A stretch of 63,973 nucleotides of DNA, counting the filler, from Vannella sp. (Eukaryota): NCBI GenBank assembly GCA_023345925.1. It is 9 parts of 9 records of this genome, joined end to end, with 100 filler letters (N's around TTAATTAATTAA, not from the genome) between each part and the next. Parts side by side here need not be neighbours in the genome. Positions count along the whole stretch, not along the records: positions 33,026 to 37,246 come from JAJQQN010000181.1; 8 more parts are not named here. One strand, written 5' to 3'. Under the pieces are notes generated by a model. The model ran no database searches. It was not told the DNA's origin and was given only the letters and a program-made list of their open reading frames with translations. This document shows positions 1 through 63,973 of the stretch, in pieces. The position numbers and the translations under genes were made by a program. Every line of letters begins with the position of its first letter. The stretch's first letter is position 1.

Positions 1-170
1 AACGCCACTGCAACTTGTCTGTGGAACGCTCCAGTCAACTCTCATTGCCCCCTCTGGCAATGTTACACATCGGGCCGTTATTGCAACCCTTATTCGTCCT
101 GCCAGAGCTCCAGTTCTTACAAGCCCACCTGCTACACCGATAAGACGAGCTGCACTCTCAACTGTTAACG

Positions 171-295
171 CATCATTAACCATCACTACAACTCATATCA
201 TTAACCATCACCACAACTCATATCTTTCGAAAGGTCATTCAATTAGATTCATTTGATGGAACGAAGTCAAGTCTCGTTAATTAGATTCATTTGAT
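171..295. repeat. Short direct repeats upstream of the RhoGEF
   Basis: A ~25-nt tandem duplication (TCATTAACCATCACYACAACTCATA x2) at 171-224, and the 17-mer AATTAGATTCATTTGAT at 241-257 and 279-295. Confidence 0.85.
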
Positions 296-296
296 C

Positions 297-2279
297 ATGG
301 TGCGGAAGGGGGGAAAGGATGTCCCCAAAGAGGACAAGAAGGAGCCGGTGGTCAACTGGGAAGCCCAAGCAGAACAGTTAAAGTACTCTGTGAAGAAGGA
401 GGTGGAGGAGGTGAACATGATAGAGGAGGCGCTGCGATCTCTTCGCCGAAGTTTCACTTACGAGGAGGAGAAGCGCCGCCATGCCGAAAGCCAGAAGGAG
501 CAGCTACTGGCACAGCTGGGGGTCCTCGAGGTGGAAGCTAAGAACTTAAAGGATAAGATACGTCTTGCTCGGCGCCAGAGGAAAGGTAAACTTGCTGACG
601 AACCGGACTCCGAGTCCGAATCGGACGAAGAGGCGGAGAACGAGTTCCAAGGCCCAGAAGGAGGCCTGGAGAATGAAGAGAAGGACTTCAATGCCATAGA
701 GTTCGAGCACCTCCTATCAGAGATCCGAGACGAGGACGATGTCGAACAAGACGTGGACGGGACAGCAATGAGCATCCAGCAGCGCCTGAAGATCCTTAGA
801 GACCTCGAAAGCGGTCTTGACAAAGACGCTCCCAAACAGAGAAGCATTGCAGACCTTAAAGCGCAGCACAAGAAGGTGCTTCGCCAGTGGATTGAGCGGG
901 AAAATGGCCGTTTCCCTCTTCTTCAAGCCCATGATCGCGTATGAAGCCTCGAAGGAGTTGCAGAGAGTTCAACTAACGTGCTATTCAGTTTGTTCTTGAT
1001 GAAGAGCACATCAAGGCCCGGAATGAGCTCCTCGTAGACCTCATTGCTAGTGAGGAAGCATCTTTGACTGCCAGCAGCTCTCTTGTGGATGTAGGTGAAC
1101 AACTGTATCACGCATTAGTGCTCAGCAAGGGGAGAATAGAAGTATTTGGCTCCATTCATCAAGAAGAAGATTCTAGCCAGCGAACACCTCATGAGAGTGT
1201 TCGCCAACACCGCTTCCTTCCGTTCTATCCACACCCAGCTCCTTGGCCTTCTATCTGGCATTAGAGACGGAGATGGGACAGACTTTGAAGCCTTTGGACG
1301 AGCTTTGGTTCGTATTGGTTCGCGTATTCCTGTCAATTGACTCACTTTGAGGCCAGTCTCATCACCAAGAGGCTTTCACGCAGTTTCTCTTGTCCCGAAA
1401 GGACAGCGCCACGCTTCTCATGGCGGCAAAGGATAAGAAGAAGTTTGCTCAGTTTATGGTGGGTTCCAGGCTCCTCCTATTTGACGTTATCAAGTCGCTT
1501 ACAGAGTCCTCAAGACTTCTGCAGGAATCTCTGTTCGGGGTCTCATTGATCTTCAAGAGCAGTTGACAAAGAGCTTGAAGCAATATCCCGCTTCCCTTGT
1601 TGTAGGTTGACTCCTTTCTCTTCTGCTTAGTAGGCTTAACAAATAGATAGACTCTCCTCCCGCATTTGAAGGAAAGAGAGTATTCTGCAGTCGCCAAGGC
1701 CATCACAGATATCGTTCACTCTTTAGAAGTGACAGAAACGCCCTTTGAGATTCCGCCTCTTCCCGAAAGGCTTCAGATGTACTTTGTACAATATTGCATT
1801 GACTGGATGGGAAAGGATGGATCCTTTGTTGCTCCAGATCGGGCACTTTTGGCGAAAGCAGATATTCGGGTCAGAAGGTCTAATCGTTCGCTGGAAGACT
1901 GCCACCTCTACCTCTTCTCTGATGCTCTGATTATCTCACGGGGATCTCGACAATCTCAGCTCTTTGATTGCTTCATTCCTTTGGAACATCTGACACTCTG
2001 GGATGTCCCACCTCGGTCAAGTAAGGTCCCTATTACCCCCCCCAGTGCGCGATATCTGATCCATTGGGTCCCTCAGACAACCAAGAATTCATCATAGAGC
2101 TCCTTAACCTTCAGACGGAGGAGAAAATGATTGTTTTATGCATCTCAGAAGAAGAACAAGATCATCTTGTCGATATTATGTCCGCTGCCATCTCAGAACT
2201 CCCTTGGCCTTCGTCCGCCATTGAATTCGACGAACATAATCACGTTGAATTCATTTGGGGCCGAAAACATCAACTTTAA
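297..2279 (+). CDS. Multi-exon RhoGEF (N-terminal coiled coil/acidic region, DH, PH)
   Basis: Intron 939-988 (GTATGA..ACTAAC..TTCAG) joins ORF 291-944 in frame to a DH-like segment (KARNELLVDLIASEE..KYLAPF..RVFANTASFRSIH). Later exons are PH-like (DCHLYLFSDALIIS). Confidence 0.7.
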
Positions 2280-2346
2280 GGCCACCGTGGGACCTTTGGC
2301 CGAATAGGGACACTTTCCAATAATTTTCCAAGAATCTTCCATAATT

Positions 2347-2958
2347 ATGTTACCGTCTCGGGAGTCGGAGCGTCCCGCCCTGACAGGAGAGCAACAGCGG
2401 GCGATAGCTTTGCTAGAGGGGCGATTATCCGGTTGGAGAGATGCTGTCAATCGGCCCAGCGAAGAGTTCGCCTTCACCAACCACTTTTCCTTCAGTCTTT
2501 CGCCCATTCGACGAGAGCATCTTCCTTGTGATGACCACTGGGTTTGGAACCAGTGCAATGCTAAGGTGATGGTGCACCTTCAGTGTGGAGCATTTGTTAC
2601 TGTTCAGAAGCTGAACGCCCGGAAGAAGCCGAACTCTCACGAGAAACAACCTTCCTTTAAGGTTTGGATTTTTACAGTTCTCTACCACGCACCCTATCCT
2701 ATTCACGCTGTTTGGTGCGAAAGAGGATGGGAGCGGGAGAACGCTGTAATGGAGGAAACACATGAAACGCAGTCCGAGCTGAAACCTCCAATTGCGCCTG
2801 AAGAACCCGAGCCGAAGCTCGCTGACTACCAGTTTCTCCGGCCCTTTGTGTCTTACGCGATTGCAGAAGAGTTTGGATGGTTGACCGTTGAGGAACAGGC
2901 TTCGATCCTTATTGATACTCCTCCTCACTCCTTAACTCACTCCTTTCATCCTTCTTGA
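2347..2958 (+). CDS. Hypothetical protein, 203 aa (possible beta-sheet DNA-binding domain)
   Basis: ATG-initiated intronless ORF with a Trp-rich globular core (DDHWVWNQ..FKVWIF..AVWCERG). Confidence 0.6.
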   Translation: MLPSRESERPALTGEQQRAIALLEGRLSGWRDAVNRPSEEFAFTNHFSFSLSPIRREHLPCDDHWVWNQCNAKVMVHLQCGAFVTVQKLNARKKPNSHEKQPSFKVWIFTVLYHAPYPIHAVWCERGWERENAVMEETHETQSELKPPIAPEEPEPKLADYQFLRPFVSYAIAEEFGWLTVEEQASILIDTPPHSLTHSFHPS

Positions 2959-3157
2959 TTATGTAAATATCCTTTGCGTTTCAAGAAAGCTATTCTATTA
3001 GGGGGACCAAGTAACTGATGGGCATCTCAAACGGACTAGGCAAGTAAGTGGCTTGTCATTGTGTTGATAGGAAGTTTATTTCTGAGAAGGCAAGACCAGT
3101 TTAATGAGTGTGAAGTTCCCACGCAAGAATGAAGGCTTACACTACAATACTTTCCTC

Positions 3158-6100
3158 TTAAAGGAAATAGTCCATTTCGTGTCGAATGTACTGTGGCTCG
3201 CGTGTGTAAGTTGGGTACGCAGGGACGAGCGCGTCTTGGGATCCGATGTAGGTGTTGTTGTAGATCTTCCAATAGATGTTCCGCACCTTTCTTGCGGGAT
3301 GGAACAGTCCCTGAAGTAAATATTGCAAGATCACTGTTGGCCCTAACGAAACACGCATTCCCTGAATCGCATCGGTCACCGCATTGATAACATGAGGTGA
3401 TGTCTCAAAAATGTTCGGCCAAACCTGGTTCAGTAGATGAAGAAGGGCGTCCTCACAGTTCAGTCCAACCACTCCCAGTGCCATGTCTAAAAGCAACTAT
3501 TTTGAGTACTACAAAATAATCAAAGAGGGATAACACTTACGTTTGACGACAGTACAAGCAGTCTGGCGATGGACCAAGTCACGATCTGTGAGAGCGTCCT
3601 CGAGTAGAGGTGTGACTGCGTAGATGTAGTCTTTACCCATCTCGCTGATGTACTCAAACAGGAAGGAAAGGGCCTTCAAAACACCATTCTGGACGTTAAG
3701 CTCGGGAACTCGGTACTCATTCATCAACGCAGGAAGGATCGTGAATGGTAGACAAGTCTCTGCCACAATAGCAATGGCAACAGTTGTGCACACTCGGTTC
3801 TGGCGTTCTTGTACTCGCAGATTGTTAAGAAGCGTATGAAGAACATCTTGGGGTCCAATGGCCTTGGCAATGTACCCAAAAGTGTTAACTGTGGCACGTC
3901 GGATGCCCTTTTTGTGAGCCTTTAGCATCTCCAACAGCTCAAAGCAAATTCTCATCCATTCTCGCGCACTCACAAACTCAGCTCCTCTGTCAGCAATTCG
4001 ACCAACAAGATCGATACAGTTCTCTTGAACCTTCTCGTGTCGGTTGCGAAGAATGGGAGTGAGACGAGGGAGGAGATCTTTGATGGGAGGAATCATCTTT
4101 GTCATACCAATGACGTTCACAATAGCTTTCAGAGCTCCGAGAATGGAACCGAGAACCTCAGGATACTCTTCACCAAGGAACTCGTACAGCAATTGCCCTA
4201 AGAAGCTCATCAAGTCTTCTTCACCACACTGCTTCATCACAACAGCAATTCGGGAAATCAAGTCAGCAGCCTGTTGTCTTCCTTTCGCGAATTTGGCATT
4301 CAATCGCCAGCGGATGATGCTGCAAATGTTGTTCAAATATGGTTGAGAACGAAGTCCCAGCGCATTCACTACAGTGCCAAAGCAATCAAGAAGTACGGTA
4401 CTATCCTCCTGGCTCTGTTCTCGGAAAGCGGAGAGCATACCGTCAATCAAAAGATTCTCCAGAGTTTGGTCGATGTCAGAAACGCCAAGGTTCGAAACAA
4501 TCTTGTCAATCGTTTCCGAGATCATCTTCCGGAAGGCTTCCGATTCGTCTGTGAGGTCACCAACAATGCGACTGATAATCTCAGCTCCGCCCACCTTATT
4601 TGCCAGCTCTACGGTTGTATCTACCAAGTTACGGTAGTTTGTTCGATCCAAGGCCATTCGTTTGATCCAGAATTGCTTAAAGAACTCAGGAAGCACCTCG
4701 TCTCGAACGTAGGTTGGTTCCACACCTTCAGTGGCGATACATTGCTTCACGACTTGAAGCACGACAATCTTTGTTCCTTGCTCAGGAGTGCTGAATTCGC
4801 GGATAAGAATCGTCATTACCTCCTTGGTAAAGTAGCTTGCGTGCTCTGGATCCATCAAAGGGATGATAAAGCCAATAGCCTTGAGGAACGCACTGAGCGT
4901 TGTCCCACGATGCGAACGGATTCCATACCATAACGGCTTGAGCACATCATCGAATGACTCAATACCGTACGGCGCAGAAGACTCTGCTAATGCAGCAATG
5001 GCCAAGGCAGTGACCGTCCGGACACGAGGAACCTCATCCGTAAGACCATGTTTGATGATGTCCACGAAGTCCTTGAGATAAGGCAGAACCGCACAACGCA
5101 TCAGAATGGCAATGTGAGAGATAATCTTAATCCCAGTATGCCGAGCCTCCCATGCTTTCTTACTTTGGCACACAGCCTTGAGGAAGGGAAGAAGAGAAGG
5201 GATTCCCAACGCTGAAGCCACAATAGAGAACGCTTTGGCTGTGGAGTTGCGCACGTATTCATCGTGATGGTCAATATCTGGCCTCATGGTTGTGATCATT
5301 GTCACTAAGCCAGCAGCTTTGGCCAAGTTACTAATGATCTCCCGCCCTTCCACATTGGCGTAGTAGTCTTTGTCAATCAGCAAAGGCTGGATGACAACGA
5401 GGATCTGATGAACGTAAGGCCGCACTAAGTCATCCAGCTTGTACAACACTCGATCGATCACCTTGGCAAGCAGATGGCGCTCTTGGTCCTCCAACGTCGG
5501 CACCATCAACAAAGGCAAGATGAGATCAAACAACGGCCCAGCACCGAACTCACGCGCCTTGTCCGTGATCTGTCGCAAAGCTTGCTTCCTCATCTGTGGC
5601 GTTCCGTTCTTGATCTTCAAGAGGAGCTTCTTGATCTTCCTCTTCTTCATCTCCTCAGGATCGTGAATGTCCTCGTCTGTCTGTTCGATGAGGTCTTTGA
5701 AGAAGGCTTCGTCCTCTGGCTTGATATCGGGCAGGTTCGAGCCTGTCTCAGAGAGCATCACTCCGTAGTCAGCGCGTTGCTCATCGTGGATGACAAAGCC
5801 GTGGTCTCCCATGGGAGTGGGTGTGGCGATGTATTTGCGCACTACCTGGGGCTGGTAGCCCACAGGGGGCTGTACAGCTTCATAACCTATGTCAGGTAGC
5901 TGAGCATCGAGGTCCTCTGCGGTCCAAGGCTTGTTCCGCTCGTAAATCTCGGAGGCATAGCGACCTGCTTGCATCTGCTCTGAGGGTGTGAGGTTGGCCA
6001 TGGACACAGGAACGTAGATTGGCGTCATCTGACCAAAGTTCCCGACTGGTGTGGCTCCCCCAGCAAGGGGAGTAGCACTGCCGTTGCCCATCATCACTGG

Positions 6101-6854
6101 GGTTTCATCCCATCGTGATCTCGTGCGCTTTGGAGTCTCACCGCCAGCGACGACTCCTGTTGGTGTCTCATCCCAACGGTTCTTCTTCTTTGGTGGTTCT
6201 CCAGCTCCAGTATCAACGGGAGTCTCATCCCACCGCCGCTTCTTCTTCTGGGGCGGCGCGTCTTGTCTTGCAGAGCTAGCAGCGGCTGCAGCAGCTGTTG
6301 CTTCTTCTTCAAGCTTCTTCCGAATAGCTTCCTTCACCTCCGCCTCCTCTCTCTCCACCTTCCTCTCTGCCATCACTTCACGGAAGCCCTGCGCCTCTCC
6401 GCCACCTTCTGGTCCGTTCTCTGCCAGGAAGTCTCGGCGCACTGGCTCGTAGACTGACCGCTGATCAAACCGACGGCTTGTGTAAGCATTGTCTCGGTCA
6501 GAGAAGCGCGTAGGCCGACGGCTCTCTGCAGAGCTCTCTTCTGGTTCGCCCGCGCGAAGGACTTCTTCAAAGACTTGCTTCGGGGCGGTGTAGGAGCGGC
6601 TGTTGAAGGCTTCCTCCTCGTTGATATCCATATCGGTAACAGGGATAGACGACTCGTAATCCTCAGAGCTGCGGGATGCACCGCCGTAGAGGTCAACGTC
6701 GTAGCCACCAGAAGTGCCAAACTCGACATGCTTACCCTCCTCCTTCAGGCGTTCACGTTGAAGCTTTCTGATCTCTTCCTCTGTCGAAAGATCTGCCCCC
6801 TTCATCAATCTCGGCTCCCTTTCCCCAACCAACCAAAAGCTCACCTTCGCTCAT
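3158..6854 (-). CDS. SF3B1: Splicing factor 3B subunit 1
   Basis: RWDETP ULM repeats and highly conserved HEAT repeats. Introns 6793-6844 and 3487-3540; the second restores VKHMALGV. Confidence 0.99.
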
Positions 6855-6959
6855 CCTCCGCCCAACCAACAAAAACTACTTTCATTCCATTCACCCCCTT
6901 TCAATAAATTGCATTCCTTTCAACTTAAAATCATGAAATGGCAAGAATCCCGAAAACCG

Positions 6960-7110
6960 TTGCTGGCAACAGCCAATCAGAATCGACATGGTAACTCTGC
7001 CTTCTGATTGGTCGGTTCCCCCGAAGCTCAGGACGCTAAAGAAGGTGGTTTTGGTGACTTTGGAATCAAAAGAGTTGGAAAGTGAGTAAGGAGATGGGTT
7101 GATTGGGTAT
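6960..7110. promoter_or_regulatory. Bidirectional promoter with CCAAT boxes
   Basis: GCCAATCAG (~6972), CTGATTGG (~7004) and TGATTGG (~7100) lie between the divergent SF3B1 and RCC1 genes. Confidence 0.55.
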
Positions 7111-7136
7111 TCTCCCTTGCGATCTGGTGGGTGGCG

Positions 7137-8127
7137 ATGCCCTTTGGCGACCACACTCTGCTCCTGTTAGAGGAAGGAAGCTTGGTGGCTTTTGGGGCCA
7201 ATGCGAAAGGACAACTCGGACTTGGACATAGGAACGATCGAAAGGAGGCAGCCGAGGTGCCTTGGGAAGGCCCGCGGGTGGTACAAGTGGACTGGGGCTG
7301 CTTTCACTCTCTTCTTCTCGATGAGGAGGGCGGTGTCTGGGAAACTGGTCTTTGCCGCTCTAGCTCTCCCTTAGTTCTCTTTCAGAGAGTTCCAGAGCTT
7401 CCAGTGATCACCTCTGTGGCTGCTGGCTGTTATCATAGCGCGGCCGTCGATGAAGAAGGTTCCCTTTGGTTGTGGACGTCAAAATCTAGTCTCTCATGGG
7501 CTTGTTCTACACCACAGCAAGTACAAAGTATCTCTGCACTCTATAAGGTGGCTTGTGGATACGACTTTCTCGTAGGAGAAGCTTTTGAAGGCCTCTGGGT
7601 GTTGGGGGATAATTCATTTGGGCAACTGGGCCTCGGCCACACTAATGACGTCCCCCAGCCTACTCTTTTGCATGGAACCTTTCATTCTGAAGGGCTGCTT
7701 CGCGGTGTGGCTGCATTCAACCACGGAATCCTACTTATTGACTCTCAAGGCGCTGCCTTCACTGCTGGGAGCAACACTTATGGACAATTAGGACGCTCTG
7801 GGGATGAAACTACGTTTCAAAAGATTGGCTCTCTCCCCTCATTGTTTATAGCTTCGTGTGGGAGCCATCATACTCTGGCTCTGGATGAGATGCACCGCGT
7901 CTGGTCTTGGGGACTGAATTGGCATGGAAGATTGGGCAATAGAGGATCGTTGAGCCATCCCTCACTTTTGGATTGCTCAGAAGAGGTGGAAGCAGTTCTT
8001 GCTGGAGGGAAACATTCTCTGGTGTTCCAGAGTGACAGAAGACTTCTTGTCTTTGGAGCGAATGATTCGGGGCAACTGGGCCTCTCAAAAACCAACCAAC
8101 TTCGTCCTACATATTCCACATTGGCGC
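7137..8127 (+). CDS. RCC1-repeat beta-propeller protein (3' truncated by contig end)
   Basis: Repeated FGxNxxGQLGLG and ACGxxHxL motifs; intronless. Confidence 0.93.
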
Positions 8128-8227
8128 NNNNNNNNNNNNNNNNNNNNNNNNNNNNNNNNNNNNNNNNNNNNTTAATTAATTAANNNNNNNNNNNNNNNNN
8201 NNNNNNNNNNNNNNNNNNNNNNNNNNN
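8128..8227. other. Artificial contig linker
   Basis: N44-TTAATTAATTAA-N44 (stops in all six frames). Identical linkers occur at 15954-16053, 25185-25284, 32926-33025, 37247-37346, 41715-41814, 55450-55549 and 61974-62073. Confidence 0.99.
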
Positions 8228-8866
8228 TCAAGCAACATTGTCCGGACTTTCTCCTTTCGCCCGGATTAGTGCCTTACGCTAACCTATTCAGGATTGTAGT
8301 GCAAAGAAGAGGACAGTCTCCTATCTGTCATGTGAAATAACCTGGTCTCACTTAGGCACTCCTAGTGCAGTGAAAAATCGACAGACAACTGATCTTGCCA
8401 AGGACCTCAAGCAGGTCCTCATTTCTACCTCGACTGTCTTGGTACCTCCATTCAGATTTGCTATTAGTCTCTACCCCTCTTTTGGAATGAGAGGGACAAG
8501 AAAGCGGTTGCCGTGAACTACTTGAAATGTTGTTCGTGAAGTGATGGGACGTGGGAAAGGTCTTTTGCTCGGTGGTGTATGAATCGAAGACTACAAGGCC
8601 ATTGGTTCATCAAAGAAACGTCAGAAACCCACTGATTTGACTTCCAGAATCTGGCTAAAGACAGAGTTCGGCGTGAACTGGCGATTATGTATGCTAGATA
8701 CGGTAAGACTGGGAAAGAACTTGGTTTCTCGACTCCAGTCGAATCTCCAAAGGGTTCACCTAACATCCGGGAAACATTGAGTTGCTCAATCTCGCCGTGA
8801 GGAACATCGTCGCATGCCCTTTCCCCGAAAACTCCGAAAGTTTCGTCATTTTGTTGGCTCCTCTCG

Positions 8867-9673
8867 ATGGAAGGGGTCTGGTCGATCTTGACACACATGC
8901 TCCGAAGCTCTACGTCCTCTGGCGACACGACAATGGTCCTACAAGGCTTCCAGTTCGGAGACTCGGGAATCAGCGTCTCCGTGGTGATGATGCCGACTTC
9001 CCGTCAAGGTCATGAGGGCGTTTCTGTGTCATTTTCGGACCTACTCCATCGTTCTCTTGTTCAAGCACAGTCTCAAGAGTCTCCTACTGCTGACTGGGTG
9101 CTGCAGCAGCTGCCAACTTTCCAAGTGAAGTCTTTGCAGAGGTTCCCCGACCCGTGTACGGTCTGCCAGGACAATCTGGCGCACTCTGATTGGGCCATGA
9201 AGCTTCCTTGTGAACATACCTTCCACAGAGACTGCATTGAGCCCTGGTTACAACGCCACAACTCTTGCCCGGTCTGCCGCTATGAGCTTCCTCTCTCTGA
9301 CCCTGAAAGCGAGAGGGGACGTAGAGAGAGGATGTCTGAACGTGATAGAGAGATTAGTGAGCGCCCCAAGTGCTGTGAGCTTCTGGACTTTACGGAATGT
9401 CTTCTCGCTGGCGAGGACACGAATGCCCCTCTGGCTCCTCTGGGGAACTGCAAACACCACTTCCACTCTCATTGCGTGCGTCAGTGGGCTTCCGAGGATG
9501 GTCAAGATGCTCAGGAGGACGCTCTACGGTGCCCTATCTGCCATTTGGCATCGCCTTGGCCAGGAATACCTTCCTTGGGGAAGAGGAAACGCCCTCACGT
9601 GGAAGAGACAGAAGAGATAGAAGAAGCAGAGATGCCTCCAACGAAGCGAGTGAAAGAACGAGTGAAAGAATGA
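8867..9673 (+). CDS. RING-H2 E3 ubiquitin ligase with two RING-type fingers
   Basis: CTVC..LPCEHTFHRDCIEPWL..CPVCR, and a second finger C..CKHHFHSHCVRQW..CPIC. Confidence 0.85.
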   Translation: MEGVWSILTHMLRSSTSSGDTTMVLQGFQFGDSGISVSVVMMPTSRQGHEGVSVSFSDLLHRSLVQAQSQESPTADWVLQQLPTFQVKSLQRFPDPCTVCQDNLAHSDWAMKLPCEHTFHRDCIEPWLQRHNSCPVCRYELPLSDPESERGRRERMSERDREISERPKCCELLDFTECLLAGEDTNAPLAPLGNCKHHFHSHCVRQWASEDGQDAQEDALRCPICHLASPWPGIPSLGKRKRPHVEETEEIEEAEMPPTKRVKERVKE

Positions 9674-9787
9674 AGAGCAATGAAGTGAGATAGTGTGAGA
9701 CCGATTGTACAGGCCCCCTGTGAATACAGCTGTTGTTAGTTTGCTGGCCATCCTTTATCAACGCAGCGAGTGCCTTCTCGTGAGTGC

Positions 9788-10719
<932 letters not shown>

Positions 10720-10722
10720 GAC

Positions 10723-10813
10723 GAAATGAGGGGAAATGAGGGGAAATGAGGGGAAATGCAGGGGAAATGAGGGGAAATGCAGGGGAAATGCAGGGGAAAT
10801 GAGGGGGAAATGA
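10723..10813 (+). repeat. G-rich tandem repeat (GGGGAAATGA / GGGGAAATGCA, about 9 units)
   Basis: Read directly; it lies immediately upstream of the BUD32 ATG. Confidence 0.95.
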
Positions 10814-10871
10814 ATTTCTGTCCCATCCCGGCACCGCTCCAAGGGCAAAGGTACTCTGTACAAAGGCAGCT

Positions 10872-12219
10872 TCATGAAATGAGGCAGTTCTCTTGGGAAA
10901 GGGCGGATTTGGGCTTCTCAGCCTCTTTCTGGCCAGCTAATTGGTGAAGGCGGGCTCGGAGTGTGTCGGTTGGATCGAAGTCTACAGCGCGCTGCAAGAG
11001 TATGTTGGGTGGAATCTTAGTAGTGAGAGTGCGGATGGAGGTCATGATCTCGTCTAAATCCCATTTCAGCAGTTGATCTACCCGAAATGAGTCGTCAAAG
11101 GTGTGAAAACGAGGAGAGAAGCTCCCACCGTAACAGGACTCGATAATGGCCATGCAGATTTGATAGAGCCATGAGAGAGATCCCAAACCTCCCACGTAGC
11201 CTCGTGCCAGCATGATATCCCACACTCTCCGAGAGGTTGTTAACGGAAAGTTGTACACAAAGAAGGTTGTTAGCCACTCCATCGCGTACATGGACACTGC
11301 AACACCTTCCTCCTCCTGTTGTGGAATGATCAGACAAGAAGTGGATACCCTGCACCTCTCAGACGTACCAAATGGGCAAAAAGCGTGGGAAATCTAACCC
11401 GCATTTCGTTCTCCAGCATGTTAAGGAACTCCTGGAGCATGGAGCAGTCCACTCGAAAGAGGTTGCGAACATTGAAGCCATTGAGGAGCAGATACAGCCC
11501 CCAGAAGGTGTCCTGGAAGAGATCAGAGGATTTTGTCAAAGAGAACAGAGAACAGGTCGTACCACCTCCTCCAGATGGATCAGTAGCATAAAGCTGATGA
11601 AGTTGAGCCCTTGACAGTACCCTAACTGCTTATCGCAGTTGGCGTATGCGTTGAGGATGCGCCTTAGCTCCTTGACCCTTCACAGTCGCAGATCAGGTTG
11701 GTTCTGCTCAGTACCATTGAAAGGAGGACTCTCACTTGCGATCAGACATGTGCTGTGCGTAGTCATATGAAGGGGACGACCGCCGAAGGTCCTTTTCGAT
11801 GGCTGCAGCGTGGGTCGGGGATGTTCCTTGGGCAACGAGGCTCTGTAAGCGTAAGGGATGTTACTCTTGCTGTCTAAGAGAGTTGCAAGAGGTTGAATAG
11901 GTACCTGGTAGTAGCTACGACGCGCCTCCCCGGAGTCAACGCTGGCAGGGAAGAAACGGCGAAAAGCCGACTCTGGGTGGAAGAAGAGATGCTTCCAAAG
12001 GATCGTGCGAAGAGGCAGCGTGGCCGGTTCTTCAGATCCTGGCTCCCCCGTGCTCTCAGGGAGAGGTGTATTCAAAAGGTCAGCATAGTGAGAAGCAACG
12101 GGTATCCGGATCGCAGGGAGACCCGATCGAGTCAGAAGACGTCGCTGCATCTCCTCTATGCTATTACTCCAAAAGCCGAACAGCTTCACCCACTCATAAA
12201 CGGCATCGTCCTCCGACAT
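10872..12219 (-). CDS. TBC-domain Rab GTPase-activating protein (multi-exon)
   Basis: RILNAYA..GYCQGLNFISFMLL, FWGLYLLL and MYAMEWLTTFFVYNFPL..RVWD motifs. Confidence 0.9.
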
Positions 12220-12287
12220 GCCCTCCCCAACCCTTCACAAGGAAATGACTTTCCCTGCCAAATTGCTTCCAAATTGCCAAAATATAA

Positions 12288-13769
12288 TTATAAGACACTT
12301 TTTAGTTCCTCAGGGGGAAGGTCTTGCTTGGGATGAGGGGACTTGTGGAAGTCTCTGCATGGTTGGAAACATGTCAAATAGACTTGTCGCCGATCAACAA
12401 CGATGAAAAGAACACTCATGAATGTGCTGAAGACGACTACGCCGGCTAGGACAAAGAAAACTTTGGCCCATCCCAAGTTCGTATCCGAAAGTGCTCCCAT
12501 TTGACCACTTAGCATCGCCACGAGTGATCCAAACCCATCCAAAAGAGCACATACAGTTGCACAGATCTTCTTACCACCAAATCGAACGCTCATGGCAGCG
12601 CTAGGCAAAGTAAACGGTCCCAGAAGGAGCAGAGCGGAGAGTGCGATGAGAACAAGATACACTTCGATCGAGTTCAGTGGTGAAGAAGGGAACATGTTCA
12701 GTACGCCAATAGCAGAGAGAACCAAAGCTAGCCCTGAAAGGGCAATCGGCATCACAAAGTTGCGCGCATTGGGAGAGAGTTTGTCGTTCAACCAGCCCAC
12801 TACGAGGGCTGAGAACCCACCAAAAACGACGAAAACAAAGAAGCCAACGTTTGCAAGGGAGTAAGAACAACCAGTCTGTTGGACAAGGAACTCTGGAATC
12901 CAATCGAGGAAGATTTGCTGGGTCAGATACAGTCCCATGTACAGTATTAGCATGACCCAGAAGCAAGCAGAAGACGTGATAGCGCCGAAGACTTCGTAAG
13001 CTGTTGCTGGTGCGCTGTCGTCCCCAGAATCTCCAAAAACATTTCCAGGATCTGCCTTTGGTTCATCATATCCCAGGAGATTGGGTGATTCTCGGATGCC
13101 AAGGACCGCAAATGGGATGGCTATGAGCATGGTGCCAGAGCCAATCCAGTAGAGAGTCTGCCAGCTGAATCCCAAGTACACAAAGAAGTCGAGATAGAAC
13201 AGGGAGAATGCACTTCCAAACAAATAGGACAAGGAGAGGACAGCCAGTGCTTTCCCCATCTCGTTATGGTCAAACCATCTGCTGGCAATCTTCACCACTG
13301 CTGGCCAGGGGAAGCTCATGCCAATGCGGACTAAGGACCACGTGAATGTCCACCACCAGAGGGACGTAGACAGAGGGAAGAGTACGCCACCAAGTAGAAT
13401 GGACAAGAGGCCTCCAATGATCACATTCTTACCGCCTAAACGGTCAACTACGAAGCCGCTGAGGAGCTTGGGGATGGCTCTTGCTCCCATGGAGATCGTT
13501 AGGACCCGCCCAATCTCCGCGTTGGAGTAACCAAGCTCAGAAGTGAACTGAGGAGTGGCCACACTGAAGCAGTTGTTCACAAAGTACGCAGCAGAGTAAG
13601 CCATCAAGAGAATGGCGATGGTGAAGAGCTTCCAAACCCGGAATCCAGGGCAGGGAGACTGGATAGCCACGTCAGGCAGTGTCAAAAGGTCAACACCTTC
13701 AACTCTGTAGCACTTTTCGCTCACCAAAGCGATTGTGACTTCCACTTCCACTCCCAGGTCGTCGTCCAT
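12288..13769 (-). CDS. MFS transporter, organophosphate:Pi antiporter (GlpT/SLC37)-like
   Basis: About 12 hydrophobic segments; SGFVVDRLG, WPAVVKIASRWF and GWLNDKL motifs. Confidence 0.85.
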   Translation of the reverse strand: MDDDLGVEVEVTIALVSEKCYRVEGVDLLTLPDVAIQSPCPGFRVWKLFTIAILLMAYSAAYFVNNCFSVATPQFTSELGYSNAEIGRVLTISMGARAIPKLLSGFVVDRLGGKNVIIGGLLSILLGGVLFPLSTSLWWWTFTWSLVRIGMSFPWPAVVKIASRWFDHNEMGKALAVLSLSYLFGSAFSLFYLDFFVYLGFSWQTLYWIGSGTMLIAIPFAVLGIRESPNLLGYDEPKADPGNVFGDSGDDSAPATAYEVFGAITSSACFWVMLILYMGLYLTQQIFLDWIPEFLVQQTGCSYSLANVGFFVFVVFGGFSALVVGWLNDKLSPNARNFVMPIALSGLALVLSAIGVLNMFPSSPLNSIEVYLVLIALSALLLLGPFTLPSAAMSVRFGGKKICATVCALLDGFGSLVAMLSGQMGALSDTNLGWAKVFFVLAGVVVFSTFMSVLFIVVDRRQVYLTCFQPCRDFHKSPHPKQDLPPEELKSVL

Positions 13770-14017
13770 CACGAGAATGAACCAAAACCCCTCTTTTGGG
13801 ATGGCTAGGCTCATTTCCAAGAACGACACTCAGCCACCTCACTCTTCACTTGACCCAGCAATGGAGACTGAGCTCATCCTATGAACCAATCAACAAACAT
13901 GATGTCCTTGTCCCTCTGCGAACGGGCCGCTGTCTCTGCGTTCATGTTTGGTGTTGTTGGAGTAGCCAAGGTGATCCAATGGCATACACACCGAGCTATG
14001 TTCTTTTGAGTGTCTAA

Positions 14018-15685
14018 ATGTACTCCTTCCACGACCCTTTCCCTTTGCTGTCGACTCTGGAACTCTTACTTGGAGGCAACCGTCCCTTCCAGTCCCCAGA
14101 CCAGCTCAATGAGCCATTACCCCCTCCAAGCGTAAGCTCTCCAGTCCCCACCAATAGACAGTGTCCGAAGTCCCTCCTTCATCACAAACCTCCCTTTGCT
14201 CAGTCGACTGGCCCTTTGTCGGAAGTGCAGACGTCAGTACAGAGCGGGTCTGATGAGAGGGGAATTAGAGAGGGAAGGGGGCAAAAGGGGGCAAAAGGGG
14301 CATTTCTTTCGAGCATGTTCGGTGGGATACCTCCTCCTTCCTCCCCATTCTGCAACTGTCACCATGCTGTAAGGACGTCTGTTCAGGAAGGGAAGTTGAG
14401 TGGGGAGAACGGTCCCCTCTGGCCCCATCAAGCGGAAGCCTTGCAGGCGATCTACCGCGACTTTTTTGAACGTCCAGACGAGACAGGGGAGCAGAAGTTC
14501 TCGTTGGTTGTGATGCCTACTGGGACTGGCAAGTCTTTGGTCATTGTACTAGCACCCTACATGCTCAACTGTGCCAAGGTTCTGGTGATTACGCCTTCCG
14601 TAGTCATCTCCAAACAACTTCTCTTCGACTTCCAGGGAGGCCTGACCCCCACAGGAGAGGCAACTCACCCTCTACTCACTCGCATATGCCCCCAAACATG
14701 GCCTGTGAACACAGTAGAACGGTATCAGCCACAAGGCTTCCCAGTCAACTGCGCCAGCGATCTTCTGGGCATCCCCGTTCAGCAGCCTCAACTGGTGGTA
14801 GTCAACGCCCAGAAGCTAGGAGAGACCTCCCACATAGCCATCTCCCAGATCCCCCCGATCTTCGACCTCATCATCGTCGACGAGGCCCACCACTTCCCTG
14901 CCGTGACTTGGCGCAACATTGTTGCACACTTTCAGAACGCCAAGGTGCTCTTGATGACGGCTACCCCGTACAACAAGACTGCTTGCAAGCTTACCCAGTC
15001 GAAGACAGCTTACATCCTTGACCGTCAACCTCCTGCCTACCAGTTTAGTCGAGTGGAGGCCATGAGACAGAGGATCATCCGGCCCATCTCTCCTATCTAT
15101 GTGGAAGAGAGAGTCTTGTTGGGAGGCCCAGAGCCAGAATCAGAGAGAGATGGAGAGATTCGAGCGGTTATCTTGCGCACCCTCGAGGAGTTGGATGAAC
15201 ACGACCAAATAGACTCCTCCAGAGGCCACCAAGCGATGGTTATCACCCACACAAAGGAGGAAGCAGTCAGGATTGCGGAAATTGCCAACGCTCATGGAGT
15301 ATCTGAACTTCCTGAAGATCTGATTGCCGCTGTCTTCTTGGATGGCACTCCCGGCCAGGTCCTCAAAGACTTCTCTAAACCCGATGGTCAGAAACATAGA
15401 GGAACCCCGCGCATTCTGATAGTCTGTGCCCGGCTTCTGGAGGGATACGACAACAAGAACATCTCTGTTTGTGTGATTCTCAGGAACATCTCTCGGCAGA
15501 GCGCCGTCCTCTTCGCTCAATTCATCGGCCGTTGTCTTCGCCGTCACCAGGACGATCTCGATATAGTGGAAGCAAAGATGATTACCCACATCGTCCACAA
15601 ACAGCAATCCAACTTCGAAGCCTTCTGCGACGAAGAAGCCATGGGCCTTCCTGAAGATGAGCCGGAGGAATTCCACGGTTATTAA
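14018..15685 (+). CDS. Superfamily-2 DExH helicase, ResIII/Irc3-like, intronless
   Basis: LWPHQAEAL (Q motif), MPTGTGKS, IIVDEAHH, MTATP, LLEGYD and QFIGRCLR. The start codon is uncertain. Confidence 0.9.
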   Translation: MYSFHDPFPLLSTLELLLGGNRPFQSPDQLNEPLPPPSVSSPVPTNRQCPKSLLHHKPPFAQSTGPLSEVQTSVQSGSDERGIREGRGQKGAKGAFLSSMFGGIPPPSSPFCNCHHAVRTSVQEGKLSGENGPLWPHQAEALQAIYRDFFERPDETGEQKFSLVVMPTGTGKSLVIVLAPYMLNCAKVLVITPSVVISKQLLFDFQGGLTPTGEATHPLLTRICPQTWPVNTVERYQPQGFPVNCASDLLGIPVQQPQLVVVNAQKLGETSHIAISQIPPIFDLIIVDEAHHFPAVTWRNIVAHFQNAKVLLMTATPYNKTACKLTQSKTAYILDRQPPAYQFSRVEAMRQRIIRPISPIYVEERVLLGGPEPESERDGEIRAVILRTLEELDEHDQIDSSRGHQAMVITHTKEEAVRIAEIANAHGVSELPEDLIAAVFLDGTPGQVLKDFSKPDGQKHRGTPRILIVCARLLEGYDNKNISVCVILRNISRQSAVLFAQFIGRCLRRHQDDLDIVEAKMITHIVHKQQSNFEAFCDEEAMGLPEDEPEEFHGY

Positions 15686-16053
15686 ACACTTGTCCACATC
15701 CTCATCTTCATTCCTCTTGGCGCATATGAAGCGTTTCCTTCATTCCATCCTTTGACTTCCCTTCCTCTCCTTCCTCTCCTCCTCCTCCATCCGACATCTG
15801 CTCCAATCCATGGATTGATACCCTTCCCATGGGCCAAAGTACGTCCTCACTTCCATCACCAAACCACTCTTTCTCACGACAACCACTTCATTACCGCCAT
15901 CCAGTGGTGGCCCATCAAAAGGATTATTCAGGTATTCTGGGTGAAAGCGGTTCNNNNNNNNNNNNNNNNNNNNNNNNNNNNNNNNNNNNNNNNNNNNTTA
16001 ATTAATTAANNNNNNNNNNNNNNNNNNNNNNNNNNNNNNNNNNNNNNNNNNNN

Positions 16054-16895
16054 CGAAACTATAGACTTATGGACTGTTGCTGCGACTTCGAGCTCATTCC
16101 CTCCAAGAGACTTATGCGGATGCGCACCCAGAGTACGTGAAGATCTCTGTGGAGATTGTCAGGTCTCTATGTCAAGCAGCAGGTGTATTTGAGTACATTC
16201 GGGATGTGGAGTTGGCTCGATGGACTCAAAAGCCGGTGGAAGCCATCCCAGAAAAGTATACTGAGTTCTATTCTGTTCTCAGTATGATGTCCCTTGCTGA
16301 AGCGGAGCAAGTCATGATTAAGAAGTCATTCTTGGCTAGTATGAGCTGTAAAGCAATTGCTGTCATCTGCATGGACGTCTTTGAGAAGTACCGATACACT
16401 GCTGGGCTTCTTCTTTCGCCAGGCTTTACCGATACCTTCACCCTGATTAACGTCCACACCTATGCCTCGTTTAATTGCAAGATGTACGAACTTTTTGCGT
16501 TCAAAATGACGGCTTACGAGTCCATCAGACAAGGGTAATTCAAATTCCAAAGCTCCCCCAAAGACTGACTCCCGCTTAGAGAGTACGGCAAGGCGCTGGG
16601 CTACTTTGAATGGGGGTTTCAGAGAGCTGGAAACTTTGACAGACGAACGAACGACAAGTCTTTTGACGCCACTCGGTTAAGATACAGTATCGAGGGACAA
16701 TTGGAAGAGACCCAAAGGATGTATAAGGACACCCAGAAGGAGAACTGCTTAATCGGATTTGAGCCAGTAGTTCCTATCTTAAAATTGGAGCCCATTGTAG
16801 GGCGCGAAATAGCGAAACCTATGGCCTACACTCCCCCTTCTGCTCGTTGGATCGAAATGTCCGCAGCAGAAAAGTCCTCCTGCTCCATCATGTGA
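16054..16895 (+). CDS. BRO1-domain protein with CAAX (BROX-like), 5' partial
   Basis: SLAEAEQVMIKK, EYGKALGYF, KENCLIGFEPV and C-terminal CSIM; one intron near 16535-16579. Confidence 0.75.
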
Positions 16896-16912
16896 ACACC
16901 TCTTTATACAAA

Positions 16913-18624
16913 TTAATCTTCGTTGATAAGCAAAACCTGCCGTTCCTCCTCATCTTTAGTGGAAGCGTTGGACTTTGGCAATTCTGTGATAAGTCCCCAC
17001 GCTCCCACCGCAGCGATAGCTGCCAAAACACCTCCAACAGCTGGCTTATATCAGAGAATAGAAGTATGAGGAACTGCGAGAACATACCAATACCATAAGT
17101 GACAGAGCCAGTGACTTGAATTGCTATCGAGGCCAAAAAATTGGCGGTTATCTGGGCACTCACTTGTGTGGTATTGAGCAATCCACAGTAACGCCCAGTA
17201 TCTTCTCGGGATGTTAATTCTCCCACTAATGAGTAAGGAATGACGTAAAAGGAAGCGCTAATGACTCCAGTGATTGCAAACACGATCTCAGCAGGAATTG
17301 GTTGGGACACTTGAGGAATAATAGGTATGATAAAGCAGATAGAACCAACGGCAAATGCAGCGCTGAACGTTAACTAAAGACGATATAAGCAAGAATCCCC
17401 AAAAGGGAACAACATATTCTACCTTTGTACCCAATTTCCGCAGGAGCGTTGGTAGAATAGGAGAGTATAAGAAGGCGACCACCTGCATCAGACAGAATCC
17501 CAGTGCACCCATTCTAACACCCTCTTGGAAGTTGTCGTAGGATTCAGTACCAACGGGAGCATTGGCATCACCACTGCCCTTTCTGTGAGCTTTCAAGCAT
17601 CAGCAAATAAATGCGGTCAAACTCACTGATACACTTCCTGACCAAAATATTGCGTAAAATAGAACTGAAAGGGAGAGAAAGAACCGAATGCGAAGAACAT
17701 AACGCAGACCAATCGAATGATGGACGAAGGCATGTTGACAAAGAACATCTGAAGACTTGTAAGCTTCCTTTCCTAGCTTCAGGGAGACTAACCTTGACAT
17801 CAGTAAAACCTCTCGATATGAGAGAAGCCTTCTTTGTCCCTTCAATAGCACGACGTTTGGGGACAAATCGTTTCTCCTTCCCGGCAATTAGAGTGGGAAT
17901 GAGAGTGACGATGACTGTGATGACACCAATATAGAGAAGGGCATGGGCATCATCTTGAAAGAAGGGCAAGAACCGAGTCAGATTCACGAAGCCAAGAAGG
18001 TTCGTAATAATGCCTGAAAGTGCAGAAAGGGTTGAGATGATGGCATTGCCCATCTTCTGTTGCTTCACAGTACACATCTCGATGGATAGAGCGGATCCTG
18101 GGCCTTGCATAACGTTCAGGCCAATGTTCAACACCCAAAGAGAGGCCAAAGCGAACACAATTTGGGCGGTTTGGTTTGTGTCAGAGATCCATTGGGGGTT
18201 GGCGAAGCACACTAAGCCCACACTTGCAGAGATAGCTCCAGCAGTAATGAACACTCGACGGCGCCCCCACCTTGTCTCGGTCCGTCACTAAACAGTCAAC
18301 AATCGACAAGAGCGGACTCACCTTCCCTCGTAACGGTCGGAGATCGCTCCTACCAGAGGCTGGAAGATCAACCCCGATACAGGACCAGCTAACCAAGCAA
18401 AGGAAGTCTGAATAGGACTCAATCTTCCACCCATTAGCCCCTCCCAGTCTCCGATCACCCTTTGCAGCTTACCCGAGGGAGATGAAGAGGGGCGTCCCCA
18501 ACACAAACTCTGCATTGAACCCAAAAGTAACACCAAACGTCCACATGCACACGCAAACCAGCCGGAAGAACCCAATCTCCTCCACCTCCTCTCTGTCCTC
18601 GTCCTCTTCGCTTCCCACCCCCAT
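16913..18624 (-). CDS. SUT/SLC45-family sugar:H+ symporter (multi-exon)
   Basis: WLAGPVSGLIFQPLVGAISDR, WGRRRVFI, NVMQGP, EGVRMGALG and GRYCGLLN motifs. Confidence 0.9.
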
Positions 18625-18706
18625 CAAAAGAATTGGAATTAAAAACTGATTCGAACACTTATAAAGAAAGCTTTGGGAAAGCTCATTTTATCTCGGTCGT
18701 TAGGAG

Positions 18707-21700
18707 ATGTCGGGCGACGCCCGCCGGCCTTCGACGCTCACTGGTATGGAGGTCAAGGACGCGATGGATAATCTCCGGAGCGGGAAGAAGGAGCGGAGGA
18801 AGTCTCTTACGCTGCGTGAGACTGCTCCCGGTTCTGGACTGTTGGCTCCACGGAGCCCGCGAAGTAAGGGCGCTAGGGCTCCTTCTCCTGTTCGCTCGCC
18901 ACGAGAGTCATCCGACGACGAGCCAGAAGTCTCCTCTTCGAGTTCTAGGTTGCGCCCAGCTCCCATGCAGTTTACCCACAACTCTCAGATGCCCGGTTAC
19001 CTCTCATCGTCTCTATCCCAGCCCAACTCGCCCTTTCGAAGGCGCAAGGAGAAGATCAAGGAGTCGATGAGTGGGCTCTTCAAAGGTGGCATGAACTGGG
19101 CTGTTTCGCCGAAGAAGGCTCTTTCCCCAAGAAAGGGCAACTTAGGCGATTACGACGTGGCAAAGGTGTGCCTTTTACAGCGATACTGGCGCTCTGTATT
19201 AGCTCGGCGTGTTGTGCAGTCGTTTAAAGACGCGGCAGCACTTGCGGGGGTTCAGCAGTCCCTTCAGCACATCTTGAAGAGCGAGACAGGCTATATGCAG
19301 TGCTTAGTTACTCTCAGGGACCTCTACTTCTATCGAGAACACGTTCCTATTGAGCCTACGTCCAAACGCAAGTCAATAACGAACAGTTCGGGAACGATTT
19401 CGCCGAACTCTCGGCGTGGTCCCCGCCAGAGTACTCTTGCGAGCACTCAGAAGCGTCAATCTACATTACCTCCGACGCCAGTGTTGCCTGAGATGGCTGA
19501 CAAGCTCTTTCCCAACTTGCTGGGGACTATTGAACTGCACAGCAGCTTCATTGCCAAGCTGACATCCGGGTTGGCCCGCTGGCCCATCTTCAACTTCTCC
19601 TGCTTGCTTGAAGAACACTACCGCAAGATGGTTTCCTTCTATGCTAACCTGCCTGAGGATCTAAGGCGATCTGAGGAGACGCTCATCAAGCTTCAAGAAA
19701 AACCAATCTTCCAGGAGTTCTGCACGGCTATCTCAAAGGAGCATCCCCCTCCTTTGCAAAAGAGACCGCTTAAGTCTCTGTTGACCTCTCCTTTGTCTCA
19801 TCTTTACGATCTGGAAGATCACTGCAAGGCTATTCCCAACTTTCTTCATCCGAATGCTCTTCTCTTTCGCCAAGCTGCGACCACCTCTTTGATGAGTGTT
19901 AACATGGCAACTTTCTTACAAGAAAATATGGACCGAATAGACTGTGAGAAGACCATTGTCGCGATCCAGTCCAAGTTAGCAACTAAGCTCCAACTGGAAC
20001 CCTCCGCCACTCGCCGGTTTGTTCGCGAGAGAACGATGAAGTTTGGGAAGAAGAAGAGCTGCAGGGTTTTCTTGCTTTCAGATGTCCTCCTGGTCACATA
20101 CAGCAAAATGGGAGCTCTCAAACTCCTCGGCCAGTACGACCTCCGTCGAGTGAAAGTTTCCAAACTTCGCCGTGTTCCTCACGAGGATGGCACAATGGAC
20201 TTCTCCTATTCTCTAACTGTTTCAAGCAGCAAAGAGAAAGAATCTTTTCGTTGTCGGGAGTCTGGAACAACGGGATTACCTCTCACTTTGGTTTTCTTTT
20301 TGGAAGACGCCTTAAAGAGAGTCCGCGACCCAATCTTTGGGGTTTCACTCTCTAAGGCTATGCCCAAACCTCACATGATCCCTGAAATCCTCCGAAAGAC
20401 AATCTATCACTTGGACAAGGCGCAAGAAAAAGACATCATGTTCCGCCGGCCCGGTAACCCTACCATGGTTATGCAACTCCGTCTCAATGAATGTAAGTCG
20501 AAAGGGGAATCGACATTTGCTATTGCCTAACTCTCCTTGAAGCCCTCATGAAGAACAACGATTTGGGTAGCAACCATCGCGACGACATTGCGGATTTACT
20601 TGTGATGTTCCTTGAGACACTTCCCGGGGGTTTAGTTCAAGCAGAGCTTCTTTATGGAGTTCCTGAGCTCGAAAAAGAGTTCATTGGAACCTCCAGGGAA
20701 GCTGGAGCAGTGGAAAAGGTGAAAACTGTGCTAGCTGAGATGAACGGGCGACAAAGTCACGTACTTGAGTATATTACTTACTTCCTCCATCGATTGATTG
20801 GTTCTGGCAAACTGAATGCCTTTGAATTAGCCTTCTCATTCAGCCGCCTCGTCATTAAGGATAAGAAGGGGCACACAGCAGAATACTGTGCCCATTTACC
20901 TGTCTTAACGAGGGTAATGGAGCTAATCATTTGCCATCGAGCAACTTTCTTTTGCGCCCCTTTACCTAAGGGTCAAGCCACAGTACAGTTACCTTCAACA
21001 GTCGCAGAATTTCTGGTTGCAGACGAGTTTGGGACCTGGTGGAAGCTCTTTAGAGAGAATAGCTCGGAATTGGCCGCCTTTCTCACATCGCCGGGACCTC
21101 TGCTGGATCTCCTCAAGAACATGGCTGCCGCTAATTTGGACGACCCTTCGTCCCAAGTGACAGCAGAGCTCTCTGCAAATATTTTAAGGACGGATTGCAT
21201 CGCCCAAATCATCGTCGAGGATGAGAAGCGTCTAAGAACCGTTCTGGAAGTGATCGAAGAGGAAGGCGTTTCCGAAGCTGGTATGAGATGGACCATTCGC
21301 CTACTTCTGACCCTCTTCCAAGCGGATGCAGAGAGGATTAGTGACTTCCTGCGCCATTCAGATCATAATCAAAAGCTTGTATCAAGGATAAGCTATGGAA
21401 ACATCAGCACTTTCATGTCTGACGTTATCAAGAGAAGCGCGGGAAAGTCCGAGCTTTTCTCGCTTATCTCTTCGTGGTGCGTTTTGGCTTTTGATCAGCT
21501 TCTCGTGTCTGTGTATTCTCTGGAGAATAACACGCTTTCCAATTCGGTTCAATTCTTACAAAGCGCACTCTCTGAGGAGACTTTCCTCACCTCAGAAGCC
21601 TTTGCAAAGTTCCAACATCATTTGACCTCTCCCAAGCTACAACAATTGATCGATAAGGCTCTTAGCGGCTCTGACAAGGCAACTGCATGTGAGATTCACA

Positions 21701-22572
21701 CAGCCATTAGCTCTCTCATTGCTCTTAAAGAACTGTCAGTGGAGAGTAACATCCCCGCCTCCTCTTCAAGGCTGAATCTCGACGAGATTGCCTCAACGCA
21801 AGAGATGAATCCGTCCCGCTCCTTCCGTCAGATCCCGGCCAAGTGGATCTCTGAGTCTTCACAGATTCCCGATGAAGAAGAGTCTGATGAGGAAGAAGAT
21901 GACGAGGAGAACGATGAAATCTCTGTCATGGTCAGTGAACAAGTGGACGTCGACACCGAATCTACTTTCAACATTCCCATCGCCGTCGTCGAGTCACCGC
22001 AACGGAGGGTTTTGCACCGCGGTTCTTGCTCCTTCTCCTGGACCGAAAACATTGGTTCCATTGTCAACTCCAAGACAGACATCGAACGGACGAACCTTTT
22101 GTCCATCTTCCTCCAACAACACGAAAAGATCACTTCCCTCCTTGCAGACGGCGATGGAGCCGGTGTTTTAGGTCGCTTCCGCTTGGGTTTGCTACGCATC
22201 ATCCAAGTCACTTTGTTTGCATGTGATGAGAAGATCGTCCAGTTATTGGCGAAGACCAAGTTGCTCACAATATTTGTGCGAACCTTTTTCGCCTTTCCCG
22301 CCAACAACTTGGCCCATCACGTGATTCAGGACACCGTTTCAGGTATTCTCCAGAGGAACAATGACACACTAGTCTTCCTCCTCTTGTTAGAGACTCCTCT
22401 TGTCTCTGAAATCCTGCGCGTTCTGCTTTTGCCCCCAGAAGAACGCCCCCTTTCTTATGGGCATGTCCTTCTGATGGCGCAAGCACTGCGAGACAATACT
22501 TCCGCCTCTACATGGCTCTCTCACAATACGACATTCGGTCCCCCGTGGGCCAAGGCCTCGTCAACCATCTGA
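18707..22572 (+). CDS. IQ-DH-PH-RhoGAP protein with C-terminal SAPS/PP6R-like region
   Basis: Intron 20493-20542 joins the two ORFs in frame (..NE-S-LMK..). Motifs: LQRYWRSVLAR (IQ), HILKSETGYMQCL (DH), VFLLSDVLLV (PH), IFGVSL..IPEIL..MFRRPG (RhoGAP), FFAFPANNLAH and SYGHVLLMA (SAPS-like). Confidence 0.75.
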
Positions 22573-22693
22573 AGAGAGGAAACCCGTTCCCAAGTCCGTT
22601 CTGTATCATCATATGCGCGCCTCCTGCGTGCCGATTCTCATTTTTAAAGCAAATGGCTTCACTCTCTTATCATTTCAACTTGTCTGCGCCTTG

Positions 22694-23609
22694 CTAGAGG
22701 TGGTTCAGAGGCTGTCGGGGATGGGGACGGTGGAAGAGGGCTCCTTCTTGGGTGGTGGAGGCTTCGTTGATGCATCCTAACGAGCTGGAGGACTTGACTA
22801 CGCACCACTTGTGGTAGTATAACAACTGGAAGTCCAGGGTGAAGCATCCGCAAGAGATTCTGGCGTCATCGCAGGGAGAGAAGAACAAGCAAAGGGAGAA
22901 CAGCCCGTGGGGCTCACAGCCAGTCCACTACTCTCGTGTGAGCTACAGTGGAAGCGCTCCCCCCTTCGTGAACCAACCTCCAACGCCTTGATGAGCGCGA
23001 TGGTTGCATTAACCGTTTCCGGAGTCAAAAGGAGGATCTCCAACACGGTGTCGTCGTCCAAGCAGTATCCTCCATCCTCAGCAAGCTCTACACAGACTCA
23101 GCTTAATCAAGGCCAACAGGAGGAGCGCTAGCGTACCAGGAAGGGTGGTTTGGGCGGACCAAATGGTAACTCCGTCTAAAGTGACGCGAACGGTGACATT
23201 CTGGACGTTCCAAGTCAATCAGAGGACAGTTTGGTGTACGTTAAAGTTGGTTCTTACGCTGAAGAAGTCCCCCAGCTGGTCGATCTCAACGTGGAGGCAG
23301 ATCTCGCTGACGATCAACTTGATGCAAGCTTTGAAGGGCTCCCCATCCTTCGCGTTGAACTGGAGTGATCTCATCTTCAGGGAATAAGCCAAACTCTCTT
23401 CTATGAAGAAGAAGAACTCACCGCAGAGGTAAACATGGCGATCTCAGCCAGATCTGTCGCGCATTCGGTGGCGTTTGACACCTTTTCACACGGGTGGCGA
23501 GGTCTGGGAGCTCATCAGGTACTTTGAAGCGAGGATATTTAACATACGACTCAGAAGCAAACGACAGCGCGATCAAACACAGAACAACCAACAACGTTGC
23601 TCTCGCCAT
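22694..23609 (-). CDS. Secreted Cys-containing hypothetical protein (multi-exon)
   Basis: Signal peptide MARATLLVVLCLIALSFA and several short GT-AG introns. The exon path and 3' end are uncertain. Confidence 0.5.
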
Positions 23610-23828
23610 GCCCGAAAAAGTGTTGGAATTTTCGCTCAGAAGTTTGCCTTCGCCTGGCATCTTCCAACCGCCAGCTTGTAAAATCCCTTCATAGGAGAGT
23701 TTTCTGAGTGCTGGGGAAATAGAAAGCAAAGGCGAATTGTTCTATTTTTAGGGCACTTCAGTGATTGGATGGGGTGTCTTGGAGGTCTCTTGAGCTGAGA
23801 GACATTATTTGCCAGCAAAGACACTCTA

Positions 23829-24389
23829 ATGACGGAATACAAACTTGTGATTGTGGGAGGAGGAGGAGTTGGCAAGTCTGCTTTGACTATTCAGCTCATC
23901 CAGAACCAGTTCATTGATGAGTACGATCCCACCATTGAGGACTCCTACCGAAAGCAAGTTAGCATTGACGACGAGACCTGCTTGCTTGACATCCTCGATA
24001 CTGCTGGCCAGGAAGAATACTCTGCCATGCGAGATTCGTACATGAGAACCGGCCAAGGTTTCCTGTGCACCTACGCTATCACCTCCCGAACCTCCTTTGA
24101 TGAGATCACCACCTTTAGGGAGCATATCCTCCGTGTAAAAGATGAGGACAGCGTGCCCATGGTTCTGATTGGGAACAAATGTGATTTGGAAGACGAACGC
24201 CAAGTCTCAACCGCAGAGAGCCAGGATTTGGCCAAGTCTTTTGGATGTCCTATCTACGAGTGCTCCGCAAAAGCCCGAATCAATGTCGAAGATGCCTTCT
24301 ACCAACTCGTCCGAGAGATTCGGAAAGTGAATCACAAGAATCCTTCCATGGTCAAGGGCAAGAAGAAGGGTGCTTGCTCTCTGCTATAA
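23829..24389 (+). CDS. RAS: Ras small GTPase (RasG/RasD-like)
   Basis: [37 protein letters not shown] and CAAX CSLL. Confidence 0.99.
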
Positions 24390-24515
24390 ATCAACAGTCT
24401 TTTGTACCAATAAACCGTTAAACCGTCTAATCTCTTTGAAGGCACTCAGGTCAGGTCAAAGATCTTCTGGTTCTTGAGATTTAGCCAGGAGTGCCCGTTT
24501 ATCAATTTGAATCCA

Positions 24516-25184
24516 TCATGCAGACCCAGGAGTGATTTTTGTGAAGACGATAGCAAAGGTGGTGGCGCAGAAGATACCAAAGTTGAGGAAAAAGGACTAA
24601 ATCAAGTCAGAAGCCATTCTCTTTCACTCGCTGAAGTCATTACCATCATTATTCCAGCAGTCTGCTGCTCATCAGAGGAGACCTTGCTGGGAGCATACAT
24701 CATGGCCAAGGCTAGAAGTGGGTCAGGCGGGGAGGAAGACGTGCATTAAATGGGAAACGCACTCCCAAGAAACCCGTTTGATAGCGCGCAGAGCACATTG
24801 ATGGCATAGAGACACAACTCGGGCTGCGGGAACACAGAAAGAACACAGAGTATCACCAACGGGAAGAATATAACTCGCCCCAAAGCAGGAGGCCATACCC
24901 ACTTAGAAGGAATAACAAAGACATAAGGAAGTGATCTTCCTATCATATCAAAAACGTTGAATTCGAGCTGGGAGAGCCTTTGAGTGCAACAAAAATGCGT
25001 CGTGAAGATACGTACGGGAACAATTAGATTAAACCAATCTGTACTCGCATAATTTGTGGGAACTTGAAGCATCAGACCAGGGAACAAGCTCAAAGTCACA
25101 AAGAAAGTAAACCAAACGCTACCCGCGTCCACCCAGATCTTCTTCAGAATGGCCCAGTAATAAGACAGACTCCTTCCACCCTTT
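24516..25184 (-). CDS. Equilibrative nucleoside transporter (SLC29), 5' partial
   Basis: FFVTLSLFPG, FNVFDMIGR, SNGFLG and MMYAP..TAGIMM motifs. Confidence 0.9.
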
Positions 25185-25696
25185 NNNNNNNNNNNNNNNN
25201 NNNNNNNNNNNNNNNNNNNNNNNNNNNNTTAATTAATTAANNNNNNNNNNNNNNNNNNNNNNNNNNNNNNNNNNNNNNNNNNNNCCCGAAGGTTGGTGTC
25301 GGTTTGAGGATTTGTGAGGTAAGGCCAAATAAGAGCGGCCGGTTACAGCTTCAAAGGAGAAGCCCAGCGACCCCTTTATCGAAAGCACTATGAAAGAAGG
25401 AGAGGGCTACTAACGAGGCCAATTGGTTGATCCTCTCTCCTGACAAAAGCTTGTTCAAGACAATTTCGCTCAGGGTGTCCTGGATTGTTTGCAAATAGTT
25501 TTCAAGCACCTGCCTCAGATGTTGACTGCCAGAAGACCTTTGATGACAGATTGACTTGGACCTGTTTTGAATAGTTTATTGCTTCCAAAGAGCCCCGATT
25601 TCAAGATGAAACGCACTGTCGAGTTGTCTGGTGGGAGATTGCGAACAATTGCAAATCCTAGTGACTTAAGTGAGCTGAAAAGTGAGAGAACGGCGA

Positions 25697-28087
25697 CTAA
25701 GAAGGCGCGTCAAGGTCTCGGAATGAGCTACCTTGGATCAAACTCGCTGCTCTTTTCCTCTTTCCTATAAGAGACTTTGGCTCTTCTCTACCGGAAGACT
25801 GCTCAAGCTGCTGGGAGGTGAGATGTGGAAACTCGCATGCGCTTCCTTTCGGGCAGGTTCCTTTCAAAAAGAGGAAACAGTGTTTTTTTGTTCGGACGCG
25901 TTTGGACATTTCGGACGACTTTCGCTTCGGTTTGCCTTTCACTTTTGGTTCTGGAGCTACTGGGAATGTATAAGGTATCCTGGAGGAATCACTTGGCCAC
26001 TGGGTGAGAAGGAAAGGAAGACGACGAGTGTCAGTTTCTCCTGAATTCTCGTGATATCGATACAAGTCATAAGAGCATGTGGAAGGAGCAGGTGGCTGGG
26101 GATCTACTGCAGCAACTGTCTTTTCGGTTTCTTCTTCAACAATAACTAGCTCATCATCAGAGTCTGAAGGGCTATCCGGTTCTGTTGGAGCAAGAGGAGC
26201 TTTGTCTATTGCTTGTAAAATTTGGACAGTGGGCTCTCCTACTCGATGTGAGAGGAGATAAGAGCCTTCTTGTAGTTGCGTGAGATGCTTAAGCATAGAA
26301 TATACAGTTCGCATAGCAGAGCTAGGATTGAACAGAGAGACACTTGGTGCGTTTAGAATTTTGGAGTAGTCCATTTCATCAACCCGACAGACTGACAAGG
26401 GAGGAAGTGGGTCACACCTGGATGCTAGTAGAAGCGACCCTGGTCTCAATAAACTGTAGATCCATCGACGTGCTGTCTCAGAAGGGCAAGTTAACTCCCA
26501 CTCCTGCTGCTGCATTCGGTATTCCATCTTTGTCTGGCACCCTACGAAGCGGTCTCCTTGAGGGACCTTAGTCACACCGAAAAGTGAACATCTCACTACA
26601 AGCTCCAAATCCCCCAGTTGCCAGAGGTTGTACGTGACGTTTCGGCCTGCTTTAAGTAGTCGGCGTTCCAAAGGTGCTCCGGAGCCTGGCGGAAAAGAAA
26701 ACCCGCCTTTTTCGTCACACGCTCGGTGAATGATTGCTTTTCGGAAGAACTTCTCATTCTTCTCTCTCGGTGTGATGGAGAGTTTCATGAGTGGCTTATC
26801 CAGAATCACTATTCGTTTGGACCCTTCCATTGTAACTACAATTGGGATCTCCCACTGGTCTGCTTCGGCTGGATTGCTGAGATTAGCAAGCATTTGGAAT
26901 GTGCTGGAGGTCAGGGCGAGATGAAAATTGCTCTGAGAAATGAGCTGCTTCAGCATCTCATCCGAGGACAGCTCCGGAAGGACACCCTTTTGAACTGGAG
27001 GCTCTTCTTGTATAATCAAGGGCAGAGAAGGCATTGATAATCGAGGAACAGTCCCAAGCTGCAAAAGAGTGCCCTTGTGCGTAAACAGGGGTATCTCACC
27101 AACCAGGGGGCGCTGAAAAGTACGATCACTGAGAAGATTATAATAACGAGGATATCGCTTGATGCGAGTTCGGCTCAACCCAATGAGCTTCTTCCAAAAG
27201 GACTCCACAGGGGGATCAATATGCATGTAGTGAAACCGGTGTTGCTGTGCTTCTTTCTCGAACCAGTCACGGTAATCAGCATTCTCCTGCTTTACTGTCT
27301 CTTCCATGGTGCGGAAAAGAGCCTCTTCCATCCGATTAAGACGGCGTTTGGCATTAGGATCGGTGAGTGCTTGGTCCTCTTGGAATTTGCGCCTGAATTC
27401 AAGGAAGAGAGTGTGTTGACTACCAGTAAGAAGGGATTTGCGAGGGTATCTGACTCGTAAGTAATCAATCGGGATCGTTTTCCGAGGGGCTTTGGTTTCC
27501 CCGAAAGGAATTCCGGCAGATTGGGTTTCCAGAGATTCGGAAGAGTCACTATCTTCATCAGATGATACCCCTATACCATTTCCAGATGGAATAGCGAATG
27601 GAATGGAAGCCAAGGTCTCGTATTCAATAGGGAAGGAAGTAGCAGTGGGCTGGGGCGATGGGTTCGGAGCTTCCTCCTCCTCTTCACTGGACGATGAGGA
27701 TTCACTTGAATCGAAATCAGAAGATTCTGGTGTTCTATCAATACTCTCAGCTACTGGGATAGAAGCTTCAGGAATGGCAGGTGCCTGCTCCACTAATCGA
27801 GCAGGATTTGGTGGAGTAGCACTCGGAAGAGGCGCTTGGAGATGACAGTTCTTCATCCAAAGCTTAGAGAATGCTACTTCATGCTGGTTTGTGCGATCCC
27901 ACACAGATCGAGTGAGAAAAGGACTGCCAACCGATCCGAGCCCCACTTCCAACGCGCCCTCTCTCGGCATGGCAAGAGGGAGAGGCCCAAAGAAGACACG
28001 CGCAGGCAAAGGCAAAACTGGAAGCCGACCATCAACAACCTCCACCTCAGGACAAAGCTCTTCCAACAGAGCCCGAACCTCCTCCAT
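25697..28087 (-). CDS. NARG2/ICE2-like protein with C-terminal CCCH zinc finger
   Basis: NVTYNLWQLGDLELVVRC and KMEY..E..SETARRW resemble NARG2_C. CFLFLKGTCPKGSACEFPH is a CCCH finger. Confidence 0.7.
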   Translation of the reverse strand: MEEVRALLEELCPEVEVVDGRLPVLPLPARVFFGPLPLAMPREGALEVGLGSVGSPFLTRSVWDRTNQHEVAFSKLWMKNCHLQAPLPSATPPNPARLVEQAPAIPEASIPVAESIDRTPESSDFDSSESSSSSEEEEEAPNPSPQPTATSFPIEYETLASIPFAIPSGNGIGVSSDEDSDSSESLETQSAGIPFGETKAPRKTIPIDYLRVRYPRKSLLTGSQHTLFLEFRRKFQEDQALTDPNAKRRLNRMEEALFRTMEETVKQENADYRDWFEKEAQQHRFHYMHIDPPVESFWKKLIGLSRTRIKRYPRYYNLLSDRTFQRPLVGEIPLFTHKGTLLQLGTVPRLSMPSLPLIIQEEPPVQKGVLPELSSDEMLKQLISQSNFHLALTSSTFQMLANLSNPAEADQWEIPIVVTMEGSKRIVILDKPLMKLSITPREKNEKFFRKAIIHRACDEKGGFSFPPGSGAPLERRLLKAGRNVTYNLWQLGDLELVVRCSLFGVTKVPQGDRFVGCQTKMEYRMQQQEWELTCPSETARRWIYSLLRPGSLLLASRCDPLPPLSVCRVDEMDYSKILNAPSVSLFNPSSAMRTVYSMLKHLTQLQEGSYLLSHRVGEPTVQILQAIDKAPLAPTEPDSPSDSDDELVIVEEETEKTVAAVDPQPPAPSTCSYDLYRYHENSGETDTRRLPFLLTQWPSDSSRIPYTFPVAPEPKVKGKPKRKSSEMSKRVRTKKHCFLFLKGTCPKGSACEFPHLTSQQLEQSSGREEPKSLIGKRKRAASLIQGSSFRDLDAPS

Positions 28088-28300
28088 CTGCCCGCCAAAG
28101 GGAAATGCACTTTATTCGCCCCATTCCCATCAAACTCGATTTCCCATTCAAAAGCAAATTTTCATTATTTTGTGTAATCACGAGGGCGGTTGGTCGAGGT
28201 CCGCTCTGGTTGGCTGGACGAGCGTAATGAAGGAAGCAGTTGGCCTTCTGGGCTAGATATAAGGCGAGAGAGGAGGTGGCGAGTCATTCTTTCGGTGTCT

Positions 28301-29931
28301 ATGTTCTTCGTGCCGGATCTGCTTCAAAGGAAAGGGCCTTGGGCTTTGGTGTGGTTGGCAGGGACGAACCCACGACGCACGCAGATGCGGCAGCTTCAAT
28401 CTGCTGATGTTTCTGCTATCTGGTAAGCTTTGAAACCTCCTGAAGCTCTTCTGCTCACTGATTGAGCAGTTATGCAATCACTCAATCTTCTGTGCCGCTC
28501 TCCCTTCGCTTGCACTCCTTCCTGATGAGTGGGATAGTGTACATCTACCACGCTCAGTGTGAAAGACTTCTCTCTGATACGGAAACTCGTATCAGAGAGC
28601 TTAATATTGACTTCCACGGTCCTCTTCCCGGCCGTTCCAAGACCAAGAAGACCAGGGCTCGAGTGGAGGACATTACTTTGGCTGTACCATCGGCTACTTT
28701 GGAGCAAGATCTCTTCTCGTGGACTGCATTTGACCTGGATATCGCCCCTCTTGACTTGTCTGGGCGCCTTCCTCTTCATCAAGCTGACCCTTCCGAGGTC
28801 ACTCTGCCTGCCTTGGAGCAATGGAATCTCCAATTCGATGTCGAAAGAGAAGACAGCTTCCACTACGATCTCGAGCCATTGCCATCATCCCCTTTTGCCC
28901 GCAACGACCCAAACGACACCTTCGACCAAGAACCGTCCCTTATTCTTCCTGATTCCTTCGACTATGAGGTACCTCCCTTTACAGATGTGTCTGTGTTGGT
29001 AGAAGAACCTTCTTTCGTTGGATTCCCTTCCATTGACGAGGAAATGCTGCTCGAAGACCAGGCATTCTTTGCAGAAACTCGTCCCATTGTTTCCAGACAT
29101 GTTCCAGCACCCACTGATCGAAGAATCAGTTTGACTGGAAGAGAAATCAGACAGGACATTGACACCTCCGACTATCTGACCACTCAAAGGCCCACACTTC
29201 CGGTTCCAGAGGCTCCCTCTGTACGAGAACTCTTCTACAACCCTTCGTTGCCTTTGTGTCACGAGCTGAAGGACATGTGGGACTATTTGGCCTTTCAGCT
29301 TCCACTGGACGACGCCGCGGACGAATGGAATGTTGACGAACCCATTCTAGAGCAATTGGTGGCCTCCTTTTCACCTCCTTTGCCTGTTGAAGAGGAGGAA
29401 GAAGTCGATTTTCCTCTTTCCTTGGCTGCTGAGCGCTTGCGAGAGGGTCTCCGGAAAGCTTCTGTGGCCAGCACTGGACCGGTTCGGGCAGACATGTCCC
29501 CAATTCTCTTTGAGAGCCCAATTGGTAGCCGGAATTCGGTGGCCAGAGGAAGTTCTCCACTGCCACAACGACGTGCCTCTTCCTTTCTCCCACAGACAAG
29601 TGACTTCCAAGAACCTTCTTTTTACGATGCTTCCGTGGACCTTCAAGACCTGGCGCTTGAGCCTTCTGTTTACTCTGTTTCCCGAGGATTGACTTCTTCT
29701 ATCACAGAAGACTCTGCTCGAATGCTGCAACAAGTCCAATCTCATTTGGACAGCTCCGGCGCGGCGGACTTTTCTGAGGTCACTTCGGGAATGGGCCGGC
29801 GAGCTGCTGCCAAGTCCTTCTTCCAGCTTTTGGTGCTTGGATCGACAAGCTATCTTGATCCCCTTCAGACAGAAGCTTACGGTCCGATCACCATTCGAGC
29901 AGGAGACACTCTTCTTCAAGAAGGTTTGTAA
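28301..29931 (+). CDS. Cohesin kleisin of the Rad21/Rec8 family (Rec8-like)
   Basis: N-terminal MFF..LL.RKGPWALVWLAG and LSLRLHSFLMSGIVYIY (intron ~28423-28469). C-terminal winged helix RRAAAKSFFQLLVL..QTEAYGPI. Confidence 0.92.
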
Positions 29932-30131
29932 GATTCAATTGCAAGAAAAACCACAAATACAAAAATTTGCCTTGCGACTTTTCCGATTTTTTTCCGAATC
30001 TGTGGACAACATTGATGATTGGTGGTTGTAACCAATCATCAAACACGAGATCAGGTCTTGAAGTGTCCTCCAGGCAATCCAGCGAGTTGCGTTGATTAGC
30101 CTAGGGGAAGTGACAGGCTTCATTTCCCCTT

Positions 30132-31169
30132 ATGCCCTTGGGAAGCTTCACGCTCCTCCTCTCGCACGAAGGGGGCCTTTACGCTTTTGGAGACAACAGC
30201 AAGGGCCAACTCGGTCTCGGTCACAAGAAATCTCAATGCCAGCCGGCGCTGGTCCCTTGGAATGGCCCGCAGCCGGTTCAGGTGGACTGGGGATGCGACC
30301 ACTCCCTTGTTCTTGATATGATGGGTGGTGTTTGGGATGCCGGTTGCTCTCGGCCCCGCGATTGCCGCTCCAGCTTCCATCAGGTTCCAGGACTACCTCC
30401 GATCACTTTGGTGGTCGCTGGCACCTATTACAGCGCCGCACTCGACACCAACGGCTGCCTTTGGGTGTGGACCGACCAAGATATCTGGATCTCTTGGGCA
30501 AGCAGTGCTCCCAAACGAGTGGAAGGTGTTCCTCCACTCATCAAGGCGGCTTGCGGAGAACAATTTATCGTGGCAGAGGCCGAGGAAGGCCTCTGGATCT
30601 TGAGACCCAATCCATGTGGACACCAAACCAACAACGTTCTTGAATCGCGCCTTGTTCAGGTGGAAGGCCGTGCCGAAGGACCTCTTCGATGCCTCGCTGC
30701 GTTTCGCAACGGAGTGATTCTCATTGACTCGCAAGGAGCCGTCTTCTCCTGCCCACTGGGGTGCTCTTCTGGAGAGGATTCAAGGTTTAGGCGAATGAGC
30801 AATATCCCTGCCATGATCCAGGCCTCCTGCGGACTAGATCATATTCTCTACCTGGATGAGAAGGGCAGTGTCTGGTCCTGGGGATGTGGTGGATATGGGC
30901 AATTGGGAAGGAGCCGTGGTTCCACTGATCTCGAACAACATCCGCATCCAGTACCTTCTTTAGAAGGAATAAGCGCCCTAGTTGCGGGAGGATTCCATTC
31001 TTTGGTATTCCCAGCGGAAGGTGGCCTGCTGGTCTTCGGATGGAACAGCTCTGGTCAACTCGGACTCAACCACAGGTACCAGAAAATCACTCCCACAGCT
31101 TGCCTCGTCCAGCCCGCTCTCCCCCATTCTTTCGATCGCAGCAGAATGAAGAGTGCCCGCTTCACTTAG
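30132..31169 (+). CDS. RCC1-repeat protein
   Basis: RCC1 motifs; clear paralogue of 7137-8127. Confidence 0.93.
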   Translation: MPLGSFTLLLSHEGGLYAFGDNSKGQLGLGHKKSQCQPALVPWNGPQPVQVDWGCDHSLVLDMMGGVWDAGCSRPRDCRSSFHQVPGLPPITLVVAGTYYSAALDTNGCLWVWTDQDIWISWASSAPKRVEGVPPLIKAACGEQFIVAEAEEGLWILRPNPCGHQTNNVLESRLVQVEGRAEGPLRCLAAFRNGVILIDSQGAVFSCPLGCSSGEDSRFRRMSNIPAMIQASCGLDHILYLDEKGSVWSWGCGGYGQLGRSRGSTDLEQHPHPVPSLEGISALVAGGFHSLVFPAEGGLLVFGWNSSGQLGLNHRYQKITPTACLVQPALPHSFDRSRMKSARFT

Positions 31170-31566
31170 TTCACTTCACCTCTTCGCTCATAAAGGCTTA
31201 CTATCACCTTGCAAGTTTCTCTGCAAACTAAAGGGGATGCAAGAGAAGCCTCCTGCTATTCTGAGGATGCCAGTAGCGTAACTGACTTGTCTTCCTTCTT
31301 GGGTTACGGGCAACACTGTTTTGCATGAGTAGGCAGGGGATAGCACTCAGCCTGAACGTACGCCTAGCTGGAGAGTGGTCCAACCGCGTGTCACCTTCCT
31401 GAACGCATTTTCTACTGGACTTTCAACGAGTTCGGTCGAGTCCCTTTGAGTGCAGTTGGAAGCGAGACGTGTCATTTATTTTTATTGGCAGGTTCAAGTA
31501 AGACTATTATCAACCACTGGATACATGTGGGCGTTGCAACCTCACTTAACAAACATTGCCAGTCAC

Positions 31567-32925
31567 TCAGAAAACAAATCCGTTTCCAGGGTCCTGGTTG
31601 ATGTCCTCTAGTGCATCCTCTTCGCTCCAGAAGAATCTCTCGATGATTTCAGAGGACTTTTTGAAGATGAGTTCGTTGACATGGGCTTGAAGCGACTCAA
31701 TCCGATCCAGTCCGCCTTCCCTTTCGACAATCTCGGCATACGGATTGATCTGATTGTTCTCTGGCTTGAGCAGCTCTCCATGCGATAGGATGTTACCGAA
31801 TCCCTCCAAGGAGATTGAAACGATGCGTTCATCCAGATTGCACACAAACTCACTAAGATACTTAATGCAATCTTTCTTCACCAACTCCGCCGTCTGCTTT
31901 GGGTTACAATTTGAGAGAGCGTTCGTCAAGGCCCAAATGACTTCTTTCCTAATGCCCTCATCAGCAAAATGCATCTGAAGGAAAAGAGAGTCGATCACTC
32001 CAGTGTCCAAAAGAGCCTGAACCATACTGAATTGCGAAGCAATGTTTGAAACTATCCAACATGCGACCTTTGTCAGCTTCTTGTGCGTATCATAGTTATC
32101 TAGTAGCTCCTTGAGGATTGGAAGGCATCCAGATGCGACAAACATTTCCGTGTGGGCTTCTGTCCCAGTCGAAAAAGTGCCTAAAATGCTTAGGCAGAGT
32201 GACTTCAAAGGAAAAGTGCCATTTCTAATGAGCCGCAGGAGGGACGCACAAATGCCAGTGTCGAGAATCACTCTCTGGATCTGTTCCTGGTCATACTCTC
32301 TAGTGACATCATCAATAGCCTTGCAGACATCTTCAAGAACCACTAGCTCCTCTACAGTTCTAAGAAAATGAACGAGAAGGGGAAGGGCGGGAAGGGTAAA
32401 GCCAAAGGAAGGGGTTGGAATCCCTTGGAACAACTTTGCCGTAGTTCGTGCCAATCCCGACTGGAGCACGAGCAGCTGATCCTTATTAGAAGCCAAAAAG
32501 ATCCTCTCATGCGTTCCAAGTTCTAGCAGTTGATCTCTGCAAGCGTGGGAGGCTCCAGCAATACTTGCAATAACTGAAAGACACTTTTCTTGCAACCCAA
32601 CAGAGAACTCTCCTCCAATCTTGCTTAGAAGCACCTCAACTACCTTCTGTGTCATAATGTATCAGCCAACCTTGAGTTATTCATCATTCTGACTCACATT
32701 TTGCAGCAAAAGCTGGATCTGTTCAAGTGAACCTTCCGCAACACTGGAAAGGCAGCCAGCCGCCTCCAACTGGATCATCGGGTCTGTATCTTCGAGTGAA
32801 TTGAGAAGTCCGTTGATGCCTCCGGCTTGAATCACCGCATCAATGGCGCTTTCATCGCCTGGGAGAGGTGAGAGGGCGAAAAAGACGGAAAGAACCACCT
32901 ACAGAGAAGCGTTCGTAGAGCTGTG
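31567..32925 (-). CDS. Importin alpha (ARM repeats), 5' partial
   Basis: ACWIVSNIA, RKEVIWALTNA, SLEGFGNIL and GGLDRIESLQAH motifs. Confidence 0.92.
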
Positions 32926-33025
32926 NNNNNNNNNNNNNNNNNNNNNNNNNNNNNNNNNNNNNNNNNNNNTTAATTAATTAANNNNNNNNNNNNNNNNNNN
33001 NNNNNNNNNNNNNNNNNNNNNNNNN

Positions 33026-35150
33026 GAAGGTTCCTCATGTGGTTCTCTCTCCCCTCTCTCGGCCGTTGGTGGGTGCTGTGGGCAAGGCCATGGTGGATTT
33101 TAAGCCTCCTGAATCAAGTGGCCAGTTTCTCGCGTTTTCTAAAGGCAGCTGCGTCACCCTGCTCTCAAGACCACCCGATGGATGGAACATTGGCTGCTCT
33201 CAAGACCACTATGGCCTGTTTCCAGAGGGCTTGGTCGAATTTGATGATGCCTACACATACGAAGACCTTGCTAAGGTAAGGGCTCCCATCTCCTAACGAG
33301 GAACAGAGAGAGCCCACTAATCTCCCTTGTTAGCGTCTTTCTGACCGGTCCGATGGCATGCCCTGGGCCGCAGCCCTTTTGATGATGATAGAAAGTAGTT
33401 CATCTTCCTCTGTTCTGGCAGAAGAGATCCTCTGGCCGTTAATCCAAGCACTTCGCCACTTCGAGGGAGCATTCTTCGACTTTATTGACCAGATTCTCCA
33501 AAGCGAGGTAGCAGAGTGTCCAGAAGAGAGTGTCCTGTTCCGTAAGGACTCTTTTACAAGCAAAATATTCGGTCGCTACTTCCGGGAGACGGCTGGAGAG
33601 TGGATTAGAGAGTTAATTTGCCCGTTAATTGCCTCTGCCACGGAAGAAGGCTTCTCTTTGGAGTTGGACCACTTTGCAGAAACGTGTGAGGAGAAGAGGG
33701 CTGAAAACCAAGCAGCCCTCCTTGGCCTTAGCGAGGACTTGCTCCGAAGAATTCAGGATAGTATTGACAGTGCTCCCCCAGGAGTGCGATACTACTTTTG
33801 GTTGATACGCACTCGAGTTATTGAGAGGTTTCCTGGTGCCTCTTTAAAGTCTGTGGGGGGCTTCCTCTTCCTGCGAGTGATTTGCCCGATTCTGGCTTCT
33901 GGATCTTACCATTGCCTGGGGAGCAGTGAAATTGTCACATCATCTCCTATGGGCCGAAGGAACTTGATTCTAACATCAAAGATCCTTCAGAACCTGGCCA
34001 ACGAGGTTCAGTTTGGAAAGAAAGAGTCTTTTATGATTCCTCTCAATTCATTAATTATCCCCCACAGGAAGCTCTGCTCCGAGATTCTCACACAACTCTC
34101 TTCATGGGAGGGTTCTCCGCCTATGGAAGAGAATGCCCGCCTTCATGAGATGGAGTTGAAGCAGCTAATGAAGTACATACACAGTTGGATGTGCAAGGAC
34201 GAGTACCGAGAGCAACTATTCCAACTCTTCCAACTTGATAGGATTTCCAACGAGACCATCGAAGACTTTCTGCGAGGAATCCTTCTAATCGGACCTCCTC
34301 TGCCTGATTCTATTCTGTTTCCTCCTGGGTATTTGGATTCCGCTACTCGCGAAGATACCTCGACTCCCAAGCCTCAAAAAGTGAAAAGAAACAAAGAAAA
34401 AGAACACCAGGAACGCCAAGAGCGCAAGAAGTTGCGAAAGGAACAAAAAGATCGAAAGGAAAAGAGGGAAGCTGAAAAGAGAGCCGCTCTTCCCTCAGGG
34501 AAACTCCAGATTGGTTCTTATCTTCATTGTCGTGTTGCAGACGCCCCTCACAAGGTATCCAAATCGCGCTACTTTGCGTTGTACTCTGGTTCGAGCGCCA
34601 TTTTCAAATTTGTTTCTTTTGACGATGCCCCTGGAAACCCTGTTGTGTCCATCCCTCTCTCTCCTTGTACCACTTCGGAGTTACTTCCTCATGGAGACAA
34701 AGGAGAGGCTTGGGAGTTCCTCATACGACCTAGCGAGGATGAAAAAGCGCTTTTATTCTCTAGCGACGATGAGGGCCTCGTCCGAAAGTGGCTCATGTTA
34801 TTGGACAATAGAACGCAAAGCCCAGGCGACTTACAGCAGAGCGAGCAGCTCCTAATCTCTCTCCATGAGAAAGCTGACAGGCTTCGTGAGGAGATTGCAG
34901 ATACCAAACAGCGTTTGAAGTTGTCTTATGACAACCCCGACTCAGCAGATTCCAAACGCTTGGAAGAGTTGATGATTGCCCTCCAATACCTCACTGCGTC
35001 CATCCAAATGATGGGTGAATAACCCATCCGTTGGAGAGGTACTCGTGACACCGAATTAAAGAGCCATTGGAAGAGCTACAAGATGAGTTTGTCCTCCATT
35101 GTTCATGGAGGAGATCTGTTCGTTCCGGCAGTTCCTTATCCTGGATTTGA
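33026..35150 (+). CDS. SH3-RasGAP-PH protein, 5' partial
   Basis: SH3 (AMVDF..LAFSKG..GW..GLFP), RasGAP (LFRKDS, GGFLFLRVICP, KILQNLAN) and a PH-like C-terminus. A probable last exon ends at TGA 35148-35150. Confidence 0.88.
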
Positions 35151-35254
35151 TTCGCTATCGCAAACTGGTACAACGAAAAGGTTAAGTGTCGTCACAACGT
35201 CCTCAATCTTCCTTTTTTAGGGGGAGCTCCAATGTCGCTCCGTTACTTCGAATT

Positions 35255-35332
35255 CTTTGGGTGCAGGAGGCCCAGGTTCGATTCCTGGCGTTTCCCTTCG
35301 TGGGGAAATGTAGTTCAGTGGGAGGATTCCTG
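35255..35332 (+). tRNA. Circularly permuted tRNA-Pro(UGG): 3' half 35255-35296, 5' half 35304-35332
   Basis: Rejoining GGAAATGTAGTTCAGTGGGAGGATTCCTG + CTTTGGGTGCAGGAGGCCCAGGTTCGATTCCTGGCGTTTCCC gives a full cloverleaf. Acceptor GGAAATG/CGTTTCC, D stem GTTC/GGAT, anticodon stem CCTGC/GCAGG with loop TTTGGGT, T stem CCAGG/CCTGG with loop TTCGATT, discriminator C73. Confidence 0.9.
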
Positions 35333-35807
35333 AATATTTGAGCTTCTCACCTCATCTCAACCGAGGTCGGACGGGAGTCCGAATGAGAAGTTTGTGCGGA
35401 TGACTCCGTCTCCCCTTTTACAAGGAGACAAGTAGTGCCAAGGTAGTGAGAACGTCTGACTTATCATGTAACCCTCCCTAAATGAAGGATGTCTGTTGCA
35501 AACGGCAACACGACCAACTTTGGCCTTTTCGAGGAGGTTCGTAATCTCTGTTGACCAGAAGGTCAGGGCTCACGGCTATTGCAGTCACCTGTTGCACGCT
35601 GCCACCATTAGCTTCGATACAAAGAGAAAGGTCACTCCATGACGGCCAGAGAACCAGTTTCCTCCTTTTGCCCGCTTGGGGAGTCCCTCTCAACAGAAGA
35701 GGCAAAGAATGGTCCAGAAGGGCTGCAAACTGAATGCAAAGGGTGATAAGGGAATGGAGCTAATGAATGATCATTTATAAACGGGAAGGAGCCGAAGGGG
35801 GCGGAAG

Positions 35808-37151
35808 ATGGAGCAGAGGGCAGAAGCGGATCTGGGCTGTAGTTCGTTGATCTGCCAGCGCTGTGAGAAGTCGATCCGAGTTTCGGAGGAGATAGATACC
35901 AATGAAGAGCTCTGGGAGGCTCAAGGAGGGCGCAGCATCCTTCGTACCGATTCAAGCAAGGAGGGGCGGTTAGTTGCCCTTTTTGAGTACTTTTCTTCTG
36001 TCTCTGTGGCTGGATGTGATGAACATCCACTATGTGAAGACTGTGCTGGCTCTGTGTCCTTTTCTCAGGCTCAGGAACTGGCGGAACGCGCGCACGAGAT
36101 CGCCCACTTCCAAGAAACCTTACAAATGCTCTCCTCCCCCATCTCTGACGAGAATGGAGGGGTTCAAACGATAGAAGAAGCCATACAATCTCTCCAAGCG
36201 ATCGAAAGAGACTTGCAAGCGCAGATAGAAGCATGCAATCACCAATTGGAGGTTTCAGTCGATACCCTCACACATCAGCACTTCCAGTCACTGCGCATAG
36301 AGACCATGGTCAGCTCCTTTGACCACCTATGCTGTGATGTAGAGGGCCATCTGGTCCAATTCAGGGACGAGTTGCAAAGAGATTCCGTCGGGCGGTGTCT
36401 CATTCATTCGGTCTCAGAGGCTTGGAAGGACAGCAAACAGTATCTCCCAGGAGCTTTTGAGATAACCTTTGAAGGCTTCTTCGGCTGTATCAATCGGCTC
36501 CGCCTTGGGACATGCACCGACATTCCCGTAAGTCCATTCTTTTTGGGCCATTCTGATTCTCATTCGTTTCAACACCAGGTGGATTGGCAGGAGCAAAGTG
36601 CCGCTTGGGGATACACAGTTTGTCTGCTCCATCATTTGGCCAAGCGCCAGCAGTTTGAATTCAAACGGTAAGTCACTTGCATGTCGATTCGTTCCTATTT
36701 TAATCAATCCATTGCCTCCAGATTCCGGCTGATTCCTCGCGGGAGCTTCTCTGCTATAGAAGATACAAGAGAGAAGAGAGCAATGGAGTTGTTTGGCACG
36801 CAGGAGATTACTTTTGATACCATCTTTTGGTTTGGGCGATTCAACGAGGCACAAGAAGGCTTCCTTGACTGTCTCCAGCAATTCGTCCTCTTTGTTCGGC
36901 GCTTAGATCGCAATCTCAGCTTTCCCCATTTGTGAGTCGCATTGAGTTGAGACAAACTCAATGGCAAACTGACTTACTGACTTACTGACTTACTGACTTG
37001 AACCAGAATCCGAGGGAACAGAATCGGAAAATATAGTATTCTCTACAACCGACTGGGCACGAATGTAGAATGGTGTCACGCCCTCCAATTAGTCCTTCTC
37101 ACACTTAATATTCTCCAAGAATGGGAGGTCCACTATGACCCCTACTCATAA
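35808..37151 (+). CDS. ATG6: Beclin-1/Atg6/Vps30 homolog (multi-exon)
   Basis: CQRC, HPLCEDC, FEI..FGCINRLRLG, VDWQEQSAAWG, LIPRGSFS, FLDCLQQF and EWCHALQ motifs. Confidence 0.9.
36968..36999 (+). repeat. (ACTGACTT)x4 inside intron 36932-37006
   Basis: Read directly from the sequence. Confidence 0.95.
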
Positions 37152-37663
37152 ACCCTTCCCGTGTGAGCTCCTCCATGAACTAACAACGTTTACACAACGG
37201 CAAACCCAGACCGTTGATAACCTTCTTCAATACCGAAGGCAAATGTNNNNNNNNNNNNNNNNNNNNNNNNNNNNNNNNNNNNNNNNNNNNTTAATTAATT
37301 AANNNNNNNNNNNNNNNNNNNNNNNNNNNNNNNNNNNNNNNNNNNNGCTTTGGCCATGCTCTAAGGCAGCTGCTAAGCGCTGGGGACCGTACAGGCTTGA
37401 CTCCAGAGGGTCCATTGGAGAGAAGGAAAGGTCATCTGGAAGAGTCCCGCGAAGGATTGGGTTCAGGTTAGTGTCCTGATGACCTCCATCTCTTCATGAT
37501 AAGCTTTTGGGCTGATTTCATTTATTGAGTTTTGGGTGCTCCAAAGGACCCAAATGAGGGAAATGACAGACCAGGCACTAGTGTCTATCAAGACGACTTT
37601 TACATTTTCTATTTATTTTTGAATTTGTACAGTAATTTGAGGGTCGTTGCTTGGTGGTGACAC

Positions 37664-38738
37664 TCAAACCTTCTTGACCCAACGGCCACCAGCCCTCGGC
37701 AAAGAGGATGCTCGGGGAGAGATTGTGGTCTGATTAGATGGACTAGAAGCTTCAGACAACTTCTTCAGCTTGTTCTCCAAGAGACGGAAGTCCTTGACAG
37801 TGTTGATGCGAGCCAAACAGGTGGAGATGGTGCTGTCCAATTGAAGCTCGCGCTGGTCCTTACGATACTTGAGGAACGCCCAGAACTTCTCGAGGCCATA
37901 CACGTGGAAGTTGGCCAGGTCCTCCACAACGAGGGTCTGAAAGTCCTTCAGAAGCTCCTCATGAATGGTCCGTTCCAGCCCATAGCTGTAGAAGCGGAAG
38001 AGGCATTCGAGGCCATAACGCTCATGAAGGTTGGCGTCTTCAATGGCAAAGGTCTTGAACTCGGAGTACATGGTGTTGTCAAAGTTATCCCTCAAATGGT
38101 AGTTCCAGAAGCGGTAGAGAGTATTCATCTCATTGGAGCCACCAGCGTGGCGCTGAGAGCGATCTAGACAGAGGTCAGAGCTATCTAAGGGAGCGATTGA
38201 CAGGTTGTCACGCACCCCGAAGGCACTTGGCGTGGTACGTGTCGTATTGCTCTTGGACAAAGTTCTCCAGAAGGGTGTGGGAAGGGTGCTGAGCCCCTGA
38301 CTTCCCAGGAGAGATGCTCTTGATGGTGGACTTTGCTCTTGCACGACGGGGAACTGCAAAGCTTCCGTCTGGAACGGAGTGGTTCTGCGGAGAGCGGCTT
38401 TGTGGCGAACTCTTCTGGCTGAAAGACCTCTTGCGGTTATTCACAACAGGAAGAGAGGGCTTGGAGGCGATGGAAGGAGCAGTCAGTTGGACTGAGGCGT
38501 CCACCACAAAGTCCGTGTCAGCTTGAAGAGGAAGAGAGGCCTCTTCTTCCTCAAAGTCGAACTGAAGGTCATCGTCATGAGAGTTCTTGCTGCGAGAGCG
38601 GTTACGGCGGGGCTCTGCCACCATTTTCCAGGGTGAAGTGGAGGAAACAGTGGAAGTCTGGCCAACCGAAGCAGTGTGAGCGAACCTCTGACCCACTCAC
38701 TGTCCTGCCATTACCTTTGCAACAGGGTGAATAGTCAT
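37664..38738 (-). CDS. LARP1-type DM15 domain protein
   Basis: [31 protein letters not shown] and [12 protein letters not shown]; two short introns. Confidence 0.9.
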
Positions 38739-38799
38739 AGCTGGGAGAGCCTGGACGGAGTGGTCAACTACTAGAAAGGAGGAAGGAATGGAACAACAC

Positions 38800-38905
38800 A
38801 GACCAACCGGCAGTTACCGCGCTGTGATTGGTCAACCGAAGTTCACTTCCTGATTCCTTGAGCTTTCATTGGTCAGTCGCAGTATTCTGATCATTTGATT
38901 GGTTG
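38800..38905. promoter_or_regulatory. Bidirectional promoter with three reverse CCAAT boxes
   Basis: ATTGG at ~38827, ~38868 and ~38898, between divergent genes. Confidence 0.55.
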
Positions 38906-38930
38906 AACGAAAATCTGAAAGAAGAAACCA

Positions 38931-40288
38931 ATGCCGCTAACCACACCAGCATGGACTGTTTCGAGTGTATTTTATTACAAGTTTTTTGGTGCATTTGGAA
39001 TGAATCGAGGGAGGAGGGCGGGAGCCAGGACGAAACTGGCGGTTGTGGTGGTCATTGTGTTGGTTGCGTACTTGTTTGTTGTACGTTTCCTTGTCGAGAG
39101 TCCCAGGAAGGCCGTGCAGGTGGAGAGGAAGGCGATTGAGGCGCCTTCGGACAAGGAACTAGAACTATCTGGTGTGAAAGTGGAGCATTGGAGCAGAGCC
39201 AAGGAGTACTTCTGCAATCCAGACATCCGTGTGGCACGAGAGTATCAGATAGACCTTTCCAAGAAGCTTTGGAGTACCAATCGGTTGGTCAGCCGCCTTT
39301 AGAAGACCTTTCTGACCTTATCCTCCTCAGAGACCAACGATTGAGTGACTTTTTAGAGTTTCTGCGGGTTTCCAGTGATGGAGTTATCGATGTGAAACCT
39401 CAGGATATGATGGAGGAGGTAGGAGGACCATGCCAGACTGAGAACGATCTGAAAAGAGATCTTTAGGGATACCATCGCTACTCATTCTCTGTCCTTGGAG
39501 TACCGAAGACAGCACCACCAACGATCAGACTTCGGTAGGCTATCACCTATGCATCCAATGAGCTTCAGTTGATCAGGTGGCCAGAGATTTTAGCTTGGGA
39601 CCTCACAAAGGTACAACTACCGTGGACTTGAAGTTCCGCGACGGAGACACGAGTAAGTTGGAGTTATACCCTTCAAAGAGTAACCCTCTTTCTAGTGCTG
39701 GAAATGTTTGCGGTCCCCGCTACTCCTGCTGAGGCGTACCGAGAGAAGTCGGTGCAAAAGGTGGAACAGGACGTTCATGCGTGTGATGTACGATGGTCAC
39801 GAGGTACTCGCCTCTTCCTTGATTACTCTCCGAAGATAGAGACTATAGAGGATGTCGCTGCCCTCTTCCCTGTGGAAGAGAACTTCCCGGGAATGCAAAG
39901 ACTGACTCCACAGACCAAACGGCAGAGTTTGGATGCTTACTACTGGCAGTCCAGCTACCGGGGACACGTGACAAGTGGACTTGAGTACAAGATCACCTTC
40001 ACAATCATGTACTCAAGCATTGAAGACGCCTTCACGGACGGATCCAAGCCCAAGAAGGATGGAGAGTTCTCCTTCCGCCTCTTTGGCAGGGACAACGGCT
40101 TCAGTCGTGACTTTAGGGAGCGGGATCTCAACATTGTCAATAGTCTCTTCGAGAAGCTCATCTGGAGCGAGTGGAATGTCGATCCTGAGATGGATTGCTT
40201 CGACGAGGAAGAGAATGTGGACGTGACAGAGAGCCATGCTCCTCGGGGAGAGGTGTGGCTACTGCCTATTCGCAAAACACTATCATAA
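38931..40288 (+). CDS. Hypothetical type II membrane protein (multi-exon)
   Basis: N-terminal anchor LAVVVVIVLVAYLFVV followed by a globular domain. Start and end are uncertain. Confidence 0.6.
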
Positions 40289-40347
40289 AGAGATGCTGCC
40301 TGGCTTCCTGGATGCTCTTGGTGACTTTGAGTTGGTGTATTCCTCAC

Positions 40348-41449
40348 TTAGTGGATTTCACTGCCGTCAGGGAGATCAGGGACAGAGCAGGTTCCCTTGG
40401 GTGACACTACAGGCTTGTTGTTGACCGTGGCCTTGCCTCCTTGTACCTTAAAGTGGGCAACAACGGAGTCCCAAACCTTCTTGTTCAAAGTCTTGGCTAC
40501 TGTCGTGCTTGCCTTGCCCCCCTGGCTACTGTGAGACCATGTGATAGGATCTATACGGTGTTCTTACCTCAAGGAAGAGAACATCACCCACAGCAGAGCC
40601 TGCTGGTGGTTCGACGATGCGAACCTGATCGCCGGCGCTTCCCGCCAAGATCATGCCCTGAAGGAGATCAGAACATAGTAGAGGCCTTCATGCAACATAC
40701 ACTGCTGAGCACCTGGCGGAGCTTGGCTGGCTTCAAGTTCATAACAGTGCAAACAAGTCTGCCAACGAGGTCCTCTGGCTTGTAGAACCTTCCTCTGCCT
40801 GTCAGCTCTCGCTTAACACTGTTTGAATAAACCTACTTGACGAGTCCAGCGCAAACTTGGCGAGTGGAAGCCTCTCCAGACTCTAACTGGATGACGTAAA
40901 GGGCATCTGCGGTTGGGTGCTTCTCAATAGACCCAATACGGCTCACTTGGACTTGGCACTGCTCCCATGCCTCCAAAGGATCAACTTGATCACCACTACC
41001 ACTAGCAGGGGCCTCCTTCTTGGCTGGTTTGGCAGCAGCAGCTGCGGGAGTAGCCGCTGGGGTGGCTTTCTTCTCACTAACAGCAGCAGGCTGGGGCTTT
41101 GGCAAGGAAGCAAGCATGTCTGCGATAGAGAGGAGAGGGAATGCATCTACAACCTTGCCACGGAAGTCGCAAAGCGGGCAACGAGCCTCAAAGGGCGTGG
41201 TAAGCTTGTAAGAGCAAGTTGTGCAGGATTTCTTCCCTGTGTCAGGACAGCAGGCATATAAGAAGGAGCACCACGAACCACTTGAAGGTGAGGAGAGACG
41301 GAGAAGGTCTCCAAGCGGTAAACAGCCCAAGGATCATCAGGGTGGATCGCAACAGATCGTTCACCAAGTTCGTTCTCCAAAGAAGCAATCAGCCCGTCCA
41401 GCTTCTGAGCAGCAGAGGCTATCTTTCTGTTAGTGGTTCCAACCACCAT
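40348..41449 (-). CDS. tRNA-binding OB-fold (EMAP II/Arc1p-type) protein
   Basis: IEKHPTADALYV, RQVCAGLVK, NLKPAKLR and GMILAG motifs; upstream CTTC..CPLC. Confidence 0.88.
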
Positions 41450-41891
41450 GCTATCGACCTACCACAAGGCATTGCGAAGGAGTGAAGAGCGCGACCAAGC
41501 ATCCAAGAATCCATAAAACCCTACGTTAGGGTTTCAACCAATCAACTCCGATGCCAAACATTATGGGCCCAAAATCTGTCAGGCTTCAAGAAGGCTCCAC
41601 CTTGCCAGGAACAAGTGCAAAAGGTTAACATCATGAGGACAAGGGTGAAGAGGAAGAAGGACACAAGCAGGTGCCAAGAGAGAGTTCACGACCCCACTAA
41701 ACCACGTCCGCTGGNNNNNNNNNNNNNNNNNNNNNNNNNNNNNNNNNNNNNNNNNNNNTTAATTAATTAANNNNNNNNNNNNNNNNNNNNNNNNNNNNNN
41801 NNNNNNNNNNNNNNATTCAGAAGCATCTTCATGCATGTTAGTTGTATTTGCCCATGGACTGTAGCAGGTGGGCTAGGATGACCGGGACGGA

Positions 41892-44776
41892 CTACCACCA
41901 ATCGTCGTCGTCTTCGTGGTCGCTGTGCTCGTCATCGCTGTCACTGCATTCAATTGCAGCTCGCCGGGCGATGAGCATCATATGCAAATTGAATCCACCG
42001 GGAGGCTCGCTTTGAGCCCTCTGGAGAGCTGTTTTCCTCTGTTCAGGGACGACCTTTCGAAGGAATGTTCCTTTTTGGATCTGTTCGAACAAGTCTCCGC
42101 CCGACAGCGACGTAGTGACCACTCTTTTAGGGACCTCCGCCTTGACTACAGGTGGTTTCTGCACTGGAGCAACAACTGGAGGCGGTGGAGGAGCGGTACC
42201 ATCAGCTGGGGGAGGTGTTTTCTCCACCAACGGCGGGGCAATGATGGGCTCCTCCTTTACAAGAGGAGAGGGAACCACTTCAGCTGGGATTTGAGGCTCC
42301 TCTAGAACAGGGGCCACCTCTTCAATTGGAGTCTCTTGAAGCAATGGCTCTTCAACAGCGGGCTCCTCAGTTGCGGGTTCCTCCACGAGAGGAGATTCTT
42401 CCTCTATTTCCGATATTTGGAAAGCAGCGATGGTTGCTTTTTCTTCCCCAGCAGGCTGGTACAAGGACACCTCGAACTCGCCTTCTTGCTTGGGATAGAA
42501 AGTGCTCGGGACGAGTAAATAAGGAATCTCGCTTGCTTCAACAATAACACCCAAAGCCACTATCCCAAGAGTGAGATACTCCAAGCCTTCCCATGAATCT
42601 GCTTACCATCCTCAGCAGGCTCATAATGGGAGCTCCCAATCAAGTCATTCTCTCCCGTGAGAAGAGGTTCTAATTGCTCGTCCGCTTTGCACAGGGAGAA
42701 TCCGATGGGCTTAATAGCGGCGACGTTTCCTGAGGATACCTTTTGGGTCAGCACAAGAACAGCACAAGTCTTTTGTGTCACAAGAATGGCAACCCGCGGG
42801 TTGTTCCACCAAGACCCGTTATTTAAGCATCCCCCAGCGCTGTCTCCACTCCAGGCACCGGAAATGGTTCGAACAGAAGGCTCTGGAACTGGACTTAGCG
42901 AGACAACTCCCTTTTGGTTGCTGAACACGCTAATAGTAAACTTGCTCTCAACTCCAGGAGCGAAAGTGCAGGGAATAATGTTGTAAACTCGTCCTGCATC
43001 CACCTGGAAAGGACAATACGCCTCAAAACTCTTCCTGAATGGTGACTTCTTCAGAACAGTGTCATCAGTGATAATCAGGGTTTTGCAGATGCCTGCGCTC
43101 TCCTCAGTGGGTGGAGCGGTGATGTAAAAGCCAATGCTGTGCTTGGTGTCTTCCTTGGAGTTTGGTAATTGAAGAAGAACGATCAATTTCGAGCTTTTTT
43201 CTGCTCGGAATTGGAATTGGCTGTTGTTTCGCCACGTTTTACCGTGGTTAAGGCAACCGCCTGCAGTAGCAGCATCCCATTCACCAGAAATACTCTCCTG
43301 GTGGAAAGGCTCGTACTCTTCCATGTCCGGAAGTGACTCTCCGTCTGGTACTGAAACGGACAAAGTAAACTCAGCGAGCAGGTTTGGGAAATAAGTGCAG
43401 GGCATTACCATAACAGAAAAGATTCCTGGTGTCCTTTCTTGTAACATGGCGGCTGGCACCTTCAAGTCAATCGCTTCAACCTTTGAGCAAACACTGGACT
43501 CAAGCAAGTCCGTGGATTGTGCCAATAGCCGCCTCTTTCCATTATCCTTGAAAACAAAGATACCAATTGGGTGAATCTCTGCACCGCTTGGTGTCTCTTG
43601 CACCAAACGGAGGTGAATGTCACAACGAGAGTTGGAATGGACGGCATATTGTGGATTGTTTCGCCAAGTAGAGAAACTAGGACATCCCCCAGCACTGATT
43701 CCATCCCACGAGCTGTTGATGGTGATCTCCTCTGTATCTGTGAGCTCCCGAACCTTCACCTCACAGGTGGAACGGTGGTAAAGAGCAAGCTCAAAGGCCG
43801 CCTCATTGTCTGCATGGAATGTACAAGGCACTACTATGTAATATGATCTGGAAGATAGCTGGCTCAAGCTAAGGGCGCACTCCTGACCATTCCGGAAGGT
43901 CGCCTTCTGAACAAGATCTTCGGGAATCATCTTAGTTGTTGGAAGGGAGTCAACTTGGAAGACGTAGAGGCCCAAGGCATCGAATTTCTCCTTCTCTGAT
44001 TGTGTCAGAAGCAGTTGCAAGTCAAAGCGTGCGGACGATTGTCCTTGAACGAGGAACTGGGGGTTATAAACCCACGAAGGGAAGTTCTTACACCCCCCTG
44101 CGCTTCTTCCTCTCCACTCAGAAGACACGGAGATCCTCTTCAGCTCATCGGCAGCGGTCAGAGGACGAATGAAAGCTGCGTTACTGTTCTCCACTGAAAC
44201 GGTAAAATGGAGTTGTTTGCCGGGGTAGAAAGTACAAGGGAGTATCACGTAACCGTCAGGTGTAGCAGGAAGCTTGGCTGAGCATGAGACCGAATCGTTC
44301 TTGGAGAAAGCCGAACGAGCCACCGCTTCAGGAGAGGAGACGAGCTCTTGATAGCCCTGGCCAGGAAACACGTAAAACCCAACGCCTTCGTAATCTTCCT
44401 CGTCTCCAGGAAGCTGGGTGAGTGTGATAGTGACCTCGCACTCCTCCTCTACTTTTAAGAGGATCTGCGGGTTCTGACGCCACGTTGGGTTGTTCATGCA
44501 CCCTCCTGACTTAGTCTCAGACCACTTTGTCTTTACTTCTCTACTCCAATCTCCTTCTTTCTCCACTACTGACGCCTCCTTCTCGGCCTTTGCAGCTAAA
44601 AGAGAGCGAACACGAGTTTGCGATTCCTTCACCACTCGAACCGCCTGGGATAGGTCCTCCATCGCAGGACCCACAGAATCAGTACAATCCGCGTCCTCCA
44701 GCAGCTTAGCTATCGCCTCCTGCTCTGCCAAGCTCTCCCGAAGCTCCTGAACCAAACGCCCGCCGAGCCGCTCCAT
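41892..44776 (-). CDS. Protein with five calpain domain-III repeats, a Pro-rich linker and a C-terminal WH2-C-A module
   Basis: Five GGC..W..N(P/S)(Q/R)..PCTF-type repeats. Intron 42560-42606 joins the ORFs in frame. The protein ends GGDLFEQIQKGTFLRKV..LIARRAAIECSDSDDEHSDHEDDDDWW. Confidence 0.88.
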
Positions 44777-44843
44777 GAAGAAATGGCCAAATTATATTGC
44801 ACAGGGCAATGGTCTACAATAGTTATTATTCATGAATGGTGAA

Positions 44844-45284
44844 TTATTTGGGTTTGGGGAAGACCTTGAGCTCTCTGGCTTGGTTCTGTTCTTGGATGAT
44901 GCGAGCTCGATAGACTCGGATGTATCGATCTCCATCTTTGGGGGTGAGAACCACATCGTCGTAGCGAGATTGGTGTTTAATGGCTCGGAGTGCCTCTTTC
45001 GCATGCTCAGGGCGGTACATGTGAGTCCATGATTGCCAAGCAATGTTCTTCCATGCTACTGCTTGCTTCTTCTTCGCCTCCATTCGCTTTTTGGTCGATT
45101 TCTTTGCTTGTCGAAGCATCACCCACTCTTCTCCCTCTGGAAGATCGTCACCCTCTCCCTCTGCAGGCTCGCAATATCCTCTCCTTAGAGAAGCTGGAAA
45201 CAAGCCGACGGACTGATTCGACCAGATTCTGGGGGCCGATCGAAGGAGACCCGATGAGACGAGGTGGCGAGAGGCAGCCAGCAT
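44844..45284 (-). CDS. Small basic protein with probable mitochondrial presequence
   Basis: The N-terminus MLAASRHLVSSGLLRSAPR..RRGYC is Arg/Ser-rich and lacks acidic residues. Confidence 0.6.
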   Translation of the reverse strand: MLAASRHLVSSGLLRSAPRIWSNQSVGLFPASLRRGYCEPAEGEGDDLPEGEEWVMLRQAKKSTKKRMEAKKKQAVAWKNIAWQSWTHMYRPEHAKEALRAIKHQSRYDDVVLTPKDGDRYIRVYRARIIQEQNQARELKVFPKPK

Positions 45285-45508
45285 GATCCCCCCAAACACT
45301 GCTTTTGATCAACCAACTCATTTGATTTGTTAGGCCAACACCTTTATAATATGACTGTACAATAATGGAGCTTGCTTGATTGCCTCTTCCCAAGCGAAAA
45401 TTTTCGTCATTAACTTTCGTGAACCAACTCAGATCCTTTTTTCTTATCGCTTGGCAGGTGTGTGTTTGTGTTTGTGTTGCTGGGGAACGTTGTCTGATCG
45501 TTTTTAGA

Positions 45509-46285
45509 ATGAGTGACAGTGTCAGTGGAGAGTCTCGTGGACGTGGTTTCGGACGTGGACGCGGTGGTGGCCGTGGACGCGGTGGCCCCAAGCGTGCTGG
45601 TGGCCCCAAGACCGAGGCTACTGCCTGGGTTCCCGTTACCAAGCTTGGTCGCCTTGTGAAGGACCGCCTCATCACCGACTTGGAGCAGATCTACCGCTAC
45701 TCCCTCCCCATCAAGGAGGCCGAGATCATTGACTACTTCCTCCCCACCATTAAGGATGAGGTCGTCAAGATCATGCCCGTCCAAAAGCAGACCACTGCTG
45801 GTCAGCGAACCCGCTTCAAGGCCTTCGTCGTTGTTGGTGACAGCAACGGACACCTTGGTCTTGGTGTCAAGTGCGCTGCTGAAGTCGCCACTTCCATCCG
45901 TGGTGCCATTACCGTTGCCAAGTTGTCTCTTGTCCCTATCCGCAAGGGCTACTGGGGAAACAAGATCGGTGCCCCTCACACCATCCCCTCCAAGGTCACC
46001 GGCAAGTGCGGCTCCGTCTCTGTTCGCCTCGTCCCCGCTCCTCGCGGTTCCGGAATCGTCGCTTCTCGCGCTCCCAAGAAGCTCCTCCAGTACGCTGGAA
46101 TCCAAGACGTCTACACTTCCTCTTTCGGAAACACCAAGACTCTCGGTAACTTCGTCAAGGCTACCTTCCAGGCCATCAGCCAAACTTATGGCTACCTCAC
46201 TCCCGATCTTTGGGCCGATCTTCCCCTGGGCGAGACTCCTTACAGCCAGTTCTCCCAGCACTTGTCTCAGACCAAGAAGAGATAA
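45509..46285 (+). CDS. RPS2: 40S ribosomal protein S2 (uS5)
   Basis: RGG N-terminus, [11 protein letters not shown] and [17 protein letters not shown]; strong codon bias. Confidence 0.99.
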
Positions 46286-46338
46286 ATACATCTCCAATTG
46301 GATAAAGATCTTCTTGTAGACTACCTCAAACGACATCT

Positions 46339-47708
46339 TTATTCTGGTTGACTCTCGTCTTCTTGCTCTTGAAGATCATCGTCGGCTGTGCTGGTGGCAA
46401 TGTCTGCCTGGATGGGATAACCATCAGTCTCCAGCGAGTTGGCGAGGATAGCCACATTGTGTTTCCACTTAGTCAGTGTAGTCTGCAATTGCTTCCACTC
46501 CTCTTCAGCAAAAGATCGCTGGAGGGCACTCTGCACGGAAACTTGCTCGTTGATCTGGTCGATCTTGGCCTCGATCAGTTGTGCTGCGATGGCGGAGATG
46601 ACAAAGTCTTCAACATCCTCGTCTCCTACTTCCAAAGCTTTCTGTATATCAGTGTAGGTGATCACCTTCTGTTCGCAAGCAAGGCTCGTGAGGGTTAAGA
46701 GTTGCATTTTCTGAATGCAGTCAGCTTCGGAGAGCTTCAGGGATTCCCAGACGTTTCCATTCTTCTCAGAGAACGCCTTGAATGCATCAAATCTCTTAGA
46801 GGAGAAGATTTCGAGCAGCTCGTACTCGGGCTGGCCTTTCAGCTGTGGGAGGGTTAATAGCTGTTGAGATGGTGGCGAGATGATCGCACCTGTTGAAGAG
46901 CCCTCATATTCAGAAGTTCATCAAACTGGTAGACATCCTCCAACCGAACAGCCAAGATGCAGCTCTCGCTGGCAATCACCTTTGCTCCTGCCACATCATC
47001 TGAGCTTCCCTCGAAAGAAGAGAGGAAGCGGGTGGCCATGTCCAGGGTCAGTTTGGAGTCTGGAGTGTGCTGTTTCTGGAGTTGATACATAGCTTGGTAG
47101 ATCTCCCTCCTCTGCTCAGCGGTGGCAGTCCACTGTCGAGAAATCTCATCGATCGAAGGGAAAACACTGACAACAGCCCCTTCAAGAGCGGAGACTTGAG
47201 CGTACTTCAGAATATTCAAGAATAATCTAACGCGGTGCGCTGATGTGGCGCTAAAGAAGTTGTACAGCTTGTTCAGACTAGATCACACGTCAGGATCTGG
47301 CCTTCTACGTTCCTAGAGCGATTACTCACAGGGAGAGCCGCAGGTTGGCATTAGAAGAGGACTCTTTCATGATTGCTGTAAGGAGAGCATCTACAATAGG
47401 CGCTTCAAAGTCTTCACCAGGGCGCATCTTCTTGAAGACGCAGAAGAACTCAGCAAAGAAGGAGCGGGTGTCTACACCTGAGGTAAGTCCACTGCTTATT
47501 GATGCTCGTGAGGAGAGATCCCGTGTCAAAACGCACCCGACTCCTTCAGAGTAAAAAGCAGGTCGGCGCTCTTTGCTATCTCCAACAGCACCTCCCCGAT
47601 GCGTCCCTCCAAATCAATCTTTGGCGCACCCTCCACACCATCATAGTACGAGCAAAGTGAGTCGAACTGTTCATCCGTCGACGGAGCTCCAACGTAGAAG
47701 GTTGGCAT
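46339..47708 (-). CDS. EIF3M: PCI-domain protein, eIF3 subunit M-like (multi-exon)
   Basis: LSLLNKLYNF, YQFDELL, KMQLLTLTSLA and VEDFVISAI..IEAKIDQ..QRSF..EWKQL motifs. Confidence 0.85.
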
Positions 47709-47819
47709 CGTCACCCAGCTCCCAACAAAAGACCAATTAATCCCAAGGACTTGTTGCAAACTATTTGAGGGCTCAGAACGAAGGGAACGGAATATCTAGA
47801 TATTTTCCTCGCCGTTGGG

Positions 47820-49025
47820 ATGCCACCTCGCCCATCGAAGGTTAAGGAGGAGGTGGGAGAGAAAGCGGACACTCTAGAGAAGACTGTGTTGAGTATTCTC
47901 ATCTCCAGTAACTTACGGGAGGTCACTGCCGCTGGCTTGCGAACGCGCCTTGAGACGGAGACGGGGAAGTCTTTTTCTTCTCCTGAAGATCGATTGCTTC
48001 TTCGTCAGTTGATCAGCAGATCTTTCAGGGAGCACTCAAGCAAGTTCTCTTCCTACACAGCGAAGAAGAAGAAGGCGAGTAGCGCCGCATCCCCACAGGC
48101 TCCTGCCAAAGCGAAGGTCGCAGCAAAAAAGAAGTCTGTGGCGTCCCCAAAGAAGAGCGCAGAGGGAACTAAGAAGCCTCGCAAACCTCAGCACTGTGTT
48201 GTGTCTCCTGAACTGCAAGCCATCGTTAAGGTACAGGAAGGAGAGCGCCAGGAGATAAGCAAGTTACTGTGGGAGTACATTCGAAGCCAGGGCCTGCAGA
48301 AGGCGGAGAAGAAGTCCCTGATCGTATGTGATGACCTCATGAAAGCTGTCTGCGACGGAGAGGACTGCATCAACACTCTACATGTGATTAAGCATCTCAA
48401 CCGCAATCTCACTCGCACGGAGGGAGAAGTGGCTAAAGATAGGCCAGCAAAGAAGTCTCGCGCACCCCAAATGGTCAGCGTCTCTGCCGAACTCCAGAAG
48501 ATTGTTGCGGTCGAGAAGGGAGACCGAGAGGAGATCAGAAGCCTAATGTGGGATTACATCCGTACGAATGGGCTTCAGGATGAGAAGAACAAGAAAGAGA
48601 TCATCTGTGACGCTCTTCTGTCTTCTTTGTGCGAAGGAAAGAAGCGTGTTGGCATTCTCGAGGTCACCCGCATCCTCAACCGTCATTTGACCAATGAAGG
48701 TACAACGAAGACCTCTAAGGCTCCCAAAGCTTCGAAGGCGAAGAAGGAAGAGCCCTCGGATACAGAAGGAAGTGACAACGAGCCAGAGGAAGAAGAGATG
48801 GCCATCGATTCAGAAACGGAGGAGAGTGAGAATGATGATGATGGCGTGGACGACTCCTGGGGAGCCACCACTGGCAAGGGAAGCCTCTCAAAGAGCAAAC
48901 CGAAGACCCAACCCAAGCCCAAGGCTCCCTTAAAGAAAGCGCCGACCAAAGCCAAGGCCAAGCCCAAACGAAAGAGAGAAGAGAGCGACGATGATAGCGA
49001 GGACGACTTTGTGCAGCGCAAGTGA
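47820..49025 (+). CDS. DEK-C plus two SWIB/MDM2 domains (UAF30/Spp27-like)
   Basis: Two VSxELQxIV..WxYIR..GLQ..IxCD motifs. Confidence 0.88.
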   Translation: MPPRPSKVKEEVGEKADTLEKTVLSILISSNLREVTAAGLRTRLETETGKSFSSPEDRLLLRQLISRSFREHSSKFSSYTAKKKKASSAASPQAPAKAKVAAKKKSVASPKKSAEGTKKPRKPQHCVVSPELQAIVKVQEGERQEISKLLWEYIRSQGLQKAEKKSLIVCDDLMKAVCDGEDCINTLHVIKHLNRNLTRTEGEVAKDRPAKKSRAPQMVSVSAELQKIVAVEKGDREEIRSLMWDYIRTNGLQDEKNKKEIICDALLSSLCEGKKRVGILEVTRILNRHLTNEGTTKTSKAPKASKAKKEEPSDTEGSDNEPEEEEMAIDSETEESENDDDGVDDSWGATTGKGSLSKSKPKTQPKPKAPLKKAPTKAKAKPKRKREESDDDSEDDFVQRK

Positions 49026-49094
49026 TACATACACCAGACAGTACCTCCAAGCAATCGCTCCTCGTGGGAAGGGCGAGTCCGTGAATGTGTGAGT

Positions 49095-50796
49095 TTAGAG
49101 CATTGTGGAGAGGTAGTTGGCTATTTGCTTGGGGCGTCCATGGCACACCTGGTAGATGTATTGCTCTGTGATGATGGTAGGGGCTGACAGGGAGTGAGCG
49201 GAGATGGGAGGCGGGGAGAGAGAGCTTACAGTAGAGCAAGTCACCCGAATTCTGGAAGCGGTTAAGACGGTTGCGGTACTCATCGTAGCTGTAGGTGGGG
49301 ATGGTCATGGAGCATTCAGCAAAGAGCTTCTCTCCAATCTGTTTGTGGAACGATTTGGGGGATCGTCGCGTGGTGAGAGCGCCAAGGAAGGTCCCATTCA
49401 CCTGTCATGCTCCTTGTGAGTAGTCTGCACTCCAACTGGGCGGGTTGCGCTCACCATGGTGGTTTTCTCGGGTCTGTTCAGAGCACGAAGGACGGAGATC
49501 TCGGATCCATCCACCCAATGGATCTTGGGCTCTCGCAACTTGACTGGTTTCATGAATCCGGTGTTTCCCATCAAGCAGTTGAGGTCATCGACAGCAATCA
49601 GCACGGGATATCTTACCAAGAGTAGTTAGGCCCTTGATCAAGCGACACGGGGGAGTACTCACTCAGTGACAGCATCCAATTCGTCACGGACGGCCACAAA
49701 GACCTCACTGGGGTTGTCACAAGTGATCCCAAAGTCAACTAGATCGAGGAGTGTGGTGTTCTTTGTCTGGGACTGGCTAAAGGCAGCCAATTCCTCAAGT
49801 CGAGGGAGGGATCCACGGATCTTGATCTTAGCAAGCTTGTCGTGGTGGCTGCGGCGGAAGTTCTCTAGCAAGACAACAGCTCCTTCATGGAGATCATAGA
49901 TCCACTTGCGCGTCTTTGAGGGCTTCACTCGGTACTTTGACACCAAACTGTAAGCTAGGAGAGCGGTGAGGAAGGATCATTTGGTGAGGTATCAAAGATA
50001 CTGACCATCAGGGACATAGAGAGTGAGCCATCCTGTAGCCCGGGCGAACAACACTGAATGGGCCAGCGCGATACTCTTGCCCGTACCATTAAGCCCGTCA
50101 ATGAAGATAGGACGAGTTCCTTTGCTTTGCAAGAAGCCATTCTCTCGCTGTGCCGCCAGCTCCTTCATGATATCCATGTAGTGGGTACGACACATCGTCT
50201 CCCGCTTGCGAATCCAATCAAACTCAAACTCATCAATGCGACCAGGCCAGCCTTCCGACAAGTACTTGTCCTTCACCACATCAGTGAACTCAATGAACCC
50301 ATTCGTCTCGTATCGTTGGTCCTGGGGGACGAGTGAGAATGATCGGGCAAAGCATGAAGGGAGGAATATACTTCAACGTTAAAGCGGATGTCGCCTCGTT
50401 GCTGTTGTTCACGTAAGAGGTCTTCTGCAGACTTTCCCGATGCCACATCGTAGACGCTCTCGGAGTTGATTTGTTCCATGAACTCTCCAAGCTCCAGCTT
50501 GCCGGTCTTCATCTTTCCAAGGTAATAGAACCGATCAAAGAACTCTTTCTCGTATCCGCGAACGTTACGGCTCTTCTGGGCGTCTCCGAGTAGTCCAGTA
50601 TCCCCAGAGTCGGTGTCCGACAACTCCTCCACAGAGGATGAAGGATCCACGTCAGAGGAAAAGAGGCGTGAGGCCGCCACTCCCGTTCTCCCACTCGCAG
50701 ACCACTACATCCTATCAGCTACCCACACTTCAGACGGCGATATTCACCTACAGCACGGACGCCCGAGCGAAGCACTGCTCTCCCCACCAAGCTCAT
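49095..50796 (-). CDS. DAP3: Mitochondrial ribosomal protein mS29/DAP3 (multi-exon)
   Basis: IDGLNGTGKSIALAH..GWLTLYVP and YPVLIAVDDLN; mitochondrial presequence. Confidence 0.85.
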
Positions 50797-50891
50797 CGAG
50801 AGGATTCAAAATGACCCAAACTGCTCGAATCCACCAGCACCTTCGTTTGCAATTCAATTATATTACATTTTACAAGGGTTTGAGCAACTCC

Positions 50892-51322
50892 TTAGTTGAT
50901 GGTTTCTCCAGCGGGTTGATGGAGGAAGCTAAGGGCGTCTCGGATCTGTTGGTGGACGTGTTGGATGGTCATGAGAGCCAGTTGGTGGTCAATCTTGGCT
51001 TTGGAGTTGCTGTGAAGGGTGGGGACGGAGCTGACGGTCACGCTGATCTCCTGTCGAATGCAGTCACTGGCGGTCTAGATGAGGTTAGGATGGCTTTGGA
51101 AGCATTGGGAGTGCCACTCTCACCTGCATATGCCTTGCTATCTCAAGAATAAGCTCTTTCAGTTCCTCCGCCTCTCTCTCTTGTGAAAGACCCTCAAACA
51201 GTTGGCTGATGACCTCCACCATCTCCACAATCGCCTACATCACCCATCAATCACCTTTCCCCCACCCCAAACCTCTCCGTCCCCCTCACCATCTCCGCCA
51301 CTTGCAAAGGGTCCTGGGCCAT
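50892..51322 (-). CDS. Small helical protein, Mediator subunit MED11-like (3 exons, absent from the ORF track)
   Basis: Manual splicing gives MAQDPLQVAEM|AIVEMVEVISQLFEGLSQE..IARHMQ|TASDCIRQEI..KIDHQLALMTIQHV..ETIN*. The MED11 identity is by recalled pattern only. Confidence 0.55.
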
Positions 51323-51511
51323 TACAAAATGATGCGAAATCAATTAAAATAGCATTTTCTATGAAAGGGAACTTATTTTAGGCGTGGGAGAGCCATTCCT
51401 GCTTGTGCTTGTGAGGTGAGTTGGCAAGCTACCAGGGGCTGCTCCCTTGGTTTGCCTCAGCGTGTTAATCAGAGGTGGCTGGTAGGAGACGAGCCAGCAC
51501 GTGGGTTGCTC

Positions 51512-53394
51512 ATGACACATCCAACCGGAGCAAGACCAGGTAAGTTTCGCTTGTCGTCAAGGAGAGAGTGGGAGGTGACTGGGAAGGGGTTGATAGAGGT
51601 TTATGCGATAGCTGTCACAGCCTATGAAGCAAAGAGGCCAGCAGAGCTGTCTTTAAACGTGGGAGACCGCGTAAAGGTGTCGAAGCAAGGAGAGACAAAC
51701 TGGATCGGGTCTTTGAACGGCAAAGTCGGCAGCTTCCCCGCTGCTTGCATGGAGATTGAACCAGCGGGTGTTTCCGCGATCACACAGACTCAGGAAGGCC
51801 GTGCTTCTTCGTCGTACGTTCCCTCAACTCCTGTAAAGAAGGTCAATGCGGTCCGCGCCAAGTCTGGCTATGCTAGCAATGGAATAGGACTTCCACCTCC
51901 AACGTTGGTAGCAAGGGCGGGGTTGCCACCTCCTCTCACCAGCGTGATGGCCAAACCACTTCCCAACTCTGATACTAACGCCCCTGTCCCTCCTCCGCGC
52001 TCTCCTCGGCGGATCCTCACACTCGCTGATCTACCTTCCATCCCTCCACGGCCTGTAGGTCTTCAAACCACTGCTTCGGAGCCCACTCTCCCGCAAGGGC
52101 CAAGAAAGCGAACGCAAGAGGAACTGCGCAAGGAGTGCATCACAGAGATCTACCAGACCGAGAAGGACTACATCCTCGACTTGGAAATGATGATTGATGT
52201 ACGCGCGCCGCTCTCCTGTGCGCGGAAGCCTTACCAACGGGTCGGGGCAGGTGTTCATCTTCCCTTTACGGACGATGGGTGTGGTACCTGAGCAAGTGTT
52301 GTACAGTATCTTCTCTAACGTGGAGGTGCTCATCAACTGCAACAAAGAGATGCTCCGGAACCTAGAGGAGGTGATGAATGTGGACCCCAACGTGGATGTC
52401 CATATTGGGGACGTCTTTACCAAGCTTGTGAGCTGCTCACACACCAGGGGAGAAGGCTCTGACATGAGGGTGGGCAGGCGGACTACTTTAAGATGTACAA
52501 GGTCTTCTGTGCGAACCAGCAAAACTCTTTGGCGGCTGTGGACCAGCACAGTAAGAAGAACCCGCAGTTCAAGAAGAACTTGGATGTTTGCCACAGCGAC
52601 CCTCGATGCCGCGGGCTGTTCCTGCAAAGCTTCCTCATCAAGCCCATCCAGCGCGTCTGTAAATACCCTTTGCTGCTGCGAGTGCGTCCCCTCGCCCTTG
52701 TCAGAGAGCCCCCACTGATCGTGACTGGCAGGAGTTGATCCGGTACACACCAGAAGACCATGCGGACTTCCAACCTCTTCAGAATGCCTTCAGCAAGATC
52801 AACGAAGTCGTTGCCAACATCAACGAAGGCCAGCGCCAGGCAGAGGGGCTGATGCGCATCATCGATCTCCAGTCACAGATCGAAGGCATTGATGTACGTT
52901 ACCCTCCTTGGGAGACCCGCAGTGGCTCACACTCTCCAGACTTTGGTGGCGCCCAACCGTAATCTTCAGAAGGAGGGCGATCTGAACTTCTACAAGACTG
53001 CCAAGAGCAAGAACGAGAAGCGCCATGTCTTCTTCTTTAGTGACATGATCATGCTCACCATCCGCAAGGGGGAGAAGAAGTTTGAGCACAAACTTTCTAT
53101 TTCCTTCGAGGACTGTACTCTTACCGTCCTCGCAGACTCTTCCAGTAGGTTCCAACCCAGTGTAGGGACTCTCTCTAACTATTGAGCTATTCAGCCATCA
53201 AGAACTCGTTCGAGTTGGAGCAGGGGGAGAAGAAGCACCGAGTCAAATGCATTCTTGGCTGCGATACTCCCAAGGAGTGCAACGAGTGGGTCAAGAACAT
53301 CAAGGGCCTGATAAAGGAGTACCAAAAGCGCAAGTTCACCGAACTCAAGAAGCTCCAAGACCAAGGACTCACACCAATCACCCCTGTCGAGTAA
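51512..53394 (+). CDS. SH3-DH-PH RhoGEF (multi-exon)
   Basis: SH3 (YEAKRPAELSLNVGD..W.G..GSFP), DH (EIYQTEKDYILDL, SFLIKPIQRVCKYPLLL) and PH (RHVFFFSDMIML). Confidence 0.95.
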
Positions 53395-53503
53395 CCTGAC
53401 CTCTCCGTTCTCCTCGACCCCTTCTCCGCCGTGCTGGTGGAGTGGTTTTTGAACATTGTTCTCTTCTGAATGGCTCGCTTTCACTTCTCTTCTCGCTCGT
53501 CGG

Positions 53504-54657
53504 ATGGAGACTCGCTTGATCGAGGACTTTGACGTCCTCGAGATGGTTGGGGAGGGCTCTGTGGGAGTGGTTTGCCGTGCCACTGAGCGTGCAACAGGTC
53601 AGATGTTCGCTATCAAGCAGCTGCGGAAGGAAAGTCTCATTCGCTTCAAGCAAGTGGAGAGCGTGAGGAGGGAAAAGGACGTTCTCTTTGCTTTGCGGCG
53701 GTCTTCACCCTTCATTGTTGAGCTGTTCTATACCTTTCAAGATCGCAGTCATTTGTGTATGTACTAGAGGAGTCGCTCTGCTCCATCCTCATCACAGAGA
53801 GCAGACTTTGTCATGGAATGGTTAGAGGGAGGAGATCTGCTCCAGGCCATCAAGCTACGAGGTCCCTTAAGCGAGAAAACAGTCATATACATCGCCTCAG
53901 AGCTCCTCTCGGCTCTGGAAACGCTTCAGAAGCATGTCAGTACCAATCCCATCATAATCTGGCTCTTACCTTCGAGTAGAACGTTGTTCACCGCGACATT
54001 AAGCCTGAGAACATCCTGCTAGATACCTCTCCTACCTCTGATAGCGTCCACATCCGCCTTATCGACTTTGGATCGGCACGTCGTTTGGAGTCTCCCGGTC
54101 AGAACGTTCGAGAGTTCGTAGGAACAGCCAACTTCCTGCCTCCGGAGGCCTTTAGCACCGCTGGGAGTGGAACAGCGTGAGTAACGTTGGAGGGGGTGCA
54201 GAGGACTCGACTGACACGCGTGAATGTCGAAAGAGGGGATCTTTGGTCTTTGGGATGTACTATCTACCAGTTAGCGTTTGGCCAGCGTGCGTTTGATGGT
54301 GCTTCTGAGTACCTGATCTTTCAGAAGATCAAACAGGTGCAGGTCAGCGAGGAGGAGGGGACTTTGGGAGTTTTTATTCCTTCCGGATGTTCGGAGGAGC
54401 TGCGTTCGTTCCTTCTATCCCTCTTGGTACGTAGCAAGAGACGTAGACTAGAACTAACTACTCATCAGCATCCCGATCCCAGCCTGCGAGCTACTGTGAA
54501 GCAGGCCAAGGAAAATTCCCTTTTCCAAGGGATAGACTGGGAAGCCTCTGCAAGGAAGGAGTTACATTACTCTCTGGAGCACTCAGCTTCTCTATTTGAG
54601 TTCCCTCCTTCGGAAGAGGACAGCGAATCAGAAACTGCTGCAGAGGAAGATGACTAA
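53504..54657 (+). CDS. AGC-group Ser/Thr kinase, PDK1-like (multi-exon)
   Basis: [47 protein letters not shown] and SEYLIFQKI motifs. Confidence 0.88.
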
Positions 54658-54882
54658 ACCAAACCGATTAGAACGCACCTTTCTTCTTTCTTCTTTCTTC
54701 TTTCTTCTTTCCTTCCCATCGACAGGACCGACTTGCAGATGGCAGCGATGTTCCCGTCTCCAATCATTGGGCTTTTGGAAGAACGAATCTCTCAAGTTGG
54801 GTTTCACTGGAAGCCATCGAGCGAGTCCACTTGGTTTAGGGGCCTTTATTCACTCCAGAGGGCTCTTCCTTCCTCCTTCCGG

Positions 54883-55449
54883 TCATACCAAGAGCCCCTT
54901 CCAAGCAGGACCACAAAGGAAGTGGGCATTCTTCTTTGAGCTCCTGCTGGTGAATGAATGAGGGAGAGCGGGCTGGACAGGGCAAAGCGTGGGAGTGACC
55001 CAAAAGGAATCGGTCGCGTGGTTGAGTCCGAGTTCTCCATCAAAGTTGGGTCCGAAGACCAGCAGGCCGCCTTCCTGTGGGAACGCCAATGAATGAAATC
55101 CACCAGCGAGCAGGGCGCTCATTCCTTTCAACGAGGGCACCAGAGCGGCTTTGGGCTGATTGGAAGTGTTCCCCATCCCCAATTGCCCTTCTTCACCCCT
55201 TCCCCAGGTCCAGATGCCGCCGCTCTCGTCCAGGGCGAGAGTGTGACCCCATCCGCACGAGACGCCAAGCATGGGAGGGATGTTCTTGATTCGCTGAAGC
55301 TTCGTTTCATCACCAAAAGAGCGCCCCAGTTCGCCAAAGGAGTTGTATCCAGAAGAGAAGACGCCTCCTTGCGAGTCGACGATCATCACACCTTGTGAGA
55401 GGGCAGAGAGGCATCGAAGAGGTCCTTCAGAGCGCTCTTCCACTTGGAC
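54883..55449 (-). CDS. RCC1-repeat protein, 5' partial
   Basis: Third paralogue: EGPLRCL..DSQGGVFS..GGFHSLAFP..QPALPHSF. Confidence 0.9.
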   Translation of the reverse strand, partial: VQVEERSEGPLRCLSALSQGVMIVDSQGGVFSSGYNSFGELGRSFGDETKLQRIKNIPPMLGVSCGWGHTLALDESGGIWTWGRGEEGQLGMGNTSNQPKAALVPSLKGMSALLAGGFHSLAFPQEGGLLVFGPNFDGELGLNHATDSFWVTPTLCPVQPALPHSFTSRSSKKNAHFLCGPAWKGLLV

Positions 55450-55549
55450 NNNNNNNNNNNNNNNNNNNNNNNNNNNNNNNNNNNNNNNNNNNNTTAATTA
55501 ATTAANNNNNNNNNNNNNNNNNNNNNNNNNNNNNNNNNNNNNNNNNNNN

Positions 55550-58500
55550 CTGGTCAGAAGCTGAAGCGCCAGCCAATTGTACAATCTCCCCAGACTGGAT
55601 GGGCATTGCCATTTCGCTCAATGAAGGCTGATTGACCAGGATTGTGAATGGGATTGCATTGTTGATATCTGAGTACAGAACTGAGACAACGAATTCGCTC
55701 GAAATTAAAGTAGTAGCAAAGTTATCATTGAACTCATAAACTGATAAGCAAGTATTGCAATTAATATCCATAAAGTAGGCAACTAATCTTTGCTGGTTGG
55801 GAGACTTGGATGAAATTGTGATACTGGCGGAGGAGCTGTATGGACCAGAGTAGCGGAAAGTTTGGATGAAATTAAAGTTTGAAACCGCGCATTCTCCAAT
55901 TGAAGTGAGATTGGTCCACCAGGCTTCGGAGGGTTCAACAATAAATGGTACTTTGTTGGAGAGTACGACAGCATTGGAGCAGTTCGTGTTACTTCCGCGT
56001 GGACTGGTCCTGGTTATCAGCTGAAATGCTCCTGCAGCATTTTCATACCCATAGACTGCCAACAAGAGGATCGATTCAGCGGGAAACTGGTTCAATTGGA
56101 GGCGCAAGTTAGTAGAAGTACCACAACCTAACGAGTCATCTTTTTCGTGAAGGCAAAGCAAATTGTCACAGTTTCCCGCATAAATAGCGAGATAGGTGTC
56201 AAGTCCCGTCGTCCCACATGTGCTGAACGTCACAGATGCAGCAAACGGAGGCACAGTGAATTTGAAGAAAGAGACTGGAGACTGATAGGGATATCCGCAA
56301 AGCGGGTACTCAGATGCCAATGAGGGTGATCCGAGGGTAGTCGCATTAACGGTAGATCCAGGGAACACTTCGATAGCAGCTTCACAAGAGTTTCCAGTTG
56401 TCCGGGGAGTTACAAGAATTTGGAAGTCCGTCTCCACTCCTGAACCGATTGCGACCACAATGAGTAGCTTGCTATTTTGCAAGCCAGGAATGAGTTGAAG
56501 AGGACCTGAACAATCTGTGAATCCGGAAGTGAGGCAAACCAGATTACAGTTGGCCGTAGAGTTGTAAACTAGCACAGAAGCATTACCACTTGTATAACTT
56601 CCACAAGTGTCTATTTGAAAAGCCTCGGATCCCACATCAACTTCGAAGACCTCTGCAAACCAGTTGATACTAGAGAAGCCACAAGCTGGATACCCTGCAA
56701 GAGAATTGGATGCATTGGGAGATATGGTTCCCTCCCTGACTTGTCCCACTGTCAAGGAATTGGGTGATGAACAAGAAGAGCCAAAGGCAGGTCTCTCGGT
56801 AACCTTTAAGGAGAAAGGAGAGCTGGGGAAGAGGCTCTCTTCAAAGTGAGATTGCACACCGATGAAAAGCAGCGTCCCGATGGGAAAGCTGTTGTTAAGA
56901 TTGTAAACCAATCTACCTTGATTACCACATCCATACGAATTTGCGCCTAAGCATACTAGAGATGTGCAAGATCCAGAGAATAAGCTGACAGAGGTGACCT
57001 TAGAAGATCTGTCACATGTGCTGATGTCAACTCTCGAACTTGTGTTGGTGACAACGTAGTGAAAAAATTGGATTGGAAAGTCAAGGAACAGGGGAGACCC
57101 TTGCGTGTTTGGGATTGAAGGCAAATTTCTCAGAATGTTCGTTCCAAAGGGCATTCCTTGAACAATGTGTCCCTCTTGAATCGCAGTGGAATTCTCGCAA
57201 GGGGATAGGTCCTTTTCAATACCTTCGTATTGGTAACCCACTGTAAATTCACTCACTTGAAGTAGGAAAGGTCCTGTTTCTTGAGTAGCAGCAGTTACAA
57301 CAATCCAGATCTTCTGGCTTTCTGGTAAAATCGCAGTGGAGAGCTCGACACCAAAAGTGTTCAGAATCCTATTACTATCTAAAGTCTCAAGGGCACCACA
57401 TTCTCCTTTGAACAAGGTGATATTGACTGGCACGGGAGACCCACAAGTTGTGATGTGGAGGCCGCTTGCAGATCCCTTCACCTGATATTGGAAGACCTCC
57501 AAGGAGGTATTGGGGAAAAGTTCAGTGAAGAAGGTATCAGAGCTTGTCGAGGAGTTCGAAGTATTTCCTCCTTTTGGAATGCCAGGCTCCAAATGAACGG
57601 CAGAGGTGCAGACAGAACTTTGGGACTGGAGCGGAATCTCCGAGGCAATCAAATCTACGACACCTTGGGTGAGAACCACAACGTAAATGGAGGTTCCGTT
57701 AGGTTGGCCACTAATTTGTACCATGCATGAAGTCGTGCCAGTCTCGCAATGCGTACCACAATTCCCTGTATAAATGGCTAACCGCGGGGATCTGGAGATG
57801 CCATCGAGCAATCCAATAGGACAAGCGCTTATCACTAAAGAGTTGCTTGAGTTTGTGGAGAAATGAAATAGCGTCGCAATATCATTCGCTTGAGGCAAAG
57901 GAACGTTGGGTGATACGCAAGTGGGAAGATTAAACGATGAGAATGTTGAGCTTCCAACAGGACGCTGGTATCTGCGATTCAGTTCCAGAGACTCAGCCTT
58001 GCAAACAGTTGATTCGAGATTCTCCTCTTCAATCAATAACTCAAAGCGGGTTGCAGATTCGTTAGAATGGGAAACAAACAAAAGGATGTTAAAGCCTGCC
58101 GTGAAAGATGAAACTTGATCATTGGAACTGAACCAGCAGCCATCCTTCGGAGTTCCGATGGGATTTTCACAATCCACCCAAAAACTAACTTGTGGACGAC
58201 CAAGGGTATTGTGGCAAAGGGAAGCGGAGATGGTGCTACGAGGAAGGGTTGAAATGTATCTGTACCACAAACCTTGTCCGCCTCCGAGTCTTAGATCACC
58301 TCTGACAGTAATTCCGCTGGAGACTTGCAATGCACGAGAGCAGTCATCATTCTTGATTGAGATTGGACTGGCTTGGAAAGAGAAGTAGGGCGTCTGATCA
58401 TCATTTAAAAGCGGCACAAACAATGCGATGGTGACTTCTGTCCCGAGAGGTTCAGACACAACATCAATAAACTTTCCTGCGGAAAGATAACAATCTCTAG

Positions 58501-59662
58501 CCGCGAATGGTAGTAAGCACCGCAAATCAGAACATCCTCCTGTGTATAATGACAGAGAGGCAGTATTCCTTGTAGCAGTGGTGTTGAGGATATCACCAAC
58601 GCAAGTGGAAAATCGGGTGGGACCTTGTAAAGTGTGCTTGAAGAAGTTAACCGCTCCTGAATGCTGTGTGCAAGGAAGGGTTTTGGTATGATTAACCAAG
58701 AATCGTGTCGTAGAATATCCTTCGACATAAAGTGGGCCCAAAACCACCTCCAAAGCATCTTCACATTCCAAATTGGTATTCAAAGGAATCACTTCTGTGA
58801 CACTCAAACGCTCCACCTTTCCTACACGTGAAAGGCCTGTGACTACAGCAACCCACAAATCCTCTCCAGCAGAGAACGTGTGCTGGGGGAGTCTTGGATG
58901 AGAGTTTCCTCCTGGAAAATGGAAAATGGCACTCGAGCACACCGGTTGAGTGCAGCCGTTCCTGTAGAAGACCACAGAAGCTGGTACATCAAACTCCAGG
59001 GTTAGTGAAACGATGAGTTCCATGTGGTTCTCCCTTGGAACGAAGCGTCGTAAGAGGACAACTATGTCCCTCTCTGGGACACAGTTGGGGAGGCCGTACT
59101 CCGACACCAGGTGGGGTACATCGATGGACCTCGAGGTAGAAAGGATAGTACCATACATTGTAGCAATACTAGTGCAAAGAGGGACCTCCTGCACTTGGAG
59201 GGTGAAAGAAACAGCGCCCTCTCCGACTTCCTGAACGGAGATCAAGAAAGTAGTTAATACGTCAGGGGCAAGGGTCGACGTTACAACTAAACAGCGCGAG
59301 CTCTTCTCGGTATAGACAGTAGGGCACGTAACCGCGTTGCAAGAAGTGTCCGCTTCCAAGATCACAAGCGAAAGGCCCACGTTTGTCGTGTTACAAAGTG
59401 AGAAGCGAGTAGCAAGTGCCTTATGTGGAGGAGAGTACGAGAAGAAAGACGAAATAGCACTCTCATTGAACGTTTGGCAAAGAGTAAGGCCTAAAGGGAT
59501 CATCTCTTGTAACCCGCTCGTGTTACCGCTCAACAGAACCCCTCCCGCATTCGGCACTGCCGCCGAATCCGGGCACAAAGCGTAAATAGTTGACACCACG
59601 CAAGCGAGGAGCAGAAAGCGGCAAGTAGGTCGGTCAAGCATCCAAAGAGCTGTAGAAAACAT
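55550..59662 (-). CDS. Large secreted/surface Cys-rich repeat protein, 3' partial
   Basis: Signal peptide, then ~120-aa repeats with C..A..(L/V), (F/I)STC and (I/L)YxGxCxxLxC; no introns over 4.1 kb. Confidence 0.85.
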
Positions 59663-59892
59663 GACTTCAGAAGAACAGCTTTCAAATCCAGGCCCCGGAC
59701 CTCTGTTCAATAATTTATAACCCTATCATCCATTTATATAATTGAATAATCCTTTCCGAGATTGTGGGGAGCAACTTTTGGATCCGAACTTTCTTCGGAA
59801 AATTCCGTGCTCCCGCCACCAATTTTTCGAGGCTGTTGGTGATTTTGAGGTTTGATCCAACTTTTTGTTTATTATTTGGGGGTCTGGCCTTG

Positions 59893-61524
59893 ATGGTGCG
59901 GCGGGATGTGTTGTCGTTAGGGTTTATGGGGTTTGCGGTGGTCTATGAGCTGACGGTGTACTCTGCAAGTGTTCTGCCTTACATCCAATCGGTAGGAGAA
60001 GCAAGAGGTGGAAAGGGAGCGCATGGTTGACGAGGGAATGTGTTTCAGCTCGTTCCTTCTGAGGATCAGGCCAGCTTCTACTACTCCCTTCTGATTAGTC
60101 TGGCTGCTGCCACACAAGTGGTTGCTTCCTTATCATGCGGCTTCTTAGCGAGAAAGATCACGATGAAGAGGGTCTTCTTCATCTACCAATCGATCAGCAT
60201 CGCGGGCATCCTCGTCTACGCCTTTGCAGAGTGGCCATTTAAGTCTGTTTGGGGCATCATCATCGGGAAGTGCATGTCTGGGTTCAACGCATGTAGGTAT
60301 ACACCCTCTGATAGCAAAGGGAGCTCATCGCCTTGCCTTCAGCCAATGTGGGGCTCACCTTGGCGTACGTCTCGAGTATTACGCATGACAGATACGAAAG
60401 AACTGCTCTCATATCCAATTTGAGGACAGTTACTATCCTAGCAACGCTTCCTTCCTCCTGTAAGCACTGAACAGTGAAAGCTGAGCGCGAAATAGACCGG
60501 GACTGACCTTCTTGTCCATTCTGGGGGCGATTTAGTGGTTGCTATTGTGCTATCTATTAAGAGGCTTGAATTCAACATCGGCTCGTATCAGTTTAATGCG
60601 TTTACCTACCCTGCATGGAGCAGCATCATCCTCCAGCTCATCTCTTTGGTCTCCAATTTGATATTCGTGCGGATGATTGAGAAAGAGAAAGCTGAGGAAG
60701 GTTCTGTCCCTTTACCGCCCGCTGGGAGGGCGGTTTACATGTCTACTGGAGTGGCATTGATCTTTGCAGTGTTCTTCTTTGATGGATTCTTCTTGGCTTG
60801 CGTTGTGTACGCTCTCCCTTTGGTTTTACAGGACGGATATGGATGGACCATCATCCAATACTCTCCTGTTTGGGTGGGAATCTCTTTTGTGGGAATCGCT
60901 GGGGTTCAAATTGCCAAGAAATCGGGACAAGTGCTCCGAAGTCAACACTACCTTGTGATAGTCCCTACTTTGGGGTATATGTGCGTGATGGCACTCTTTA
61001 TGGCGGTTGGATCAGTTGGTTTAGGCCGCCTGCCAAGGGGATTGGGCGAGGCTTTCTTCCTCTTTGGTGCAGAAACTGGATTTGGAGCCTTCCAGGTTAT
61101 GCAGACAACACTTTCTTCCATCTTCAGCCAACTCATTCCGCCCCAGTACATCGTAGGTGACACACTGTCCATCTAACTCTGCTGACCCACCTGTGATCAG
61201 GTCAAGATGATGCCGATGACTTCTGCAATGTTCTCTATGGGGAAAATCATTGGTCCCCTTGTTTGCGAAGTAGAAGTGAAATTGGCTGGCATGGGAATGG
61301 TTTTCTTCGTCCTTCTGATACTCACAGCAGCATTAATGTTCCTTTCCATTGGACTGAACCAGCACTTCAAAAGCATTGAGATTGTGGCAGCACTTGAGGC
61401 TAAATCTCCGCCTGTGGACCAATTGAAGTCTGAAGAATCCAACAAGGACCTCCTCGCTGATCAAGCTCAACCTCTCCTCTCTGACCCGCTTCCTTCCAAG
61501 AGGTCGGAGGAAGAATCCAATTGA
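59893..61524 (+). CDS. MFS transporter (MFSD8-like, multi-exon)
   Basis: Multiple TM segments; FNAFTYPAW, TLSSIFSQLI and SMGKIIGP motifs. Confidence 0.8.
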
Positions 61525-62767
61525 GATAAAGTATCTCATTGAAGCTTAAACGCATCCTGACGATCAAGGACGCCCAGGCAAAGTGGGCCGGTAAAGAACG
61601 AACTTGAATGAGCCACAAAGGGAAACGTGAATAGTGAATCTGGTTCTTTAGAATCTGCTTCTTTGATAAGATCCTGATTAACGACTTTGAAGGAAGGAAG
61701 CCTGAAAGACGAAGATGAAACGACCCAATTCGGTCCTGAGTCTTTCGGTCGTTATGGACTCCAAAAAATCTTGCAGGATTGGTGTATCTCGCAATTCTTT
61801 CGGTCGCTACGGACTCCGTTGATGAGTCAAACTGACCCTAAACGAAGATCGACTGGATACTGACTCAATTGGGGTCTGTGTCGACAAAGCAAAGACTTTT
61901 CGGTCTCAGGAGGATACCGGTACTCTATTAGGTTTGTGTTTTGCGGAGTGTAACGCTCCAGTAAGGTAGAAAANNNNNNNNNNNNNNNNNNNNNNNNNNN
62001 NNNNNNNNNNNNNNNNNTTAATTAATTAANNNNNNNNNNNNNNNNNNNNNNNNNNNNNNNNNNNNNNNNNNNNTGGATCATTTGAGAGGTCTTTATGGTG
62101 CGAGAGCTTGCGGAGGACTTCCTGGAGACGGTGGACGCTCTCAGAGTATGGCCAATACAAGTTCAATTGCCTCTTCCTGAGGAAGGAGCTGAAAGGACCC
62201 CTGCTGGTATGTCGTTGAACTGGGGAGGTTGGCGCTTCTGTTCACCTTGTTTGCAGAAGAGACGGGGGTTGTCTGTCAGATTAAAGTGTTTTCAGTACGA
62301 AATCGAGTGGAAGTGAGACACCAAGCTGCCTCGGAGCAGTCCCAGGATGATCTGTCGTGGTTGGTGTCTTCAGGAACCTTCATGGAGTTGTACGTTCCCC
62401 TCCTTTCCACCTCATTTGGTTGTAACTGGGCGTACATAGTCCCTTGGGAGTAGAAACTGTGGAGCTACGGGCCCTGTGCTACAAGATTTGTGCGCAAGAG
62501 GGTGCTGAAGATGTTCGTCATGGACAACCACGACGGCGCTTGCTTGGTGCCATGTCCTTATCGCTTTGTGATATACAGAGATTCGGTAGGAACCCATGAT
62601 CACGCTGAACGAGGACTAAATAAGCCTCTCTAGCCTACGACAACACTCAAACACTTCCGCTCTTCCTTCCCGAGGAGAAGCTCACACGGGGGCTGTCATC
62701 CTACTCTTCAATAAGTCCCAGTGAACGAAAGTTCAAAGGAGACCTCACTCTGAGGATTGAGTTCGTC

Positions 62768-63782
62768 ATGGACCAAGCGAAGGTGAGCGAACTTTGATGC
62801 CTGTGGCTCTATCTGACAGCAGAGACAAGTTCGCAGGCTACTTGCTTTCGATACTACCAGAAGAGATCCTGCTCCAGATCTTCTCCCACTTGGATTGGCC
62901 CTCTCTACTGCATGTCCGGTTGGTCAATCCGCAGTGGAGCCGCCTCTCGAACGATCATCGACTGCTGTTAGTCATGGGTGAGACCTTCCTCTTCTGAAGG
63001 GCAGATCAGGTACTGATCTGTCCCCAAGCCAAGCGGGCTAGCCGAAGGGGGAACTATGAGGGAGCTCGCAAACTGTTTGCCAATGCTGCGGATCATATGT
63101 CCGACTCTGCCATGGTAGAGTTAGGTAGAATCTATCAAAGTGGCCTGGGGGTGGCGGTGGATGTTGAGCATGCCTTCAAATGGTACCAAAAAGCGTCTGA
63201 CTTGGGAAACACCTTTGGCATGAATGACCTCGGTTGGTGCTACGAGAAAGGTATTGGGTGTGTCCAAGATCTCAAGGTGGCTGCCTCCTTATATCTACGC
63301 GCCGCTGAAGGCGGCAACATCTATGGCGAGAACAATATTGGTGAGCCCAACTGCCTCGCCCTTTCTTGTTGACCTTCAGACTTGCTCACAAAGGCTCAGG
63401 ATGGTGCTATCAGAATGGCTTTGGGGTTCAAAGAGACTTTGCGGAGGCCTACAAGTGGTATCGAAGAGCGGGAGATCATGGAAATAGCTCTGGGTTCAAT
63501 AATGTGGCTTGGATGTATCACCAAGGACAGGGAGTGGATCAAGACTACTCCAAAGCATTGAGGGAATATAAGAGAGCTGCTCAGATGGGGAACAAGTATG
63601 CTCAAAACACTCTTGGTAACATGTACATGAGCGGTCAAGGCGCGCCTGCTGACCTTACACAAGCTATTGGATGGTTTGAAAAGGCAGCTGCACTCAAGCA
63701 CGAAGGCGCAATATCCCGGTTAGCTCTCCTCAAAGAAGGTCTCGAGAAAACGGAGACTGTAATAGAGCCCGAAGCAGTTTAA
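62768..63782 (+). CDS. F-box plus Sel1-like repeat protein (multi-exon)
   Basis: LPEEILLQIFSHLD..V...W (F-box) and repeated LGxxYxxGxGVxxDxxxAxxWY. Confidence 0.92.
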
Positions 63783-63858
63783 CCACTTTGCACTTTCAAA
63801 TAGTTACTCAAACCCACCAAGTGACAGTCTCGTTGAATGACATTCAAAGTGAACAAAA

Positions 63859-63973
63859 AGAGGAACCGAAATTCCCTTGAAAAATTCCTTATTACACTAT
63901 GAGTGGGGTGAGGCCACGGTAATCTTTAGTAAAAGGCGAAAGATTAATTCGTTTACTGAGCTCACCCCAGTGC
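63859..63973 (-). ncRNA. U5: U5 spliceosomal snRNA (5' end at the window edge)
   Basis: The minus strand reads TGGGGTGAG..AATCTTTCGCCTTTTACTAAAGATT-ACCGTGG..CTCACCCCA, with invariant loop 1 GCCUUUUAC. An Sm-like site AATTTTTC and a 3' hairpin (GGGAAT-TTCG-GTTCCT) follow. Confidence 0.95.

Follow-up and report, generated by a model that had tools for sequence, protein, structure and literature searches.

Swapped halves of a tRNA-Pro(UGG) gene in an amoebozoan lie within a predicted vault- or Y-type RNA and resemble the tRNA mimic of bacterial YrlA

In the stretch of DNA analysed here (the window, 63,973 nt in total) the two halves of a tRNA-Pro(UGG) lie in reversed order between a RasGAP gene and an Atg6/Beclin-like frame. 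They are flanked by sequences that are predicted to pair with each other and to form the handle of a larger RNA unit. The features of the locus are:

33334..35022, plus strand: RasGAP gene, upstream neighbour (Pfam PF00616, E 8e-23).
35213..35218, plus strand: T6 run, closely upstream of where the unit is predicted to begin.
35220..35419, plus strand: whole predicted RNA unit of about 200 nt, likely a Pol III product, with ends predicted to pair (from folding; boundaries chosen after inspection).
35220..35226, plus strand: 5' strand of the predicted terminal stem, partner 35410-35416 (pair probabilities 0.93-1.0; inverted repeat I2).
35227..35233, plus strand: 5' side of the predicted internal loop, the position of the Ro60 motif in YrlA, here a weak match (neither GNCGAAN0-1G nor GGUCCGA occurs exactly; a small PWM gives 0.7 bit).
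35234..35242, plus strand: 5' strand of the predicted inner stem, 4 bp, bulged C35238 and 4 bp, partner 35397-35404 (pair probabilities 0.93-0.96; layout of the Rfam Vault consensus).
35243..35249, plus strand: UUACUUC directly after the inner stem, including the YUAY of YrlA at 35243-35246 (Rfam Deinococcus Y RNA consensus).
35255..35296, plus strand: tRNA-Pro(UGG) positions 31-73 (42 nt), comprising the anticodon loop with UGG at 35258-35260, the T arm with the B box, the 3' strand of the acceptor stem and C73 (from rejoining and the junction scan).
35297..35303, plus strand: 7-nt spacer by which the acceptor stem is closed as a hairpin (acceptor pair probabilities 0.92-1.0); 6 nt in the second haplotype.
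35304..35332, plus strand: tRNA positions 1-30 (29 nt, without position 17) with acceptor 5' strand, D arm (A box) and 5' strand of the anticodon stem.
35340..35393, plus strand: predicted extra three-way hairpin domain within the 3' arm, with GGGA as the tetraloop of one hairpin (pair probabilities mostly 0.87-0.99).
35397..35415, plus strand: 3' side of the predicted handle, 8 paired nt, 5-nt loop and 6 paired nt (same lengths as the 3' side of the Rfam Vault consensus).
35416..35419, plus strand: T4, predicted Pol III terminator or oligo-U tail (first run of at least four T after the start of the unit).
35781..36671, plus strand: Atg6/Beclin-like frame, downstream neighbour (Pfam PF04111, E 6.5e-11).

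The swapped-halves feature is real. A preliminary description of this locus had placed tRNA-Pro(UGG) positions 31-73 before positions 1-30 with a 7-nt spacer in between, and this order, the spacer and the coordinates were all found to be correct. Exchanging the halves by coordinates, a check proposed at that time, gives a full tRNA-Pro(tgg) cloverleaf in ARAGORN, and the score of 124.4 at junction 30/31, which no other of the 114 junction/length combinations reaches (runner-up 119.0), falls within the range of the natural tRNA-Pro genes in the fetched loci (114.9-124.7, n = 7). A junction at 37/38 or at other shifts was rejected because of lower scores or an invalid loop. The 24 nt over the 30/31 junction are identical in the linear tRNA-Pro(UGG) genes of locus L001 and of 19 of the 21 viral loci, and the proline identity of the module holds throughout, as anticodon, G37, G1-C72 and C73 all agree. 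The swap test was passed by one of 17 candidates in the window compared to none of 134 in 15 Markov-resampled windows, both strands included. The expectation that standard scanners would miss the feature was borne out, since neither ARAGORN nor Rfam at gathering threshold calls a tRNA in the native window, and the absence of an intact 5' half upstream and of a 3' half downstream of 35255-35332 was confirmed. A decayed 5' half in the leader was considered (10 of 16 matches near the expected register) and is suggestive at most, with a local alignment P of ~0.24. The D arm of the module carries A9, C13 and G22, whereas all 24 natural tRNA-Pro matches from eukaryotes or viruses, a set without amoebozoan tRNA-Pro, have G9, U13 and U22. 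Most likely, the module goes back to tandem tRNA-Pro(UGG) genes of the host, whose inner halves gave rise to it or overwrote it. The 64 kb of the window (1-63973) contain no ordinary tRNA gene. Among the viral loci L009-L029, many of them labelled GVMAG, a near-identical eukaryote-type tRNA-Pro(UGG) is present in 19 of 21, and L016 has only the 3' half of a tRNA-Pro, near the contig end and attachment-site-like.

The assembled order is borne out by contigs from two runs, X1 and X3, with no joints listed. One X1 contig covers 34452-35557 with zero differences, X1 possibly being the window's own source, and an X3 contig, from the same study and another haplotype, covers 35261-35514 with the same order of halves and a 1-nt deletion at 35302 in the acceptor loop. 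The X3 haplotype has no listed substitution in 35261-35432 and four substitutions plus an indel (an insertion) in 35433-35514; this clustering of differences outside the unit has a post hoc P of ~0.04, with two further differences lacking a location. The low coverage (contig depth ~4-5) and the origin of all contigs with this locus from one study could be taken to suggest an assembly artefact, but two contigs from two runs and different haplotypes agree in the order without joints, and a misjoin would not produce the handle, so that an artefact is of negligible probability. At 80% likeness no other contig was found on the tRNA stretch; as contigs cannot prove absence, this result is silent on an ordinary tRNA-Pro elsewhere. 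No RNA run was among those listed with the locus.

The host is likely a vannellid amoeba, as judged from its protein sequences. In a maximum-likelihood tree of SF3B1, a placement also suggested earlier, the window protein and two others have Vannella as their nearest neighbour (100/99), followed by Clydonella (98/91), i.e., in the Amoebozoa and outside the lineages known for permuted tRNAs; this single-gene tree is thinly sampled, with the window protein and 29 of at least 120 matches, and most plant sequences and Dactylopodida are absent. The closest relatives among the matches listed are at 80-93% for RPS2 and 86-87% for SF3B1.

Folding of 35219-35419 gives a z of -2.64, with one of 200 shuffles as good, and if the flanks are shuffled round the fixed tRNA core, 10 of 300 are as good as the native sequence; the fold of the extra 3' domain (35338-35420) has a z of -1.96. 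The ends of the unit are predicted to pair into a terminal stem, an internal loop of 7 x 5 and a helix of 4 bp, a bulged C and 4 bp, followed by T4 (pair probabilities 0.93-1.0). In the free minimum-energy fold the D and anticodon stems are lost, and the cloverleaf costs 7.6 kcal/mol. A descriptor of the handle matches a single T4 run of the window's 324, the run that encloses this module, and five of 7271 T4 runs in Markov sequence (chance 0.0007 per run), figures to be read with the 5' loop range of the descriptor having been widened, and the unit ends set, when the fold of the window was already known. YTACTTC is present in 10 of 14 TROVE-adjacent units (17 units found upstream of TROVE genes, of which three tandem-tRNA-like ones were dropped) and occurs 17 times in ~126,000 window positions on both strands. 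The 8-mer at the motif site ranks first, in a three-way tie, of 125,954 window positions by a small and related training set with five distinct block pairs, and with a 24-nt PWM of the whole 5' handle the site ranks 424th in the window. AAUG is found 8 nt before UUACUUC, compared to 8 nt in L045 and 9-10 nt in 125 of 134 YrlA-type matches, and the distance from UUACUUC to the T stem is 29 nt in the window versus 22-26 nt in bacteria. The sole A-box match, at 35311, is located downstream of the B box at 35276, and 35100-35460 contains zero TATA-like matches and the T4 at 35416. A scan for bacterial promoters and terminators was uninformative. Since no orthologue was found, the structure of the unit is taken from folding, without covariation. 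With respect to the preliminary description, the permuted tRNA halves stand, and the surrounding unit with its vault/Y-type handle had been missed.

Metazoan vault RNAs may carry the same UUACUUC motif directly after the inner stem. The Rfam Vault consensus is laid out as 6 bp, a loop, 4 bp, a 1-nt bulge and 4 bp, then 8 paired nt, 5 nt, 6 paired nt and UUUU, and the unit is predicted to share this arrangement with a 5' loop of 7 nt instead of 5. The unit thus resembles vault RNAs (RF00006) in handle geometry and oligo-U end; furthermore, its length is near that of Leishmania vtRNA, with trypanosomatid vtRNAs described in the available text as reaching up to ~190 nt (PMC9326685), and vault proteins have been reported from the host group (PMC7916137). 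It differs from vault RNAs in the handle sequence and in the A and B boxes, which are reversed inside a complete permuted tRNA module, so that a vault-type A box upstream of the B box is not present. The Rfam Vault model (RF00006) has no match to the unit at E <= 10, the 150-nt insert being larger than the 54-nt middle of the model, and the accessible parts of the vault reviews contain no description of a permuted tRNA module in vault RNAs. Similar to Deinococcus radiodurans Yrn1 (RF01053), the unit has predicted paired ends with a bulged helix and UUACUUC at the stem end in the consensus; in Yrn1, in contrast, the tRNA-like arms have another orientation as far as described (PMC4201824), and its GGUCCGA is matched at five of seven positions in the unit. 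The oligo-U end is shared with metazoan Y RNAs (PMC4030889, in part), which are stated to show no apparent tRNA-like domain (PMC4201824). For Amoebozoa, MVP matches and vPARP were reported in the consulted sections of a review that also assigns the TROVE ring only to Ro60 and TEP1 (PMC7916137). The long protist vault RNA of trypanosomatids has a suggested Y-like role (PMC9326685, available text). Vault proteins do occur in Amoebozoa, and the portions available of the reviews of the field name no amoebozoan vault or Y RNA sequence.

tRNA-mimicking Y RNAs have been described from bacteria and phages. The unit is like bacterial YrlA (RF02553; PMC4201824; 10.1101/312249, the papers in part) in the order of modules, the opening of the anticodon stem onto a long handle and the YUAY after the inner stem. 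It also has U8-A9, a step given as conserved in YrlA in the accessible text of the structure paper (10.1101/312249), and a 7-bp acceptor stem as in M. smegmatis YrlA. YUAY is likewise given as conserved (Chen et al. 2014, PMC4201824, in part). The unit shares with YrlA the order of T arm, closed acceptor stem and D arm, the opening at the anticodon stem, the YUAY before the variable/anticodon hairpin and a predicted long stem joining the ends; the full anticodon loop is kept on the 5' side as in many of the YrlA-type RNAs sampled. The inner stem appears in plain minimum-energy folds of only four of 14 bacterial units, and base 73, a C in the window, is free to vary in bacterial YrlAs. Unlike YrlA, the unit is a eukaryotic nuclear locus with a module modelled on eukaryotic tRNA-Pro, an extra 54-nt domain, a T4 end, a score below the family cut-off, no Ro60 gene in the window and GNCGAAN0-1G unmatched. 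At the expected place near the 5' end this Ro60 motif has two mismatches and 0.7 bit. No Ro60 or TROVE frame was detected among 1590 six-frame window segments (best E 0.87), so that the unit does not have a Ro60 gene within ~4 kb on its strand as YrlA does, a linkage that would be unexpected in a eukaryote. The Rfam YrlA model (RF02553) gives 19.4 bits for the unit versus a cut-off of 69. With our own YrlA model, built from 40 YrlA-type sequences, the unit is the top match of the window (35.3 bits, E 4e-8) and lies inside the range of tandem-tRNA decoys, since bacterial decoy loci have best matches of 29.5-53.5 bits and L001 reaches 34; held-out YrlAs score 88.7-120.9 bits, far above the unit.

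A pattern scan of GTDB gave 134 YrlA-type matches in 122 loci, and three of the matches overlap native tRNAs. Rejoining gives at least 100 for all 134 and at least 124.4 for 26, scores that, like that of the window, are the best of many junctions and are also reached by tandem tRNA pairs. A perfect rejoining is not diagnostic because these 26 bacterial matches rejoin as well or better, and since both YrlA-type RNAs and tandem tRNA pairs pass the swap test, the test cannot separate a tRNA gene from a mimic. Of the 64 YrlA-type matches scoring at least 120, 61 break after position 27, 28 or 29, with scattered anticodons. For two YrlAs of actinobacteria that lie 250-350 nt upstream of TROVE genes, the rejoined scores are 124.4 and 119.6, with breaks at 30/31 and 31/32 in the same numbering. 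Judged from sequence, the break position of the module in the 5' strand of the anticodon stem agrees with YrlA. The TROVE neighbour in L078 was confirmed as Ro60. Loci L087-L098, upstream of actinobacterial TROVE genes, have one or two YrlA-type units each, with a UUACUUC-type handle that resembles Deinococcus Yrn1 more closely than the Rfam YrlA consensus; the units that were scored reach 31-44 bits, below the Rfam cut-off. Many YrlA-type RNAs of L099-L220 have a complete 7-nt anticodon loop in a short 5'-side hairpin (the 'V' stem-loop in the part of Chen 2014 available), and are thereby near-complete permuted tRNAs with ~28 anticodons among the 64 high scorers, ~920 such stretches being estimated in the collection; the accessible text of the structure paper describes YrlA as being without an anticodon loop (10.1101/312249). 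In an even sample of 151 actinobacterial genomes no YrlA was above cut-off, and the top matches were mostly tandem tRNAs. Two unpublished genomes, G053 and G151, contribute to raw tallies only, and none of the claims depends on them. The Ro60 search in protein representatives gave 5053 unnamed matches and was of no use for locating an amoebozoan Ro60.

Homologues of the module were searched with two patterns. The permuted-Pro pattern had zero matches in viral contigs, and its four metagenome and four GTDB contig matches all turned out to be an ordinary tRNA-Pro next to another tRNA; the D-arm pattern had zero viral matches and one chance bacterial match. A locus search based on RPS2 yielded 12 GTDB loci and none in viral contigs. 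The four longest were dismissed as relatives of the host, being other eukaryotes with RPS2 51-75% identical and no other shared gene, and the permuted-Pro pattern had no match in either genome tried. L038 and L039 (OZ219972.1, CBDBZY010000007.1) are bacterial-labelled MAGs with 400-500 kb contigs and an intron-containing eukaryotic RPS2, i.e., eukaryotic contamination.

Rather than a scrambled tRNA gene, the unit is likely an RNA that mimics tRNA, of a type known to date from bacteria. We consider it probable that it encodes a Pol III-made RNA that binds a TROVE protein (TEP1 or Ro60) and carries a YrlA-type tRNA mimic. According to this model, Pol III would transcribe an RNA of ~200 nt from about G35220 to T4, the handle of paired ends would bind the TROVE ring, with TEP1 and Ro60 about equally likely, and the L-shaped tRNA module may serve as effector, tethering the TROVE protein to tRNA-recognising or RNA-decay factors. 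Such tethering by the tRNA elbow was proposed for bacterial YrlA in the portion available of the structure paper (10.1101/312249). The tRNA shape would thus be displayed as a mimic and not be spliced into a tRNA. The half order, the 30/31 break, the closed acceptor stem, UUACUUC and T4 are read from the sequence; the handle and the 3' domain come from folding. The likely Y/vault reading is supported by the 30/31 break, the handle geometry, UUACUUC, the lack of a workable BHB motif, the D-arm bases, the haplotype pattern and the amoebozoan MVP/vPARP. The Ro60 motif left unmatched, the missed Rfam thresholds, the model score in the decoy range, the lack of a homologue and the agreement of the proline elements count against it. 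As the Rfam thresholds and the Ro60 motif are missed and the structure is obtained by folding alone, we use YrlA/vault-like as a working designation and do not file the unit in RF02553 or RF00006. In the mostly open-access literature covered we found no prior report of a eukaryotic YrlA-type RNA.

The preliminary description assumed maturation into a tRNA via a circular intermediate, which is not the most likely reading, since the 30/31 junction is unlike those of the catalogued permuted tRNA genes and no workable BHB motif is formed. Maturation of permuted tRNAs is tied to BHB motifs in the accessible parts of PMC3978253. That the locus is a genuine circularly permuted gene for tRNA-Pro(UGG), whose junction at 30/31 would be of a new type, is unlikely; the route such a gene would take comprises cutting by the splicing endonuclease at a relaxed bulge-helix-loop, ligation to a circle and acceptor-loop opening through RNase P and tRNase Z. 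As in the permuted genes of Cyanidioschyzon, prasinophytes, the Bigelowiella nucleomorph and Thermofilum (PMC3978253) and of Auxenochlorella (PMC12633428), both as described in the sections available, the 3' half comes first, the intervening sequence is short, with its 7 nt inside the known range, a complete tRNA results on rejoining and a T stretch follows downstream. The rejoined score is in the range of natural tRNAs, all proline identity elements agree and CCA codons are common in the window genes (98 of 414 Pro codons). However, those permuted genes have BHB-type motifs and known junctions, and the window has no upstream TATA-like box. The 34 permuted genes in Table 1 of Soma 2014 (PMC3978253) have their junctions at 15/16, 20/21, 37/38, 50/51 and 59/60, zero of them for proline and zero from amoebae, and 30/31 is absent from all 34. 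This join is a real ligation site in the archaeal split tRNA-Lys(CUU) of Staphylothermus and Nanoarchaeum, which differs in that its halves come from two loci and are joined by trans-splicing, through a canonical hBHBh' and 13 bp of perfect pairing (Chan et al. 2011, PMC3218864, available part). At the junction in the window neither a BHB nor a relaxed BHB was obtained, a failure that is not absolute since some organisms tolerate 'no H' motifs. It is possible to draw a relaxed motif with three of four central pairs and a 14-bp leader/trailer stem from trailer +2, but it has a 13-nt one-sided loop on the leader side as well as the incomplete central helix (3/4 bp), and its fold is at -29.3 compared to -45.4 kcal/mol for the free fold (16 worse) with a pair probability of ~0. 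The leader/trailer stem is weak when compared with window pairs (2.6% at 40/20 nt, 34% at 40/40 nt) and is gone once the fold extends to T4. Moreover, most eukaryotic endonucleases cut only at 37/38, where a join gives no valid tRNA here, YrlAs rejoin equally well, and the vault-type handle and UUACUUC would be left unexplained. Eukaryotic permuted tRNAs are confined to algae and nucleomorphs according to the accessible text of a 2026 review (PMC13578239) and PMC12633428, and no earlier report of an amoebozoan permuted tRNA gene was found in the mostly open-access literature covered. If this reading were true, it would be the first amoebozoan permuted tRNA gene found reported, with a new junction type and the need for an unusual endonuclease.

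A dual use, in which a Y/vault-type RNA would have its tRNA module also cut, CCA-added, proline-charged or ligated at 30/31 and thereby feed or mimic the proline tRNA pool, has a small probability. It would fit the full 7-bp acceptor stem, the feature that allows the RNase P cut of M. smegmatis YrlA, and the agreement of the proline elements across acceptor and anticodon, yet there is no splice signal, and a source tRNA-Pro can have passed this agreement on without any selection. In addition, one bacterial YrlA-type match, among ~28 anticodons, is also Pro(UGG), which shows that proline identity can be incidental. Still further down in probability we place a relic, left by a tandem tRNA-Pro duplication and not expressed, whose flanks would be structured by chance. 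The resemblance of the leader to the 5' half (10/16 positions, near the expected register) and the lack of a homologue speak for a relic; as a local alignment, the resemblance of the leader falls short of significance (P ~0.24), the inner halves are intact and mutually paired though unlike other tRNA-Pro acceptor stems, the handle and the motif are each rare by chance, and the haplotype differences spare the unit except for the acceptor loop.

That the YrlA/vault-like unit is the vault (or Y) RNA of this amoeba, and represents a widespread class of protist RNAs, overlooked so far, which bind TROVE proteins and retain the complete permuted tRNA module of YrlA type, is a tentative proposal to which we give somewhat less than even chances. 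If it were true, vault RNAs, Y RNAs and bacterial YrlA would form one family derived from a permuted tRNA on a shared handle, the module having been lost in animals. A vault-type handle, a Y-RNA motif and a YrlA-type module in a eukaryote would open the suspected shared ancestry of vault RNAs, Y RNAs and tRNAs to direct testing, and handle, UUACUUC and module together constitute a search descriptor for protist RNAs. For annotation, a perfect in-silico rejoining is no proof of a permuted tRNA gene.

The window genes are compact and intron-poor, with more than 3.3 kb of SF3B1 without an intron. A tandem calpain domain III repeat protein is encoded at 42560-44791 (minus strand), and the readable organism names among its 44 matches are amoebozoan. 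An intronless ResIII/DEAD-type helicase frame at 14018-15685 (plus strand; PF04851, E 1e-21) is possibly of prokaryotic or viral origin. Three dispersed paralogues, RCC1-repeat-like by eye, are located at 7086-8183 (plus), 30114-31169 (plus) and 54883-55497 (minus), two of them adjoining assembly gaps. A protein with a NARG2/ICE2 C-terminal domain and a CCCH finger is encoded at 25697-28111 (minus), which we take to be a subunit of the little elongation complex. A U5 snRNA gene (75.6 bits) at 63861-63973 (minus) is truncated by the end of the window.
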